Shown: positions 1 through 64,000 of the stretch, in pieces | Layout of the letters: each line of letters begins with the position of its first letter | Numbering within the stretch: position 1 is the first letter of the stretch | Assembly (NCBI GenBank): GCA_965218795.1 | Contig: OZ244653.1 | Span: forward strand, 2,560,001-2,624,000 | Length of the DNA: 64,000 nucleotides | Direction of reading: 5' to 3' | From: a bacterium | GTDB taxonomy: Bacteria; UBA8248; JACPRG01; G963555815 | The notes under the pieces: model-generated | Databases searched by the model: none | Told to the model about the DNA's origin: nothing | The model's input: only the letters and a program-made list of their open reading frames with translations | Program-made: the position numbers and the translations under genes

Positions 1-2
1 CC

Positions 3-509
3 AACTCAACGACCGGGAGCGCCACGCATCTGGCTGCCATCGCCATGACGAACGCCGCCGGCTGCAAAGTGATCCATCTGCCTTTGGGCATCAAGCGTCG
101 AAACGCGGGGGTGCTGAGCGGAGAAGCCGACGCCATGGCCGCCCCGCTGACGGGCGCCATCCGTCTGGCGCGGGCCGGAAAGTTCCGCATCCTGGCGGTC
201 CCCAGCGAGAAGCGGAACGCGGTCATCCCCGACGTGCCGACCATGAAAGAGATCGGTTATCCCGCAGTCCTTGATCTGTTCAGGGGGTTGAGCGTACCCA
301 AGGGGACCCCCGCCGCGGTGAAGGCCAAATTGGCCGACGCCATGATGAAAGCCGCCAGGTCCCCCGCCTTCATGAAGCTTGCGAAGAAGAAGGGCTTCAC
401 GGTCGAACCAATGGATTCAAACGCCTTCAGCGGATATCTGAACAAAATGGATCAGGATGTCATTGCCATCATGGAGAGCGCCGGAATCTATCAATCCAAG
501 AAGAAGTAG
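3..509 (+). CDS. tctC: Tripartite tricarboxylate transporter substrate-binding protein (Bug/TctC), 5'-truncated by the window edge
   Basis: Frame is open from position 3 (GSATHLA...). C-terminal PDVPTMKEIG and VPKGTPAAV motifs. Precedes tctB/tctA. Confidence 0.85.
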   Translation, partial: NSTTGSATHLAAIAMTNAAGCKVIHLPLGIKRRNAGVLSGEADAMAAPLTGAIRLARAGKFRILAVPSEKRNAVIPDVPTMKEIGYPAVLDLFRGLSVPKGTPAAVKAKLADAMMKAARSPAFMKLAKKKGFTVEPMDSNAFSGYLNKMDQDVIAIMESAGIYQSKKK

Positions 510-600
510 GCAGCCATCCTTCGGGGACCGTTCGGCCGAATCAGCGGCGGGACGGTCCCCAGGCTTCTCCTCTATCACCCATCTCCATCAGGAGCGCCGG

Positions 601-1065
601 ATGCGCACGAAAGAGATGACGGGTGCGCTTATCCTCATCGCGTTCGCCGTCGCGTATGGCCTTCTGACGAGCGGCTTGACCGAACGAACTCTTCCCAACA
701 CGCCGGGGCCATCCTTTCTGCCATGGAATTTGACCGTTTGCCTGCTGGCCCTATCCGCGATTTGGCTGGGTCAGGCCGTCTTCTCCAAGAAGACCGCCGA
801 CTCCGGGAAAAAACCCGCCCGAGAAGGGCCGTCCGGTGCGGCCGTGTGGGTCGGACTGCTGGCCTTCTTGGGCTATCTGACTTTGCTTCCCTACATGGGA
901 TTTCTTGTCTCGACGCCGCCCTTCTTCGGCGTGCTGATGTGGACGTTCGGGGAAAGGCGTCCCGGATCGCTTTGCGCCTATGCCATTGCGCTCCCGCTGT
1001 TCTTTTACGCTTTGTTCAAGATGTTGTTTCAGATCCCGCTTCCCTCCTCGGGACTGATTGGATAG
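601..1065 (+). CDS. tctB: TTT small membrane subunit TctB
   Basis: CAGGAG RBS before ATG 601, GPSFLP motif, about 4 TM helices, C-terminal LFQIPLP. Confidence 0.85.
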   Translation: MRTKEMTGALILIAFAVAYGLLTSGLTERTLPNTPGPSFLPWNLTVCLLALSAIWLGQAVFSKKTADSGKKPAREGPSGAAVWVGLLAFLGYLTLLPYMGFLVSTPPFFGVLMWTFGERRPGSLCAYAIALPLFFYALFKMLFQIPLPSSGLIG

Positions 1066-1080
1066 ACGGAGTCACGCAGG

Positions 1081-2595
1081 ATGAGCCCGGACGTCCTCGC
1101 CGGATTTTTTCAGGCATTTTCTCCAACCAGTCTGGCGGCGGTGGCTTGCGGAGTCGTCATGGGGCTGACGGTGGGCATGCTGCCGGGCATGACCATCAGC
1201 GCGGGAATCATTATCGTCCTGCCTCTGACCTTCGTCCTGAATCCGGTCACGTCGATTGCGCTCCTGCTCGGATTGTATGCGGCAGGAATGGCCGGAGGCA
1301 GTTTCTCGGCCATCCTGTTGAACATCCCCGGAACGCCGTCGGCTTCGGCGACCGCGATCGACGGGTACCCTATGGCCCATCGCGGAGAAGCCGGCCGCGC
1401 GCTGGGGACGGCCATTCTCGCCAGCTTTCTCGGCGGGCTCTTCAGCTCCGTCTGCCTTTTCCTGATTGCCCCCCTGATCGCCGATGTCGCTCTTCGTTTT
1501 CGGGCGGCCGACTTGTTCAGTCTCGTGTTTTTCGGTCTCACGATCATATGCAGCTTTGCGGTTGAATCCGTTGTGAAGGGGTTGTTGTCGGGGCTGATCG
1601 GTCTGATCCTCGTCACTGTGGGGCAGGACCCGGTCATGGGAACGCCGCGCTTCACATTCGGGAACGTGAACCTGCTTTCGGGGATCCAGTTCCTCACAGC
1701 CCTGATCGGTCTGTTTGCAATCCCCCAAATCGCGTCGGAACTCCTTTCGAGGCGCCGCGCCGAAACCTCCAGGAAGCAAATCACGGGGATCGGCAGGCTC
1801 CTGCCCGGGTGGACGGACCTGAAGCGGCTTCGGCTGCCCGTCCCCATCGGTGCGGCGATCGGCACATTCATCGGGAGCCTGCCCGGGGCCGGAGGGCCTA
1901 TCGCCGCGTTCATCAGCTACGACTATACGAAAAAGCTGAGCAAAGACCCCGACCAATTTGGAACGGGATGCGTGGAAGGGATCGCCGCGCCCGAATCCGC
2001 AAACAATGCCGTTTGCGGCGGAGCGCTCATCCCCATGATGACCCTGGGCATTCCAGGCGATCCCGTGACTGCGATTTTGATCGGGGCGCTGCTTGTCCAC
2101 GGGTTGGCCCCCGGCCCTCTCCTCTTCATGGAGCAGGGGGATTTCGCCTACTCCATCATTATTCTGTTCTTCGTTGCGAACATCTTCACGCTCATCGTTG
2201 CTCTGGCGGGCGCGCGGCTTCTGGTCAAGGTCATCGACCTTCCCAAGCGAATTCTCATGCCGACCATTGCCGTTCTCTGCGTCATCGGAAGTTACGCGCT
2301 GCGGAATTCTTTCTTCGATACCTTTGTAATGTTCGGGTTCGGAATTCTGGGCATCGCCCTGCGGTCGCTGAATATCCCGGTCGTCCCCCTGCTGCTGGCT
2401 TTGGTCCTGGGGCGTCAGATGGAGGAGCACCTCCGCGTCGCCCTCACCGGCTCCAAGGGAGACATCTCGATCTTTTTCACGTCGCCCATCAGCCTGAGCT
2501 TTCTGGTTCTCTCCGTCCTTTCGATCCTCTGGCCATTTGCGGCCGAGGCGCGCAAACGGAAAAGGCGAGGCCCATTGAATCGAGGAGAAAGATGA
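1081..2595 (+). CDS. tctA: TTT large permease TctA
   Basis: GMLPG, NIPGTPSASATAIDGYPM, GIAAPESANNA and LGIPGD motifs. 504 aa, hydrophobic. Confidence 0.95.
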   Translation: MSPDVLAGFFQAFSPTSLAAVACGVVMGLTVGMLPGMTISAGIIIVLPLTFVLNPVTSIALLLGLYAAGMAGGSFSAILLNIPGTPSASATAIDGYPMAHRGEAGRALGTAILASFLGGLFSSVCLFLIAPLIADVALRFRAADLFSLVFFGLTIICSFAVESVVKGLLSGLIGLILVTVGQDPVMGTPRFTFGNVNLLSGIQFLTALIGLFAIPQIASELLSRRRAETSRKQITGIGRLLPGWTDLKRLRLPVPIGAAIGTFIGSLPGAGGPIAAFISYDYTKKLSKDPDQFGTGCVEGIAAPESANNAVCGGALIPMMTLGIPGDPVTAILIGALLVHGLAPGPLLFMEQGDFAYSIIILFFVANIFTLIVALAGARLLVKVIDLPKRILMPTIAVLCVIGSYALRNSFFDTFVMFGFGILGIALRSLNIPVVPLLLALVLGRQMEEHLRVALTGSKGDISIFFTSPISLSFLVLSVLSILWPFAAEARKRKRRGPLNRGER

Positions 2596-3608
2596 TGAAC
2601 GCCGATCCGGTCCGCGTCGCCTGCATTGGAATGGGATGGTGGTCCGATGCGCTGGCCGACGCCATCCAGCGATCCGGAAAACTCCAGATCGTGCGCTGTT
2701 ACACCCGGACCGAGGAGAAACGCGCCGCCTTCGCAAAGAAGTACAATTGCGAAGCTGCGGCCTCATTGGGGGAGATCCTCGACGACCCCTCCGTGGAGGC
2801 CCTGATCAACACCACGCCCAACAACGTTCATCTGGAGACCTGCGCGGCGGCGGCGAAGGCGGGGAAACACGTGTTCGTCGACAAGCCCATCGCCAATACC
2901 CTGGCGGACGGCCGCGCGATCGTCCGGGCCTGCCGGGAAGGGGGCGTGCTCCTCGCCGTCGGCTATCAGCGGCGGCGGGAAAACCATTTCCGCTGGATCC
3001 GCGGGGTCATCGAGGAGGGTCGCTTTGGAACCCTGTCTCAGGCGGAAGCCAATATCGCCCGGCACCGGATGGGGAGGTTCGATTCGACCTCCTGGCGCCA
3101 CCAGGCTTCAGAGATGCCGGGCGGCGTCATGCTTCAGATCGGGCTCCATTACGTGGACGTGCTCGAGTACCTCATCGGGCCGGTCAAAGCCGTCAACGGC
3201 GCGATCCAGCACTTGGTGATGGAAGGCGAAAACCCGGACGTCGCATCCCTTCAGATGGAACATGAAAACGGGGTCCTCTCCAACCTCCTCGCCTGCTACT
3301 GCGCCTCGGATGAGCTGTACACCTTCAATGTGTATGGAACGGACGCTACGGCTTATTTCAACCTTCAGGAAGGCTTGCGCTTTCTCCCTCGGGGTCAAAC
3401 CGAACTGGAACGGGTGCAGTGCGAGGAAAACGATACCCTCGTGGAAGAACTGGAGGAGTTCGCCGCCTGCGCGCGAGGGAACGGACAGCCGGAAATGGAC
3501 GGGGGGAAATCCCTGACCTCCCTGGCCGTGATTCGGGCGGGGATCAAATCGGCCGCCGAAGGGCGGCGCGTGTCGATCGGAGAGATCCTGGGCTCGGACG
3601 ACGAATGA
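2592..3608 (+). CDS. Gfo/Idh/MocA family oxidoreductase
   Basis: ACIGMGWW, TTPNNVH, AGKHVFVDKP, GYQRR, GGVMLQIGLHYVD. ATGA overlap with the tctA stop. Confidence 0.9.
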   Translation: MMNADPVRVACIGMGWWSDALADAIQRSGKLQIVRCYTRTEEKRAAFAKKYNCEAAASLGEILDDPSVEALINTTPNNVHLETCAAAAKAGKHVFVDKPIANTLADGRAIVRACREGGVLLAVGYQRRRENHFRWIRGVIEEGRFGTLSQAEANIARHRMGRFDSTSWRHQASEMPGGVMLQIGLHYVDVLEYLIGPVKAVNGAIQHLVMEGENPDVASLQMEHENGVLSNLLACYCASDELYTFNVYGTDATAYFNLQEGLRFLPRGQTELERVQCEENDTLVEELEEFAACARGNGQPEMDGGKSLTSLAVIRAGIKSAAEGRRVSIGEILGSDDE

Positions 3609-3659
3609 TCTCTCGGAGAAATCCGGAGTGCCGGGGCGGTCGATTCAAGACTCTTGCGC

Positions 3660-3872
3660 CACCCGCGCGCCATGCCCAGGTCGTTCGGAATCGCATGAAA
3701 CGCTGGAACGACAAGCAGCACCGGAATCGAGGACGCCGGCAACCCAAAGGCGAGACTCGCCAACAACGGGATCAGCGTCCGGGCTTGAAGGCTTCGCTCG
3801 GTCAGAAGCGGCAGCATCCCCATGATGGGGGTCAACGTCGTGAAAAGCATGGCGCGGAAGCGGTCCCGGCTG
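3660..3872 (-). pseudogene. Fragment of an RND (AcrB-type) efflux transporter C-terminus
   Basis: RDRFRAMLFTTLTPIMGMLPLLTERSLQARTLIPLLASLAFGL...LLVVPAFHAI resembles the last two TM helices of RND permeases. No start codon or upstream body. Confidence 0.7.
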
Positions 3873-4129
3873 ACGGAACGGGATTCGTTCGGGTGTTTCG
3901 CGGCCGCTGCTCCGGCAGGCGGCAAACCCTGCCCGAGCAATATCAATGGAACAATCAGGGGCTTTTCGGGACGCTCAACCGTATGGGGAGCCGCCATGTC
4001 CGTCCATCCCCGCTGATCGAATCCACCGCTCGTCAGGCCGTTCCAGTTGACGCGGGATGGATCCATCGGATCCGCCGGCAATCGTTTCACGAATCTCGCA
4101 GTACGATGCATCGAAAAGGAGGCCGACAA

Positions 4130-4471
4130 ATGCCGCTCATTCATTGGAACGAGATCGAAGAGATGAACATGGAGAATACGGCGCGGGCCCGGGTCGTGCG
4201 AACAGATCAGGTGATGGCGTGCCGGATCGTCGCTCCCGGAGGGATTCGGACGGAGACGCACACCCACCCCTTTGATCAAATCACCCATATGATGCGTGGC
4301 AAACTGAAGTTCCATCTGGGGGATGAGGATTATAAGATAGTCCGTCCGGGGGACGTCCTGGTGGTTCCGGCGGGAACGCCCCACGGAGGCGAGGTGCTTG
4401 AAAGAGCCGAATATATCGATTTCTTTTCGGCTTTGAATCCAATGTTTTCCCCCAATGCCACGAACCCCTGA
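4130..4471 (+). CDS. Cupin domain protein
   Basis: AAGGAGG RBS, HTHPFDQ and PGDVLVVPAGTPHG cupin motifs. Confidence 0.85.
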   Translation: MPLIHWNEIEEMNMENTARARVVRTDQVMACRIVAPGGIRTETHTHPFDQITHMMRGKLKFHLGDEDYKIVRPGDVLVVPAGTPHGGEVLERAEYIDFFSALNPMFSPNATNP

Positions 4472-4518
4472 TATGCGGCATGCCCGCATCCATCAGGGCA
4501 AGGACCGGGAGAGCCGAC

Positions 4519-5289
4519 ATGGCCTATCATTTACGAATCATTCACTACGGGGATCAGGGGTTTCCGGGTTCGGCGTTCTTCCATCTCAGCCGATTCGGCG
4601 AGATCTTGAACATTCCCTTCTACTTCTGGGTCGCGCAAGGGGAAGGCCGGACCATCCTGATCGACACCGGGGTCAGTTCGGAGCAGGCAGCCGTCGAGAG
4701 TGAAAACACCGTCGCGCGATTTGGGGAAGAGTGCTCATGGAACGTTCCGCCTGAAAAAGATCCCGTCAAACAGTTGGGGGAACTGGGGATCACGCCCGAT
4801 ACGGTCGACGCGATCATATTCACTCATCTGCATCCCGATCACTCCGCCAACCTCCCGGCATTCCCGAAGCCTCAGCTCATCATGGCGCGGCGGGCATGGG
4901 AGGCCATTCATGCCCCCGCCCATCCCGCCCTCATCAAACCGGGGATGTACCCCGACTATGTCATGGAAGAGCTTGAACGGGAACTGGGCAAGCGATTTCG
5001 CCTTGTAGAGGACGGCGAGGACGTATTCCCCGGGATTCGCTGCTACCGTGTCGGAGGCCACAGCCCGGATTTGACTGTTGTCACGGTGGAAACGTCCGAG
5101 GGCGAGGTCGTGATTGCAAGCGATGCCGCTGTTCATTATGAAAGTTTGGATTTGAACTGGCCAACGGCCAGTTTCAACATGGCGGACTCACTGTACGCTT
5201 TGGACTTCATCAGAGGCAGAGGGGGCATCGTGCTCCCGGGTCACGATTGGGACGTTCTCAAACGGCACCCCTCAGGCGTCATTGGGTGA
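4519..5289 (+). CDS. MBL-fold hydrolase, N-acyl-homoserine lactonase-like
   Basis: ILIDTG, THLHPDH, GGHS, ASDA, PGHD. Confidence 0.85.
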   Translation: MAYHLRIIHYGDQGFPGSAFFHLSRFGEILNIPFYFWVAQGEGRTILIDTGVSSEQAAVESENTVARFGEECSWNVPPEKDPVKQLGELGITPDTVDAIIFTHLHPDHSANLPAFPKPQLIMARRAWEAIHAPAHPALIKPGMYPDYVMEELERELGKRFRLVEDGEDVFPGIRCYRVGGHSPDLTVVTVETSEGEVVIASDAAVHYESLDLNWPTASFNMADSLYALDFIRGRGGIVLPGHDWDVLKRHPSGVIG

Positions 5290-6158
5290 TTGCTTGATTG
5301 TGGAAACAAAAGGCAGCACCTATGGACGACAGGGGCTTCCCGGTTCGGACAACGGATGATTGACGGGTTTCGTCAAGGCCGACATAGACGCGAATACGAA
5401 TTTTTCCCGAACCCCGCCCACTGACACATAGACGGAAGCATGGGTTTTGCCTATTTTCGAGAAAATGAATTCTTTGAATCAGGCCCATAAAATGAAAGAA
5501 TAACAGTTCTATTTACAATTTCAACGCGAGTCATCGTAAATAGCACTTCCCCTCACTCCCACATTCGTCAGCGTCCGTTGCTACTGACCTGCCTGCTTCT
5601 TCCACTTCGCAAGTAGGGCTTGCTGCTGATCTTTGGACAGATTCGTGAACGCCTGTTCGGCCTTTTTCTCTGCCTTCTCCGGGTCGATTACACTCTCACG
5701 CTGGCGTCGGACGCGATGTCCGTACTTGTAATCACGCCATCGCGTATCAAAGTGAGAAGCCCAATAATCGGACCCTCACCTTCTACAGAAGCTGGAAAGT
5801 AGTACGTAGTATAGTTCGTCACTTCCTTCTGATTCACTTGGCATTTCCATACTTGATACCCGGGCCACTGTCCACAAGATCGTGGTTCTCCGGGGGCCGC
5901 TCAGCTTCGTATGCCTTGTTTGCCGCTTCGACTAATTTTAGAATCTGTTCTGAATTCATCTTTTTCTCTCCTCTCTGTTGGGGAGGCGGTCTGGTCAAGA
6001 GTTGGCCATCAGACTGAGGGCTTTCCGCCAAATATCTGCAAGCGATCCAGAAACCGTACTCGCTCTCCGAACTCCTCCAAAGCGTTCGGCGGATGCTTGA
6101 TCGCCGCCGAGCCCTTCCCCCTGGAATCCCAGCCGCAGCTTCGCCTTCGTCACCCTGG

Positions 6159-8228
6159 TCAAGCGTCCAGCAGCTTCGAGAACTCCTCCAGGTCGTCGGT
6201 GGGCGCCTGGCATGTATAGTTCTCACAGAGATAGGCCGTCGCCCGTCCGTTCAATTGGCTCTTTCCGGCCAGCAGGGGAACCTCCTGTCCGACGGTCTCG
6301 AGGTCAGCGTTGGGGTCCATGAGGGCAACCACCTGATTCGGCCGAAACCGCCGCCGAACCGCTCGCAAAAGAACCCGCGTGTCTTCCGCATCGGACGCTC
6401 CGACGATGGCCACCTCTTGCGGGGTGTCCAGATAGAAATCCAGCGCAACGAAGAAGCGGGAGAAACCTGCCGGGACTTTCTCCATCATCGTCCTGAAGAC
6501 GCGGAAAAGATCGACACCCTTGGCCCGGAATTCGGCCTCACCCGTCAGCACCGCCAGCCGGAGAAGCGTTTCCGTCGCGACGGCGTTCCCTGAGGGGATG
6601 GCCCCATCCAGACCGCTCCTGGCCCTCGTCAACAGCTGCTCGTGGTTCTTTCCGGTGAAATAGAAGCCGCCCTCCTCTTCGTCCCAGAAATATTCAATCA
6701 GGACATTCATCCATCGCTTGGCCTCGCCGAGCCAGCGGGTATCGAAGGTCGTCTCGTACAAATCGGTGAAGCCGGCGGAGAGGAAGGCGTAGTCGTCAAG
6801 ATAGGCGTTGAGCCGGCTTCGGCCTTCCCGGTGGGTCGCCAGAAGCAATCCGTCCCGGCACATCTCGGAAAGAATGAAATCCGCAGCCCGACCGGCGGCT
6901 TCGGCGTAGGCCGGATCGTCCAACACCTGAGACCCTTTGGCCATCGCGGAAACCATCAACCCATTCCAACTGGTCAGGATCTTGTCGTCGAGGCCGGGCT
7001 TCACCCTGCCCTCACGAATTTTGAACATTTCCTTCTTTGCCGAGACGAGAAGCCTCCCGGCAGCCTCCGGTTCCATCCCGAGTTCCCGCGCGATTTCTTC
7101 CAGGGACCGATTGACATGGAGGGCGCTGGTTCCATGCTCAAAATTTCCCGCATCCGTTACATTGAAATACCGGCAGAAGACACGCGCGGCGTCTTCATCG
7201 AGATGCTCCCGTATCTCTTCCGGCCGCCAGACGAAGAACTTCCCTTCGACGCCTTCGCTGTCCGCGTCCTGAGTGGAGTAAAAAGGCCCGCGGGGATCCT
7301 GCATCTCTCGCAGGATGTAATCCAGCGTTTCCCGGGCCACGTCGGCATAGAATTCATTGCCTGTCGCCTGATACGCTTCCAGGTAGACGGGCGTGAGCAG
7401 GGCGTTATCGTAGAGCATCTTTTCGAAGTGGGGGATGAGCCACTGATCGTCGGTCGAGTAGCGGTGAAACCCGCCTCCGAGCTGATCGTACATCCCCCCC
7501 CGCGCCATATGCTGAAGCGTCTTTTCCACCATCTGGAGAAGCGTTTCTCTTCCGGTCTTTCTCCAGGCGCGAAGCAGCAGGGACAGGCTTCCGCTCGGCG
7601 GAAATTTCGGCGCGTTTCCGAACCCGCCATACCTTTCCTCGAATCGACCCTCCAGCTCCCTCACGGCGTTTCGAATCAAATCGTCGGTGAGCAGGTCGGA
7701 AGAAGGATGGACCCGCGACATCTGCTGCAGATTTTGCATGATCTGTTCACCGCTCTGACGGATATGATCCTTCCGGTCCCGATAGGCCTCCGCAAGGGCC
7801 TGGAGAAGCCCCTTGAAGCCGGACCGCCCGTAGCGGTCATCCGGCGGAAAGTAAGTCCCTCCATAGAATGGGCGCAGGTCCGGGGATAGAAAGACCGTCA
7901 TAGGCCAACCTCCCTGCCCGGTCATCATCTGAACGGCGTGCATGTAGATGTCGTCCAGATCCGGCCGCTCTTCCCGGTCCACCTTGATATTGACGAAGTG
8001 CTCGTTCATGACTGCGGCAATCTCGTCATTTTCGAACGATTCCCGCTCCATCACGTGGCACCAGTGGCACGCGGAATAGCCGATGCTCAGGAGGATGGGC
8101 CTGTCTTCGTCCCGCGACCGTCCAATGGCTTCATCACCCCAGGGGTACCAATCCACCGGATTATGGGCGTGCTGCAGAAGGTACGGGCTTGTTTCCCGGC
8201 TGAGACGGTTGGTCGATTTTTCACTCAT
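6159..8228 (-). CDS. Thioredoxin-domain protein, YyaL/DUF255 family
   Basis: [47 protein letters not shown]. Confidence 0.93.
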
Positions 8229-8535
8229 CGGAAACTCTACTCCCATTGAATGCGGAAGGCGTGAACAGACAGTGAGGGGGGTTCGCAGGCCGTTGGACGC
8301 CTGCCGTCTCCCTTATTTCCTATGTTAGCTGGAAACTTCGAATCGGCGAAATTTCAAATTCAATGAAATGGAATAACCGCGGGAGGGTCAGGGCGCGTCG
8401 GGTGGGAGAACTTAACGCCGAAGGGCGTCCGCATCGCCCGTCCGTTCCGCACAAAGGCTCGGGCGGCAGAAACCGTTGCAATCTCCACGGTTAGCCCGAG
8501 CCGTGCTCGAGCGGCAACGCCCGCTTCTAGGATGA

Positions 8536-11500
8536 TCAGTCCCAAAGCCAGTCCAGATCCGAGAATGCGAGCGCCTGATCGAAGTTCTCGATGTTGTCCT
8601 CGACATTGAGAATAAGGCATCGCTCATTGCCGCCGTTCTTCACGCCGCGCAAGCCTCTGCCGATCATCTGGAAATAGAGATTCGGACTGTAGACCGGCCG
8701 CGCCACGATGATGGCGCGAGTCTTAGGGGCGTCGAATCCCTCCCGGAATACGGCGTAGTTCACGAGCGCCTTGATCTCACCGCGCCGGAATTCCTCGACC
8801 ACTCGTCGGCGGGTCGCCGTCTCCGTCTCTCCGCTCACGGCCCTTGACTTGATGCCCTTCGCATTCAGAAGCGCCGCTACGGTCTGCGCGTGCTCGACCG
8901 ATGTCGCGAAGATGAGAGTAGGCCAACTCGGATCGACATAGGTTTCATACGCTTCGATGATACGCCTGGTGCGCTCGCGGTCCCCCGCGATGCGGTTTTC
9001 CACGCTCTGAGGAAGCCAGGGCGTGCGTTCCATTCCCTGTAATTCGCCGGCGTACAGGTGAAACACGCCGCCTTCGATAGTTTCGTGATCGGCGCGTGCG
9101 AGCACACGCATGTCTTGCAACTCGCCAATGACATCCTGAGGGTCGTCACTCCCAAACGCTTCGGCATCAAGCCGGTTACTGCCGTAACGTCTGGCCAACC
9201 AAGCGGTTTCTTCCTCGTTGTATCCACGATAGGGCGTTGCGGTGAGGCCGATCAGAAATGGCTCGTCGGCTGTCTGCCGGCGGGTCAAGCCGATTTCCTG
9301 CATGACTGAGGTAAAGGTCGGAGCAATAGATCGATGCGCCTCGTCGAAAACGACGAGCTTGAAGTCGGTCAGAAAACCATACCCGTCGGGCGAGTTCGAG
9401 AGTTTGGCGTTGAGCGTCTGGATTGTCGCGACAACGACATGGAGGTCGTTTGTCGGTAGCGGTCTCTGCTGTCCGGCCCACATCCTGGAGATGCGAAGCT
9501 GCGCTGTCTCGGCGCCGATGCTCGACCATACTTGCCGCCATGCCTCGACCGCCTGTTCGCACAGTTCGTCGCGGTCCGCGACCCAGAGGACCCCGCCGCG
9601 GAAGCCGTCGTCTCGCATAACCTCGACGATCGCCTGCACGGCGACGCGGGTCTTGCCCGATCCGGTCGGCATGCTGATCATCCCGCGCCGTTCGGCGCCG
9701 TTTGCGCGCCCGTTGTCGAGCATGTTCCGCACCTTGGTGACGATGGTCTCCTGGTAGTCGTGGAGTTCCGGGAGCGAGTACGGGCCTTCGACTTCCAGAA
9801 AGGGGTCGCGCTTCCTGTCCCGCTCTCCGGCCCATTCGGCGGAGAATCCGAGTAAGCGGACGAAATCAACAGCCCGCGCCGACCCGGCCCAACGTGTTGG
9901 CGGATCCAGGCGGTCCAGCACCCGCCGATACTGTCTGAGAGCGTCCGAGTGGTACGTGGCGATGGCGGCCTCGGCGATCTGGACGCCTGTCAGCGCAACG
10001 CCTTCGGCCTCGAGTATGGCAAGTAGCGAACGCGGCAGGTCACGGCGGAGCGCATCTTCTCCTACAGCGGCCAGGAGACGCTCGGCATCCGTCGAACATT
10101 CCCTTACGGCGGCGCGTCGTTCTTCGATTTCCTGCCGCGTCTCGCGTTGCAGTATCTTCTCAAGCTGACGTTCAACAAGATTCAGCTCCAGACCGTCGGA
10201 GACGAGCCGCAGTTCATGGCGGGCGTCATCGTTGTCCGTGCGGGCGAGATAAATGTTCGGAAACGTGAAAACGCACTCCGACTCGACGCTGCCGACAAGG
10301 ATTCTTTCACAGTGTATGAGTTGGCATGTCTTCCGATGCGCCGGAAGATGCTCTTCCAATCCCGGCCAGACGTCGGTCAAGGGGACCGGATCCTCTTCGC
10401 CGATGAATTCCGGCATCGGTTCCGCCAGATCGAATGCCTCTTTGATCCTGTCGGCCTTCGGGTGGGACAGCAATGCGTGCAGGGCTGACGGGCTTTTCGG
10501 CTGCGGCCCGAGCGCATCCTCGAACGGAACGATACCGTCGGGGGTTCGGATCCGACCGTGTTTTCGGAGCATGTGAATCGCTGGCGACTCGCAGGGCATC
10601 TTTTGGTAACTCTGCTGATTCGTACCCGTATGCTGCATCATCCACTTCTCGTAAGTGGCATCGAGGTTCAGCAGCGCATCGGTGTAGAGCACTTTGCCTT
10701 CGTCGGAAAGAACGGATAAGACTTCCAGTGGACCGACACCCTTGACCGAGGTAAATCCCAGATAACTCCATTGTGGAATATGAGGTAAACCATCCTGTTC
10801 ACGAAATCGGAGGCGACACGGGTGCCTGAATGAATGGAACCAAGGCTCCGAGGATAGGTCACGGCTATCTTGCGGTTCATCCGTCACGCCGAGCTTGCGC
10901 AGCAATTCAAGATCGGGTTCATGGAAGTCCGTGTCCACGGTGGTATCGTCGTCCCGGATCCTATCGCCGGGCACGATGTCGCCCGGCAAAAGCACGGAGT
11001 GAAGCGGCCGCCAGTCGCCGGACCGTGTTCGGACGCGGAGTTTTTCTAGCCAGAGTTCTCGACTTCGCCAATCTTTGTGTTCTCGAATGAGGGCACCTGC
11101 CGTCTGCGCCTCTAACTTACGTGCTGATATCCAAAATTTTTCAAGGAGGCCGGCTTCCGGTTCTCCGTCACCATCCAGCACGCGCTGCGCGATGAGCTTG
11201 AAACTGCTTTCGAGCGAAGGCGGCTTGATCCCGAGCTTCTTCAAGGCCGTGAGAGTGTCGCTATCCGATACGAGTTGGGGGTGTACGAATGAATCCGGGA
11301 TCAGAGCGTGTCCGCCATCCAGCGCCTCGTCAGGCAGGAAGACACGCTCGGGATCCGGTGTTTGCCAGTCACCGCATGCCGTCAGAACAATGTCCCCAAG
11401 GTTTTTCCCCGACCTTGCCTCAGGCGATATGAGCGCCGCCGTCTGGATTGCGGCCATGGAAGCGTCAACGGCGGCGTCCGACTCCTGTTCCGTCACAAGC

Positions 11501-12978
11501 GCCTCCAGCCACTTGGCGACCGTGGCCCTTGGTGCGGCTGGGGAATCGCCGGACCACCGTGGAGGGAACAACCGGTCGATGGCGGCGAGTCGGTTGCGCG
11601 TGAGCGCCTTGTGATGGAGCCAGTCCGACGGTCGGCCCGGATACGCCGCCCATCGCTCGAACGGCGCGAGGTTCAGGTCACCAGAGGTCAATTCTTTCGG
11701 GGGATAACCGATTTCCTCAGTGGCGCGCGGGTTCCCGTCTTGATCGGGAATGATTTCACGCTCGTGAAGATTCGAGAACAGGCGCTTGCGAAGCAGCTCA
11801 ACCTGCACGGAGTCGCCCGCCTCACGCCGGCGCGGCAGCGCGTCCAGATGTCGTGCGGGATCTGTTTCTGTCGCGAGTGAAGGCAGTTCGTCGGTGACCA
11901 TCTCCGCCGCGGCTCCGATCAACTCCTCGTTGTATGGACCCGGCAACAGGTTCTGACGGTCCTCGTTGGTTTTCCACGGCGCATTCAGGATGCCGGCGAC
12001 GAGGCTCGCAGTGTGCGTCGGGAAGAATGCCCAGAAGTGGCCTGGATCGGTCAGCCGAGCGAGCGGCGCGGCCCACCAGATAGGCACTTCGTCGCCGTCG
12101 TCGAGAGACCTCCGGTCGGCTCGGGCGTCGCCCGACAGCGGATGCGTGCGCTTGAACAGTTTCCAGTCACTGGTCGTATCGCCGGCGGCGAGAAGGTATT
12201 CGCCATCGACATAAAGGAGTTCGAGCTTTCGGTCGAGGTCCGATAGATCGTCGTTGAGCGTCAGTCGGCTGACATGCTGGACGAACAGAAGGAACTCCGG
12301 CGGGAAGTCGCGCATCTGCCGGGCGAGGGCGTCGTGCGCTTCAGGTTTGAGCGGCAGCCGCACGATGTTCGTCGCCCAATTCATGAGTTCGCGCAGAACG
12401 TCGTCATTATCCCGGCTCTCACGAGAGTCAATGGGCTCGGACAGGCGCAGTGCCGGGTAGCGCTTGGCGTCCGGCGCCACCCGTCGTATGCGCTCGCGTA
12501 TGCGCTCGCGCGAACGGGTGCGGTCGAAACGGAACGAGCCGGATCTGCTGAAAAATTCCGGGGCATCGGTGACGCCGAGAACGGACTTGAAGCCGAGGCC
12601 GAACCTGCCGATCTCGCTAGTCCCGCGTTTGGGCGACAGGTGCGAGAACATGAGCGCCTTCACGCCGTCCTTGTCGATCGGCTCCCCGTCATCGGCGCAG
12701 TACAGACAGTCTTCGGTCAGGCGGAGCGCGATGCGTCCGCCGTCCGACGTGCCAGCCAAAGCGTCCGCGCTGTTTTGGATCAGTTCGAACAGTTGGCGGT
12801 CAGCGTAGCCGCCGCGCGCCGTGTCTTCTTCCTGGTTGGCGTGCTCATCGACAAAGTTGGGCTGCTGCTCATAAGAACGGAGAGTCTTTTCCGACTCCTC
12901 GGCGATATAGGCACCCAACTCTCCTTCAGGTCCGGCCCAATCGTCAGCCCCTGGCGATCTATCTTTATCATCGCTCAT
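8536..12978 (-). CDS. Sacsin/NOV-type GHKL ATPase fused to an SF2 (DEAH) helicase
   Basis: N-terminal ELIQNSADA, DDG, IGRFGLGFKS. C-terminal PTGSGKT, DEAH, LTATP, EGFDAP, QMIGRGLR. Start could be 12987. Confidence 0.85.
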   Translation of the reverse strand: MSDDKDRSPGADDWAGPEGELGAYIAEESEKTLRSYEQQPNFVDEHANQEEDTARGGYADRQLFELIQNSADALAGTSDGGRIALRLTEDCLYCADDGEPIDKDGVKALMFSHLSPKRGTSEIGRFGLGFKSVLGVTDAPEFFSRSGSFRFDRTRSRERIRERIRRVAPDAKRYPALRLSEPIDSRESRDNDDVLRELMNWATNIVRLPLKPEAHDALARQMRDFPPEFLLFVQHVSRLTLNDDLSDLDRKLELLYVDGEYLLAAGDTTSDWKLFKRTHPLSGDARADRRSLDDGDEVPIWWAAPLARLTDPGHFWAFFPTHTASLVAGILNAPWKTNEDRQNLLPGPYNEELIGAAAEMVTDELPSLATETDPARHLDALPRRREAGDSVQVELLRKRLFSNLHEREIIPDQDGNPRATEEIGYPPKELTSGDLNLAPFERWAAYPGRPSDWLHHKALTRNRLAAIDRLFPPRWSGDSPAAPRATVAKWLEALVTEQESDAAVDASMAAIQTAALISPEARSGKNLGDIVLTACGDWQTPDPERVFLPDEALDGGHALIPDSFVHPQLVSDSDTLTALKKLGIKPPSLESSFKLIAQRVLDGDGEPEAGLLEKFWISARKLEAQTAGALIREHKDWRSRELWLEKLRVRTRSGDWRPLHSVLLPGDIVPGDRIRDDDTTVDTDFHEPDLELLRKLGVTDEPQDSRDLSSEPWFHSFRHPCRLRFREQDGLPHIPQWSYLGFTSVKGVGPLEVLSVLSDEGKVLYTDALLNLDATYEKWMMQHTGTNQQSYQKMPCESPAIHMLRKHGRIRTPDGIVPFEDALGPQPKSPSALHALLSHPKADRIKEAFDLAEPMPEFIGEEDPVPLTDVWPGLEEHLPAHRKTCQLIHCERILVGSVESECVFTFPNIYLARTDNDDARHELRLVSDGLELNLVERQLEKILQRETRQEIEERRAAVRECSTDAERLLAAVGEDALRRDLPRSLLAILEAEGVALTGVQIAEAAIATYHSDALRQYRRVLDRLDPPTRWAGSARAVDFVRLLGFSAEWAGERDRKRDPFLEVEGPYSLPELHDYQETIVTKVRNMLDNGRANGAERRGMISMPTGSGKTRVAVQAIVEVMRDDGFRGGVLWVADRDELCEQAVEAWRQVWSSIGAETAQLRISRMWAGQQRPLPTNDLHVVVATIQTLNAKLSNSPDGYGFLTDFKLVVFDEAHRSIAPTFTSVMQEIGLTRRQTADEPFLIGLTATPYRGYNEEETAWLARRYGSNRLDAEAFGSDDPQDVIGELQDMRVLARADHETIEGGVFHLYAGELQGMERTPWLPQSVENRIAGDRERTRRIIEAYETYVDPSWPTLIFATSVEHAQTVAALLNAKGIKSRAVSGETETATRRRVVEEFRRGEIKALVNYAVFREGFDAPKTRAIIVARPVYSPNLYFQMIGRGLRGVKNGGNERCLILNVEDNIENFDQALAFSDLDWLWD

Positions 12979-13086
12979 GGAAACCATTGCAGTTGCCAGC
13001 CGTGGATCTGAACCGGATGCCACTCAGCCCGGTGGCCGATCAGTATCGCGAGATTTCAGTGGCTATTCTGCGTCAGGTAAGAGGGC

Positions 13087-13545
13087 TCACCCTTCGCCGC
13101 CAAAGGAGATCTCGTCCGGGAGCTCGTTGGCGTCATCGGACTGCCAAGGGAAAAATTCGTGGAGCTTCTCGCCAATTCGGGCAATGCCTTCGACCATCCC
13201 CTGGCTGAAGTCATCTTCCCGGAAGTGCGAAACCATCCGATCTTTCACATCCTCCCAGAAGTTCTCGGGCACCACCCTGTGGATCCCTTCATCCCCGAGA
13301 ATGGCAAACCGATGACTGGCCGTTGCGAGATAGATCAGCACGCCGTTCCGCTGAGCCGTCTTGTCCATCTCCAGCTGGAAGAACAATTCCTTCGCGTGGT
13401 CCAGGGGCTCCTCGGTGGGGCAGCGTCCTTCCAGATGGAGCCTGATCTCGCCCGAGGTATGATCCTCGGCCTTCTCGATGGCTTCCAGAATCCGCTTCTG
13501 TTCATCCGCGGAGAAGAACTTCTTTGGATTGTTCCTCCGTCTCAT
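13087..13545 (-). CDS. TPM domain protein (DUF477-like)
   Basis: AEDHTSGEIR, RNGVLIYLA, FAILGDEGI, NELPDEISF. Confidence 0.88.
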   Translation of the reverse strand: MRRRNNPKKFFSADEQKRILEAIEKAEDHTSGEIRLHLEGRCPTEEPLDHAKELFFQLEMDKTAQRNGVLIYLATASHRFAILGDEGIHRVVPENFWEDVKDRMVSHFREDDFSQGMVEGIARIGEKLHEFFPWQSDDANELPDEISFGGEG

Positions 13546-13579
13546 GTCTCTCCAGACCCCCTGAAGTACGAGATGGGAG

Positions 13580-14386
13580 CTACCAGCCTCCGCTGGCGCC
13601 GCCCCCGCCAAACCCACCGCCGCCGCCGGAGAAACCGCTGAACCCGCCGCCCCCGAATCCGCCTCTTCCCATGGAGGAGCCGCGATGGCTCATTCCGAAG
13701 AATATGGCAGATCCCAAGCCCCAATATCCGAGCCGCCGCCTGCGGAACCCGCCGAACCCGCCGAACAGCAACAAGAGCAACAGAAAATACCCGAGCCCTC
13801 CAAGGGAGAAACCGCCGCGCTTCCGCCGTTTCGCCCGCGGCTGGCCCTGATACTCGCCCTTTGTCGCCGCGACAATTCCCCGCAACCCTGCGACAATACC
13901 GCCGTAGTAATCTCCCTTGCGAAATCGGGGCGCGATCTCATTGCGGATGATTGTGCCGGCCAAGGCGTCCGGCAAAGCCCCTTCCAGCCCATATCCCACT
14001 TCAATTCGAAGCCTTCGATCGTCCTTGACCACGAGAAGGATCGCACCGTTATCCTTCCCCTTCCGGCCCGGTTTCCATTTCTCCGCCACGCGGATGGAAA
14101 AATCCTCGAGATTGTCTCCGGCTAACGTGGGAATCATGAGAACCAGGAGCTGGTTCGAGGTCTTCTCTTCAACTTCGGCCAACCCGCGTTCCAGGCCGGC
14201 CTTCTGTTCGGGCGTCAGCGTGCCCGTCAGATCCGTGACTCGGGTCTTGGGAGGCGGAGGGACGTCCAGCGCAGCCACCGAGACAGCGCCGACGCTCCCA
14301 CTCAGCACTGCGGCAACCGCTACAGGCGGGAAAAACTTCTTCATCCAAAAATGGGGCGAAATGAGAGATTGACCCATCCGAATCAA
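13580..14386 (-). CDS. TPM domain membrane protein (YgcG-like)
   Basis: RIEVGYGLEGALPD and a Gly-rich tail ending GGGGASGGW. Start uncertain. Confidence 0.9.
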   Translation of the reverse strand: MIRMGQSLISPHFWMKKFFPPVAVAAVLSGSVGAVSVAALDVPPPPKTRVTDLTGTLTPEQKAGLERGLAEVEEKTSNQLLVLMIPTLAGDNLEDFSIRVAEKWKPGRKGKDNGAILLVVKDDRRLRIEVGYGLEGALPDALAGTIIRNEIAPRFRKGDYYGGIVAGLRGIVAATKGEYQGQPRAKRRKRGGFSLGGLGYFLLLLLLFGGFGGFRRRRLGYWGLGSAIFFGMSHRGSSMGRGGFGGGGFSGFSGGGGGFGGGGASGGW

Positions 14387-14952
14387 AACTTGACCTTCGG
14401 CACTTTCTTCGCCCCCGCCTCGGCTTCGAAGAGCTGCATCCGTTGAAAATCGAATATCCCGGCGATCAGGTTGGCGGGAAACCGGCGAATGCCTGTGTTG
14501 TACTGTTGCACGGCAAGGTTGAACCGGCGCCGCTCGACGCTGATTCGATTCTCGGTTCCTTCCAACTGGGTCTGGAGCGCCAGGAAATTTTGATTCGAAC
14601 GGAGTTGCGGATACCTTTCAACCACGACCATCAGCCGGCCGAGCGCCGCGTCCAGGCCTCGGGCCGCCCGCATCTGCTGATTGACGTTCCCGCTCTTCCG
14701 GGCTTCTCCCCACTGGCTTCGCAAGCGCGTCACCTCGGTGAGCACCTCCCGCTCCTGCCGGGCGAACCCTTTAACGGTTTCGACCAGGTTCGGAACCAGA
14801 TCGGCCCTCCGCTGGTACTGGTTTTCCACCTGGGCCCAAGCGGTTCGCGCGGCCTCCTGCCTCCCCACGAGGGTGTTGTATCGCCCCCCAATGCTTCCGA
14901 AAATAATGAGCAGGATGACGACGACGATAATGAGCGGCAACCAGCGTTTCAC
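14383..14952 (-). CDS. lemA: LemA family protein
   Basis: QYQRRADLVPNLV, ERYPQL, LEGTENRI. Confidence 0.93.
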   Translation of the reverse strand: MKRWLPLIIVVVILLIIFGSIGGRYNTLVGRQEAARTAWAQVENQYQRRADLVPNLVETVKGFARQEREVLTEVTRLRSQWGEARKSGNVNQQMRAARGLDAALGRLMVVVERYPQLRSNQNFLALQTQLEGTENRISVERRRFNLAVQQYNTGIRRFPANLIAGIFDFQRMQLFEAEAGAKKVPKVKF

Positions 14953-15257
14953 GAATCACCTCATCCCCGAGACGTTTCATCCATTGTATGAACGAACCAT
15001 TCACTCTGTTCTTAAACAGTATATTCCAGGAAACGGCCATGCAAGCATAAGATGCGGCGTGCCGGCATCGAAGGCTTCGATCGAACCCGCACGATGTGAC
15101 CTCCCCCCGGAGACTTGACCCGTCGATTTGTCGACGAGTAGATTGTCATCGAGGCAACGACCCTTTGGTTCTCATGCACCATGCTTGAAAATCATTCGTC
15201 CGGGCGGCCAATCGAGGGCGCCCTGAAACCTTCACCGGATCCAGTCGTTCGGATCCG

Positions 15258-15650
15258 ATGAAGTCCACGGATAGGGAGCGGGACGTGGTGGAAATCTATC
15301 TCGGGAACGAGGCGGACTTCGAGGAGGAAGGCCGCCGGGTCATCACAAAGGACGGGCTGGAGATTGGCGTGTTCCGGATCAACGGAAATTTTTTCGCCTA
15401 TGAAAACTATTGCGCGCACCAGGGAGGTCCCGTGTGTCAGGGGCGCCTGTTTCACAAGGTGGAGGAAAACCTCGATGCCGCTCAGAAGAGCAGAGGCCTG
15501 AGATTTTCGGAAGAGCATATCCATATCGTCTGCCCGTGGCACGGGTATGAATACGACATTGAAACCGGCATTTTCCCGGCGAATCCAAAACTCCGGTTGC
15601 GCAAGTTCGAAGTCGAGGTTCGCGGCGGAGAAGTGTATGTCCTGATGTAG
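15258..15650 (+). CDS. Rieske [2Fe-2S] ferredoxin
   Basis: CAHQGGP and CPWHG. Confidence 0.9.
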   Translation: MKSTDRERDVVEIYLGNEADFEEEGRRVITKDGLEIGVFRINGNFFAYENYCAHQGGPVCQGRLFHKVEENLDAAQKSRGLRFSEEHIHIVCPWHGYEYDIETGIFPANPKLRLRKFEVEVRGGEVYVLM

Positions 15651-15714
15651 AGGCGAACCGCGTCCCCTGCCCTTGTTCTCGGTCTCGGGGGCCGGATTTT
15701 CAGGAGTGAAACCG

Positions 15715-16935
15715 ATGGATTCGAAATTGGAGGAAACGACAGAGGTTCCCATTCAGCAAATCGATGTATATACCGACACCCGGGACATTCTCGCCCATGC
15801 GGAACAGCAGGCCCGGGAGCGAAACTATCAGGACTATGTCATCTTCGATGTCGATTCCCATCACGTCGAAACCGCATCGTGGAGCGAAGTGGCAAGATTC
15901 ATCGAGGACCCCGTCATTCGGTCACAGGCGGAGGACTACCACTCCTACCGGACTGGTTCTCCCCCCTACGGACTCAATGGGGACCTCGGCATGCGGTATC
16001 AGGACGTGGGGGGGCGGATCCCGCATCAAATGGACCGGCGTGAGAACATCGAAGAGAGCGACCTTCACCGCGATGTGGTCTTGACGCGCCGGGCCATGGA
16101 AAGTCTCGGCCTGGACTACATGGTCGTCTTTCCCACGGGAATGCTGAGCCTGGGGATGCATCCGCAGCTGCATATGGAGGTTCTACTGGGTCGCGCCTAC
16201 AACCGGTGGATGGTGGAAACCATACTGAAAGCGGATGAACGCATCAAGTCGATGCTCTACCTCCCGTTCAGCGATCCGGAAGCGGCGCTGCAGACCGTCG
16301 AGGAATTTGCCGGCGAACCCGGCGTGATCGGTTTCATGGTGACCAGCGTCCGCAACAAGCCTGTCCATGACAACCAGTACATGAAACTCTACGCAACGCT
16401 GCAGGAGCGGGGGCTCCCCCTCGCATTTCACGGCGGCTACTACTGGCAGGAACCGGTCATCGCCCAGTTTCAACGATTTCTGGGCATGCACGCCGTCGCG
16501 TTTGTCTTGTGGAACCTCGTTCATCTTGTCAATTGGGTGCTGCACGGCCTGCCCGAGCGCTTCCCAAACCTGGACGTCGTCTGGATTGAAAGCGGCGTTG
16601 CCTGGGTTCCTTTCATCATGCAGCGGCTGGATAATGAGTTTCTGCTCCGCTCGTCCGAGGCTCCCATGCTGAAGCGCCTGCCGAGCGAGTACATCCGTGA
16701 GATGTTCTTTTCGTCTCAACCCCTTGAACGAAGCGACCTCGATGGGCTGGAATTCATCTTCAGGAAAATGAACGCGGAGACCCAGTTGCTTTATGCGTCG
16801 GACTGGCCGCACCAGGACTTCGACCTGCCGAGCACCATCTTCGATCTCCCCTTTCTTTCCGATCAGGCGAAACGGAACATCCTCGGCGAAAACGCCCTCA
16901 AGCTGTTCAACCTCGAAAGGCCGGAACGCAAATAA
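15715..16935 (+). CDS. Amidohydrolase family protein (amidohydrolase_2 type)
   Basis: DVDSHH, LAFH, ERFPNL..VWIESG, YASDWPH. Confidence 0.88.
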   Translation: MDSKLEETTEVPIQQIDVYTDTRDILAHAEQQARERNYQDYVIFDVDSHHVETASWSEVARFIEDPVIRSQAEDYHSYRTGSPPYGLNGDLGMRYQDVGGRIPHQMDRRENIEESDLHRDVVLTRRAMESLGLDYMVVFPTGMLSLGMHPQLHMEVLLGRAYNRWMVETILKADERIKSMLYLPFSDPEAALQTVEEFAGEPGVIGFMVTSVRNKPVHDNQYMKLYATLQERGLPLAFHGGYYWQEPVIAQFQRFLGMHAVAFVLWNLVHLVNWVLHGLPERFPNLDVVWIESGVAWVPFIMQRLDNEFLLRSSEAPMLKRLPSEYIREMFFSSQPLERSDLDGLEFIFRKMNAETQLLYASDWPHQDFDLPSTIFDLPFLSDQAKRNILGENALKLFNLERPERK

Positions 16936-17064
16936 TCCGCCGCCACGGCGGGCATGACCAGGTTCAACCGGCGCGGGTGCATGGCTTCTCCCGAAGCCAT
17001 ATCCTGAATGACTGAAATTCGGGAGGATATCCGATAGGGCGGTGGCCGGCCGAATGGATCCGCG

Positions 17065-18057
17065 TCAGGCGTGAAGCTCGACGATATCTTCATCCTGCAG
17101 GACGAAATCCCGCGTCACCTTTTGACCGTCGAACTTGGATGATCCCCAAATTCGGGCGTGCTTCAAGTCTTTCCTGAAATCCTTGTGAATCGACTCGGCG
17201 AAATCCTCGACGGTGCCGCCGATGGGGAGAATAACGGGATCATCCCGGTCCGGGTCCTTGCCCGGCATTTTGGTATAGGCCCGGATGATTCGCAGCGCTT
17301 TGAAGAGCTCCGGTTTCCAAGCCTCCACCCCGTCCCCGGTTTCGGCCGAAAGACCGTAGACGGAAAACCGCTCTCCGTACAGGTCTCGGAAAATCTCCAG
17401 GTTCTCAGCGGCGTGCTCGGAATCCAGCTTCGTGGCCAAAACGAGGGCCGGCTTGAGTAAGTTCCCGAACCCGGGAGCGGCTTCGAATTCCTCCTCCATC
17501 CCCTCGGGAAATATCTTCCACCCCTTCAGAAGGCCGCGGATCTCCTTCATTTGCTCGAGCGGGTCTTCGCTCAGACTGATGACCAACAGGAAGGCGTCGG
17601 CTCCTCGCAGGACGTTGGGCAGCCAGACCCGGGCGCCTTCATAACAGACGGGCGGCAGATCCACCAATTGGACCTTGATGTTGAGGTAGGGCATCATGCC
17701 GGGCGCGGGCAACAGGGTGCTGTAGGGATAAGCCGCTACCTCGGGCGCAGCGCGGGTCAGCCGTTTCACGAGGCTGGATTTCCCCGCATTGGGCATACCC
17801 ACCAGCGCCACTTGCGCTGCGCCCTCCTTGAGAACGTTGACGCCAGTCCCTTTCCGCGCCGTCGCGGTTCTTTTTTGCGTGTCCTCTTTGAGCTGGGAAA
17901 GTTTCCGTCTGTGTTGAGCGATGAGCTTGTCGGTTCCCTTGTGATGCGGGATGACGCGCAACATCTCCTCGAGGGCCGAGATCTTATCCTGCACCGAAGA
18001 AGCGGCCCGATAGGCCTCCTCCGCTTTTTGATATTCCGGCGGAAGGTTGGCGGGCAT
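17065..18057 (-). CDS. DRG/OBG-like GTPase with C-terminal TGS domain
   Basis: MPANLPP, HKGT, GMPNAGKSS, DLPP, TKLD, TGS tail (IHKDF...LQDEDIVELH). Confidence 0.88.
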   Translation of the reverse strand: MPANLPPEYQKAEEAYRAASSVQDKISALEEMLRVIPHHKGTDKLIAQHRRKLSQLKEDTQKRTATARKGTGVNVLKEGAAQVALVGMPNAGKSSLVKRLTRAAPEVAAYPYSTLLPAPGMMPYLNIKVQLVDLPPVCYEGARVWLPNVLRGADAFLLVISLSEDPLEQMKEIRGLLKGWKIFPEGMEEEFEAAPGFGNLLKPALVLATKLDSEHAAENLEIFRDLYGERFSVYGLSAETGDGVEAWKPELFKALRIIRAYTKMPGKDPDRDDPVILPIGGTVEDFAESIHKDFRKDLKHARIWGSSKFDGQKVTRDFVLQDEDIVELHA

Positions 18058-18284
18058 GGCTCCGGCTCCAAATCGATGATTGAGTATATTTTATCAATGG
18101 AATCGGAAAATTCGCCTTCCTCAAGCCGCTGATGGACCGGAAATTTGCCGGCCACCTTACTTGTATCTTCGAACTCGGGCAAGACAGGTAGAGAAACTCG
18201 GAAGAATGAGATACCTTCAAGATCCATGTAGACGGGCAGACATCACAAAGCGAACATGACGACTCTTGGGCGAAAGGCATCAGA

Positions 18285-19355
18285 ATGGATACACAGGCCG
18301 GCGGCCTCCTCGTCATAGGGGTAGCGGCAAAAGCCTTATCGGAGGAAGAAAACAGGGTGATGCGGGACATCCGGCCCGCGGGGGTCATTCTGTTCGCCCG
18401 AAATGCGGAATCTCCCCAACAGCTTCAGGAGCTCTGCGGACAAATTGCTGAATGCATCGGCGAGCCCGGCCGCCCCCCCTTGATTCTTCTCGACCATGAA
18501 GGGGGACGGGTGCACCGGCTGGCCGAGCCGTTCACACATTTTCCGTCCCAGTGGATGCTGGGCAGAGTGGACGACGCTTCCTTGACTGAAGCCGTATTTC
18601 ATGCAATGGCCTCCGAGATTTCGGCCGCAGGAGCGAACGTTCAACTCGGGCCGGTGCTTGACCTGTGGACGCAGCCGGAAAACGAGGTCATCGGCGATCG
18701 GGCATTCAGCGCCCTGCCCGATCTTGCCGTACGCCACGGGACGGCTGCCATGCGGGGGATCCAAGCGGCGGGCCTCCTCCCCGTTGGGAAGCATTTTCCG
18801 GGGCACGGCGATACGCTCGCCGATTCCCATATTGACTTGCCCGAGGCCCATGCGGACCTCGACACGCTGCGAGGGCGCGAGCTCGCTCCCTTTCGAGGGT
18901 TGATTGAAAACGGTCTGCCTTCTGTCATGTCCGCCCATATCCTCGTCCCGGCAATGGATGGGGACCGTCCCGGCACCTTGTCCCCAACAATCATGACCGG
19001 ATTGCTGCGCGAAGAGCTTGGGTTTGAGGGTCTCATATTGACCGACGATATGGAAATGGGCGCGATCACCGAACATCACGACCCGGGCGAGGCAGCCGTC
19101 CTTGCCTTGGATGCGGGGTGCGACCTTCTGCTTTACTGTCACCGTCCGGACCGCCAGCGCGCCGCCCGGGACGCTCTGGAAAAAGCCCTGGGCACAGGAA
19201 GAATCCCGGAAGAACGATTGGATCTGTCGCTGGCGCGAGTCGCCGAGATCCGGAAGGCTCTCGCGGCCCATACATCTCCCGGCCTCGCGGTGATAGGATG
19301 CGACGCCCACAAGGAATTGCTCGGTCATGTCCATGAAAAGGCAAAAAGTTCCTGA
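18285..19355 (+). CDS. nagZ: Beta-N-acetylhexosaminidase (GH3)
   Basis: GVILFARN, DHEGGRV, KHFPGHGDT..DSH, TDDMEM. Confidence 0.92.
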   Translation: MDTQAGGLLVIGVAAKALSEEENRVMRDIRPAGVILFARNAESPQQLQELCGQIAECIGEPGRPPLILLDHEGGRVHRLAEPFTHFPSQWMLGRVDDASLTEAVFHAMASEISAAGANVQLGPVLDLWTQPENEVIGDRAFSALPDLAVRHGTAAMRGIQAAGLLPVGKHFPGHGDTLADSHIDLPEAHADLDTLRGRELAPFRGLIENGLPSVMSAHILVPAMDGDRPGTLSPTIMTGLLREELGFEGLILTDDMEMGAITEHHDPGEAAVLALDAGCDLLLYCHRPDRQRAARDALEKALGTGRIPEERLDLSLARVAEIRKALAAHTSPGLAVIGCDAHKELLGHVHEKAKSS

Positions 19356-20022
19356 TGGAAGGTACAAAATAGCGCAGCAATTCGCTCTCTCGTGAGAATT
19401 TCAGGATTCCTGCCTTCGTCGACTCGTTATTTCAGTCCTTGCCGGAACAATGATGAAAGAATAGCCGATTCTTATAACTTACTGAACATATTGGGATTTC
19501 CAGGATTGGACGTCGGAAGTGTCTCCAAATCGCCTGCATTCGGCTCCAGATTCGCTTCCTGCTCAACTCTTTTGGAGGATCGCACCGAGCAAAACGGCTT
19601 CAAAATTGGAATCACCGCCAATTTGTGGGGCAATTTGGTATTTTCCTTGCACCCACCCTCTCACATTTGAACGAATTCTGATAAATCAAATGGAAATCGA
19701 AGAAATTCGACAGAGCCTGAATCGGTCAGGATTTGGCGAATGGCGGAAGTCATCCCGGATTGGGACCGACAACCGGCTCGGGCGGCTCCCGCCATTGGTT
19801 TATAAAGAATCTTCAGTGAAGGGGGGGATCTCACCCCACGCATCGTTGATGTTCTTGGGAGAACCTAACCGACCACGCCTAGAAGTGAAAATTGCTTATT
19901 TTACAGTCTTTTAGGTGATTCTCCCTTAACCGTTCCGTCTCCTTCCAAACATCGAATTCGTTTCGCCTTCAGGACACTATCCTATTCCAGGCCCTACCTA
20001 ATCAGCAACCATTTTACGCCAT

Positions 20023-20052
20023 TTCACAAGATGGTTATTTTCCCGGTATACT
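20023..20052 (+). promoter_or_regulatory. Candidate sigma70 promoter for the R-M pair
   Basis: TTCACA-N18-TATACT, about 115 bp upstream of the methylase ATG. Confidence 0.35.
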
Positions 20053-20165
20053 AGACGTGCGTAGTTATCTACGCTGCCAAGCAAGGACGGTGGTACAGTC
20101 ATCAATTGATCGCAGGCACTAGTTCTTCAGCGTAAAAACAGTATCGCGTCAGCCGGACTTTGCGA

Positions 20166-21160
20166 ATGAAGAATAATCCTCTTCCAAGACTTGATGAATC
20201 ACCAAACGTTCGGAACAAATTGCTTCCGTATTGTCGTCTTAAATTCGGTGAAATTTGGATCGACAGTATTCGGGGCCACCGTGTCGGGTGCCTTGATGCC
20301 GCCGATGGCAGTGCAATAAAGGACATCATGACCGGTGAGGGGCACAACTGGCAATTCACGATCCGCCCTATAATCTTGCCGCATTCGAACTGAGGTCAAT
20401 TGCGGAGTTTATCGACTGGTGTCGAAGATGGATGTCCTATACGGAGGCCGTGCTAGCTTCCGATTCGTCCCTGTATGTCTGGCTTGGTGCCGATCAGAAT
20501 GATGGCTTCCAGCCGTTACCGGATTCCGTGCTCATGATGCGAGATCAACCGTTTCACCCACGAAGTTATATTACCATGAGGAACCAGCGCGGATATGGCA
20601 CTCAAAAAAACTGGATGGCGATCCGACAGGAGTTACTCTATTACATAAAGGGAAATCCGCGATTCAATGTAGACGCTGAATACACGGATATTCCGAAGGT
20701 CCTTCGCGGATACTATAAACAGGTAAATGGGAAGAGGATGGAAAATCTTGAAAGGAGTCGTTCCAATACGATTCGGGCTGGGAACGTCTGGGTTGATATT
20801 CAGCAGGTCTTTTACCGAATGGAGGAGAACATCTCCGGTTGCTACGCTCAAAAGCCTATAAAGTGCATTGATCGAATTATTCGAGCAAGCTCAACTCCCA
20901 ATGATTTGGTGATTGATTTTTTTGCACACTCTGGAACAACCTTGCTCGCATCCGAGATTCTCGACCGAAGATGTTTCACAATTGACATCGATCCAATCTA
21001 TGCCGAGATCGCCATTCGTCGCCTTGAACGATTTCGCGCATCCGGGCGAATCGGGTGGCAGAATGGGCATCCTTTCGAGGACGATTTACCCAATATCGGG
21101 CTGGACGCTGCTCTCACGCCTGAAACGGCCAGCCAAAGAACGTTGTTCTATGTTTTGATT
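20166..21160 (+). pseudogene. Site-specific DNA methyltransferase (N4/N6, beta-class motif order), frameshifted
   Basis: The 5' part shifts frame at the G-run 20339-20342 into AQLAIHDPPYN, followed later by QKP and DFFAHSGTT. As sequenced, the 3' frame runs on to 21430, overlapping the next gene. Confidence 0.8.
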
Positions 21161-21162
21161 CT

Positions 21163-21882
21163 ATGGAACATCTCCAGGAAGAACTCAATTCGCTACTGGC
21201 GCAGCTACCAAATAAGGAGGAAATTCAAGACCGACTTGATTCCCTCGTATCGGTTTATCCTTTTAACGAATACGAATACCTTATCTCCACACTGCTCGCA
21301 ATGGACGCTCTCACTCTGGACGGCTATCACGAACTCCGTGACAGCTACATTAGCAGGAATCTCTACCTCTACATCTTTGAAATCAGCGCACCTCGTTCTT
21401 TTGGGGAAACCTGGGCGCAAGGCCGCTTGAAGGAATTGGTACCGGACCTGCCAAAACCATCAAAGAAAACTGATCCATCCTACTCGGGACAATACGACCT
21501 TTACCTTGAGGGTATTCGTATCGAGGTCAAAGCATCGCGCGCGGTAGACGCAAATATGGATGAGCCACTTTACGTCAAAGCGCTCGCCTCAGATTCAAGC
21601 AAGGACTTTTGGATGAATTTTCAACAAATGAAGCCGAGTTGTTGCGATGTTTTTGTGTGGATTGCGGTGTGGCGTGACATTATTCGGTATTGGGTTCTGT
21701 CTTCATATGAAGTTGAAACAAACCATTACTATTCTAAAGGCCAGCACCGTGGCAATGTCGGCGAAGGCCAGCTTCATATCAGACATGACAACATCCAATA
21801 TTTCGCAAATTATGAAGTGAAATCCAACAAGCTCGAAGAAGCGATTCGTGCAGCATATGACCGGCAAGCCGAAGAGCAATAA
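21163..21882 (+). CDS. Putative type II restriction endonuclease (PD-(D/E)xK)
   Basis: YD...IEVKASR and NFQQ motifs, next to the methylase, lower GC than flanks. Confidence 0.7.
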   Translation: MEHLQEELNSLLAQLPNKEEIQDRLDSLVSVYPFNEYEYLISTLLAMDALTLDGYHELRDSYISRNLYLYIFEISAPRSFGETWAQGRLKELVPDLPKPSKKTDPSYSGQYDLYLEGIRIEVKASRAVDANMDEPLYVKALASDSSKDFWMNFQQMKPSCCDVFVWIAVWRDIIRYWVLSSYEVETNHYYSKGQHRGNVGEGQLHIRHDNIQYFANYEVKSNKLEEAIRAAYDRQAEEQ

Positions 21883-22381
21883 CTGCGTCCCACTCCAATT
21901 GAGTGAACAGCCGTTGCACCGGAAATGATATCACCGGATCGTAAGGCGAACAACCGCCCCTGGAGCTATCCGAGTAGTGCAGTGTCGCTTCAAGCGACTC
22001 GCAGCGTAACTTAAAGTCGATCACCTGCGTCAAGACTTACCCAGCATCGCCGGTTGCCGAAAGTCGGTGCAAATGATTAGGCAATCCAAACAGTCCAGCT
22101 TGTCTTATCAAATTTTTCTCCGATGGACAACCGCAGGGAAGCATAGTGAAACCAAAATCGAATTTTCCTCTGAGGTTCGGAAAAGATCGGGTTTGCCGCT
22201 CAATCGCCGCTCGGACTGCAATCCCTTGCGGCAACCGAGCTTCCGGCAGATCGCGAATGCGTAGGCGATGCTCGTTTCCACCACCTTATGGCGGAAGCTA
22301 TCTCACACACCACGGCAAATCGCCGAATTGACGGTGAAGGGATTCAGGGATGAATGCCCGGCAATAAAGAACCGGGGCCGC

Positions 22382-24820
22382 TCAGGCGGGTACAGAGACC
22401 TTTTCCAGCTCGATGCGGCAATCGTTGAAAGCGGCCCCTTCCGAATATCCCGTCGTACGGTCCGGGGTGAGGAAATTGGCCGCGCCCAGATCGGGCGAGC
22501 CCCCCGAATACACCCGCACCGTCCCGGGAGAGGTGTTCGCTGTGACTTCGACCTCGATCTCGGTCTCGCCCCGGTCGTTGAACAGACGGACACGGTCGCC
22601 GTCCTGGATACCGCGGGAAGAGGCGTCCTCGGGATGCACCCAAGCCCGGTTGTACCCCAGACGCTGGAGCTTTTCGTGATTAGAAAACGTCGAATGGGCC
22701 CGGAAGATGGATTTCGGCGACACGAGCGTCAAGGGGAACGGTGAACCCGCCTTTTCCCGATGATCCCGTCCCTGCTCAAGGCCAGTCGAAGCCTCGCCGT
22801 CAGCCGCCCATTCGGGAAGGGGTGAGGCACCCCACGAGAGCACCTGCTCGCTGTATAACTCGATCTTCCCCGATGGCGTATCCACCTCCCAGGTGTCTTC
22901 CAGTGGGGGCATGTCCACGTCCAGGATGCCTTCGCGATCCAGCCGCTCCATGGTCACGTCCCGGAGCCACGGAAAGCGGGGGTCGTTCCGAGCCAGCTCG
23001 ACGACCTCCTCCACCCATTCGTCCGACGTCCTCCAGGGGAACTCCTCTCCATAACCCATGCGCCGCGCCAAGCCGCAAATGATCTCGAAATCGTCCCGGC
23101 TCTCTCCCCTCGGCTCGACGGCCCGGCGGGCGAAGAAGAGCTGCCGCCGGGGATCGAGGTGGCGAAGGTCCTGAATGTGCGTCGGCGCGACCTCGCTCCC
23201 CTCGATGATGCTCGTCCGTTCGAGGAACGTGGAAACCGGGAGGAACACATCCGCGTACTGGGCCGTGGGGGTCATGAAGAGGTCTGAGACGGCCACGAAA
23301 TCAAGGGCCTTCAACGCCCGGATGGTCTTCCGTCCGTCCGGATTCTGGCTGACGGGATTTCCCCACATGACGAGCAACGCGTGCAGGTCCGTCCCGTAGG
23401 TCTCAGGGTTCAGCACGGCTTCGGCCAGACGGCTGACCGGGAACCGATCCTTCACCGGGTTGGGGACGGCATAGCGCATCGCAGTGTCCGAAATGCCGAT
23501 GGCATAGAACCGCCTGAGGCCGACGGGGTCTTCCGCGCGAGCCAGGGGCTTCTGCTGGCCGGGCGCCGCCATCCCGCGAACCCGTCCGGTGACAACGTTC
23601 AACAGGGCAATGGCCTGAACGGCGGCCTCTCCGCTCCGGTTTCGCTGATAGCCCCCCTGGGAGACCTTCACTTTGGCCTGTCTCGATTTCCCCAGGAGCG
23701 CCGCGGTCTGCCGAATCACAGCCTCTGAGAGGCCGCACACCGAGGCTGCCTTCTCCGCGGGCCAAACCTCCGCCGCTTCCCGAAGCCTGAGATAACCCGT
23801 CCGGCAGGCGATCCCGCCTGGAGAAGCCGAGGCGGTCAGCGCGGCGTCCAATCCGGGGGGGGAGTCCGGCCCGGGCGGAACCGGATGCAGGCGGCCCGCC
23901 GCGTCGGAGACCATAGGCGCATCGGAGCCGCGCTGGACGACGTCTTTTTCGCGGAGAAACCGGCCCGTGTCCTCCCGCACCAGGAGCGGGGCGTTCGTAT
24001 GACCCGCCAGGAAGTCTTGATCGTCCCATCCGTTGGCGAAGATCTCGTTCAGCAGGGCCAAGGCCAGGGGCACATCCGTTCCGGGCCGAACAGCCAGATG
24101 GACATCAGCCAGTCGCTGTACGGAGAGACTCCGGACGGGATCGACGAAGACGATCTTCGTCCCCTTCCTTCTCGCCCGCTTCAACGACTGGGCGGGGCCC
24201 CGAACGCCCGTCTCCAGAGGATTGTACCCCCAGATGACGACAGCTTCGCAGTCTTCGTCCGGCGGAAGCGACACGTGCCATGAGCCGTACAGGGCCGCCG
24301 AGGCCTCCACGTACGCGGCCCAGCAGAGGTCGCCGCGTTCCGAGGCCGGAACGAATCCTCCCCACAGGTTGAGCAGGCGGTGGATGCTGAACTTGGCGCC
24401 CTTGGAGCCGCCGGGCAGTCCGTGCTGGCCGACATAATTGTAGAGCGCCACCGCGCGGTTCCCATACCTGGATTTCACGCGCTCAAGACCCTCTGCCACG
24501 ATATCCAGGGCCTCCTCCCAAGAGATTTGGCTCCATTCCCCCGAACCGCGGGGCCCGGTCCGCTTCATGGGCGAGAGGATGCGATCCGGATGGTTCAACC
24601 GGTCGATGAGCTGGAATCCCTTGATGCAGGGCGGGAACCTCATCTTTGGATGCGCCCGCAGCTTGACCGGCAGGCCGTCCGCCATCTCCACCAGCAGGCT
24701 GCAAGGGTGGTTGCCGCAGTGAGGCGCGCAGAGCGTGCTTTTTGGTTCCATGATCAAAGGATACTCCGGATCCGGGGGCTCATGGCCCCGGAAACCCCGT
24801 GGCTTCCCGGCATCTGCCAT
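22382..24820 (-). CDS. Molybdopterin oxidoreductase (DMSO reductase family) catalytic subunit
   Basis: CAPHCGNHPC...C Fe-S motif, RILSPMKRTGPRG, ISWEEAL, DLFMTPTAQYAD, TPSGKIE, HSTF. Start may be 24751. Confidence 0.9.
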   Translation of the reverse strand: MADAGKPRGFRGHEPPDPEYPLIMEPKSTLCAPHCGNHPCSLLVEMADGLPVKLRAHPKMRFPPCIKGFQLIDRLNHPDRILSPMKRTGPRGSGEWSQISWEEALDIVAEGLERVKSRYGNRAVALYNYVGQHGLPGGSKGAKFSIHRLLNLWGGFVPASERGDLCWAAYVEASAALYGSWHVSLPPDEDCEAVVIWGYNPLETGVRGPAQSLKRARRKGTKIVFVDPVRSLSVQRLADVHLAVRPGTDVPLALALLNEIFANGWDDQDFLAGHTNAPLLVREDTGRFLREKDVVQRGSDAPMVSDAAGRLHPVPPGPDSPPGLDAALTASASPGGIACRTGYLRLREAAEVWPAEKAASVCGLSEAVIRQTAALLGKSRQAKVKVSQGGYQRNRSGEAAVQAIALLNVVTGRVRGMAAPGQQKPLARAEDPVGLRRFYAIGISDTAMRYAVPNPVKDRFPVSRLAEAVLNPETYGTDLHALLVMWGNPVSQNPDGRKTIRALKALDFVAVSDLFMTPTAQYADVFLPVSTFLERTSIIEGSEVAPTHIQDLRHLDPRRQLFFARRAVEPRGESRDDFEIICGLARRMGYGEEFPWRTSDEWVEEVVELARNDPRFPWLRDVTMERLDREGILDVDMPPLEDTWEVDTPSGKIELYSEQVLSWGASPLPEWAADGEASTGLEQGRDHREKAGSPFPLTLVSPKSIFRAHSTFSNHEKLQRLGYNRAWVHPEDASSRGIQDGDRVRLFNDRGETEIEVEVTANTSPGTVRVYSGGSPDLGAANFLTPDRTTGYSEGAAFNDCRIELEKVSVPA

Positions 24821-25048
24821 GCGCCGGGTCAGAATGACGATTTTCTATTGTAACCCAGTTCAATGGGAATGAGCCATCCGGAGAGGACGATGAAGGTCAT
24901 GTCCACGAGGGCGATCTTCAGCTTGCCCTTCATACAGAGAAGCCTCGGCTTCATCTGCGGCTTCACGCTGATGACGGCAATGGACAACGCGCTCGGCTGA
25001 CGCGAAGGCTGTCCCTTGCCCCCTTCCGTGCTGGGCTATAATGCGCTG

Positions 25049-25918
25049 ATGTTTTCCTGGATGCCCACCGAAGCCGCAGCTATCCTGGTTTCGCTTATTT
25101 TCGCCATTCGGAACATCATCGTCCGGGCCGGGCAGCAATACGCCACTCCCCTCATCAGCACATTCGCCGTCACGCTGATCACATCGGTATTTCTCGTCCC
25201 CTTGACGCTTTACGAATGGTCGGGATATCTGATCAACTGGACGGGGATTTTCTGGTTCGTCATGGCGGGCGTGACCGCTCCGGGCCTCGCGCTGTTGCTT
25301 TACTTCGCCAGCGTCCAGCGTATCGGGGTGGCGCGGGCTTCTCCCATTGCCAGCATCCAGCCGCTGATCTCCCTCGTCATCGCCGTGATCTTTCTCGGCG
25401 AGCGTCCGAGCATCCCCGTGTACATCGGCTCCCTTATGGTGGTGGGAGGGGTTGTCGTCCTGACCAGCGAGAAGGGGCAGCTCCGCTGGACGCTGAAAGA
25501 AATTTCCATCCCCCTGCTGGCCTCGATGTTTTGGGGCGTATCCACCATTTTCCGGAAGCTGGGGATGAATGCGACCCCCTGGCCGTCCTTCGGCGGTCTG
25601 GTCATTGCCATTGCGGCCCTGGCGACCCTTGTGGCGGCATCGCCGATGTTCGAGCGGGGGAACCGATGGCGGCTCGAGCGGCCCGGGGTGCCTTACCTTC
25701 TGGCTGCCGGTTTGTTTCTCGGAGCGGGATTCTACTTCCACATGTTCGCCCTCGGGCTGGGGATGGTGGCGCGCGTTGCGCCGCTCGCAAACTCCTCTCC
25801 CGTGATGACCGTCATCCTGACGGCGATATTTCTCCGCCGTATCGAGGTCGTGACGGCCCGGGTGCTCCTTTCCACGTTCGTCATTTTCGCCGGCGGGGCG
25901 TTGATTACAGTCTACTAG
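25049..25918 (+). CDS. DMT/EamA family transporter
   Basis: About 10 TM helices, IGVARASPI, FLGER, duplicated EamA pattern. Confidence 0.85.
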   Translation: MFSWMPTEAAAILVSLIFAIRNIIVRAGQQYATPLISTFAVTLITSVFLVPLTLYEWSGYLINWTGIFWFVMAGVTAPGLALLLYFASVQRIGVARASPIASIQPLISLVIAVIFLGERPSIPVYIGSLMVVGGVVVLTSEKGQLRWTLKEISIPLLASMFWGVSTIFRKLGMNATPWPSFGGLVIAIAALATLVAASPMFERGNRWRLERPGVPYLLAAGLFLGAGFYFHMFALGLGMVARVAPLANSSPVMTVILTAIFLRRIEVVTARVLLSTFVIFAGGALITVY

Positions 25919-26042
25919 CACTCGGCAGGCGATTCCTACCAGCAAAAACGTGTAAAATTGACGCACCGGGGGGAGCGACCCAACGCGGTCCGTTTGATCG
26001 CTCTGATTCGTCTCCTCACGGTCATGCCAATGGAGGCGCCCC

Positions 26043-27239
26043 ATGCTCAAGGCAACCAAGGATATCGCGCTGGCGACCACAATCACCGGCTCCCTGCCCC
26101 GCCCATCCTGGTACACGGCCAACCTCGCCGGGAGACCCTTTCGACAGGCCATGGCCGAAAGCGTTTTCCGCGAACAATACAACGATGCGGTTTCCTGCTT
26201 CATTCGGGATCAGGAACGCGCGGGGCTCGACATCCTCACGGACGGCGACTGCCGATTCGATACCGACGTCGGGGGACGGTCATGGGTGACCTACCCCGCC
26301 CAGCGGATCAACGGCATGACGGGCTACGACCACACCACCCGGCACACGAATTGGGGAGGGACGGCGCCGGGCGAGCTTCTCTATGAGGTCCTCGAGGCCA
26401 GGATGCTCCCCATCGTGACCGAAAAGGTGAGCCGGGGACCGCTGGAGTTCGGCCCGGTTTGGAAAGCGGCCCAGAAGATGACCCGGAAGCCCGTCAAGTT
26501 CGGAACGATCACGGCCGAATGCCTCGAATCCACCTGCGGCAACGAGTACTACGAAGACCGGCGGGAGCTTGTCATGGACTTGGCGGCGTTGCTCAATGCG
26601 GAGGCCCTGGACCTGGCCAGGGCGGGCTGCCCCATCGTTCAGATGGAGGAACCTTGGGTCCACCGTCTCCAGCACCATGAAGATGATCGGGGAATGGGGA
26701 TCGATTTCTACGTTGACGCCTTCAACCGGACGGTACAGGGCCTCGGCGAGCTGACAGAGGTCTGGTGCCACACCTGTTGGGGAAGCCCGGCCGCCCAGCG
26801 CTTTTACGATGAAGGAGAGCAGAGATACGCCCGGTCTCTGGAAAAGCTGAACCGGCTTCAGGCTGATGTGATCACCGTGGAGGCCGCCAATTCGCCCGAA
26901 TGGGAGTTCGAGGCCATCGGGAAGACGATCGCCGAGAAGAAAATCGCAATCGGCGTGGTGGACCACCGAACCCTTCAAATCGAAACCCCTGAACAAATCG
27001 CCCGCATGGTTCGCGAGGCTTTGAAACACATCCCCCCCGAACGCCTGATCCTTTCCTCCAACTGCGGTTTCGGCCGGGAGGGAATGAGCCGGCGCCACGC
27101 CTTCTACAAAATGGCAGCCATTGTCCGCGGCGGGAATATCGTCCGGCGGGAGCTCGGGATTTCCGAGGCCGACTGTCTGGCCGAAGACCCCCGCTTCCTC
27201 CTCGTGGACAAGGATGAGCGCCCGTATCCGCCGCAATGA
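26043..27239 (+). CDS. Cobalamin-independent methionine synthase II-like protein (MetE C-terminal domain), copy 1
   Basis: TITGSLPRP, QERAGLDILTDG, HTCWG and NCG Zn ligands. Confidence 0.88.
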   Translation: MLKATKDIALATTITGSLPRPSWYTANLAGRPFRQAMAESVFREQYNDAVSCFIRDQERAGLDILTDGDCRFDTDVGGRSWVTYPAQRINGMTGYDHTTRHTNWGGTAPGELLYEVLEARMLPIVTEKVSRGPLEFGPVWKAAQKMTRKPVKFGTITAECLESTCGNEYYEDRRELVMDLAALLNAEALDLARAGCPIVQMEEPWVHRLQHHEDDRGMGIDFYVDAFNRTVQGLGELTEVWCHTCWGSPAAQRFYDEGEQRYARSLEKLNRLQADVITVEAANSPEWEFEAIGKTIAEKKIAIGVVDHRTLQIETPEQIARMVREALKHIPPERLILSSNCGFGREGMSRRHAFYKMAAIVRGGNIVRRELGISEADCLAEDPRFLLVDKDERPYPPQ

Positions 27240-27290
27240 GCGCAAATCGACACGACGGCCTGACGATGTGAATCCGGGAGAGCCATCCAT

Positions 27291-28469
27291 TTGATCACAG
27301 CGACCCAAGACATCCCCCTGGCCACCACGATTACGGGTTCCCTTCCCCGCCCTTCCTGGTTTACCGCCCGATTGGGGGAAAGGCCATTCCGGCTGGCTAT
27401 GGCCGAGAGCGTCTTCCGCGAGCAGTACGGCGACGCGGTGGCCTGCTACCTGAGCGATCAAGAGCGGGCGGGACTGGACATCCTGACGGACGGAGACTGC
27501 CGGTTCGATACGGACGTGGCCGGAGGCGGCTGGGCGCTGTACCCGGCCCGGCGCATCCAGGGAATGACGGGCTACGTCCATACGCCGGAGCAGACGAATC
27601 AGGGCGGATCGAAACCCGGTGACCTGGTGTACGAGGTTCTCGAGGCCCGCATGCCGCCGATGGCGACGAGCAAACTCGGCCGCGGACCGTTGGAGTACGG
27701 TCCCATCTGGAAGACCGCGCAAAAAATGACGCGCCGGCCCGTCAAATTTGGAACCATTACGGCGGAATGCCTCTCGTCCCATTGCGGCAACGAGTTCTAC
27801 AAAGACCGGCAGGAGATGATCATGGACATGGCGGCCGTCCTGAACGAAGAGCTTCTGGATCTGGCCCAAGCCGGCTGCCCCGTCATCCAGATGGAAGAGC
27901 CCGTGGTCCACCGCCTGGACTACCATGAGGGCGATCAGAGGGCGGATTTCCATATCCAGGCGTTCAATCGTACCGTTCAGGGGTTGAGGGAACGGACGGA
28001 GGTCTGGTGCCACACCTGCTGGGGGAGCCCGGCATCCCAGCGCTTCTACGGCGAGGGCGATCAAACCTATGCCCGCTCCCTTGAAACGCTGAACGAGCTC
28101 GACACGGACGCGCTCACCTTCGAGTTTGCCAGCTCGCCCGAGTGGGAGTTCGAGGCCATCGGGAGCGTGATCCAGGAAAAGAAAATCGCCATCGGCGTCG
28201 TGAGCCACCGGACGCTTCAGGTGGAATCACCGGAAGAGGTGGCCCGAATGGTCCGCGAGGCGCTGAAGCACATCCCGCCCGAGCGCTTGATCCTGTCATC
28301 CGATTGCGGGTTCGGCCGCGAGGGGGTGAGCCGCCGCCATGCCTTTTACAAAATGGCGGCCATCGTCCGGGGGGCCAACATCGTCCGCAGGGAGCTGGGC
28401 CTGCCCGAGGCCGTCTGCCTGGCCGAGGATTCAAAGTTTACGCTGGTGGAAAGCGGACCGGATCCGTAG
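27291..28469 (+). CDS. Cobalamin-independent methionine synthase II-like protein, copy 2
   Basis: Same motifs (HTCWG, DCG), collinear with copy 1. TTG start. Confidence 0.88.
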   Translation: MITATQDIPLATTITGSLPRPSWFTARLGERPFRLAMAESVFREQYGDAVACYLSDQERAGLDILTDGDCRFDTDVAGGGWALYPARRIQGMTGYVHTPEQTNQGGSKPGDLVYEVLEARMPPMATSKLGRGPLEYGPIWKTAQKMTRRPVKFGTITAECLSSHCGNEFYKDRQEMIMDMAAVLNEELLDLAQAGCPVIQMEEPVVHRLDYHEGDQRADFHIQAFNRTVQGLRERTEVWCHTCWGSPASQRFYGEGDQTYARSLETLNELDTDALTFEFASSPEWEFEAIGSVIQEKKIAIGVVSHRTLQVESPEEVARMVREALKHIPPERLILSSDCGFGREGVSRRHAFYKMAAIVRGANIVRRELGLPEAVCLAEDSKFTLVESGPDP

Positions 28470-28497
28470 TCCGGCCGGACCCGGTCCGGCTCCAGTA

Positions 28498-28527
28498 GAA
28501 ACGCCCGGGCTCAGGCCCGGGCGTTTC
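28498..28527. terminator. Hairpin between convergent genes, probable bidirectional terminator
   Basis: GAAACGCCCGGGC-TCAG-GCCCGGGCGTTTC, perfect 13-bp stem. Confidence 0.7.
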
Positions 28528-28560
28528 GGATGGATGCCTCCGCTCGGCATTCCCCTTCCG

Positions 28561-29576
28561 TTAATTGCTGGTCGGCAGGAACTGGTTGGTGTACAGATCC
28601 TTCACCGCCACGGCGCATGGGTTCTTCCCCAGACCGCTCATGATCGCGTTCCGCGTGAACTTCATTTTCTTCTCGGTCATGTAGCCCAGCCCGTACTGGA
28701 TGGTCGTCTCCGTCAGCATGGAATTGTTGGCGGTCTGCCACTTGAGCATTTCCGACCGCTTCTTCGACTGCGGATTGTGCTTGAGAAGGATGTCCACGGC
28801 TTCCCCGGGGTTCTTGGAGGTCCAGGCCAGGCTCTTGAGGGAGGCGTGAATGAACCGACGGACTTGATCCGGGTTGCTCTGGATGCGTGTATCCAGGGTG
28901 TTCAACGCGAGGGAGTAAAGATTCATCCCCCAGTCGGAGAAAACAAGCCGGTGAATCTTTTTCCCGATCTTTTCGGCGCCCTCCACGATGTTGTGATCGA
29001 CGCTGGTGAAGGTGGCGATGGAATCCACCTTTCCCGCGTACATCGACGGGGCCATGGCCGAAGGAGGCATGGCCACCCATTTCACCTTGGCCATATCCAC
29101 TCCGTTCACTTTCGCAAAGAGAGGAAAGACCGTCCGCAGCGAAGACCAGACAGGAGCGCCGACCGTGCGGCCCTCGAGGTCTTTGGGTTTCATGATGCCG
29201 GAACCCGCCAGGGTGTAGACGACATTGAGGTCTTTCGCCAGAAAGACACCGATAGCCCGGATGCCCACGTTTTGCGCGCGCGCCTTGATGATTTCCCCCA
29301 TGTCCGCCAAACCGAATTCAGCCGCCTTGCCCACGACCGCTTTCACGGCTTTGGCCGACCCCGCTCCCTTGATAAAGGTCAGGTCCAGGCCGTTTTCCTT
29401 GTAGAAGCCCTTCTCCTTTCCGGCGAACCAGGCCGATTGCTGTCCGTCTGCCACCCAATTCAGGATGAAGCGGACCCCCTCTCGGCAGAGGCCGTGCCGG
29501 TCCATAGGATGAGTCCCAAAGACAGCATCGCCAGCGTCCCAAGACTCCGATAGGAGAGATTTCGGATCGGGTTCAT
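28561..29576 (-). pseudogene. ABC substrate-binding protein (NMT1/THI5-like) with a frameshift after the signal peptide
   Basis: Signal peptide MNPIRN...WTGTASA from ATG 29576 is out of frame with GVRFILNW...KGFYKENGLDL. One base is missing near the homopolymer at 29475-29479. Confidence 0.8.
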
Positions 29577-29598
29577 GTCGTCTATATGGACGCCTCCC

Positions 29599-29857
29599 GG
29601 TTTGCGAGGGACGATTTGGTGTTTCCGGACAACAGGTTGCAGTTCTATATGCGGCCTGTTTGTGCAGGGCTTGTGCCTGCTGGCCCCGATGGAATCTGCC
29701 GACCCGCGCCTCATTCTCCTTGAGGGCTTTTCGCCCCTGACGACATGCAGGCTTGGCGGATCGCGGTCTGACCTGTTGGCCATCACACCTTGTCGTACCT
29801 TGCGCAACCTTTCAGCGTGCCACCTCCTTGGTTGGTGGTTCCTGTCGCCAACCGCGC
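29599..29857 (-). ncRNA. Bridge/seek RNA of the IS1111 element
   Basis: Two stem-bounded internal loops match the flanking target (29739-29747, 29715-29721) and the donor junction (29689-29695, 29643-29651). Transcript ends unknown. Confidence 0.8.
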
Positions 29858-30671
29858 TTACGCGGCCTGACTGACAAAATTTGGTTGGTACGCCCGGACA
29901 TGGGCCAGCAAGGCCCAGATCGTGCGCGCCGTCTTGTTCGCCAGCGCAACAGCGACGACGTTCGCCGGCCGGCGCTCGGCCAGTCGCGCTCAGCACCCCG
30001 ACACCGGGGATCTCCGCGATCCGCTGGCTGGCCGCATTGTCCCGATGCCACAGCTTGAGCCGCCGCTCGATATCGCCAATCTCCTCGTCGAGCCGGGCCA
30101 CACGCGCCCACTGCTCACGCAAGGTCTCCACGACCATCGCCGGCAATCGTTCCGAGACCCGCTCAAGGGCCACGGCCATACCCCCCCCTCATACCGGCCC
30201 GGCCTTGCAGCATGACTTCGCCGTATTCGGCCAACAGACCGCGCAGGCCGTTGAATCTGGGCGGTGCGGAACTTCACCAGCTGCTGGCGCATGCGATGCA
30301 GCGCCAGGACCGCCTGTTGCTCCTCGCTCTTGAGCGCAACCGTCTTGATGCCGGGCTGCTGCACCGCCGTCCAGAGCGCGCGTGCGTCATGTACATCGCT
30401 CTTGTTGCCGCCCACGAACGGTCCTGACCATCTTTGCCGGCAGAAGCCTGACCGCGTGGCCCAGCTCCTGCAGCCGGCGCGACCAGTGCTGCGAGCCGCC
30501 GCACGCCTCCATGCCAATCAGGCACGGCGCGCGATTGGCGAAGTGCTCCAGGAACTTCGCCCGTGTCAGCCTCAGACCCATGATCTCGCCCGTCTCCATG
30601 TCGACCCAGTACAGTTGAAACACCCTTTTCGCCGTATCCACGCCCACGACCGTTCTGCCAGTCTTCATCAT
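29858..30671 (-). pseudogene. IS110/IS1111 transposase (DEDD recombinase), frameshifted and internally deleted
   Basis: VVGVDTAK, IGMEACG, NKSDVHDA, IPGVGVLSA, AVALANKTAR are spread over several frames. The usual GLVP..SSGG..RISKRG segment is missing at about 29981. Confidence 0.9.
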
Positions 30672-30890
30672 TGGACCCTCCGGTTGGCTTGGGAAGAGTT
30701 TATTCTTCCCCCTTGGGCACTGTGATGCCGTCGGCCCCCGTGGGTCCACTTTAGCCCTCTCGCCGTCCAACATCAGGGAGTGGGAGGCGTCCATTCCATT
30801 CTCCCTAAGAAGAATCCTCATTGTCGCTCCAGCCGCATGTGCGGGAACCTGCATTTCTGATCGTTGCTTCGTCATCAGGCCGGTCGGCCC

Positions 30891-31652
30891 TTACGTCATC
30901 ACGGCGCCGCCGTCGACGACAACGAGCTGACCGGTCATGAAGTCGCTGGCTGAAGAAGCCAGATAGAGCATCGTCCCCTGAACGTCACGGGGGAACTGGT
31001 CCCGCCTGAGACATCGCGTCGTTTGCGACCGCCCGGTCGCGTTTTCCAGAAACGGCTTCTCCATCTCCAGGACTTTCTCGCTCAGCGTAAACCCGGGGGC
31101 CAGGGTGTTCACAGTGATTCCAAAATCGCCCGTCTCCCGGGCCAGTGCGCGGGTCATCCCGTGGACGGCTCCTTTGGACGTCACATACTGAAGAAATCCG
31201 GAAATCCCCCTTTCCGCGGTCGGCGAGCCGATGTTGATAATCTTCCCGCTCCCCTGCTCCTTCATATGGGGGAAGACCGCCCGGCAAAGCAGAAAGATAC
31301 CCTTGACGTTGACGGCCATGACGCGGTCCCACTCATCGGCGGAGATTTCCCAAAACGGCTTGAAGGCGAGGTCCGCCCAGAGGGCCGCGTTGTTGACCAG
31401 GATGTCTACGCCCCCAAAGGCGCCGACGACCTCTTCCACCAGCCGCTGCACGGATCCCTCGTCCGACACGTCGATGTGAAATTCGGTGACTTGGCCGCCT
31501 TCGGCCTGGATCTCCCGCGCCGCAGGGGCGGCATCAATCAAATCCGCCATCGCCACCCGCGCGCCTTCGCCCGCCAGCGTCCTCGCATATTCCTTCCCGA
31601 TCCCGCGTCCCGCGCCCGTGACCAGGATCCGCGTTCCATCCAATTGACCCAT
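30891..31652 (-). CDS. Short-chain dehydrogenase/reductase
   Basis: TGAGRGIG, NNA, YVTSK, TGQLVVVDGG. Confidence 0.93.
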   Translation of the reverse strand: MGQLDGTRILVTGAGRGIGKEYARTLAGEGARVAMADLIDAAPAAREIQAEGGQVTEFHIDVSDEGSVQRLVEEVVGAFGGVDILVNNAALWADLAFKPFWEISADEWDRVMAVNVKGIFLLCRAVFPHMKEQGSGKIINIGSPTAERGISGFLQYVTSKGAVHGMTRALARETGDFGITVNTLAPGFTLSEKVLEMEKPFLENATGRSQTTRCLRRDQFPRDVQGTMLYLASSASDFMTGQLVVVDGGAVMT

Positions 31653-31711
31653 TGACGCCCCCAACCCAGTTCAAGCGTACAAGATTCGACGAGAGGGATC
31701 CGGTCTGCCGA

Positions 31712-32587
31712 TCACCGGAAGAAATAGTCGGACTCCGGAACCTCCCGCTCTCGTGTGAGGAGGCGCCTCTGATCCTCAGCGCTCGGCACGGCGATGGTCG
31801 CGAGGTAATCCCGAGTGAAAACATTGACCAGACTTTTCGCATCCCGTCGCACTTCACTGCGCACGGAGGCATATAACTGATTGAAATCCAGGGCCATCAG
31901 CCGTGCGCGGATGACCTGGAACTCGCCGATATGATAGGGAACCTGCCGTGGGGTGTTCTTCCAGGCTGTCAATTCGCCCGTGCTCGGCGACACCATAATC
32001 GTGTCGCCGGTGAAGAGAATCCCTTCGTGCCGCTGATAGAGAAGACAAAGACCGCCTTCAAACTGAGCGGGGATGTGGTGAATCTCCAGTTCTCCGTCGA
32101 GTTTCAAAACGTCTGCATCGAAGAGCTCGACGTTCGGGTACCCCACCGGCCAATCCCTGTCCGTTCCATGGATTCGGATGGGCGCGCGGAAGCGGTTCGA
32201 GAACTCGTCCATCGCCCCATAATAGTGCGGATGGGAGAGGATGACGGTCCGGATCCCTCCCTTCGAGGCGACCCAGTCCTCCAGATCCGCGGTGAGCAGG
32301 GGTTGCATGTCCATCAGGACATTCCCGTCAGGCCGCTCGATGAAGTACGCAAAGTGCCGAATTCCCAAGATCGGCTCGATGGAAAAACGCCAAACGTCCT
32401 CCTCCAGTTGGAGGATGTCGGTTTGATGATGAAGGCGGACATCATCGGGACGTACGAACCGGTCCCGGTCGGTCAATGGATCCGGAACAAATCGATTCGC
32501 GCACGTGAGGCACTCGGGCGGCTGGTCCGGGCCGACAAAAGTCCGGTTTCCGCAATACGTACAAATGAGTGGGATTACAGACATCAT
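31712..32587 (-). CDS. MBL-fold metallo-hydrolase with N-terminal Cys motif
   Basis: CTYC...CLTC, SHPHYYG, LFTGD. Confidence 0.8.
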   Translation of the reverse strand: MMSVIPLICTYCGNRTFVGPDQPPECLTCANRFVPDPLTDRDRFVRPDDVRLHHQTDILQLEEDVWRFSIEPILGIRHFAYFIERPDGNVLMDMQPLLTADLEDWVASKGGIRTVILSHPHYYGAMDEFSNRFRAPIRIHGTDRDWPVGYPNVELFDADVLKLDGELEIHHIPAQFEGGLCLLYQRHEGILFTGDTIMVSPSTGELTAWKNTPRQVPYHIGEFQVIRARLMALDFNQLYASVRSEVRRDAKSLVNVFTRDYLATIAVPSAEDQRRLLTREREVPESDYFFR

Positions 32588-32626
32588 TCAGCTATGTGAA
32601 AAGCGGTGAAGCGGTCCTTGCGGACG

Positions 32627-34618
32627 TCAAACACCGGCCGCGGCCCTCTCCGGCCGTCCGCGCCCGTGGCGAGACCATTGAACCAGGAAGAGCCCTCCTC
32701 CCACAACGGCCCCGGGAATCTGCCAGTATAGATTGGGCCCGATCATACCAATACCCGCGGCCAAGAACAGGATACGCCGGATGGGGTCCAGATGGACAAA
32801 GGCGAAGTTTTGAATCGCCATGGACATGGATATCACTCCGCCCAGAGCAAACACAATTCCGAACGCCACCTTTCCGACCGATCCGATCAAAAGAAGCGAC
32901 GGATCGACGACAAACATATAGGGCAGGAGGAAAGCGGGGAGCGCGAGCTTCATCGCTTCAATGGCCGTGGGCATGATGGGTGAGCGGGCAATGGCCGCGG
33001 CCGCGTAACTGGTGGGGGCGGTCGGAGGCGTGATCGCCGAAAATGCGCTGAAGAAGATAACAAAGAGGTGAGCCTGCGGAATCAGAATGTTTTCCGGCAA
33101 ACCCAGACTCTTCATCATCGTAATGAGGGCCGGGATCGCGATGCCGACCTGGATGATGTACGCCGAGGAGAGGGGCAGACCCATCCCCAGCACGATCGCG
33201 GTCAGCATGCAGAGAACCAGCGCGGCGAACAGGTTTCCGCCCGCGATATCGACTAACAGGCTCGAGAATTTCACCGCGACTCCCGTCAAGTCGAATATCC
33301 CGACCATGATGCCGGAGGTGATGATTGCGACGGCAACGATCACCGCCTGAAGGCTTCCCTGAACCAGCGCGTCCCAGATGTTCCGGAGACCCATCCGGTT
33401 CTCCCGTTTCCAGACCTCCAGGATCTCCTCGCGAGTGAGCCGCCCCCCTTTCCTGACCGCGGCTATCACGATATGCATGACCGCCCAGGCCCAGCAGACC
33501 CCGATGATGCCGGTGATGCACCGGACCACCGCGAAACCCGGACTGAACCCCGCGACAAGCAGGTAAACGAGAATGATCAGCGGCAAAGCCAGGTATCCGC
33601 GACTGAGCATGATTCTTTTGAGGCTCGGCAGCTCCTCCTTCGGCACAACCGGAATTTTCTCTTTTACGGCATAGATATGAACCATGATTCCGACGCTGAG
33701 GAAGTAGAGAATCGCGGGGAGAACAATCAGCTTCATGACCCGAGCGTATGGAATCCCCGTGTATTCGGCCATGAGGAAACCTGCAGACGCCATGACGGGC
33801 GGCATGATCAGCCCGCCTGTGGAGGCCGCCGCCTCCACTGCACCCGCCATGTAATCCTTGAATCCGATTTTCTTCATCATGGGGATGCTGAAAGAGCCGG
33901 TGATGACGGCGTTCGCCGTGCTGCTGCCCGATATCGATCCCATCAGCCCGCTCGACAGAACAGCCACCTTCGCCGGTCCTCCCCGGAGGCGACCCGCCAC
34001 CGCCGTGGCAAAGTCGATGGTGAACTGGCCAAATCCCGATTTTTCCAGAAAGGCGCCGAACACGATAAACAAAAAGATGAACGTGGCGGAGATGGCTGTG
34101 GGGAGGGCGAACAGGCCGTCGGGAAGGAAGTACTGGTTATCGATCACGAGGGAGGCCGAATAGCCTCCGTGATGGAATAGCCAGGGCAGATAGGGTCCCA
34201 CGAAGGCATAAGCGAACACCAGAATGGCGAGGGCCATGAGCGGCCATCCGATCACCCGCCGGCAGCATTCCAGGACGACTGCGATGGCCCCGAACGCGAG
34301 GATCTTCTCGTAGACCGCGAAGGTATCGACATGTCCGATATGCTCGATGATCCAGTCGTAGTGATAGAAGATGTATCCCATCGTGGTCCACCAGAAGAGC
34401 AAGAGCAGGATGTCGTGCCAGTGGAGTTTGCTCGACACCCGCTTTTTGGTCACCGCGTACGTCATCAGCGCAATCGTAAACATGAAAGTGACATGGATGA
34501 CCCGGTGGAGATAGGCTTCGGGCTGGCCGAAGAACCCCGTCCAGATATGGTAGAGGGAGCTGGCGACGGCGATAAGGCTCAGGAGGATCCACGCGGGACC
34601 TTCAAGTTTTCTTTGCAC
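32627..34618 (-). CDS. TRAP transporter fused permease (4TM/12TM)
   Basis: GGPAKVAV, EAAASTGGLIMPPVM, LGMGLP, ITPP. Confidence 0.93.
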   Translation of the reverse strand: MQRKLEGPAWILLSLIAVASSLYHIWTGFFGQPEAYLHRVIHVTFMFTIALMTYAVTKKRVSSKLHWHDILLLLFWWTTMGYIFYHYDWIIEHIGHVDTFAVYEKILAFGAIAVVLECCRRVIGWPLMALAILVFAYAFVGPYLPWLFHHGGYSASLVIDNQYFLPDGLFALPTAISATFIFLFIVFGAFLEKSGFGQFTIDFATAVAGRLRGGPAKVAVLSSGLMGSISGSSTANAVITGSFSIPMMKKIGFKDYMAGAVEAAASTGGLIMPPVMASAGFLMAEYTGIPYARVMKLIVLPAILYFLSVGIMVHIYAVKEKIPVVPKEELPSLKRIMLSRGYLALPLIILVYLLVAGFSPGFAVVRCITGIIGVCWAWAVMHIVIAAVRKGGRLTREEILEVWKRENRMGLRNIWDALVQGSLQAVIVAVAIITSGIMVGIFDLTGVAVKFSSLLVDIAGGNLFAALVLCMLTAIVLGMGLPLSSAYIIQVGIAIPALITMMKSLGLPENILIPQAHLFVIFFSAFSAITPPTAPTSYAAAAIARSPIMPTAIEAMKLALPAFLLPYMFVVDPSLLLIGSVGKVAFGIVFALGGVISMSMAIQNFAFVHLDPIRRILFLAAGIGMIGPNLYWQIPGAVVGGGLFLVQWSRHGRGRPERAAAGV

Positions 34619-34779
34619 CTTCGGCTGCCTTATGGGAATCCAGAATTATTGAGAGCGCCGGGCCGCTATCGTGACCTGCTCATCGATTGATGTGCGGCAG
34701 ACCCCCATCCCGCTAACGTAACAGGCAATTGTCATAAAAACTCCCGCGAGTTTCGCAAATCCGGCACTCAACATCAACC

Positions 34780-34817
34780 AAAATAAAAGGGGACCGGCGC
34801 AGGTGCGCCGATCCCCT
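34780..34817 (-). terminator. Rho-independent terminator/attenuating hairpin after the TAXI gene
   Basis: Minus strand AGGGGATCGGCGC-ACCT-GCGCCGGTCCCCT followed by TTTATTTT. Confidence 0.7.
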
Positions 34818-34845
34818 CGCTGCCGAAGCGACTGCCCGGGGTTCT

Positions 34846-35802
34846 TTACAGAGCTCCGACCTCCTTCAGGTACTTCGTCAGGCCGGGATGACGCTTGGCG
34901 CCCAGGTCCTGCGCCGCGGCCTTGGCGTCCACCCTCTTGAAGTTCGGGTTGACCTTCCTCATGTAGTCGATGTTCTTATACATGGCCTTGGCCATTTTAT
35001 AGACCAGGTTGGTCGAAACCTTCGCGCTGGTGACGACGATCTGGTAGGTCTGTACGACCTGTACGTCTTTCGGCTGATCGTAAAACTGCTTTTCCAATGT
35101 CACCGGAACGAGGGCCGGCTGAACAGAGCGAATCTTCCGAACTGTGTCATTATCGAAGTTGAGAATCCGAATCGGCTTATGCGCCGCCAACTGGATGAGG
35201 GGAGCATACTGCCTCTCCCCGGGTCCCAGGTAAACGTCGATATGGCCGTCTTTCATCTGCGAAACCGCATCGTTGAAGCCCAGGTGCAACACCTTGGGAA
35301 AATCTTTGTAGGTCATTCCAAGGCCCTGGAGCATCTGCTTGTTCAACGCCTGGGCGGAAAACCGCTTGGGCATCGCATTGATCCGCTTTCCCTTGATTTG
35401 GGACCATTCAGTAATGCCGGAATCCGCCCAGACCGCCCAGACCATCATCTGGTTGTACTGAACCGCCGCGATTCTCAGGTCCTCGGTTTTCTTCCCCTTG
35501 AAGGGCCCTTTGTGCTTGAGAGCGTCGGCAACCGTCGAAGCAAAGGTCAGGCCCATCTGGATCTTGCCGCTTATCGAGTTCAGGGCGTTGGCCACGCCGC
35601 CGCCGATATCGAGCGTTACCTGGTCGCCGTAGTCGTCCTTCATCAGCTTCTGGATGGCGGTTCCGATGGGATACCAGGCGCCGCCGGGCTTCGAGACGCC
35701 GAACTTGAAGCTCTCCGCAGAAGCCGACGGAACCGTCCCGACCGCTCCGAGGAGAAGCGCCGCACAGAATGCGGCCAGACCGATTTTGAAAAACCTTCTC
35801 AT
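34846..35802 (-). CDS. TAXI family TRAP solute-binding protein
   Basis: Signal peptide ending ASA, GGAWYPIG, GGGVAN, MKDGHID, HPG..KY. Confidence 0.9.
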   Translation of the reverse strand: MRRFFKIGLAAFCAALLLGAVGTVPSASAESFKFGVSKPGGAWYPIGTAIQKLMKDDYGDQVTLDIGGGVANALNSISGKIQMGLTFASTVADALKHKGPFKGKKTEDLRIAAVQYNQMMVWAVWADSGITEWSQIKGKRINAMPKRFSAQALNKQMLQGLGMTYKDFPKVLHLGFNDAVSQMKDGHIDVYLGPGERQYAPLIQLAAHKPIRILNFDNDTVRKIRSVQPALVPVTLEKQFYDQPKDVQVVQTYQIVVTSAKVSTNLVYKMAKAMYKNIDYMRKVNPNFKRVDAKAAAQDLGAKRHPGLTKYLKEVGAL

Positions 35803-35839
35803 TTTTCTCTCTCCTTCTTTCCCGTCATGGGTATGCACC

Positions 35840-37306
35840 TCAAACAACGGCCTTCTGTTGTTTCAAATCCTCGAAAAGCTCCTGATATTTCTCCCGCGTG
35901 GCATTTCGCACTTCATCGGAGACCCGGTTCATCAATGGATAATCCTTGTACCACTGGTAGTTTTTGCAGGCGTTGATGATGACCTTGGAATTCAGGTGGG
36001 TCTCGGGCCCCATTTTCAACCGGACGTCCGGCGGAATACTGGGGTCCAGGGAAGAACCCCAGGTCTCCTTGATGACGTCCATCGAGACATCGGGATTACA
36101 GCGGGTGACCACGGCCCACATCACGTCCTCCAGGCTCGTGATGTCAATATCGTCGTCGACCACGATGACGTACTTGATAAAGTAGGCCGTGCCCCTGGCG
36201 CCGGCGGCGACGAGTCCCGCCGACTTCGCGTGGCCCGCAAACCGCTGCCGGATGGAGACCACTGTCATGAGACGGCTCACCGGCTGCCAGACCCCCATGA
36301 CATCGGGAATTCCGGCCTTCTCCAACGCATCCCAGGTATCGGCCGCGAGCAGCGGAATTCCGGTGTAGGGACCGACCGGGGGCTTTAAGGGCGGAACCCC
36401 GAAGATGATCGGATCGTTCCGGTGGTAAATGGCGTCAATCTTCACGACGGGCTGGGGATGGGGGCCACCCGCATAGTAGCCCGTAAACTCGCCGAAGGGG
36501 CCCTCCATGCAATGCTCCACGTCCATGGGGGGAATATGCCCCTCCACGACGATCTCGGAGGTCGCAGGGAAGGGAAGTCCCGTCACGGGTCCTTCCACGA
36601 CCTTCAGCGGCTCTCCCCGCAGGTGACCGATGTAATTGAACTCGCTCTGGCCGTAGGGGAAGAAAAACCCGGCTGGAATCCAGGTCAGCGGGTCCTGGCC
36701 GAAGCTGATGGCCACCGGCACGCTCTCTCCCCGGGAGTGGGCCTTTTCCAGGAAGATGGCCGGCGTCTTGCCCGGAAGCGGCAGGATGCCGATGGTATCT
36801 TTTTTAAACACCATGTTCCGCTGGGTCGCGATGTTGATCCAGCCTTCATCGGGGTCTTTCATCACGACCATGTTTCCCGTCCCGATAAAGCGCCCCGGAT
36901 CGTTCTCATGCCATCGGGGAGAAGGGAATTTCAGGATATCGATATCGTCCCCTCGCAAAATGTTTTCGAACACGGGGCCGTCGGAGACGACCTTTGGGGG
37001 GACGGGTTCGTAGGCGGCCACCTTATCCTTCCAATACCGGAGGGCTTCCAGCGGCGGTGTGTCCGGATCGAGACCAAGCGCCAGGGCGTTGCGCCTGACG
37101 TTGGTCAGGATATTCGAAAGAACACGGTATCCCTTCTCGTGCCCTTTGACTTCGTCGAACAACAGGGCGGGGTGAGACTTGAGGTCGTCTTCAGCGATCA
37201 TCTCCGTCAGGGCCCCGATGTCCAGATCCCAATCGGCCCCGTCAATTCGATGAAGCTCGCCGATCCGTTCCACTTCGTTGATGAATTCTCGGAGGTCGTT
37301 AAACAT
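35840..37306 (-). CDS. UbiD family (prFMN-dependent) decarboxylase
   Basis: DLREFI, PALLF, EIVVEG, EGPFGEFTGYY, VIVVDDDID. Confidence 0.92.
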   Translation of the reverse strand: MFNDLREFINEVERIGELHRIDGADWDLDIGALTEMIAEDDLKSHPALLFDEVKGHEKGYRVLSNILTNVRRNALALGLDPDTPPLEALRYWKDKVAAYEPVPPKVVSDGPVFENILRGDDIDILKFPSPRWHENDPGRFIGTGNMVVMKDPDEGWINIATQRNMVFKKDTIGILPLPGKTPAIFLEKAHSRGESVPVAISFGQDPLTWIPAGFFFPYGQSEFNYIGHLRGEPLKVVEGPVTGLPFPATSEIVVEGHIPPMDVEHCMEGPFGEFTGYYAGGPHPQPVVKIDAIYHRNDPIIFGVPPLKPPVGPYTGIPLLAADTWDALEKAGIPDVMGVWQPVSRLMTVVSIRQRFAGHAKSAGLVAAGARGTAYFIKYVIVVDDDIDITSLEDVMWAVVTRCNPDVSMDVIKETWGSSLDPSIPPDVRLKMGPETHLNSKVIINACKNYQWYKDYPLMNRVSDEVRNATREKYQELFEDLKQQKAVV

Positions 37307-37417
37307 CACTTCATGACACCCCACATTCAAATATGTCAGTCAACCTGCAGACCCCTTCAGGGCGTGCCCCGCAGCTCGAAACCTTCCGGATTCAAAACTT
37401 CGAGGGCGAAGACTGGT

Positions 37418-37426
37418 ATTATAACA
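37418..37426 (-). promoter_or_regulatory. Extended -10 promoter element
   Basis: TGTTATAAT on the minus strand about 110 bp upstream of the ubiD-like gene at 37306. Confidence 0.45.
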
Positions 37427-37537
37427 AAAATTTCCGCTTACCGCCCAGGATCGGATCAGACGCCGGAACTCAACCGAACCGGTGAGTATCGGCGTACATC
37501 CGACTGTCCCCTCCACAGCCAACCAGGCCTCATTCCG

Positions 37538-38959
37538 TCATGCCGTTACACCGCGGCTCATCCTGGCCGATACATCGAGGTCTTTTAGAGAGATCGTACC
37601 CTGGCCCTGGGGAACTGTTCGCTCCAGATTCTCTCGTTCCTTCATCCTGAAGGTCGACGGTCGGCATGCGTCGATTCCGACCTTTCCCGCCACACGCTGC
37701 CATCGATGCCCCGGCGGGGCGATCTGAGGGAGGGCCACATCCATGGGATGGTTCCGGGTCCCCTGGATGACATGAAGATCAACAGCCGGGTCAAAGCGTG
37801 TCCCAAGCGCCCAAATAACCTCTTCCGGCTGATGGATGTCCACATCTTCGTCGACCGCTATCGCGACCTTCGGATGAAGGTACGCACTGCCCAAGGCGCC
37901 CATCAGGACATTCACGACTTCTCCCTCGTAGTGTGGAGTCATTCGGACCAGGATGACGAATTGGCCGCCGCAAGGAGCGCAATGGACGTCATGGACATCG
38001 GCATAGCCCCCCACCTCGCGGAGCCGCTCGTAGAGGTGGGCCTCCATCGGAAGACCGTTAAGGGACTGGTGCTCGACGAAGTTCGTGGATTGGCAATGAC
38101 GATAGATGGCGTCGCTTCGCATCGTGATGGCGGTCACCTCGAACACCGGATTGTCCCCCGTTCCTGACGCATACGAGCACTGAAACTCTCCGAAAGGACC
38201 TTCAGGTTTTCTGAGACCGGCCAGCAGTTTGCCCTCGATCACGATTTCCGCGCTCGCCGGAGCCACAAGGTCCACCGTTTCGCAGCGGACCATCGGGACC
38301 GGAGTCTCCAGGAGAGCGCCCGCCAGCTCGAATTCGTCAACACCATAGGGGACGGTCCAGTTGGTGGCCACGTCCACCAGCGGATGATGACCGATGGGGA
38401 CGGCCATCGGCATATCCTGACCCGCCGCCTCGTACTGCTCGAAGTGGCGGTAGGTGTGACGGGGAACCAGAAGCATCCCGGTATGATTGCGGTCCCGGAC
38501 CTCCATGCGGAGCATGGCGAGGTTCCCGATTCCGGTCTCCAGGTCACGCGTGTAATTCATGCCGGCGCCGATTGTGATGTTTCCGTCTTTCTCGGAATGC
38601 TTGATGATCGGGAGCCGGCCGAGGTCGACGTCATCTCCGGTCCGGACGATTTCCTTGCAGGGACCGTCATCCACAATCTCAAAAGGCACGAGACCCTTCC
38701 GGTACCGCCGAACCAACTCGGGCACGACGTCCTTTGGTTCGCACCCAAGCGCGAGGGCCTGGGCCCTTCGCCGGGTCAGCAGTTCACCGCAAACCCGCCA
38801 GTCGTCAAACCCCTTGATGCTCTCAAACAGGATGGGTCGGTCGGTCTGATCAAAAAGGGTCCCCATTTCCGTCGCGGGGTCCACAGGCGAGTGAATCACA
38901 TTCAGGAAATCGTCGGCTTCGAGCTCTTTCAGAAACGTCCTCAGATCCTTGTCCGGCAT
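37538..38959 (-). CDS. UbiD family decarboxylase, second paralog
   Basis: DLRTFL, EIVIEG, EGPFGEF, IAVDEDVD, KVGIDA. Confidence 0.92.
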   Translation of the reverse strand: MPDKDLRTFLKELEADDFLNVIHSPVDPATEMGTLFDQTDRPILFESIKGFDDWRVCGELLTRRRAQALALGCEPKDVVPELVRRYRKGLVPFEIVDDGPCKEIVRTGDDVDLGRLPIIKHSEKDGNITIGAGMNYTRDLETGIGNLAMLRMEVRDRNHTGMLLVPRHTYRHFEQYEAAGQDMPMAVPIGHHPLVDVATNWTVPYGVDEFELAGALLETPVPMVRCETVDLVAPASAEIVIEGKLLAGLRKPEGPFGEFQCSYASGTGDNPVFEVTAITMRSDAIYRHCQSTNFVEHQSLNGLPMEAHLYERLREVGGYADVHDVHCAPCGGQFVILVRMTPHYEGEVVNVLMGALGSAYLHPKVAIAVDEDVDIHQPEEVIWALGTRFDPAVDLHVIQGTRNHPMDVALPQIAPPGHRWQRVAGKVGIDACRPSTFRMKERENLERTVPQGQGTISLKDLDVSARMSRGVTA

Positions 38960-39762
38960 GGCTTTCGCTTTCGGGTGGGTTCGGGCTTCACGGGCGATCT
39001 CCAAATTGATGGATGCTCTCCCTCCCGGCTTATTCCCTCCGGCCTTTCAGGTGCACGATTCCCCCGCGCAGGATGTGGATGACCTTTCCGGATTCGTATG
39101 GGAAGACGGCTTATTCTGTCACATCCGAAATTTTGTTTTCCAGGACGATTGGTTTCCCGGCGGGCGGAGGTTTTCGGCTCCACTGAATTCTTGCCCCCTA
39201 CGGTGAATCCACATTGAATCCATAGGACCATTCTGATAGATTTCGATGATCGTGAGCGGGTCGGCTTGTCCATTCACCCAATCCCCTTGTGAACCAGACG
39301 GATTCCGCGCGTGACCTGACCCACGGGCGAAACACCTGCGTCGTACCGAAATCCCGGACCGGAGGTCTTCGCCGCGGAGCTCCCGGCGCCCTTGCGCTCC
39401 GAAGACCTGTCCCGAACTATCGCGGACGAAGCCGCGGTTACCTTCCGGGAAGAATCTCACCCCCGGGACTTGCTTGAAGGGGTAGAGACCACCTACGAAG
39501 GGCTCTTCCGCGGTGAAACGGAAGATTTGCCGGAGGGTGCGGGGGGGAACACATCGTGTTGGCTCTACGCACTTTCTTGCCTGCTCATCAAGCTGTCGGA
39601 TGGACATGCGCCAAAGACGCCAATTCAGAGAAAAATCCTCATCCGCGAAATGGCCGGCACGCAAGTACCCAAAAAGCGCATTCCGCTTTCAAACCCAAAA
39701 CACTCTTTTGAATTCAAGCGCTTCTCGCTTGGACTGATAGCAAGCGGCAAGGGGCAGCTCAC

Positions 39763-41190
39763 ATGTCGAAAGTTCTTCTCATCGGGCTCGATTGTGCCGA
39801 ACCGAGTCTGGTGTTCGATCAATGGGTCCGGGAGCTTCCCAACCTCCGGCGGCTCATGGTCTCGGGGGTCTACGGCCGTCTCCGAAGCTGCGATCCTCCG
39901 ATTACCGTCCCTGCCTGGGCCTGTATGATGACCAGCCGTGACCCCGGTGAACTGGGCGTTTACGGGTTCCGCAACCGCAAGTCCCACGATTACGGCGCCT
40001 TGGGGATCGCGTCGTCCCTCAGCATTCAACAGGACAAGGTCTGGGATATCCTGGGAAACGCGAACCGCGACGTCGTGGTCGTGGGGGTTCCGCCCTCTTA
40101 TCCGGTGCGGCCGGTCCACGGCAGCCTGATATCCTGTTTTCTGGCGCCGGGTCCCGACAGCCCGCACACGCATCCCCCGGAACTTCAGGCGGAAATCAAG
40201 GAACTTGTCGGCGAATACCTGTTCGACATCGAAGGATTTCGCACCGACGACAAGCCCGCGCTGTTGGAACGGATCTATGACATGACCCGCAAGCGGTTTC
40301 GCGTGGTCCGCCATCTGATGCAGACCAAACCCTGGGACTTTTTCATGTTCGTCGAAATGGGGACCGACCGAATCCACCACGGGTTCTGGAAGTTCCACGA
40401 TCCCGATCACATCAAGTACGAACGCGGCAATCCCTACGAAAACGCCATCCGGGACTATTACCGATACCTGGACGGAGAGATCGGTGAGCTCCTCTCCTGC
40501 GTCGGCGACGACACCACCGTCCTGGTGGTGTCCGATCACGGAGCCAAGAGAATGGAAGGCGGCATCTGCATCAACGAATGGCTGATGAACGAGAAATATC
40601 TTCGGGTGAAAAGCTATCCCAACCAGTTGACCTCTCCCGCCCAGCTGGAATTCGACTGGGAGCGGACGATGGCCTGGGGTGAAGGCGGGTACTACGGGAG
40701 GATTTATTTGAACGTGAGGGGACGAGAGCCGATGGGCATCGTCCCCAGCTACGATGTCCCGAGGTTCTGCGCCGAGTTGAAGGCGGGCCTGGAGGAGATG
40801 AAAGATGAATCCGGGAACCCGTTGGGGACCCGCGTCCTTTTCCCCCGTGAGTTGTATCGCGAGGTCCGGGGGGCCGCGCCCGACCTCATCACCTACTTCG
40901 GGAATCTGGACTGGCGATCCGTCGGCACGATGGGGCACCGGTCCATCCATACCCGTGAAAACGACACCGGCCCGGACGATGCCAACCACGACACCCACGG
41001 GATCTTCATCATGTCCCGAAAGCACAAATGGGAGGAAGCGTCGGAAGACGACGCGCCCGGCGCGCCACTCTCCGGGTTGACCTTGTACGATATCGCCCCC
41101 ACGTTGCTGCGCCTGTACGGCCTTCCCGTGCCGGAGGAAATGCAGGGCCGCCCCATACCGGAAGTCGAGGACCTGCCGTTCTTCGGATGA
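39763..41190 (+). CDS. Alkaline phosphatase superfamily / type I phosphodiesterase-nucleotide pyrophosphatase
   Basis: LIGLDC, PPITVPAW, DRIHH, VSDHG, DIAPT. Confidence 0.88.
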   Translation: MSKVLLIGLDCAEPSLVFDQWVRELPNLRRLMVSGVYGRLRSCDPPITVPAWACMMTSRDPGELGVYGFRNRKSHDYGALGIASSLSIQQDKVWDILGNANRDVVVVGVPPSYPVRPVHGSLISCFLAPGPDSPHTHPPELQAEIKELVGEYLFDIEGFRTDDKPALLERIYDMTRKRFRVVRHLMQTKPWDFFMFVEMGTDRIHHGFWKFHDPDHIKYERGNPYENAIRDYYRYLDGEIGELLSCVGDDTTVLVVSDHGAKRMEGGICINEWLMNEKYLRVKSYPNQLTSPAQLEFDWERTMAWGEGGYYGRIYLNVRGREPMGIVPSYDVPRFCAELKAGLEEMKDESGNPLGTRVLFPRELYREVRGAAPDLITYFGNLDWRSVGTMGHRSIHTRENDTGPDDANHDTHGIFIMSRKHKWEEASEDDAPGAPLSGLTLYDIAPTLLRLYGLPVPEEMQGRPIPEVEDLPFFG

Positions 41191-41247
41191 AACGCACGGA
41201 GGGTCTCAGCCCGTGTGGAGGAAGGCCTCCCGGCCGGATGATCTCGC

Positions 41248-42108
41248 TCAATCCTCCGCCGCGAACTTCATCAACTCCTCGACGACAATGTCCGGCCGCT
41301 CTTCCGCAAGGTAATGACCGCAGGCGTCTAGCCCGAAACCGCGTACGTCCTCCGCTTCCGCTTTCCACATCGAAACGACATCGAACGTTCCTCCCATTCC
41401 GCCATCGTTCCCCCACAAGCAAAGGATGGGCTCCCGAATCTTCAGGCCCTCGCTTTCCGAATCCAGTACTCGATTCTCGCCAAACATCGCCCTGTAGTAA
41501 TTGAATCCGCCTCGTAACGCATCCGGGGGCGAGTACGCCCGCGTATACTCTTCCAGACACTCGTCAAGAAAGGCGGCCGGGTTGTGGCACTTCGGTCGAA
41601 AAAATATCCGGAGGAATTCCCGGACCCGACCGTGGACGAGGCTCTCCGGAAGGTCCGGAACGGCATTGAAAAAGTAATGCCAGGCGCCGCGGGCGATGTT
41701 GGCGGAAAGATCGCGCAGGATCTGTCCGTGGGGGACGATGTCGAGAATCGCGATTCTCGAAGCTTCGCCGGGCCAGTCGAGGGCGAACCGCCTCGCAACC
41801 AACCCGCCCCAGTCATGTCCGACCAGACAGGGCCGGAGCAGACGCAGGGACCGGAGCAGTTCGCGGATGTCCGTCGAGACGGTCCGCATGTCGTAGCCGG
41901 AGTCCGGCTTGTCTGAATCGCCCATACCCCGCAGGTCGGGCGCAATGACGCGAAATCGCTCGGCTAGGGCGGGGATGACCTTCCGCCATGCGAACGATGT
42001 CTGGGGCCAGCCGTGAAGCAGCACCATGGGCGCGCCTTCGCCCGCCTCCAGATAGTGGAGACGGATACCGTTGACGGCCGCTGTCCTGCTTTCCGCCTGG
42101 TCCGCCAT
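41248..42108 (-). CDS. Alpha/beta hydrolase (epoxide hydrolase / haloacetate dehalogenase-like)
   Basis: LLHGWP, PDLRGMG, GHDWGG, CGHYLAEE. Confidence 0.9.
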   Translation of the reverse strand: MADQAESRTAAVNGIRLHYLEAGEGAPMVLLHGWPQTSFAWRKVIPALAERFRVIAPDLRGMGDSDKPDSGYDMRTVSTDIRELLRSLRLLRPCLVGHDWGGLVARRFALDWPGEASRIAILDIVPHGQILRDLSANIARGAWHYFFNAVPDLPESLVHGRVREFLRIFFRPKCHNPAAFLDECLEEYTRAYSPPDALRGGFNYYRAMFGENRVLDSESEGLKIREPILCLWGNDGGMGGTFDVVSMWKAEAEDVRGFGLDACGHYLAEERPDIVVEELMKFAAED

Positions 42109-42397
42109 TTGTCCTCTCCCGGCCGGAGTCCCGGCCGGATTGTGCAGATTGGGGCCGATCTTACATTCAGGTTGTCAGTTTGTTTAATAGCAAAATTGAC
42201 ATTCGCAGCCTTGTCCGTCTACGGATATGCAGAAGTGAATTAAATCACTATTCTACAGCTAGTTATATGAATATACAAGAGCCGATTTCCGAGACAGGGG
42301 TGTGCTGAGCCGCGCAAGACTTATAATCCAAATGATTCCCATATGGTTCCCATTGTGATATGCTGATTCCCAGATACGAAACCATCGGGAGACCATC

Positions 42398-43570
42398 ATG
42401 GCCGCGCAGATCAAGATCAACAAACGAAACGTCGACGCCATCAGGGGCGACGGCTCGGACCGGTTCTACTGGGATGCCGACCTCCCAGGATTCGGCCTGC
42501 GCGTCCGCGCCTCGGGACGCAAGTACTTTGTCGCCCAGTTCCGCGCCAACGGCCGCCTCAGGCGCATGACGCTCGGCCCTCACGGCGCCGTCACGCCCGA
42601 GGCCGCGCGGCGGCGTGCCATGGCCGTGATCTCCGAGGCCAAGGGCGGCGGAGACCCGGCCGCTCAGCGGGACGCAGACCGCAAGGCAGCCACCATGAAG
42701 GTGCTCGGAGAGCGGTTCCTCGAAGAACACGTCTCGGTCCACTGCAAGCCGAGAACGGCCTACGAATACCGGCGTTCCGCGGAGCTGTTCATCGAACCGA
42801 AGATCGGTGCCCGCAAGGTGACCGAAATCCAGAGGAGCGACATCGCCGAATTGCACCACAGCATGCGGAAGACGCCCTACCAGGCCAACCGGACGCTGGG
42901 TGTGCTGTCGAAAATGTTCAACCTGGCGGAGATGTGGGGGATGCGGCCCGACGGTTCGAACCCGTGCCTGCACATCAAGCGCTACAAGGAGGAGAAGCGC
43001 GAGCGGTTCCTGAGCGCGGAAGAGTTCTCCCGGCTCGGGCGGGTGCTCGATGAGATGCTGGAGGACGGCTCGGAGACCCGTTCAGCGGTGGCGGCGCTCC
43101 GGTTGCTGATGCTCACCGGCTGTCGGCTGTCGGAGATCCAGAAGCTGCGCTGGGAGCATGTGGACCTGGAAGCGAACGAGTTACGGTTGCCCGATACCAA
43201 GACCGGCGGGCGGGCGGTTCCGCTGGCGCCCTCGGCGGTGCGACTGCTGGCTAGACTCCCCCGCGACGAGGAAAATCCCTGGGTGATCGCGGGCCGCAAG
43301 CCGGGCTCGCATCGCACCGATCTTCAGCACCCCTGGCGGCACATCCGGGCGCGTGCTGGACTCGACGGTGTGCGGATCCATGACCTCCGCCATTCGTTCG
43401 CTTCTCGTGCGCTGGCGCTTGGCGAGGGCCTGCCAATGATCGGAAAATTGTTGGGGCACACGCAGGTGCAGACCACGGCCCGTTACGCCCATCTCGCCCG
43501 CGACACCGTGAAGGCGTCTGCCGCCCGCATCGGGGACAGCATTGATCGGGATCTTGATGCGACAGAATGA
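42398..43570 (+). CDS. Tyrosine recombinase/integrase with N-terminal arm-binding domain
   Basis: WDADLPGFGLRV, TGCRLSEI, HDLRHSFAS, LGH...TTARY. Confidence 0.95.
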   Translation: MAAQIKINKRNVDAIRGDGSDRFYWDADLPGFGLRVRASGRKYFVAQFRANGRLRRMTLGPHGAVTPEAARRRAMAVISEAKGGGDPAAQRDADRKAATMKVLGERFLEEHVSVHCKPRTAYEYRRSAELFIEPKIGARKVTEIQRSDIAELHHSMRKTPYQANRTLGVLSKMFNLAEMWGMRPDGSNPCLHIKRYKEEKRERFLSAEEFSRLGRVLDEMLEDGSETRSAVAALRLLMLTGCRLSEIQKLRWEHVDLEANELRLPDTKTGGRAVPLAPSAVRLLARLPRDEENPWVIAGRKPGSHRTDLQHPWRHIRARAGLDGVRIHDLRHSFASRALALGEGLPMIGKLLGHTQVQTTARYAHLARDTVKASAARIGDSIDRDLDATE

Positions 43571-44185
43571 TGTGTAGAAAGACCTGCGACAGCGAGGACG
43601 GAACGGTCTCCCCGACAAATACAACTTAGATGCATCGAGCCGTTTTCATCGGCCGTAGAATCCTATTATCATATTGATATTATTGGATAATACACATACT
43701 TCCTGCTCTCGTCCGGAACCTGCCTTCTACAGTCTGTCATCAAAATGAAAGCGGATCCGTTAAAAATCCTGCGCATCCCGGCGAGTTCCTATCGGACCGT
43801 TGCACCTCCGTCCTCCAAAGTCCGACCCCGCAACAACTCGCTTACGGTTATGCTCCGGCACCCCGCAACGTTCATTCAGGAACCAGCGGTCCACGCCCCA
43901 TGACGGCGCCCGATTGGCGCCCGCGGCGCAGTCGACTACAGCGACGATGATCTTCTGAGCGGGGTGATCGCCGGCAGTCCGTTTCCAAGACGCGGATTAT
44001 CGTAACCAGCAGCCCCATCGAGTCTGGATGCTCCGCTTCTCCCGGTTCAACCTCTCACGTTCCGCCCGTCGTCACGGCATTCCGGTCCAGCCATTACGCC
44101 TCATCGTGTGGAGTTACTTAGAGAATTAGTAGCCGTTGCTGGTCTCGTATGAGAGCGGCATATACGCTGGACACTGCAGTCGCGA

Positions 44186-44346
44186 GGAGAATGGGAGAAC
44201 TTCGCGCTTGAGAACAATGTCGTAGTGGTGCGCTGGAAAGAGGTGCCAGACCTTTCAGAGATTGGGGACCGTACGATATACTAACTGATTACCAATAGGG
44301 GAATGCTGGCTTCAAGGATTGGTGGATCCTGGCGGTTCAGGAAGAT
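44186..44346 (+). pseudogene. Remnant of an Mrr-like restriction protein (N- and C-terminal ends only)
   Basis: GEWENFALENNVVVVRWKEVPDLSEIGDR followed shortly by WILAVQED. Resemblance is from recall only. Confidence 0.4.
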
Positions 44347-44418
44347 CGAGATCGACCCATGGACCGAAGCGAACGCGGTCGGGCCGGATGACCCAGGAGA
44401 GCAGGCGGAGCGGAAACC

Positions 44419-47400
44419 ATGATGGTCCCAACGATATTCGAAACCTGCCGGCCACGCGCCGATGTTCTCAAGGGAGCGATTACCGAATCCGACTTCGCGG
44501 CTGATCTGGCCCAAGTCATCATCGGCAAGGGGAATGAGGAATATCTCGACCCGGTTCGGTTCTTCGCCAACACCTATCCCACGAGGGGCCTCAAGAACCT
44601 GCTCGCCAATGTGTGCCGGCGGCTGACCGGCGCGGGCGGTGAAGTCGCGTCGATTTTCCGTCTCGACACCTCCTACGGCGGCGGCAAGACCCACGGTCTG
44701 ATCGCGTTGTGCCACGCCGCACGCGGCATGAAGGGCGTGTCGAACGTCTCGGAGTTTGTCGATCCTTCTATTCTGCCGGAAGGCCGCGTCCGCATCGCCG
44801 CCTTCGATGGCGAGAACGCGGATCCGGCCAATGGTCGCAGGATGGAAGAAGGTCTTCTCGCGTACACCCCCTGGGGCGAGATCGCTTACGCGCTTGCCGG
44901 CAAGGATGGGTATGAGCGGGTGCGCAAGAGCGACGAAAGCCGCATCGCGCCCGGCGCCGAGACCCTGCGCGAGTTGTTCGGCGGCGAGCCGACCCTGATC
45001 CTGCTCGACGAGTTGTCGGTTTACCTGCGCAAGGTACGCAACCTCGAGGATGCCCGCGATCAGTTGACGGCGTTCCTGACCTCGTTGTTCAAGGCCGTCG
45101 AAAGCGCGCCTGAGGCCGCCCTCGTCTATACGTTAGCGATCGGCAAGGACGGACGTGCAACCGACGCCTATAACGAAGAAAACCAGTTTATCGCCGATCA
45201 CATGGCGGAAGCGGAGAGCGTCTCGGCGCGCAAGGCGACGCTGTTGAATCCCACCGAGGAAGACGAGACGGTTCAGGTGCTCCGTCGCCGCCTGTTCGAA
45301 TCCATTGACGAGGCGAAGATTCCGGCGGTTACGGATGCCTACCGGGCGCTTTGGGGAGCCAACGCGGAGTCCCTGGCGGATGATGCCGCCCGGCCCGAGA
45401 CCGTGGAGACCTTCAGATCGAGTTATCCTCTGCACCCGGAAGTTCTGGAAACCCTGACGGGCAAGACCGCGACGCTCGGCAATTTTCAGCGGGTGCGCGG
45501 CATGCTGCGGCTGCTGGCGCGCACGATCTCGCATCTTTGGGAGGAAAAGCCCGCGGACGCGGCCTCGATTCACCTTCACCATATCGATCCGGGCCATGAG
45601 CCGATCCGACAGGAGATCGTGACGCGTCTCGGGCAGTCCGCCTACGTGCCGGCCATCACCAACGATGTCGCCGCCGGATCGGTCGAAAAGAAGGCGCTGG
45701 CGCAGGAGATCGATGCCGCCCATCACGGCGGCCTGCCGCCGTATGCGGTCTACGTCGCCCGCACCATCTTCATGCACACGCTCGCCTTCAACGATCCGCT
45801 CAAGGGGATTTCGCCGGAGCTGTTGCGTTATTCGGTCCTCGGTCCCACGACGGACATCAGCTTTATCGAGGAAGCGCGCAAGAAGTTCATCGCCGAGTCC
45901 GCCTACCTTGACGACCGCCCCGTCGCGCCGATGCGCTTTCTCGTCGAGGCCAATCTGCGTCAGATTATCCGACGCGAGGAACGCCACGTCGATGCCGGGG
46001 AAGCGCGCGCCCACCTCAACGACCGCATCCGCCAGATATTCGGAGGCAAGACGTTCGAGACGGTATCTTTCCCCGGCGGGCCGTTCGACGTTCCCGACGA
46101 GGTCGGCGACGGCCGGCCGAAGCTCGTCGTCCTGGCCTATGACGGCGTGACCATCGGCGGATCCGTCGAGAACGTGCCTGAGTTGATCGAGCGCATTTAC
46201 GCCCGGAAAGGCTCGGAAGGCTCGGCCTTGCGGGTGCTTCGAAACAATGTGGCGTTCGTGGTCGCGGAGGACGCCCGCAAGGAGGAGATGCGCCGAAAGA
46301 CCGATTATCGTTTGGCGCTGCGGGAACTGAAAAAGCCTGAACGCCTCATCGATCTGGCGGAGCATCAGCAAGACCTGGTGCGCGAGATGGAGGCCCGGTC
46401 CGATCAGGAGCTCGCGATCGCCATTCAACAGTGCTACCGGCACGTTTTCTACCCGTCCCGCAACCGGGTCGGCGCAAGCGACGTCGATCTGACCCACTCG
46501 GCGATCGACATCCATTCCACCTCCGATCAGCCCGGCGCAGGTCAGCAACAGATTGTGCGGGCATTACGAGACCTCAAGAAACTGCGCCTGTCCGAGGACG
46601 AACCGGATTCCCCCGCCTATGTGCGCGATCGTACACCGCTCAAAAGGGGTCAAATCACCACGCTGGTGCTGCGCGACGAGTTCCGGCGCGATCCGGCCCT
46701 GCCCATCCTGATCGGCAACGACATCTTCATTCGCGGAGTACGGCGCGGCATCGAGCAGGGCGAATACGTCTACAAACGCGGAGATCTGTTGTTCGGACCG
46801 GGCGACCCGGCAGCCGGCATCATGATCGATGAGCAATCCGTGGTCTTCACCATGGCGTATGCGAAGAATGCCGGCATCTGGCCCCGGAAAAGGCCGGGAG
46901 AATCCGAGCAGCCGGCCCTGGAGGGCGAAAAGACAGACCAACCCGGCGAGCCGTCCCGCGGCGGACGAAGCGCGGGCTCCGGCGCGGAGCCGGTCGGTCG
47001 CCATTCTATCAGAGAGGCGCCAGGCTCGTTTACCGCCGAGGGCGTTCTTAAAGAGGCGCTGGTGAAGTTGTGGGAACAGGCCCGGTTCCAGAAAGTCGAG
47101 GCGATAGGCACCCTCGCAATCCGCATGTTCGAGGCGGGGGACGCCTTCCGGCTTCTCGGCGCCGTGGGCGCCGTATCCGGGGCGGACAAGAGCGTCGAGA
47201 TCACGGGCGGCTATGAGACCCGCGAGGGTGGATCGTTCGAGTTGGAGTTCCGAGGGCCGGTATCGGACGCCCAGCCGGTGAAGGAGTTTTTGGAGCCGCA
47301 GCTTCGCGACGCAAGTTCCAAGAACCTGGAGGCGGGGTTCGAGTTGACCTTTGCCGAGGGTCTTTCCATGCATGGCGACGCCGCGGAGAAGCTCACTGAA

Positions 47401-47463
47401 AGCCTTGCCCGGTTCGCGAGCGGCGCGGCCTACGTGTCGGCCACGGCCGAGGTCAAGACTTGA
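44419..47463 (+). CDS. DUF499 family AAA+ ATPase
   Basis: CRPRADVL, FAADL, YGGGKTH (Walker A), ILLDE (Walker B), SYPLHPE, FQRVRGMLRLLA. Confidence 0.9.
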   Translation: MMVPTIFETCRPRADVLKGAITESDFAADLAQVIIGKGNEEYLDPVRFFANTYPTRGLKNLLANVCRRLTGAGGEVASIFRLDTSYGGGKTHGLIALCHAARGMKGVSNVSEFVDPSILPEGRVRIAAFDGENADPANGRRMEEGLLAYTPWGEIAYALAGKDGYERVRKSDESRIAPGAETLRELFGGEPTLILLDELSVYLRKVRNLEDARDQLTAFLTSLFKAVESAPEAALVYTLAIGKDGRATDAYNEENQFIADHMAEAESVSARKATLLNPTEEDETVQVLRRRLFESIDEAKIPAVTDAYRALWGANAESLADDAARPETVETFRSSYPLHPEVLETLTGKTATLGNFQRVRGMLRLLARTISHLWEEKPADAASIHLHHIDPGHEPIRQEIVTRLGQSAYVPAITNDVAAGSVEKKALAQEIDAAHHGGLPPYAVYVARTIFMHTLAFNDPLKGISPELLRYSVLGPTTDISFIEEARKKFIAESAYLDDRPVAPMRFLVEANLRQIIRREERHVDAGEARAHLNDRIRQIFGGKTFETVSFPGGPFDVPDEVGDGRPKLVVLAYDGVTIGGSVENVPELIERIYARKGSEGSALRVLRNNVAFVVAEDARKEEMRRKTDYRLALRELKKPERLIDLAEHQQDLVREMEARSDQELAIAIQQCYRHVFYPSRNRVGASDVDLTHSAIDIHSTSDQPGAGQQQIVRALRDLKKLRLSEDEPDSPAYVRDRTPLKRGQITTLVLRDEFRRDPALPILIGNDIFIRGVRRGIEQGEYVYKRGDLLFGPGDPAAGIMIDEQSVVFTMAYAKNAGIWPRKRPGESEQPALEGEKTDQPGEPSRGGRSAGSGAEPVGRHSIREAPGSFTAEGVLKEALVKLWEQARFQKVEAIGTLAIRMFEAGDAFRLLGAVGAVSGADKSVEITGGYETREGGSFELEFRGPVSDAQPVKEFLEPQLRDASSKNLEAGFELTFAEGLSMHGDAAEKLTESLARFASGAAYVSATAEVKT

Positions 47464-47464
47464 G

Positions 47465-47944
47465 ATGGCGCGCCTGGAGAGAATCGCCCAGATCGAGACG
47501 CCGGACTCCGCGCCCCGGTACGAATTGCGGGTGCGTCGTCACGGACCGGCCGGCAGCGAGTATGAAATCTGGCAGATGCCTGCGACAGCCACGCCGCAGT
47601 TGACATCGGCGCTGCGCCTCGCGGGGCTTCGGGGCCGCAACCTCGAACTAGTCGAGCACCGTGTGCTGAAGCGGCTTTCGCAATCCGGCGTCAAGCCGGT
47701 CCAGAGCGTGGACATCAGAAAGCGCGGCTATGCGCTCAACGAGGATCTCGCGCTGACGTTGGGGCTTTTGTTCCGCGCGCTTGCTCCGATGCGCAGCCGC
47801 GACAACATGCGGGCGGTGGCTGAAGGCATCGAGGCCATGGGACGCGAGGAGGCCGCCTATTGGCTCGGCATGGCGATGCACCGTAAGAATCCGCGTCGGG
47901 TGCTGACCGCTCTGCGTTTCCTTCTGACCGAGCCGAAACGTTGA
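47465..47944 (+). CDS. Small hypothetical protein in the DUF3780-like position of the restriction-like operon
   Basis: Starts 1 nt after the ATPase stop. C-terminal MGREEAAYWL...ALRFLL. Confidence 0.7.
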   Translation: MARLERIAQIETPDSAPRYELRVRRHGPAGSEYEIWQMPATATPQLTSALRLAGLRGRNLELVEHRVLKRLSQSGVKPVQSVDIRKRGYALNEDLALTLGLLFRALAPMRSRDNMRAVAEGIEAMGREEAAYWLGMAMHRKNPRRVLTALRFLLTEPKR

Positions 47945-47958
47945 GCGGACGGGCCGGT

Positions 47959-47987
47959 ATGCAAACGACACGGAACGGCGATATAAT
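47959..47987 (+). promoter_or_regulatory. Candidate sigma70 promoter ahead of the nested cassette
   Basis: ATGCAA-N17-TATAAT. Confidence 0.45.
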
Positions 47988-48013
47988 GGATGCTCAACAA
48001 CACCAGACTCGTC

Positions 48014-48100
48014 ATGCGATACGAACTGCGGGCGCGCAATCACGGCCCGGGCGACGCCGAGTACGAAAACTGGCAGATACTGGCGTCAGCGCACCGCAGG
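48014..48100 (+). pseudogene. Diverged partial copy of the 5' end of gene 47465-47944
   Basis: MRYELRARNHGPGDAEYENWQI versus PRYELRVRRHGPAGSEYEIWQM. Confidence 0.7.
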
Positions 48101-48168
48101 TGATCCCGTGATACGCATTGCCGCGCCCATGGAGCTGCAATCTGGATTTGTAGGAGAGAACGGGTAAC

Positions 48169-48861
48169 ATGCGGATCGAGCCGGAGATAAGTGGCGTGAG
48201 CATCGTCTTGCTCGGACAGTTCACCCCGGCGATTTTCACGCCCGCTTGGTTCGCGCTGCACGACCTTCTGCCGAAGGGTGTTGCGGAAAGCGCGCAGTTG
48301 CAGGTTGCCCACCAGGGGTTGACCGTATTTTCCGCCGACTGGCTTCGCCTGGAGGTAACGCCCGATCGGTTTCAGGTCGAAACCTTGCTGGCGCCCCATA
48401 TCCGCGTGCGCGACTTCGTCTTGCGCGTGTTCAAGGAGCATCTACACCGTAGGCCCCTCAACACGTTCGGGATCAATCGGAACGTGCATTTCCGGGTAGG
48501 AGGCTTTGCTGAACGAGATCAAATCGGCAGAACGCTGGCACCGGTGGAGCCATGGGGAGACTTGGGGCAGAACCTCGGGCTGGACGGTGAGCACGGCGGC
48601 ATGAAGTCGCTGACGATGTCACGAATCGGTCCGGAAGGAAGATCAAAGGGCGATTCCATCAACATCATAGTGGAGCCCTCCATCCAAATCGGCGATGGAC
48701 GATTGGGGGTTTACGTCGCAGTCAACGATCACTACTCTATAGAGAGTTCCAGCCCCGAACCGGGCCAACGTTTGATGGAGTTGCTTGAGGAAAACTTCGA
48801 GGCCTCTCTCAAGAGAAGCGATGGCGTCATCGATCACGTCATGTCCCTGAGCGAGGGATAG
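48169..48861 (+). CDS. Hypothetical protein (possibly TIGR04255-like)
   Basis: AGGAG RBS, SIVLLGQFTPAIFTPAW, FGIN, VNDHY. Confidence 0.7.
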   Translation: MRIEPEISGVSIVLLGQFTPAIFTPAWFALHDLLPKGVAESAQLQVAHQGLTVFSADWLRLEVTPDRFQVETLLAPHIRVRDFVLRVFKEHLHRRPLNTFGINRNVHFRVGGFAERDQIGRTLAPVEPWGDLGQNLGLDGEHGGMKSLTMSRIGPEGRSKGDSINIIVEPSIQIGDGRLGVYVAVNDHYSIESSSPEPGQRLMELLEENFEASLKRSDGVIDHVMSLSEG

Positions 48862-48874
48862 GAGGTTTAGCTTC

Positions 48875-49591
48875 ATGCCAGTGGCGAGTCAATCTAGCGT
48901 AATACAAAGTGCCTTCGCGTCCGAAGTGCACGTCAATTCTGATGAGGAAGCCACACAATATATCGTTCAGGATGCGGACCAAGCCGTCCACTCGGCATTG
49001 AGGCATGGACCGGGCGCACTGACAACGGAAGTGCACGACCGGGATACGAAATCGGAAACCCTGCCGGCGTTCTTCAGTCGTGAAGTGGAGCAGGCCGTCC
49101 ACTCGGCATTGAAGCATGGACCGAGCACCCTGACAACGGAAGTGCACGACCGGGATACGAAATCGGAAACCCTGCCGGCGTTCCCTGGTCGCGAGCAGGA
49201 CAACGTCGGACTTGCCGACATCGTGCACCTGCCTCCGCCCCAGCCGCGTTGGACGCCTGCCGACACCCTTCACCCACTCCAGGAGTGGGAAGGATATGTC
49301 GTTGAGATCGGCGCGACGGACTTCATGGCGCGGCTGGTTGACTTGACGGCCGGCTCGACGCATGAAGAGGAAGAAGCGGTGATTCCTCTGGCCGAGATAT
49401 CGGATAACGACGCCGACAGGATATGCGCCGGTAGTATATTTCGCTGGGTAATCGGCTACCAACGCTCTCCGGCGGGAACGAAGAAGCGGGTGTCCTACTT
49501 CGTGTTCCGCGACCTACCCGCCATCACCGAGACCGATTTGCATGACGGTGAGGCGTGGGCGCTTGAAACCATCCGGTCGCTCGGTCTGTGA
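48875..49591 (+). CDS. Hypothetical protein with internal 37-aa repeat and C-terminal beta-rich domain
   Basis: AGGAGG RBS, LQEWEGYVVEI...FMARLVDL...GSIFRWVIGY. GTGA overlap with the next gene. Confidence 0.7.
   Translation: MPVASQSSVIQSAFASEVHVNSDEEATQYIVQDADQAVHSALRHGPGALTTEVHDRDTKSETLPAFFSREVEQAVHSALKHGPSTLTTEVHDRDTKSETLPAFPGREQDNVGLADIVHLPPPQPRWTPADTLHPLQEWEGYVVEIGATDFMARLVDLTAGSTHEEEEAVIPLAEISDNDADRICAGSIFRWVIGYQRSPAGTKKRVSYFVFRDLPAITETDLHDGEAWALETIRSLGL
48980..49197 (+). repeat. 111-bp tandem duplication (two copies)
   Basis: Units start at 48980 and 49091 and encode QAVHSAL(R/K)HGP..LTTEVHDRDTKSETLPAF twice. Confidence 0.9.
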
Positions 49592-50667
49592 CGGAGACGG
49601 GAACTCCGCCGGACAAAGGCGAGTTCGAACTCACGCTTTTCGGTCCCGGCTACGGCGAGAGCATCGTCTTGCACGTCGGCGGCGGCGTCTGGATCCTCGT
49701 TGACTCCTGCCTCGATACAGACGGAACGCCGCGATCCCTGAAGTACCTGGAGAACATCGGTGTCGATCCGGCTGAGGCCGTCGATCTGATCGTTGCGACC
49801 CATTGGCACGACGATCACATACGCGGAATAAAGAAACAGGTCGAAGTCTGCAAGAAGGCCGCTTTCTGCTGCGCCAGCGTGCTGTGCGAGAAGGAGTTTC
49901 TCACCGCTGTCGGCACCCTGAAAGACCGCCACCCCTCCGGCGTCGGCTACGGGCTGAGAGAGATTCACGGCGTTTTCTCGCGGCCTTCGCAAGTAGCGTC
50001 GAAACTGAAGCTGGCCATTGCCGACCGCCGTATTTTTTCTCAAGGCGCGTGTGAAATCTGGTCGCTTTCGCCCAACGACGCGAACTTCTTGAACTTCCTG
50101 AGAACCATCGGCCGCTTACTGCCCGCAGTAGGAAAGAGCAAGACGAGGATTCCAAGCCTTTCTCCCAACGATGTCGCCGTCGCGCTCTGGGTCAAGATCG
50201 AAGACATCGCGGTGCTGCTTGGTTCGGACCTGGAGAAGCGCGGCTGGATCGAGATTCTACAGAATCCGACGCGCCCGAACGGCAAGGCGTCGGCGTTCAA
50301 GGTTCCGCACCATGGATCGAAGAACGCTCACGAACCGGAGGTGTGGAAACGCATGCTGGCTCCCGACCCCTTCGCGGTTCTCACGCCCTGGCGCAAAGGC
50401 AGTCACACCCTACCGAGTCAACAGGATGTGCGGCGAATTCTCTCCTTCACAACGAACGCCTACGCAACCGCGAGGATGGATTCGTCCACACGATCTCCTG
50501 TGAGCAGGATCAAGATGGTGGAACGAACCATCCGGGAATCCGGTGTCAAGCTTCGCCGGCTTGCGATGTTACCCGGCGCGGTTCGACTGCGGAGATCACT
50601 CGGTTCGCGGACGCAATGGAAGATCGAGACGTTCGGAGCGGCGTGTCATCTTAAGAACTCCGCCTGA
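49588..50667 (+). CDS. MBL-fold metallo-hydrolase, ComEC/Rec2-like putative nuclease
   Basis: GYGESIVL, LVDS, THWHDDH, LLGSD, KVPHHGS. Confidence 0.85.
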   Translation: MTETGTPPDKGEFELTLFGPGYGESIVLHVGGGVWILVDSCLDTDGTPRSLKYLENIGVDPAEAVDLIVATHWHDDHIRGIKKQVEVCKKAAFCCASVLCEKEFLTAVGTLKDRHPSGVGYGLREIHGVFSRPSQVASKLKLAIADRRIFSQGACEIWSLSPNDANFLNFLRTIGRLLPAVGKSKTRIPSLSPNDVAVALWVKIEDIAVLLGSDLEKRGWIEILQNPTRPNGKASAFKVPHHGSKNAHEPEVWKRMLAPDPFAVLTPWRKGSHTLPSQQDVRRILSFTTNAYATARMDSSTRSPVSRIKMVERTIRESGVKLRRLAMLPGAVRLRRSLGSRTQWKIETFGAACHLKNSA

Positions 50668-50709
50668 CAATAATCAATCACTACAACACGTCGATGCGGA
50701 TTTGAGTCC

Positions 50710-53652
50710 ATGGTCGACACGCGCCTGATCGAACGCTGGCTACCCATCGCGGCTCTTGGCATCGAAAGCACGCGTGAACGGACGCCGATGACACCGTTCC
50801 CGGCCCCGAACCGCCTCCACGTCTGGTGGGCGCGCCGGCCGCTAGTGGCTTCTCGGGCGGCTATTCTGGCTTCCCTGCTGCCGGCCCATGCCGATCGCGA
50901 GAAGTTCCTGCATGTGCTGGGGATTCATGGGGACCCCGTGGCGGCGCGCAAAGCAATTGACCGAGCGCGAAGGACTGGGGTCCGTGTGGATAACCCTTAC
51001 GATTACAACCGCGCCTTCGGTTACTCTCCAAGCCAGGATGATTTGGAATGGCTTGAGTCAGCGCTTGGCAACCCACTAGACGATTTAACGGTTTTCGATC
51101 CGACCGCCGGCGGCGGAAGTATACCATTTGAAGCTGCCCGGACCGGCCTGTCAGCAATAGCGAATGACCTCAACCCTGTAGCCGCCTTAATATTGAGAGC
51201 CACAGTGGAATGGCCACCGTGTTACCCCCAAGAAGCCAAGAATGAATTCGAATTCTTGGCCGACAAGTGGCGTCACCAGCTCGAAAACCATCTAGCAGTA
51301 TTTTTTCCGCAGAAAGACATGCCAGATCGAATGGACCTGACCTACCTCTGGGCCCGCACCATCACCTGCCCCTATTGCGACGGCCTTGTGCCGCTATCGC
51401 CGAACTGGCGTCTTGCGCCTGACGGAACCGGCGTGCGGCTCAAGCCGCACCTTGCTTCCGGCCCAGGGGCCCAGGGCCGCGTCTGCTCGTTCGAGATCGT
51501 CAAGTCCGCCAAAGAACAGTCGTCCGGCACGGTGTCGCGCGGCGACGGCACCTGCCCCTATACCGATTGCGGTCGTGTGATAGACGGCGACGAAATCAAG
51601 CGTCAGGCCCAGGCTGGTCAAATGGGCGAGCAACTCTTTGCGGTCGTCTACAAGGAGCGCGTCGTAAAGACCTTGAAATCCGGAAAGCGGGGCAAAGACA
51701 AATGGATACGCGGCTACCGCGCGCCGCGGCGCGAGGACGACAACAGCGCCGAAATTCAGGCGAGGCTTGCCGAGAAGCTGCCCGAGTGGGAAGCGTTGGA
51801 CATCGTGCCGAGCGAGCGAATTCCCGACGGCAACAAAACCACGGAGCCACAACGCTACGGGATGAACATCTGGCGCGACCTGTTTTCGCCGCGCCAACTT
51901 CTTGGCCATGGCACGAGCGTCGAGGTCTTCCGCGAAATGCTCGACGCCGACCGGGCGGACGGCAAGCTGACCGAGGTTCGCCAGGCGGCGTATGGGTACT
52001 TGGCTCTGACGCTCGATACCTTATTGAACTACAACAATCGAGCTGGACGTTGGGACAATACGACAGGTCGAGTCCGCTCCATCTTTGACCGGCACGATTT
52101 CGCATTCGTATGGTCCTACGCGGAGATGGCGCCTCTCGTGTCAGGCGTAGGCTATGACTGGGCCATTGAAAAGACCACCAAATGCATCGACGAGCTCGTC
52201 GCGCTGATTCGCCCCGAAGCGAATGGCGACGGCGATCTGTTCAACGGCGCCGACGTGGCGGAAGACACCCCGCCGCCGATTACCATCACCTGCAAACCGG
52301 GCGACAGCCTCGACCATATCGAGGACGGCAGCATCGACGCGGTGGTCATGGACCCGCCCTATTACGACAACGTCATGTATGCCGAGTTGTCGGACTTCTT
52401 CTATGTCTGGCTCAAGCGTACCGCCGGCCATGTCTTCCCTGACCTGTTCCGACGCCACCTGACCGACAAGGACAACGAGGCCGTCGCCAATCCGGCGAGG
52501 TTCCAAGGCCAGAAGGGCGCGAGTGCGCTTGCGGGACGGGACTACCAGGACCGAATGGCGTCCATCTTCGCCGAATGCCGCCGAACCCTGAAGCCCGAGG
52601 GCGTGATGACCCTGATGTTCACGCACAAGGCGACCGGAGCTTGGGACGCCCTCACCAAGGGGCTGATGGAGGCGGGTTTCGCTATCACTGCGTCCTGGCC
52701 GATCAACACCGAGGCCGAAGGCAGCCTGCACATCAGGAACAAGGCGGCGGCCAACAGCACCATCTTTCTGGTCTGCCGCCCGCGCATCGGCGATATGGAG
52801 GCCGAACAGGATCTCTATTGGGAGGACGTGGAACCGCGGGTCGCCCAGGCGGTGCGGACGCGGGTCAAGGAATTCCAGGACGCAGGCATTGCCGGGGTCG
52901 ATCTGTATCTCGCCTCCTTCGGCCCCGCGCTTGAGGAATTCTCGCGCCACTGGCCATTGAAACGTGGCACGCCGCGCGAGGTTCCGGAGGAACGCCGCCG
53001 CCGGAGCCAGCATATCCTGTTTGAGGAGGAATGGGATCCCTACGCCACCACGCCGGAGGATGCGCTGGACGCGGCCCGGCGCGAGGTCAAACGCTGGCGT
53101 CTGGAGCAACTGACCCATTTGAAGGCGGATGCCGATCTCGATGCGGCCACCGCCTTCTTCGTGCTTGCCTGGGACGCCTTCAAGGCGCCGATGTTTTCAT
53201 ACGACGAAGCAAACAGGCTCGCCCGCGCCGTCGGTATCGATCTCGACAGCGACATCGTCGGCCGGATCGCGGAAAAGAAGGGCAGCGATATCCTTTTGTG
53301 GGACAGCGCGCGCCGCGCCGCCAAGGGGGCGCTGGGGCCGGCCGACGGCTCGCGCGGCATGATCGACGCCATCCATCATGCTGCCAACTTGGCCCGCGTG
53401 CGCTCCCTCGCCGCCGCTCAGAAAATGCTCGCCAACACGCGGGTGGACCAGGACCCGCGCTTCTTTGCGGCCCTTGAGGCCGTCCTTGAGGTTCTGCCGG
53501 TTTCCAAGGCCTTTACCGGCATTGAGCTCGAAGGCGATGCGGCGGCTTCGGGAAGCGACTTCGAGGCCCTCTACAACCTCGCTCGTCTCGCCTACGGCGA
53601 CGAGATCGACGAGCCGGAGCAGATCAGGCTCTGGCGGGACGATGATGCCTGA
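50710..53652 (+). CDS. DUF1156 family adenine DNA methyltransferase
   Basis: LHVWWARRPL, FDPTAGGGSIP, CPYC/CPYTDC Zn motif, MDPPYYDN. Confidence 0.92.
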   Translation: MVDTRLIERWLPIAALGIESTRERTPMTPFPAPNRLHVWWARRPLVASRAAILASLLPAHADREKFLHVLGIHGDPVAARKAIDRARRTGVRVDNPYDYNRAFGYSPSQDDLEWLESALGNPLDDLTVFDPTAGGGSIPFEAARTGLSAIANDLNPVAALILRATVEWPPCYPQEAKNEFEFLADKWRHQLENHLAVFFPQKDMPDRMDLTYLWARTITCPYCDGLVPLSPNWRLAPDGTGVRLKPHLASGPGAQGRVCSFEIVKSAKEQSSGTVSRGDGTCPYTDCGRVIDGDEIKRQAQAGQMGEQLFAVVYKERVVKTLKSGKRGKDKWIRGYRAPRREDDNSAEIQARLAEKLPEWEALDIVPSERIPDGNKTTEPQRYGMNIWRDLFSPRQLLGHGTSVEVFREMLDADRADGKLTEVRQAAYGYLALTLDTLLNYNNRAGRWDNTTGRVRSIFDRHDFAFVWSYAEMAPLVSGVGYDWAIEKTTKCIDELVALIRPEANGDGDLFNGADVAEDTPPPITITCKPGDSLDHIEDGSIDAVVMDPPYYDNVMYAELSDFFYVWLKRTAGHVFPDLFRRHLTDKDNEAVANPARFQGQKGASALAGRDYQDRMASIFAECRRTLKPEGVMTLMFTHKATGAWDALTKGLMEAGFAITASWPINTEAEGSLHIRNKAAANSTIFLVCRPRIGDMEAEQDLYWEDVEPRVAQAVRTRVKEFQDAGIAGVDLYLASFGPALEEFSRHWPLKRGTPREVPEERRRRSQHILFEEEWDPYATTPEDALDAARREVKRWRLEQLTHLKADADLDAATAFFVLAWDAFKAPMFSYDEANRLARAVGIDLDSDIVGRIAEKKGSDILLWDSARRAAKGALGPADGSRGMIDAIHHAANLARVRSLAAAQKMLANTRVDQDPRFFAALEAVLEVLPVSKAFTGIELEGDAAASGSDFEALYNLARLAYGDEIDEPEQIRLWRDDDA

Positions 53653-53654
53653 CC

Positions 53655-56600
53655 ATGCTCGCGGGCCGCACATGGAACCTCAAATACACGCCCGATGACG
53701 GCGATCTCGTCAAGCTGTTCTACATCCCCGCGCTGGAGGACGCCGAGCGCTACGACCGGCTGACCGGATACTTCAACGCCCGCGCCCTGACGCTGGCGTC
53801 GCGCGGCATCGAGGGGCTTGTCCGCAACGGCGGCCGTATGCGGCTCGTCGCCGGTTGCACCCTGGAGCCGCCCGAGATCGAAGCGATCGAGAAAGGCGGG
53901 CAGCTTCGTGATGTCGTCGAACGACAATTGACAAGCCTTCCCCTGGCCCCACCGGATCCAGTCTCTTCCGACGCGCTGGCACTGTTGGCCTGGATGGTCG
54001 CGCGCGGCTTTCTCGATGTGAAGGTCGCCGTTCCCTGCGACGCCGAGGGCAAGCCGATCCCGGCGGATGGCATCTTTCACGAGAAGGCCGGCATCATCGA
54101 GGACCGTGGCGGCGACAAGATAGCCTGGACCGGCAGCCTCAACGAAACCGCCGCCGGCTGGCGGCACAACTGGGAGAGCATCAGCGTTTACACGAGCTGG
54201 GGTCCGGAACCCAAGCGGGTCGAGGATGAAGAGGCCAACTTCGCCCGGATCTGGGCCAACAGGGCGCAGCGCGTGATCGTGCTCGACGTGCCCGACGCCG
54301 CACGCCGGGACCTGATGCGGTTCATGCCGGCGAGCGATAAGCCCGCCCGCCTCAAGGACGAGGTTGAGAAGAAACCCGCCAAGCCTTCACCGGAGAAGCC
54401 CGAGGCGACGGAACCCGCGAAGCCGGTCACGCTCGAACCTGGCGATCTCAGAAGCCGCGTCTGGTCTTTCATCCAGCATGCGCCCACATTGCCGGACAGG
54501 GGCGATCGCGTGGGAGAAATGACCTCGGCGGTCACGCCCTGGCCGCATCAGGTGAAGGCTTTTGAACGCCTCTACAGCGATTGGCCGCCCAGGCTTCTGA
54601 TTGCCGACGAGGTCGGCCTCGGCAAGACCATCCAGGCGGGCATGCTGCTGCGCCAGGCTTGGCTTGCCGGGCGCGTCAAACGGATCCTGATCCTCGCGCC
54701 CAAGGCCGTCCTCGGGCAGTGGCAGATCGAACTGCGCGAGAAGTTCAACCTCAATTGGCCGATCTACGATGGCCGCAAACTGATCCGGTATCCTTCCCCG
54801 GCGTGGCATGGACGGAACGAGCGCGATGTGGACCCCGATCACTGGCATCGCGAACCCGTGGTGATCGCGTCGAGTCACCTGATGCGCCGGAGCGACCGCG
54901 CGGAAGCCCTTCTGAATAAAGCCGAACCGTGGGACCTAGTGGTGCTCGACGAAGCCCACCATGCCCGGCGGCGCGCCGCTGGAAGCCAGCAGGAGGGCGG
55001 GCCGAACGCCCTTCTCAGGCTGATGCAGGGATTGAAGGACCGCGCCCGGGGACTGGTATTTCTGACCGCGACGCCGATGCAGGTACATCCCATCGAGGTC
55101 TGGGACCTGTTGAACCTGCTCGGCCTGCCGCCGGAGTGGACCGCCAAGGCGTTTCTCGACTTTTTCGACGACATCGAGCAGCCGAACCCCTCACCGGAGG
55201 CGTTGGATCGCCTAGCTTGGCTGTTTCAGTCGGTCGAACGCGCCTACGGCGAGGTCGAGACGGAGGACGCGCAACGTCTCACCGTTCTGTCGAGCCTGAA
55301 GGTCAACAAGATTCTCCGTGCGCTGCGCAACAGCGCCAGCATCCCGCGCCGGCAGTTGGAAACGGCTGAGCGCCGGGCGGCGATCGAGATCATGCGGGCG
55401 CACACGCCGATTCGCCGGTTGGTCTCACGGCACACCCGCGAGCTGCTGCGCCGCTACTTCAGGGAGGGACTCTTAACCACGCCGATCGCCGACCGGCGGG
55501 TCGAGGATCGCTTTCTGGAGATGACGGTCGAAGAGCGGGCGCTCTATGACGCGGTCGAGGATTACATCGCCAGCACCTACAACCAGGCCAGCGCCAAGGA
55601 GCGCACGGCGGTGGGCTTCGTCATGACCATCTACCGCCGCCGTCTCGCCAGCAGTTTTGGCGCGTTACGAAATACGCTTCAGCGCCATCTCGACGCCATG
55701 GCCGACGGCAACCAGACGCAATCGATGGGTCTGGACGAAGACGCGCCGGACGATGAAACCACGGACGAAATCCTGGATGCCGATGAGATGGAAGAGCTGG
55801 AGCGCGAGGCCCTCGCCGCGGAGGAGGAGGCCGATATCCGAAGCCTTCTTGACCGTATCGGCCAACTGCCGCCGGACAGCAAGCTCGAAAGCCTGAAGAG
55901 CATCCTTCATGAGTTGCGCCGGGACGGCTACGGCCAGGCGATGGTCTTCACTCAGTACACCGACACCATGGACTTTTTGCGTGAAGAGCTCTTGAAGGAC
56001 GCCGATTCGAAGTTGATGTGCTTCTCGGGACGCGGTGGAGAAATACCCGCCGCCGATGGCTCATGGCGCCGGATCCGCCGCGACGACGCCAAACGGCGGT
56101 TCCGCGACCGCGAGGCGGATGTCCTGTTGTGCACCGACGCCGCTGCCGAGGGCTTGAATTTCCAGTTCTGCGGCGCCCTGGTCAATTACGACATGCCATG
56201 GAACCCTATGCGGGTGGAACAGCGCATTGGGCGCATCGATCGCCTCGGCCAGCAGAACCAGATCATTCGAATCGTCAACCTGCACTACGAGGACACGGTC
56301 GAGACCGACGTTTACCGTGCGCTCAGGAACCGGATCGGCCTGTTCGAGTCCGTGGTCGGACGCCTCCAGCCAATTCTCGCGCAATTGCCGCGCGCCATAT
56401 CCATCGCGGTATTATCGGGCGGCGGGCGCGAAGACGCGGACCGCGCCCTGATCACGGATACGATCGTGCAACAGGCGCGCGAAGCCGAGGGACGGGGTTT
56501 CGATATCGATGCAGTGACAGAGGACGATCTCGCCATGCCCGACCGGCCGTTGTCACCGGTTACCATGGAAGACCTGGACCGGGTGGTCGGATCGCCCGAT

Positions 56601-56834
56601 CTCATGCCGCCGGGGACCGATATCCAGCCCATGGGACATCGGGAGTACGGCCTGTTGGCTCCAGGTATGACCGAGCGCCTGCGGGTGACCACCGATCCGG
56701 AATATTTCGAGGAACATGCCGAAAGCGTGGAACTGTGGTCGCCGGGCAATGCGCTGTTTATCCCGCCGGAGTTCACAGCACCGACGGACGAACCGTCAGC
56801 CGATAAGACGTTGAAGGGTATCCTGGACGGCTGA
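53655..56834 (+). CDS. PLD-like nuclease fused to SNF2 helicase
   Basis: HEKAGII...GSLNET, ADEVGLGKT, DEAH, LTATP, EGLNFQ, WNPMRVEQRIGRIDR. Confidence 0.92.
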   Translation: MLAGRTWNLKYTPDDGDLVKLFYIPALEDAERYDRLTGYFNARALTLASRGIEGLVRNGGRMRLVAGCTLEPPEIEAIEKGGQLRDVVERQLTSLPLAPPDPVSSDALALLAWMVARGFLDVKVAVPCDAEGKPIPADGIFHEKAGIIEDRGGDKIAWTGSLNETAAGWRHNWESISVYTSWGPEPKRVEDEEANFARIWANRAQRVIVLDVPDAARRDLMRFMPASDKPARLKDEVEKKPAKPSPEKPEATEPAKPVTLEPGDLRSRVWSFIQHAPTLPDRGDRVGEMTSAVTPWPHQVKAFERLYSDWPPRLLIADEVGLGKTIQAGMLLRQAWLAGRVKRILILAPKAVLGQWQIELREKFNLNWPIYDGRKLIRYPSPAWHGRNERDVDPDHWHREPVVIASSHLMRRSDRAEALLNKAEPWDLVVLDEAHHARRRAAGSQQEGGPNALLRLMQGLKDRARGLVFLTATPMQVHPIEVWDLLNLLGLPPEWTAKAFLDFFDDIEQPNPSPEALDRLAWLFQSVERAYGEVETEDAQRLTVLSSLKVNKILRALRNSASIPRRQLETAERRAAIEIMRAHTPIRRLVSRHTRELLRRYFREGLLTTPIADRRVEDRFLEMTVEERALYDAVEDYIASTYNQASAKERTAVGFVMTIYRRRLASSFGALRNTLQRHLDAMADGNQTQSMGLDEDAPDDETTDEILDADEMEELEREALAAEEEADIRSLLDRIGQLPPDSKLESLKSILHELRRDGYGQAMVFTQYTDTMDFLREELLKDADSKLMCFSGRGGEIPAADGSWRRIRRDDAKRRFRDREADVLLCTDAAAEGLNFQFCGALVNYDMPWNPMRVEQRIGRIDRLGQQNQIIRIVNLHYEDTVETDVYRALRNRIGLFESVVGRLQPILAQLPRAISIAVLSGGGREDADRALITDTIVQQAREAEGRGFDIDAVTEDDLAMPDRPLSPVTMEDLDRVVGSPDLMPPGTDIQPMGHREYGLLAPGMTERLRVTTDPEYFEEHAESVELWSPGNALFIPPEFTAPTDEPSADKTLKGILDG

Positions 56835-56861
56835 TGCACCGGCCGAGTGTCGCTGGCGCGA

Positions 56862-59800
56862 TTATTCGAGATGATCCGACATGTGATCTGCGTTCAACAC
56901 TTTCCCGTTCTGGCGCGCGATAACGGGGCGTTTCGCATGCCGAACCTCGGGAAGCGGATCGTTCTCGGCACTTTCTACCCAGCGAGCAACGGCCGGATCG
57001 GCGTCGAAGCCATATCCAGCCATGGCCAAGGCCAAATGGGCGCAAGCCCAACGTAGCAACGGCACGTCGACGTCCGGATCATGGCTCCCATCGTATCGTA
57101 GCTCTTGTGCGAGATAGCCGAGCCCCTGCGATGCCAAGTCTCCGATGGCGTCTTTTTGCTCCGGACCGCCGTCTGAGAACACCCATCTGGCGATTTCAAG
57201 GGCTTGTCCAAGAGCTGCTTTCCGCCGCATGGCGATTATGATGCCGATTTCGCGAACCAGATCGACGGGCGGAGGCCGCAATTCGACCGCGGAATCGGGC
57301 ACACTCCGCAACCAGAACCACAATCCCCGCGCCGCATCTCCAGCCAAGCGGTCATCGTCGGACGCCAAGCCCATCCTCATCGACAGTACGATGTCGTCGA
57401 AGCGCCGCGGCAAGGCGTTGATCAGGCCAGCGGTAAGGCCCAGCCCTGCTATGTCGGATCTATTCAGCTTCTGGACTTTTTCGTACAGCCTTTCGCCGGC
57501 CGATTCCGAAATCCGGACTTCCAGGAGAACAGATTGCAGGCCGACAATGGCTTGCCGGGTCCTCCTATCTTCCTCTCCGAGGTAAATTGGTTGCGATATG
57601 CCCTGGTGTTCGAGTGAACGCGGTACCGGTGTTTCCGCCCACCGGGCGACTATATCTGCAAGATGGTCCCGCTCTGCTTCCGAGAATGTCAGAGGCCTCC
57701 GGTAAATTCTCAGGTTGGCTATGGCGGACCCGATATGCCAAAGAACATCGTCAAGAGGCGGTGTCTCTGCTTCAGCTGGGACTTCCACATTAAGCCACTT
57801 CTTGCGGAACCGTCGTTCAGCAATGCCCGGCTCTGGCTCAGGCGATAGTAGAAATGCCCAGTCATAGAGAGGCGTACCGCCGGGTAACCCGTTGTGATCG
57901 GCATAATCCTCGCCCCAAAGAGCTTGGGCGACCTCCGATTTTTCGGCATCGGTCAGCAGATTCTGAGCGGCCACCCAGGATATCCTGACCGACGCCTGCT
58001 TACGCGCTTCGTCGCCCGCACGTAAAGCGCGCACCAAAAAACTGACGATCTCTTGCCAGCGGTTTTCGTTGTCGGGTGTTCGGGGCGGCGGAAGGAGGTC
58101 GTTCGGCAGCAGGTGCCCGGGATCCGGGTATCGAGTAGTGAATAACGTGAACCCCTCCATTCCGGCGATCGGCGCGCTCAGAATGTCGAGGACGCGGCCG
58201 CTCTGTTGCTTCTCGGGTAAAGCCTCCCAGGACCGAGTCAGGATGTTCCGGACGGGGTTCGCCAGCCAGTCATCCCAGGTAAGTTTTCTATTTCCATACC
58301 AACGGAGAGCCTTGCTGAAGATGGATTCCGCCATTCCAGGCTCAAGGCGAACAACGAACCGCGACAGCGCCTCTATGGCCACGCGCAACCGCTCTGTCCA
58401 GAATACATTGCGCTGACCTGCGCCCGGGTCAGCGATTCGAGGCAATGCAACTTCAATCACGTCACCACAAATTTGTGCGAGATCCGTAACTGCATCGGCG
58501 TGCATGGCAGCTACGCGAGCGCGGGAGAGAATGAAATTTAGCCTGTCATCACCGTCGTAATTCGTAATACGAAGAACCAAACGCGCGGCCAGTTCGGGTT
58601 CATGCGGAGATAGCTTGTCCGCCGCCAGCCCCAAAATGTCCGAAGCCACAGCTACACCTCTGCTGGATGGAGGCAATCCCGCGATCTCCGCAAGACGGAC
58701 AACCCGTTGAGCGGCGATCCATTGGTTGTATTCGGTGTTCGAAAAGACAATACCGGGTTTCCGCACCACGCCGAGGTCGAAGGGTAGTAATTTCGTGTTT
58801 TTATCGCTACCTCTTATCGCTTCTGCATAGCGACGCTTTTCCATCAATGCGTTGCACTTCAACGGCGTCAGTTCCTCCCATCTACGCCAAAGTTCGGATG
58901 CATTGCCAAAGTCTTCCAGCTTCAATGCCGAGCATAGAGCCCAACTTTCGCGCGATGGGCCTACTACGCTCCGGTCGTCTCCCGGATTTTCCCGGATTGA
59001 CGCAAGCGCGGTCGCGATTAACTGCTCCGCGTCTTCATGCTGTCCCGTTTCGAAGAGAAGGGCGGATTTTCTCATCATCCAGACCGGATCGCAGTTTTCG
59101 GTATGCCAGTCCTCAAGCAAGCCCTCGACTTCCTTGTAATCGAGCGAATAGATCGCCCAGAGGCAGCGTTCGTGACGGATCCAATGGACAACGTCACGAT
59201 TGTCGTCCCGAAAAGGCGACAAGGAGTCGATCCGCCCGTCGAACGCATCGCGATCGAACCGCTGCCGCGCCGCCGTCACGAGTGCCAAAGCGATGATCAG
59301 CCATGCCTCGCGAACGATTGCCCAATTCGGCTTCGTAGTGGCCACGCCGCTAACCGTCCGGGTCTGGCAGTCGATCTCTTCCAAAACCGCCTGGGCAGCG
59401 GCTTCAAGCTCGGGAGAGATAGGCTCTAGCAGGATTTCCCGGCGCCAGACCAACTCGCGGATTGCGTTCAACCGATCCACCGGCTCAAGGTCCGGCAACA
59501 CACGCAGAATCAGAGGTTCCCATTTTTGAGTATTCCAACTCAGCATAAATCGCGCGTCACCGGGGACGGCCAGCCAACCCGGATACATCTTTCTGTTGTG
59601 ACTCCAGGTATCGAGGAGCTGTCGAATAGGCGCCAACAGGTCCGCCGATCCACCTTCGCTCGACGGTGCTTCCGGCTCGCCCTTGGGTTCGTTGGACATT
59701 ACCCTTTCAACAGGTTCAAGAAGTTCCGGATGTTGCGAACCTTGGGGCTTCGATGGAGACGGCCAGTTGGAAACGTCATACGGACGGCCATATTCAAGCG

Positions 59801-60671
59801 TGTGCAAGAGCCAGTCTGTCGAGTATCGATGACGAAGATGCTCCGGCCATTTTTCGGCCATGGGATGGCGGGAAAGGTCGATCGGGACGACGTTGCGGTC
59901 TTCGAGCATGCGGCGGCGGTGAGGAGAGAACTCCAGCCACCCCGCCAGATATATCTTCGGGGCCGAATGCCCCAAATTGTCGCGGACCCAACCCGATCAG
60001 TGCAGAAAATTAGGATCGTCGCCGGAGAAGCCGATCAGACAGAACACGGTTTCCATCATCGCCTGCTGGGCCGTGTTGACGAATGGAGCGAACTTGACCG
60101 GGTAGGTCCGGTAGTCCTCTTCCGTGAAAATAAGTGGAAAATGCGCGGGTACGGACCCATGCAGTTTGACGATGCGCGGTCTGGCGGCTAACGGAATTTC
60201 ATCCATGGTGCGCACGACGCTATAGGCGCGCTCGACCACGGAGGCATGTGTTCGCTCCAAAAGAGTATCCCAGTTGGTGGTGAATACATCGCGCCAGGGA
60301 AGACGCAGCAGCCGAGAATGCATGTCGCCGGGTTTGAAGTCATCGTCCCGGACCTGTTGCCCGATAAATCTGTGAAGATCGCCCCGCTTGAACGCGATGA
60401 CGTATTCCTGCGCCAGCCGGAGGAGACCGCTTGTTTCCGAAGTGGCAGCAATCGCGGATTGCCGGCGATCGTCATCGCCTTGTGGATACAGTTTGTCGCA
60501 CATCGCTTCGGCAAGGTCGCGCCATGTTGGTGGTTCGTGCGCATCTGGCCGGGTCTTGTCGGCGTTACTGCTGAAGCCGGCCCCTACCATGAGGGACGCA
60601 CCACCAGCCGACCGTTGCCAGAGAGCATCACGTACGTGATTGATGTGACTTTGATCAGGAAATGACATCAT
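56862..60671 (-). pseudogene. Defence-associated sirtuin (Dsr1-like SIR2 protein, about 1270 codons) with one in-frame TGA
   Basis: VGAGFS, TTNWD, IVKLHGS, GFSGDDPNFLH*SGWVRDNLG. The two ORFs are in the same frame across the TGA at 59997-59999. Confidence 0.85.
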
Positions 60672-60851
60672 CCGATACTCTCAATCCGACTTCGTAAATT
60701 TCAAATGCAATGCCATTGAACAACGATAACCGTTCTCCTGGCCAAATGCCTTAGGCGGTTATGGAAATCCGTCGGCGCGCTGGCCGCGGGGTTAACTCCC
60801 TCATCATAACCGGGCGTCCGAGAGACGCGGATGGTTGCTCACACCCGTCTG

Positions 60852-61740
60852 TGACCCGCTCCCACGAAGGCGCCCCCCTGAGTTAGTTCCGGGAGCATCT
60901 GAAGTCCACTGCAGGGGGGCAGACTCAGGGTCTGGGAACTAGGAAATCTGGCCTCTGGCGCAGGCGGCTGGTAGGCCAAGGCGCTGTGAGGCCCTCGCTG
61001 GTTGTACGCCCGCCTCCACCTCTCCACCAGCACCTGGGTTTCCTTCAGCGTCTCAAACACCTCCACGTTCAGGAGCTCATCCCTGAGCTTCCCATTGAAA
61101 CTCTCCACATATCCGTTCTCCCAAGGACTCCCGGCTCGATGGACAACGTCCTCACACCAACCGCCTTGAGCCAGTGCCTGACCACCCTGGCCGTGAACTC
61201 CGATCCGTAGCACATTGGGAAGGAAGCGCAGGTGGTGGCCATGACCGCCCGTTATCTGACCGGAGGTATCGGGGACTCCCCTGCCCACAAACAGCTCTGC
61301 CAACCGCTCCAGCACATCCTGGTGATTCATCCGTCTGGCCACATCAGTCCTCAGGCACTCCCGAGTGGACGCATCCAGGACAGTCAACAGCCCAAAGGCC
61401 CTTCCGTCTTCAGTCCGCTCATGCATCAAGTCGGAACTCCACACATGGTTCCGATGGGCCGGTCTCAGGCGAACACAGGACCCGTCATGGAGCCACAGTC
61501 TCCTTCGTTTCGGCTGTCTGGACGGAACCTTCAGCCCTTCCTGTAAAACCTTTCTACTTGCTTGGGGTTCACCTTCCACCCCTCCCAATGAAGCATGGCC
61601 GTGATTCTCCGGTAGCCGTACCGGCCGTACTCGCTGGCCAGATATACCATCCGGACCGCCAGTTGTGCCTTTACCTTGGAGATCTGTCGGACTCTTCGCT
61701 GGGTGGATCGAGCCTGTCCCAGTACGCGGCAAGCCCGAGG
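60852..61740 (-). mobile_element. IS3-family (IS407-like) remnant with degenerate orfB
   Basis: RNHVWS.D, TRECL, SPWENGYVESFNGKLRDELLN, PHSAL. Frameshifts. One end reads TGACCCGCTCCC at 60852, the other end is missing. Confidence 0.85.
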
Positions 61741-61855
61741 AAACTTCCTGGCCCGTCGAAGAGGAGAGGAACCGTGATATGGGTCAGAGAGTGATTAGAA
61801 CCCGAGGTTCTTCTCCGAACATACGCGACCTGTCCCGGTTCAGGTGGAAGTCCAA

Positions 61856-62881
61856 TTATTCGCTCGCCGTGTTGTTAGCTCTCGCCTCAATGTGAGCGCA
61901 GCGGTCCATGAGCGCCTCGAACGTCTCGCCATCGTCGAGCAACATGCCGTCCGCCAGCATTCCGGCGTAGTCATCCGCCAGCGCGTCCCGCGCGGTTCCC
62001 ATGGGGACCAGTTGCAGATCGCCCGAAACCGCTGCCTCGTAGTCGATCCGGTTGCCGGCGGCGTCGTTCTCCGGGAAGAACATCGCCTTGTGACGAGCAA
62101 CAACGCGCGCCAGAGCACGGTCGGCCAACGCCGTTGCCGCGAAGCCTGCATCGTCCAGGCGCGCCAAGTCGTGCCAATGCCGAGAAAGGCGTTCACCCCG
62201 GGGCCTCTGCTGGCGACAGAAAACATGCGCGGCCGTGGCTTTCTCCCAGAAGGTGCGCTGGGCGAGCATGACCGTCGGGTGGGCCGTCGGAAACGCGAGA
62301 TCCGGCAGGAACCGCGCCGCATCGCATGTCACCGGCCGGACTTCATGGGGCTCGCCGGTCGAAAGCGCGCCGAACTCCACCATCACTTCCGGACGGACAA
62401 GACCGCTATCGTCGAACAGGGAGGAATAGCCGATCAGCACCCGGTCGTTGTCCGAGCGGACCCGGGCGGACAGCCCGGCTTGACCCAGGCCGTCCTCAAT
62501 GGCGGGCAGAGCCTGTTCATGGACCCAGGCCGCGAGGCGCACCCGGATCGCTCGCGTCCACCGGCGCTCCTGGCTGCGCGTCGAAGGGAGCGCCTCCTCG
62601 CCGGTGTCGGCGATCAGATCCGATGCCAGGGCCCGGATGTCGCAGGTAATATCGATATCTTCCGAAAACCGGTGGATCGCATGCCAAGCCTTGGACAGCG
62701 ACGTTCCGCCCTTGAATACCAGATCGTCGCGGAACGGCGCGTCGAACAGAGCGCGCAGGGCGCTGACGACCCAGATGTCCTTTTCCAGAAGATACGCCCG
62801 GCGGCCGCTCAAGCCTTCGGCGACTTCCAACGCATCGCGCCTGTCCGTGGACGACAGTGAATGGAACGAAGCTTCAGGCAT
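61856..62881 (-). CDS. AbiEii/AbiGii-family nucleotidyltransferase toxin
   Basis: LEKDIWV, FKGGTSLSK, RFSEDIDI, RTFWEK, SRHWHDL. Confidence 0.92.
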   Translation of the reverse strand: MPEASFHSLSSTDRRDALEVAEGLSGRRAYLLEKDIWVVSALRALFDAPFRDDLVFKGGTSLSKAWHAIHRFSEDIDITCDIRALASDLIADTGEEALPSTRSQERRWTRAIRVRLAAWVHEQALPAIEDGLGQAGLSARVRSDNDRVLIGYSSLFDDSGLVRPEVMVEFGALSTGEPHEVRPVTCDAARFLPDLAFPTAHPTVMLAQRTFWEKATAAHVFCRQQRPRGERLSRHWHDLARLDDAGFAATALADRALARVVARHKAMFFPENDAAGNRIDYEAAVSGDLQLVPMGTARDALADDYAGMLADGMLLDDGETFEALMDRCAHIEARANNTASE

Positions 62882-63482
62882 GGGCGACCAGAGCGCTGAC
62901 GGGTTCCGCCATCCAGGACGGCATGGTCGCACGCGCAGCCGCCAGCTCCGCCAGATCCCCGCTCGACAGAAGGGGGGCGACTTGTGCCAGACCCTCGTCG
63001 ATCTCCCGGGGACCCAGCCAGGCCAAAGCCCTGATGGCGTTGCCGGCCGGGCGACCGGGCGCCATCAGTTGCCAGCGTGGGGCATGGCGCAGCCGTACCG
63101 TCAATGCGCCAAGTCGCAACTGCCGGTTGGGACCGGAGGTCAGGTAGACGGGGCGCACGGGTATCTGGGTGGTCAGCCCGAGATGGTTGGCCGCGGCTCC
63201 CCCGCAGGGGACGATGGTCTCTCCCCACAATGCCGAAAGCGAAGCGATCACCTTCTCGACGGCGGGTGGACGCGAACCGAACGGCGTCTCGAAAGGGCGC
63301 ATGTATACGCCCTGGCAGATCCGCATCAGCCGCCCCGAACGGGCGAGGCGCGACAACGCCTGATCCACGGCGGCGCGGTTCCCCGAGTGAAGCAGGGCGG
63401 CCGAGCACAACGGCTCGCCCTCTTCGAGGACGGCGGCATGTTCCATGATGTGTTTTGACAGGCTCGGCACGGCGTGCTCCAT
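62874..63482 (-). CDS. AbiEi-like antitoxin/regulator (DUF6088)
   Basis: AVDQALSRL, GVY, ANHLGLTTQIP. Overlaps the toxin start. Confidence 0.88.
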   Translation of the reverse strand: MEHAVPSLSKHIMEHAAVLEEGEPLCSAALLHSGNRAAVDQALSRLARSGRLMRICQGVYMRPFETPFGSRPPAVEKVIASLSALWGETIVPCGGAAANHLGLTTQIPVRPVYLTSGPNRQLRLGALTVRLRHAPRWQLMAPGRPAGNAIRALAWLGPREIDEGLAQVAPLLSSGDLAELAAARATMPSWMAEPVSALVAHA

Positions 63483-63491
63483 CGACAGAAT

Positions 63492-63519
63492 TGTCAGAAA
63501 TTCAACTGATTTATTGACA
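63492..63519. promoter_or_regulatory. Imperfect inverted repeat, candidate antitoxin operator
   Basis: TGTCAGAAAT...ATTTATTGACA directly upstream of the antitoxin start. Confidence 0.4.
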
Positions 63520-63696
63520 TAACAAGAAGATATGACAACCCGGAAGCCTATGCAAGGGTTCGACGGTCCCGGTCCGCACCTCCCTTGATTCCCGGACCCA
63601 TGCCCTCACACTCGCCGCATCGCCAATGCCCTTCCTGCCAGCGTCCGCCATGGCCTGAATCGGCGGAAACGCCTGTAAAAATAGAGTGTTACGGCC

Positions 63697-64000
63697 ATGA
63701 CCGGTTGCCGACGAGGCGACGAGGAGCTGAATCTTCGCTGGTGCGACACCGGAGACGATGCGATCAATCTGCCCGACGGCGAGACCGGCCCACGCGCGAG
63801 GCCGCTCGACGAGGCGGAGAGGACGCTTATCAACGCGCTGCCTGGAGAGCGGAGCTCGGATGGCTTTGTGTTTCCGTGCCATGCCCAGCAGCAGAACATG
63901 CTTCGGCTTCGCTGGCGGACGGTTTGCGCGGATGCCGCGGTTCGCGGCAAGCTTCGGATTCACGATCTGCGACACACTGCGGCCAGTCATGCGGTCATGT
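63697..64000 (+). pseudogene. Tyrosine recombinase C-terminal fragment (runs off the window)
   Basis: MTGCRRG..LNLRW...LPDGETG...LRIHDLRHTAASHAVM, with no N-terminal part upstream. Confidence 0.8.

Follow-up and report, generated by a model that had tools for sequence, protein, structure and literature searches.

A decayed IS1111-group element and its clade probably carry bridge/seek RNAs that specify a Shine-Dalgarno–spacer–ATG target

The insertion sequence (IS) at positions 29583–30799 of the window (the whole stretch of DNA that was analysed, 64,000 nucleotides) is very probably a dead copy of an IS1111-group element whose bridge/seek RNA programs a target made up of a Shine-Dalgarno (SD) sequence, a spacer and an ATG start codon, a design common to the clade to which the element belongs. 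The original prediction had proposed such a target for the element in the window; comparison with related copies supports extending this reading, at the level of sequence, to the clade, whose programmed target appears to be a translation-initiation site.

Architecture of the element

Read along the minus strand, the locus is composed of TTAGGGA-GA, ATGGA, the repeat ATGGACGCCTCCC, a broken transposase gene, a non-coding region, GGGAGGCGTCCAT-ATA and GA-CGACATG, and contains the following features.

30802..30808, minus strand: left target half TTAGGGA, which with the next GA forms the SD-like GGGAGA of the interrupted gene; identical to the guide AAGGAGA at 6 of 7 positions
30800..30801, minus strand: left junction dinucleotide GA ('core'), verified by string check
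29583..30799, minus strand: IS1111-type insertion sequence (IS110 family), 1,217 bp, decayed copy
30799-30793, minus strand: IS start ATGGAAT
30782..30794, minus strand: left subterminal inverted repeat ATGGACGCCTCCC, with the 5-nt extension ATGGA (30799-30795) outside it
29858..30671, minus strand: transposase pseudogene with DEDD_Tnp_IS110 and remains of Transposase_20, carrying single-base indels, a frameshift and a deletion
29586..29598, minus strand: right subterminal inverted repeat GGGAGGCGTCCAT, with the 3-nt extension ATA (29585-29583) outside it
29589-29583, minus strand: IS end CCATATA
29582-29574, minus strand: right junction GA (29582-29581), then right target half CGACATG (29580-29574), in which ATG (29576-29574) is the start codon
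28561..29576, minus strand: target gene, encoding an NMT1/THI5-like substrate-binding protein with a signal-peptide-like N-terminus (NMT1 Pfam match, E = 3.3e-40)

The inverted repeats are 13 bp long and perfect, and are positioned 5 nt (left) and 3 nt (right) inside the IS ends. They are conserved in homologues, with compensatory changes on the left and right (L024, L067, L083 and L086). Non-coding DNA extends over 275 nt downstream of the transposase stop codon (29860–29858), as against 128 nt upstream of the gene (30799–30672).

The genome from which the window derives contains a second copy of 1,433 bp, 98–99% identical to the window copy, together with three remnants of the element and no further near-full copy. 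Both copies are frameshifted at a run of eight G (30188–30181), which is the single frameshift of the second copy. The second copy retains approximately 200 bp that are absent from the window copy; the window copy differs from it by this deletion and by two single-base insertions. The deletion junction, at approximately 29990–29981, marks the loss of most of the C-terminal transposase domain, owing to which the window copy is unable to move by itself. The deletion is real rather than an artefact of assembly, since a short-read contig, identical over 29900–30012, crosses the junction. Frameshifts may in part be assembly errors, many of the elements coming from metagenome-assembled genomes. Neither of the two copies is intact, and the object in the window is an ordinary, dead IS1111-type copy.

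The transposase of the second copy matches PF01548 (DEDD_Tnp_IS110, E = 4.5e-11, residues 9–149 of the first reading frame) and PF02371 (Transposase_20, E = 8.2e-21) in Pfam, and the DEDD region is also found, with indels, in the window copy. The GL-P----S/T-G motif of the second copy reads GLVPRHSGTGG; in the window copy it falls inside the approximately 200-bp deletion and is absent. The 13-bp subterminal repeats are within the IS1111 range of 7–17 bp with short terminal extensions, and inverted repeats set in from the ends in this way are the hallmark of that group. All sequence-level features of the IS1111 group that were examined are present, intactness alone being lost. The Pfam domains, the repeats, the long 3′ non-coding region and the order of the guide strands described below agree with the IS1111 bridge/seek RNA put forward in the original prediction.

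Homologues were taken as the best 80 of at least 553 relatives, with 63–88% identity to the C-terminal half of the transposase; among these 80, no sequence is more than 88% identical to the query half. Hosts of the relatives are Alpha-, Beta- and Gammaproteobacteria, Acidobacteriota, Nitrospira and Actinomycetota bins, and cultured hosts such as Aromatoleum, Thauera and Paraburkholderia are represented. Database annotations describe the relatives just as 'IS110 family transposase', and none of them yielded an ISfinder name for the element.

A predicted two-loop RNA in the 3′ non-coding region

The 3′ non-coding region can with good confidence be read as a two-loop bridge/seek RNA, as part of the best overall explanation of the locus. 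Its predicted core and guide strands are as follows.

29639..29763, minus strand: bridge/seek RNA core predicted from folds and consensus, composed of closing stems, target loop with hairpin, and donor loop with hairpin
29739..29747, minus strand: target loop 5′ strand CAUGUCGUC, complementary to the right flank GACGACATG, which comprises the junction GA, the spacer CGAC and the start codon
29715..29721, minus strand: target loop 3′ strand AAGGAGA, in the sense of the left flank, an SD sequence ending in the dinucleotide GA
29689..29695, minus strand: donor strand AUUCCAU, complementary to the IS left end ATGGAAT
29643..29651, minus strand: donor strand CAUAUAGAA, identical to the right end CATATA, GA and the first base of the left end

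In the RNA sense, GCCUG is followed by CAUGUCGUC (29747–29739), a hairpin (29737–29723), AAGGAGA (29721–29715) and AUGAGGC, and then by the donor strands AUUCCAU (29695–29689) and CAUAUAGAA (29651–29643). Every string named in the original prediction was found on the minus strand at the place given for it.

The right-end motif was recognized in 67 of the 82 sequences examined, yielding 53 unique non-coding regions, 48 of which were used as input to RNAalifold; two regions with insertions (L009 and L048) and three that nearly duplicate retained rows (L038, L058 and L063) were left out. The consensus structure of these 48 homologues is made up of closing stems of 8 bp and 4 bp followed by two internal loops. 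In loop 1 the two target segments flank a short hairpin, and in loop 2 the donor segments are arranged around a stem and hairpin. Overall, 97.7% of cells in the consensus pairs are paired and compensatory change is seen in 14 of the 36 pairs; the observed structure values were never reached in 500 column shuffles, and a control in which the partners were slid by 1–3 columns was only 23–48% paired. Variability along the alignment is highest precisely in the columns of the two target-loop strands.

Folded by itself, the RNA of the window copy scores better than its shuffles (z = −3.6). The minimum-energy structure of this single sequence has the two target-guide strands in part paired to one another; only in the consensus fold are they unpaired. 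Had the matching segments fallen in stems, the original prediction would have been undermined; in the covariation-supported consensus they occupy internal-loop strands, the partial pairing being confined to the single-sequence fold. A search of Rfam release 15 matched no family to the RNA region. The sole match, to the snoRNA sR14, lies outside the element and was dismissed as a chance match (19.1 bits, against a gathering score of 38).

Donor loop and element ends

The joined ends of the element, as in a circle junction, read CCATATA-GA-ATGGAAT, and the two donor strands correspond to this junction as the original prediction had it. In a comparison of 41 elements, 286 of 287 positions of the 3′ donor strand agree with the terminal 5 nt of the right end followed by the left junction dinucleotide. 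For the 5′ donor strand, 261 of 287 positions are complementary to the left end, compared with 250.5 ± 1.9 for permuted pairs. The RNA follows changes at the ends, such as ACA instead of ATA, or the dinucleotide AA instead of GA.

Target-loop strands covary with the flanks

In the window, the right guide matches its flank at all nine positions and the left guide at six of seven. The nonamer GACGACATG has two matches in the 64-kb window, one in the flank and one, as its complement, inside the RNA region; with a chance expectation of 0.62 per window, 13 of 100 shuffles gave at least two matches, so the count alone is weak evidence. It is the site of the second copy, the placement of the loop strands in the consensus, the covariation of guides and flanks, and the identity of the donor loop that take the guide matches beyond chance. 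The second copy, which has identical guides and an identical RNA region, sits between ATGGAGA and AACGATATG, a site also written as CAACATGGAGA to the left and AACGATATGAATTCC to the right of the insertion.

Flanks and loop strands were taken from every copy with a recognizable right end, which gave 57 sites once near-identical ones had been merged. On these, the right guide has a longest uninterrupted match that averages 6.53 nt to its own flank and 3.14 nt to non-cognate flanks (0 of 10,000 permutations). With further copies from five multi-copy genomes added, the left guide agrees with the 7 nt preceding the dinucleotide at 283 of 399 positions, permuted pairs giving 164.7 ± 9.4; the elements are related, so that permutation counts overstate their independence, and the effect sizes are still large. 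The flanks of homologues thus vary together with the guides, as the original prediction required. Lineages with quite different targets (among them GGGGGCCTT, GAGGGCCGCT, TTCCGATC and GAAGGCCATT) have guides that match their own flanks over 8–10 nt.

The 14-mer programmed by the window element has no uninterrupted site with zero or one mismatch in its own genome, and 47 sites with two mismatches, as against 12 for the reversed pattern. The reconstructed window site differs from the programmed 14-mer by one mismatch.

Insertion between Shine-Dalgarno sequence and start codon

The position of insertions relative to genes was assessed for 68 distinct sites, comprising the own-genome copies and related copies, including further copies from five multi-copy genomes. 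An ATG starts 6–10 nt past the right end at 56 of these 68 sites (null 10.2%, from positions in flanking DNA), and an SD 4-mer (GGAG, GAGG or AGGA) is found in the 12 target-derived upstream bases of 41 of the 57 known left flanks (null 8.6%). Where both flanks are known, 37 of 57 sites have the SD 4-mer together with the ATG (null 0.95%). Exceptions are the 12 of 68 sites that have no ATG and the 16 of 57 that have no SD 4-mer. The same signature is present in the guides: among 50 distinct target loops, 34 contain an SD 4-mer on the 3′ strand, 43 have AU at positions 2–3 of the 5′ strand and 30 have both.

The ATGs at the insertion sites of the clade open real genes. Downstream open reading frames of at least 60 codons have a Pfam match with E ≤ 1e-5 in 18 of 30 cases, with at least eight of the matches starting from profile position 1–5 inside the first 30 residues; such start-anchored matches include ABC_tran, ZnuA after a signal peptide, adh_short, DUF1993, ExbD and HTH_Tnp_1. 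In one case (L018), the gene opened by the ATG encodes the transposase of a different copy of this IS family.

In the own genome, each of the two copies has an SD-like motif on one side and the ATG of a gene on the other. At the second copy, the ATG opens an oxidoreductase gene with a Pyr_redox_2 match from residue 5. In the window, the ATG at 29576–29574 opens the signal-peptide-like N-terminus, which after a frameshift continues as the NMT1-type binding protein. The target gene has acquired this frameshift since the insertion; a run of five G (29479–29475) interrupts its reading frame, and contigs from runs of three studies, one run possibly being the source sample, agree over 29300–29601, two without differences and one with a difference of one letter. 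In another genome, which has nine copies with an identical RNA region, eight of the nine flanks have an ATG at an offset of 6–8. At all ATG-type sites the transposase and target genes are co-oriented, which follows from the construction of the flank analysis. With both own-genome copies at gene starts, and with the clade-wide counts given above, the SD-plus-ATG target named in the original prediction holds.

In a tree of the transposase region from 39 representative elements, which is unrooted in any real sense and in which the label of L020 is a false positive of the simple rule used, the 26 SD-plus-AU elements lie on both sides of the midpoint root. Other guide types are scattered, and well-supported branches force at least seven label changes, a pattern that fits a prevailing SD–ATG state with repeated retargeting. 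REP sequences are known targets of IS1111/IS110 elements, and attC sites and Tn21 ends reportedly serve IS1111 elements in the same way, judging from paper titles. The original prediction set translation starts against such REP/attC-type sites; this describes most of the clade and fails for several sublineages, which have been retargeted to other, often repeated, sequences. On a plasmid of Paraburkholderia sabiae, where a related element is found at 17 places, the copy examined has a non-SD target, and its left flank ATGAACCAA matches its own guide; its RNA region is interrupted by another IS, and the copy was left out of the counts.

Register of the two junctions

At the left junction, 56 of 57 sites have a dinucleotide identical to the final 2 nt of the 3′ strand of the target loop. 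The right junction dinucleotide equals the left one at 35 of 57 sites, the first base agreeing at 53 and the second at 38. Among copies with identical guides (nine in one genome and four in another), the flank segment that matches the right guide lies 6, 7 or 8 nt from the IS end, and the left register in those copies never moves. Such a shift of 1–2 nt on the ATG side is unpredicted by the canonical model of a rigid register. The variable distance on the right flank, together with the asymmetry between left and right dinucleotides, suggests that the SD side fixes the crossover and that the start-codon side may be read more loosely.

Expression, the empty site and the interrupted gene

A single 119-nt contig of depth 2, from one metatranscriptome, is identical to the element over 29656–29771 and covers nothing else of 1.8 kb. 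The same interval is the part of highest multiplicity in the DNA runs, DNA carry-over is possible, and the trace is too weak for a claim of expression. A scan of 29500–30900 for promoters and terminators found none.

In three DNA runs, no contig joins across the IS, and flank contigs stop 20–30 nt inside its ends. Among 40 relatives searched, one genome has an orthologue of the target gene (73% identity), the start region of which is GAGGAGAAACGAGATG. Before insertion the site probably read TTAGGGA-GA-CGACATG, as reconstructed from the two flanks. The insertion places approximately 1.2 kb between the SD sequence of the target gene and its start codon; within the right end, the SD-like motif closest to the ATG is 16–19 nt away. 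By uncoupling the SD sequence from the ATG, the insertion would be expected to lower translation of the target gene.

Two further roles for the captured SD sequence were considered and rejected. The host SD could drive an N-terminally extended transposase from an ATG where the left repeat begins; that ATG is in frame, with an open frame behind it, in both own-genome copies, yet in only 11 of 40 unique left ends. The captured SD could also be sequestered by CCUCCC of the left repeat. Such pairing occurs in 37 of 47 junction RNAs, but also in 659 of 940 (70%) same-locus controls with random 14-mers.

Proposed mechanism and alternative explanations

An active element would excise as a circle with the joined ends CCATATA-GA-ATGGAAT, and its DEDD recombinase, carrying the bispecific bridge/seek RNA, would recombine the circle junction with a base-paired target. 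By analogy with ISEc11 and IS621, one RNA loop would hold the circle junction and the other the SD–spacer–ATG site, with strand exchange at GA; production of the RNA, its binding by the recombinase and recombination by this mechanism are extrapolated from those systems. The 3′ strand of the target loop would read AAGGA-GA, the Shine-Dalgarno sequence, and the 5′ strand GA-CGAC-ATG, the spacer and start codon, so placing the element between the SD sequence and the ATG of the binding-protein gene, in the same orientation. Throughout the clade, the recurrent parts of the design appear to be the SD-like strand and the AU predicted to pair with the AT of ATG, the spacer-reading bases being element-specific and matching the flanks of each element.

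It is conceivable that the SD-like left guide selects the site alone, the ATG merely accompanying real SD sequences and the right-guide match in the window being coincidental. The distance of 6–10 nt from IS end to ATG, with its variation of 1–2 nt among copies with identical guides, is consistent with such a role, as are the fixed left register and the dinucleotide that equals the end of the guide at 56 of 57 sites. Complementarity of the right guide exceeds the shared ATG, however. At ATG-type sites alone, matches to the own flank sum to 279, against 148.6 ± 6.4 when permuted (0 of 10,000 permutations); non-ATG lineages such as L024, L034, L035 and L067 have right-guide matches of 8–10 nt to their own flanks; and in the window the match extends over all nine bases. 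We therefore consider selection by the left guide alone unlikely.

The pattern could also be one of survival, in which insertion is wide and copies persist only in this intergenic niche. Insertions just upstream of genes spare coding sequence, and a sample of fixed copies would look alike under choice and under survival. We nevertheless find this explanation very improbable, as such a bias cannot produce base-for-base complementarity between a loop and its own flanks, and the splitting of SD from ATG is unlikely to be neutral, the target gene in the window having since been frameshifted. That the IS boundaries were drawn too narrowly, and that the apparent guide–target complementarity is internal repeat structure of the element, is scarcely credible: BLAST alignments between copies do extend 2–5 nt beyond the proposed ends, but the flanks of copies differ outside the SD, dinucleotide and ATG positions, the subterminal repeats and donor-loop strands fix the ends, and the flanks are starts of unrelated genes, by which this reading is already contradicted.

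Starting from a target loop that reads an SD–spacer–ATG site, a broader proposal may be made tentatively, as a possibility to which we do not yet lean: that a cross-phylum IS1111 clade uses the translation-initiation signature as a portable landing pad, with a crossover set on the SD side, a start-codon side tolerating 1–2 nt, silencing of the target and repeated exits to repeats. Any new host would then offer thousands of near-matches, and the few spacer bases alone would be gene-specific; tolerance of one or two extra or missing target bases would be a flexibility undescribed for bridge recombinases.

Comparison with known systems

The closest systems are the IS1111-group elements with a seekRNA or bridge RNA, namely ISEc11, ISPa11, ISKpn4 and ISPst6. 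As these are presented in the accessible text of the two studies (PMC11187229; Durrant et al. 2024, PMC11208160), the element described here resembles them in its PF01548 and PF02371 DEDD transposase, in its subterminal repeats and long non-coding region downstream of the transposase gene, and in having target segments on two strands, with the complement of the top strand placed 5′, and donor segments that match the joined ends. The strand order corresponds to the IS1111 rule given there, by which the RNA segment complementary to the target top strand is 5′ of that complementary to the bottom strand (Siddiquee et al. 2024, PMC11187229). In the same text, each of the named IS1111 members, or group of them, has its own, other target site (PMC11187229). 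In contrast to those members as so described, the target here is a functional signal of most genes and only the spacer is element-specific.

IS621, of the IS110 group, is described in the accessible text as encoding its RNA in the left end, 5′ of the recombinase gene, and as having subterminal repeats of 2–3 bp and a CT core (PMC11208160). On that description, the two systems are alike in a bispecific guide with target- and donor-binding internal loops, in which one loop strand carries the left half and core in the sense orientation and the other is complementary to the core and right half, and in a 2-nt core common to donor and target. They differ in that the present RNA lies 3′ and has the opposite strand order, the core is GA or AA, and the right dinucleotide often departs from the left at its second base.

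In the literature searched, no publication connects IS1111 elements or bridge RNAs with Shine-Dalgarno or start-codon targets; supplementary target logos may already show such a case. The accessible main texts of PMC11187229 and PMC11208160 mention no SD or start-codon targets. The interest of the present clade lies in a clade-wide, guide-encoded choice of translation starts and in a register that appears loose on one side. Bridge/seek-RNA recombinases are under development as programmable genome editors, for which natural guide–target pairs are a ground truth, and the clade amounts to a natural reprogramming series of 50 different target loops, each fitting its own flanks. If experimentally confirmed, acceptance by identical guides of targets with shifted spacing bears on the prediction of off-target sites. 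A target that is a functional signal rather than a repeat gives a simple account of how sites may be found after moves between distant hosts. For annotation, such elements mark true start codons and flag genes that are probably silenced.

IS900 belongs to the IS110 rather than the IS1111 group and is not known to have long subterminal repeats; the title of a 1997 paper reportedly states that it 'targets translation initiation signals'. The targeting of translation initiation is thus not unprecedented in the wider IS110 family, a precedent that the original prediction did not mention. In the accessible text of PMC8141618, the target motif of IS900, from Mycobacterium avium subsp. paratuberculosis, is given as CATGNNNNNNTCTCCTT, and this signal is described as feeding hed, a host-expression-dependent ORF antisense to the transposase. 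Here, as with IS900, insertion falls between the SD sequence and the start codon (in the window, at the second copy and at 37 of 57 sites of the clade). No antisense transposase with a hed-like ORF is found, the comparison being made by way of the published motif. The published motif follows the element's own orientation; if this is the transposase sense, the IS900 target gene faces the opposite way, in contrast to the co-oriented genes described here. The texts consulted on IS900 do not, in their accessible parts, link its target to a guide RNA. The reverse complement of CATGNNNNNNTCTCCTT as published there is AAGGAGA-N6-CATG, nearly identical to the programmed AAGGAGA-CGA-CATG, and by this analogy the target motif of IS900 may be tied to the guide-RNA logic of the family.

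Asymmetry of the core dinucleotide and a possible third segment of the RNA

The two nucleotides at the boundary of the element (GA in the window) differ in behaviour between its two ends. Across the 57 homologous sites with both flanks known, the left junction dinucleotide tracks the guide at 56, and the right junction dinucleotide is unlike the left at 22, chiefly in its second base. In the lineages of three homologous loci (L010, L021 and L040), the 5′ strand of the target loop complements AC, yet the 3′ strand ends in AA.

A conserved GAUGG(C), located 5′ of both loops, complements a CCAU(C) within the right subterminal repeat, as placed by the alignment of homologous non-coding regions (A1):

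GAUGG(C)/CCAU(C) pairing: A1 columns 8–13 with 225–228; window about 29783–29778 with 29589–29586, minus strand

The two motifs change together in three elements, from GC to AU. GAUGG(C) could constitute a third guide-like segment, one that reads the repeat, or could belong to the fold of a longer transcript.

Frameshifts and remnants in the own genome

The transposase gene contains an eight-G run (window 30181–30188, minus strand; about 2113–2120 in L002, the second copy in the same genome) at which both own-genome copies carry the same frameshift, and this sharing prompts the question of how the element could have moved. Among the read contigs covering this run, those of one sequencing run have one extra G and those of another are identical to the window, so that the tract is either variable in length within the population or prone to error.

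A stretch of five G (window 29475–29479, minus strand) holds another frameshift, this one in the interrupted binding-protein gene, directly after its signal-peptide-like N terminus. The window sequence here is matched by contigs of three runs, two with 0 differing letters and one with 1, and the frameshift is in keeping with decay after insertion of the element had separated the gene from its Shine–Dalgarno (SD) sequence.

The same genome retains three remnants of related elements (L005:1501–1677, L007 and L004), which comprise:

an RNA region with a different target loop, its end lost
a lone right end that runs on into GCCTGTCATG
a copy with an internal deletion

Relatives in communities and other genomes

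Over the element (window 29600–30800), the summed contig depth in sequencing runs X1–X3 is 10–100 times that of the flanks, peaking at ~2500 compared with 6–25, and the contigs contain numerous variant letters. Relatives of the element are therefore very abundant in the communities sampled by these runs.

In one homologue (L018:1–2064), the insertion site is the start of the transposase gene in another member of the family: the element separates that gene's SD from its ATG, and the two copies form a head-to-tail pair. The target class of the element includes its own gene start. A relative on a Paraburkholderia sabiae plasmid (L088:3040–3260) has a non-SD guide; its left flank, ATGAACCAA, matches its own loop at 9 of 9 positions, and its donor loop is split by another IS110-family element.
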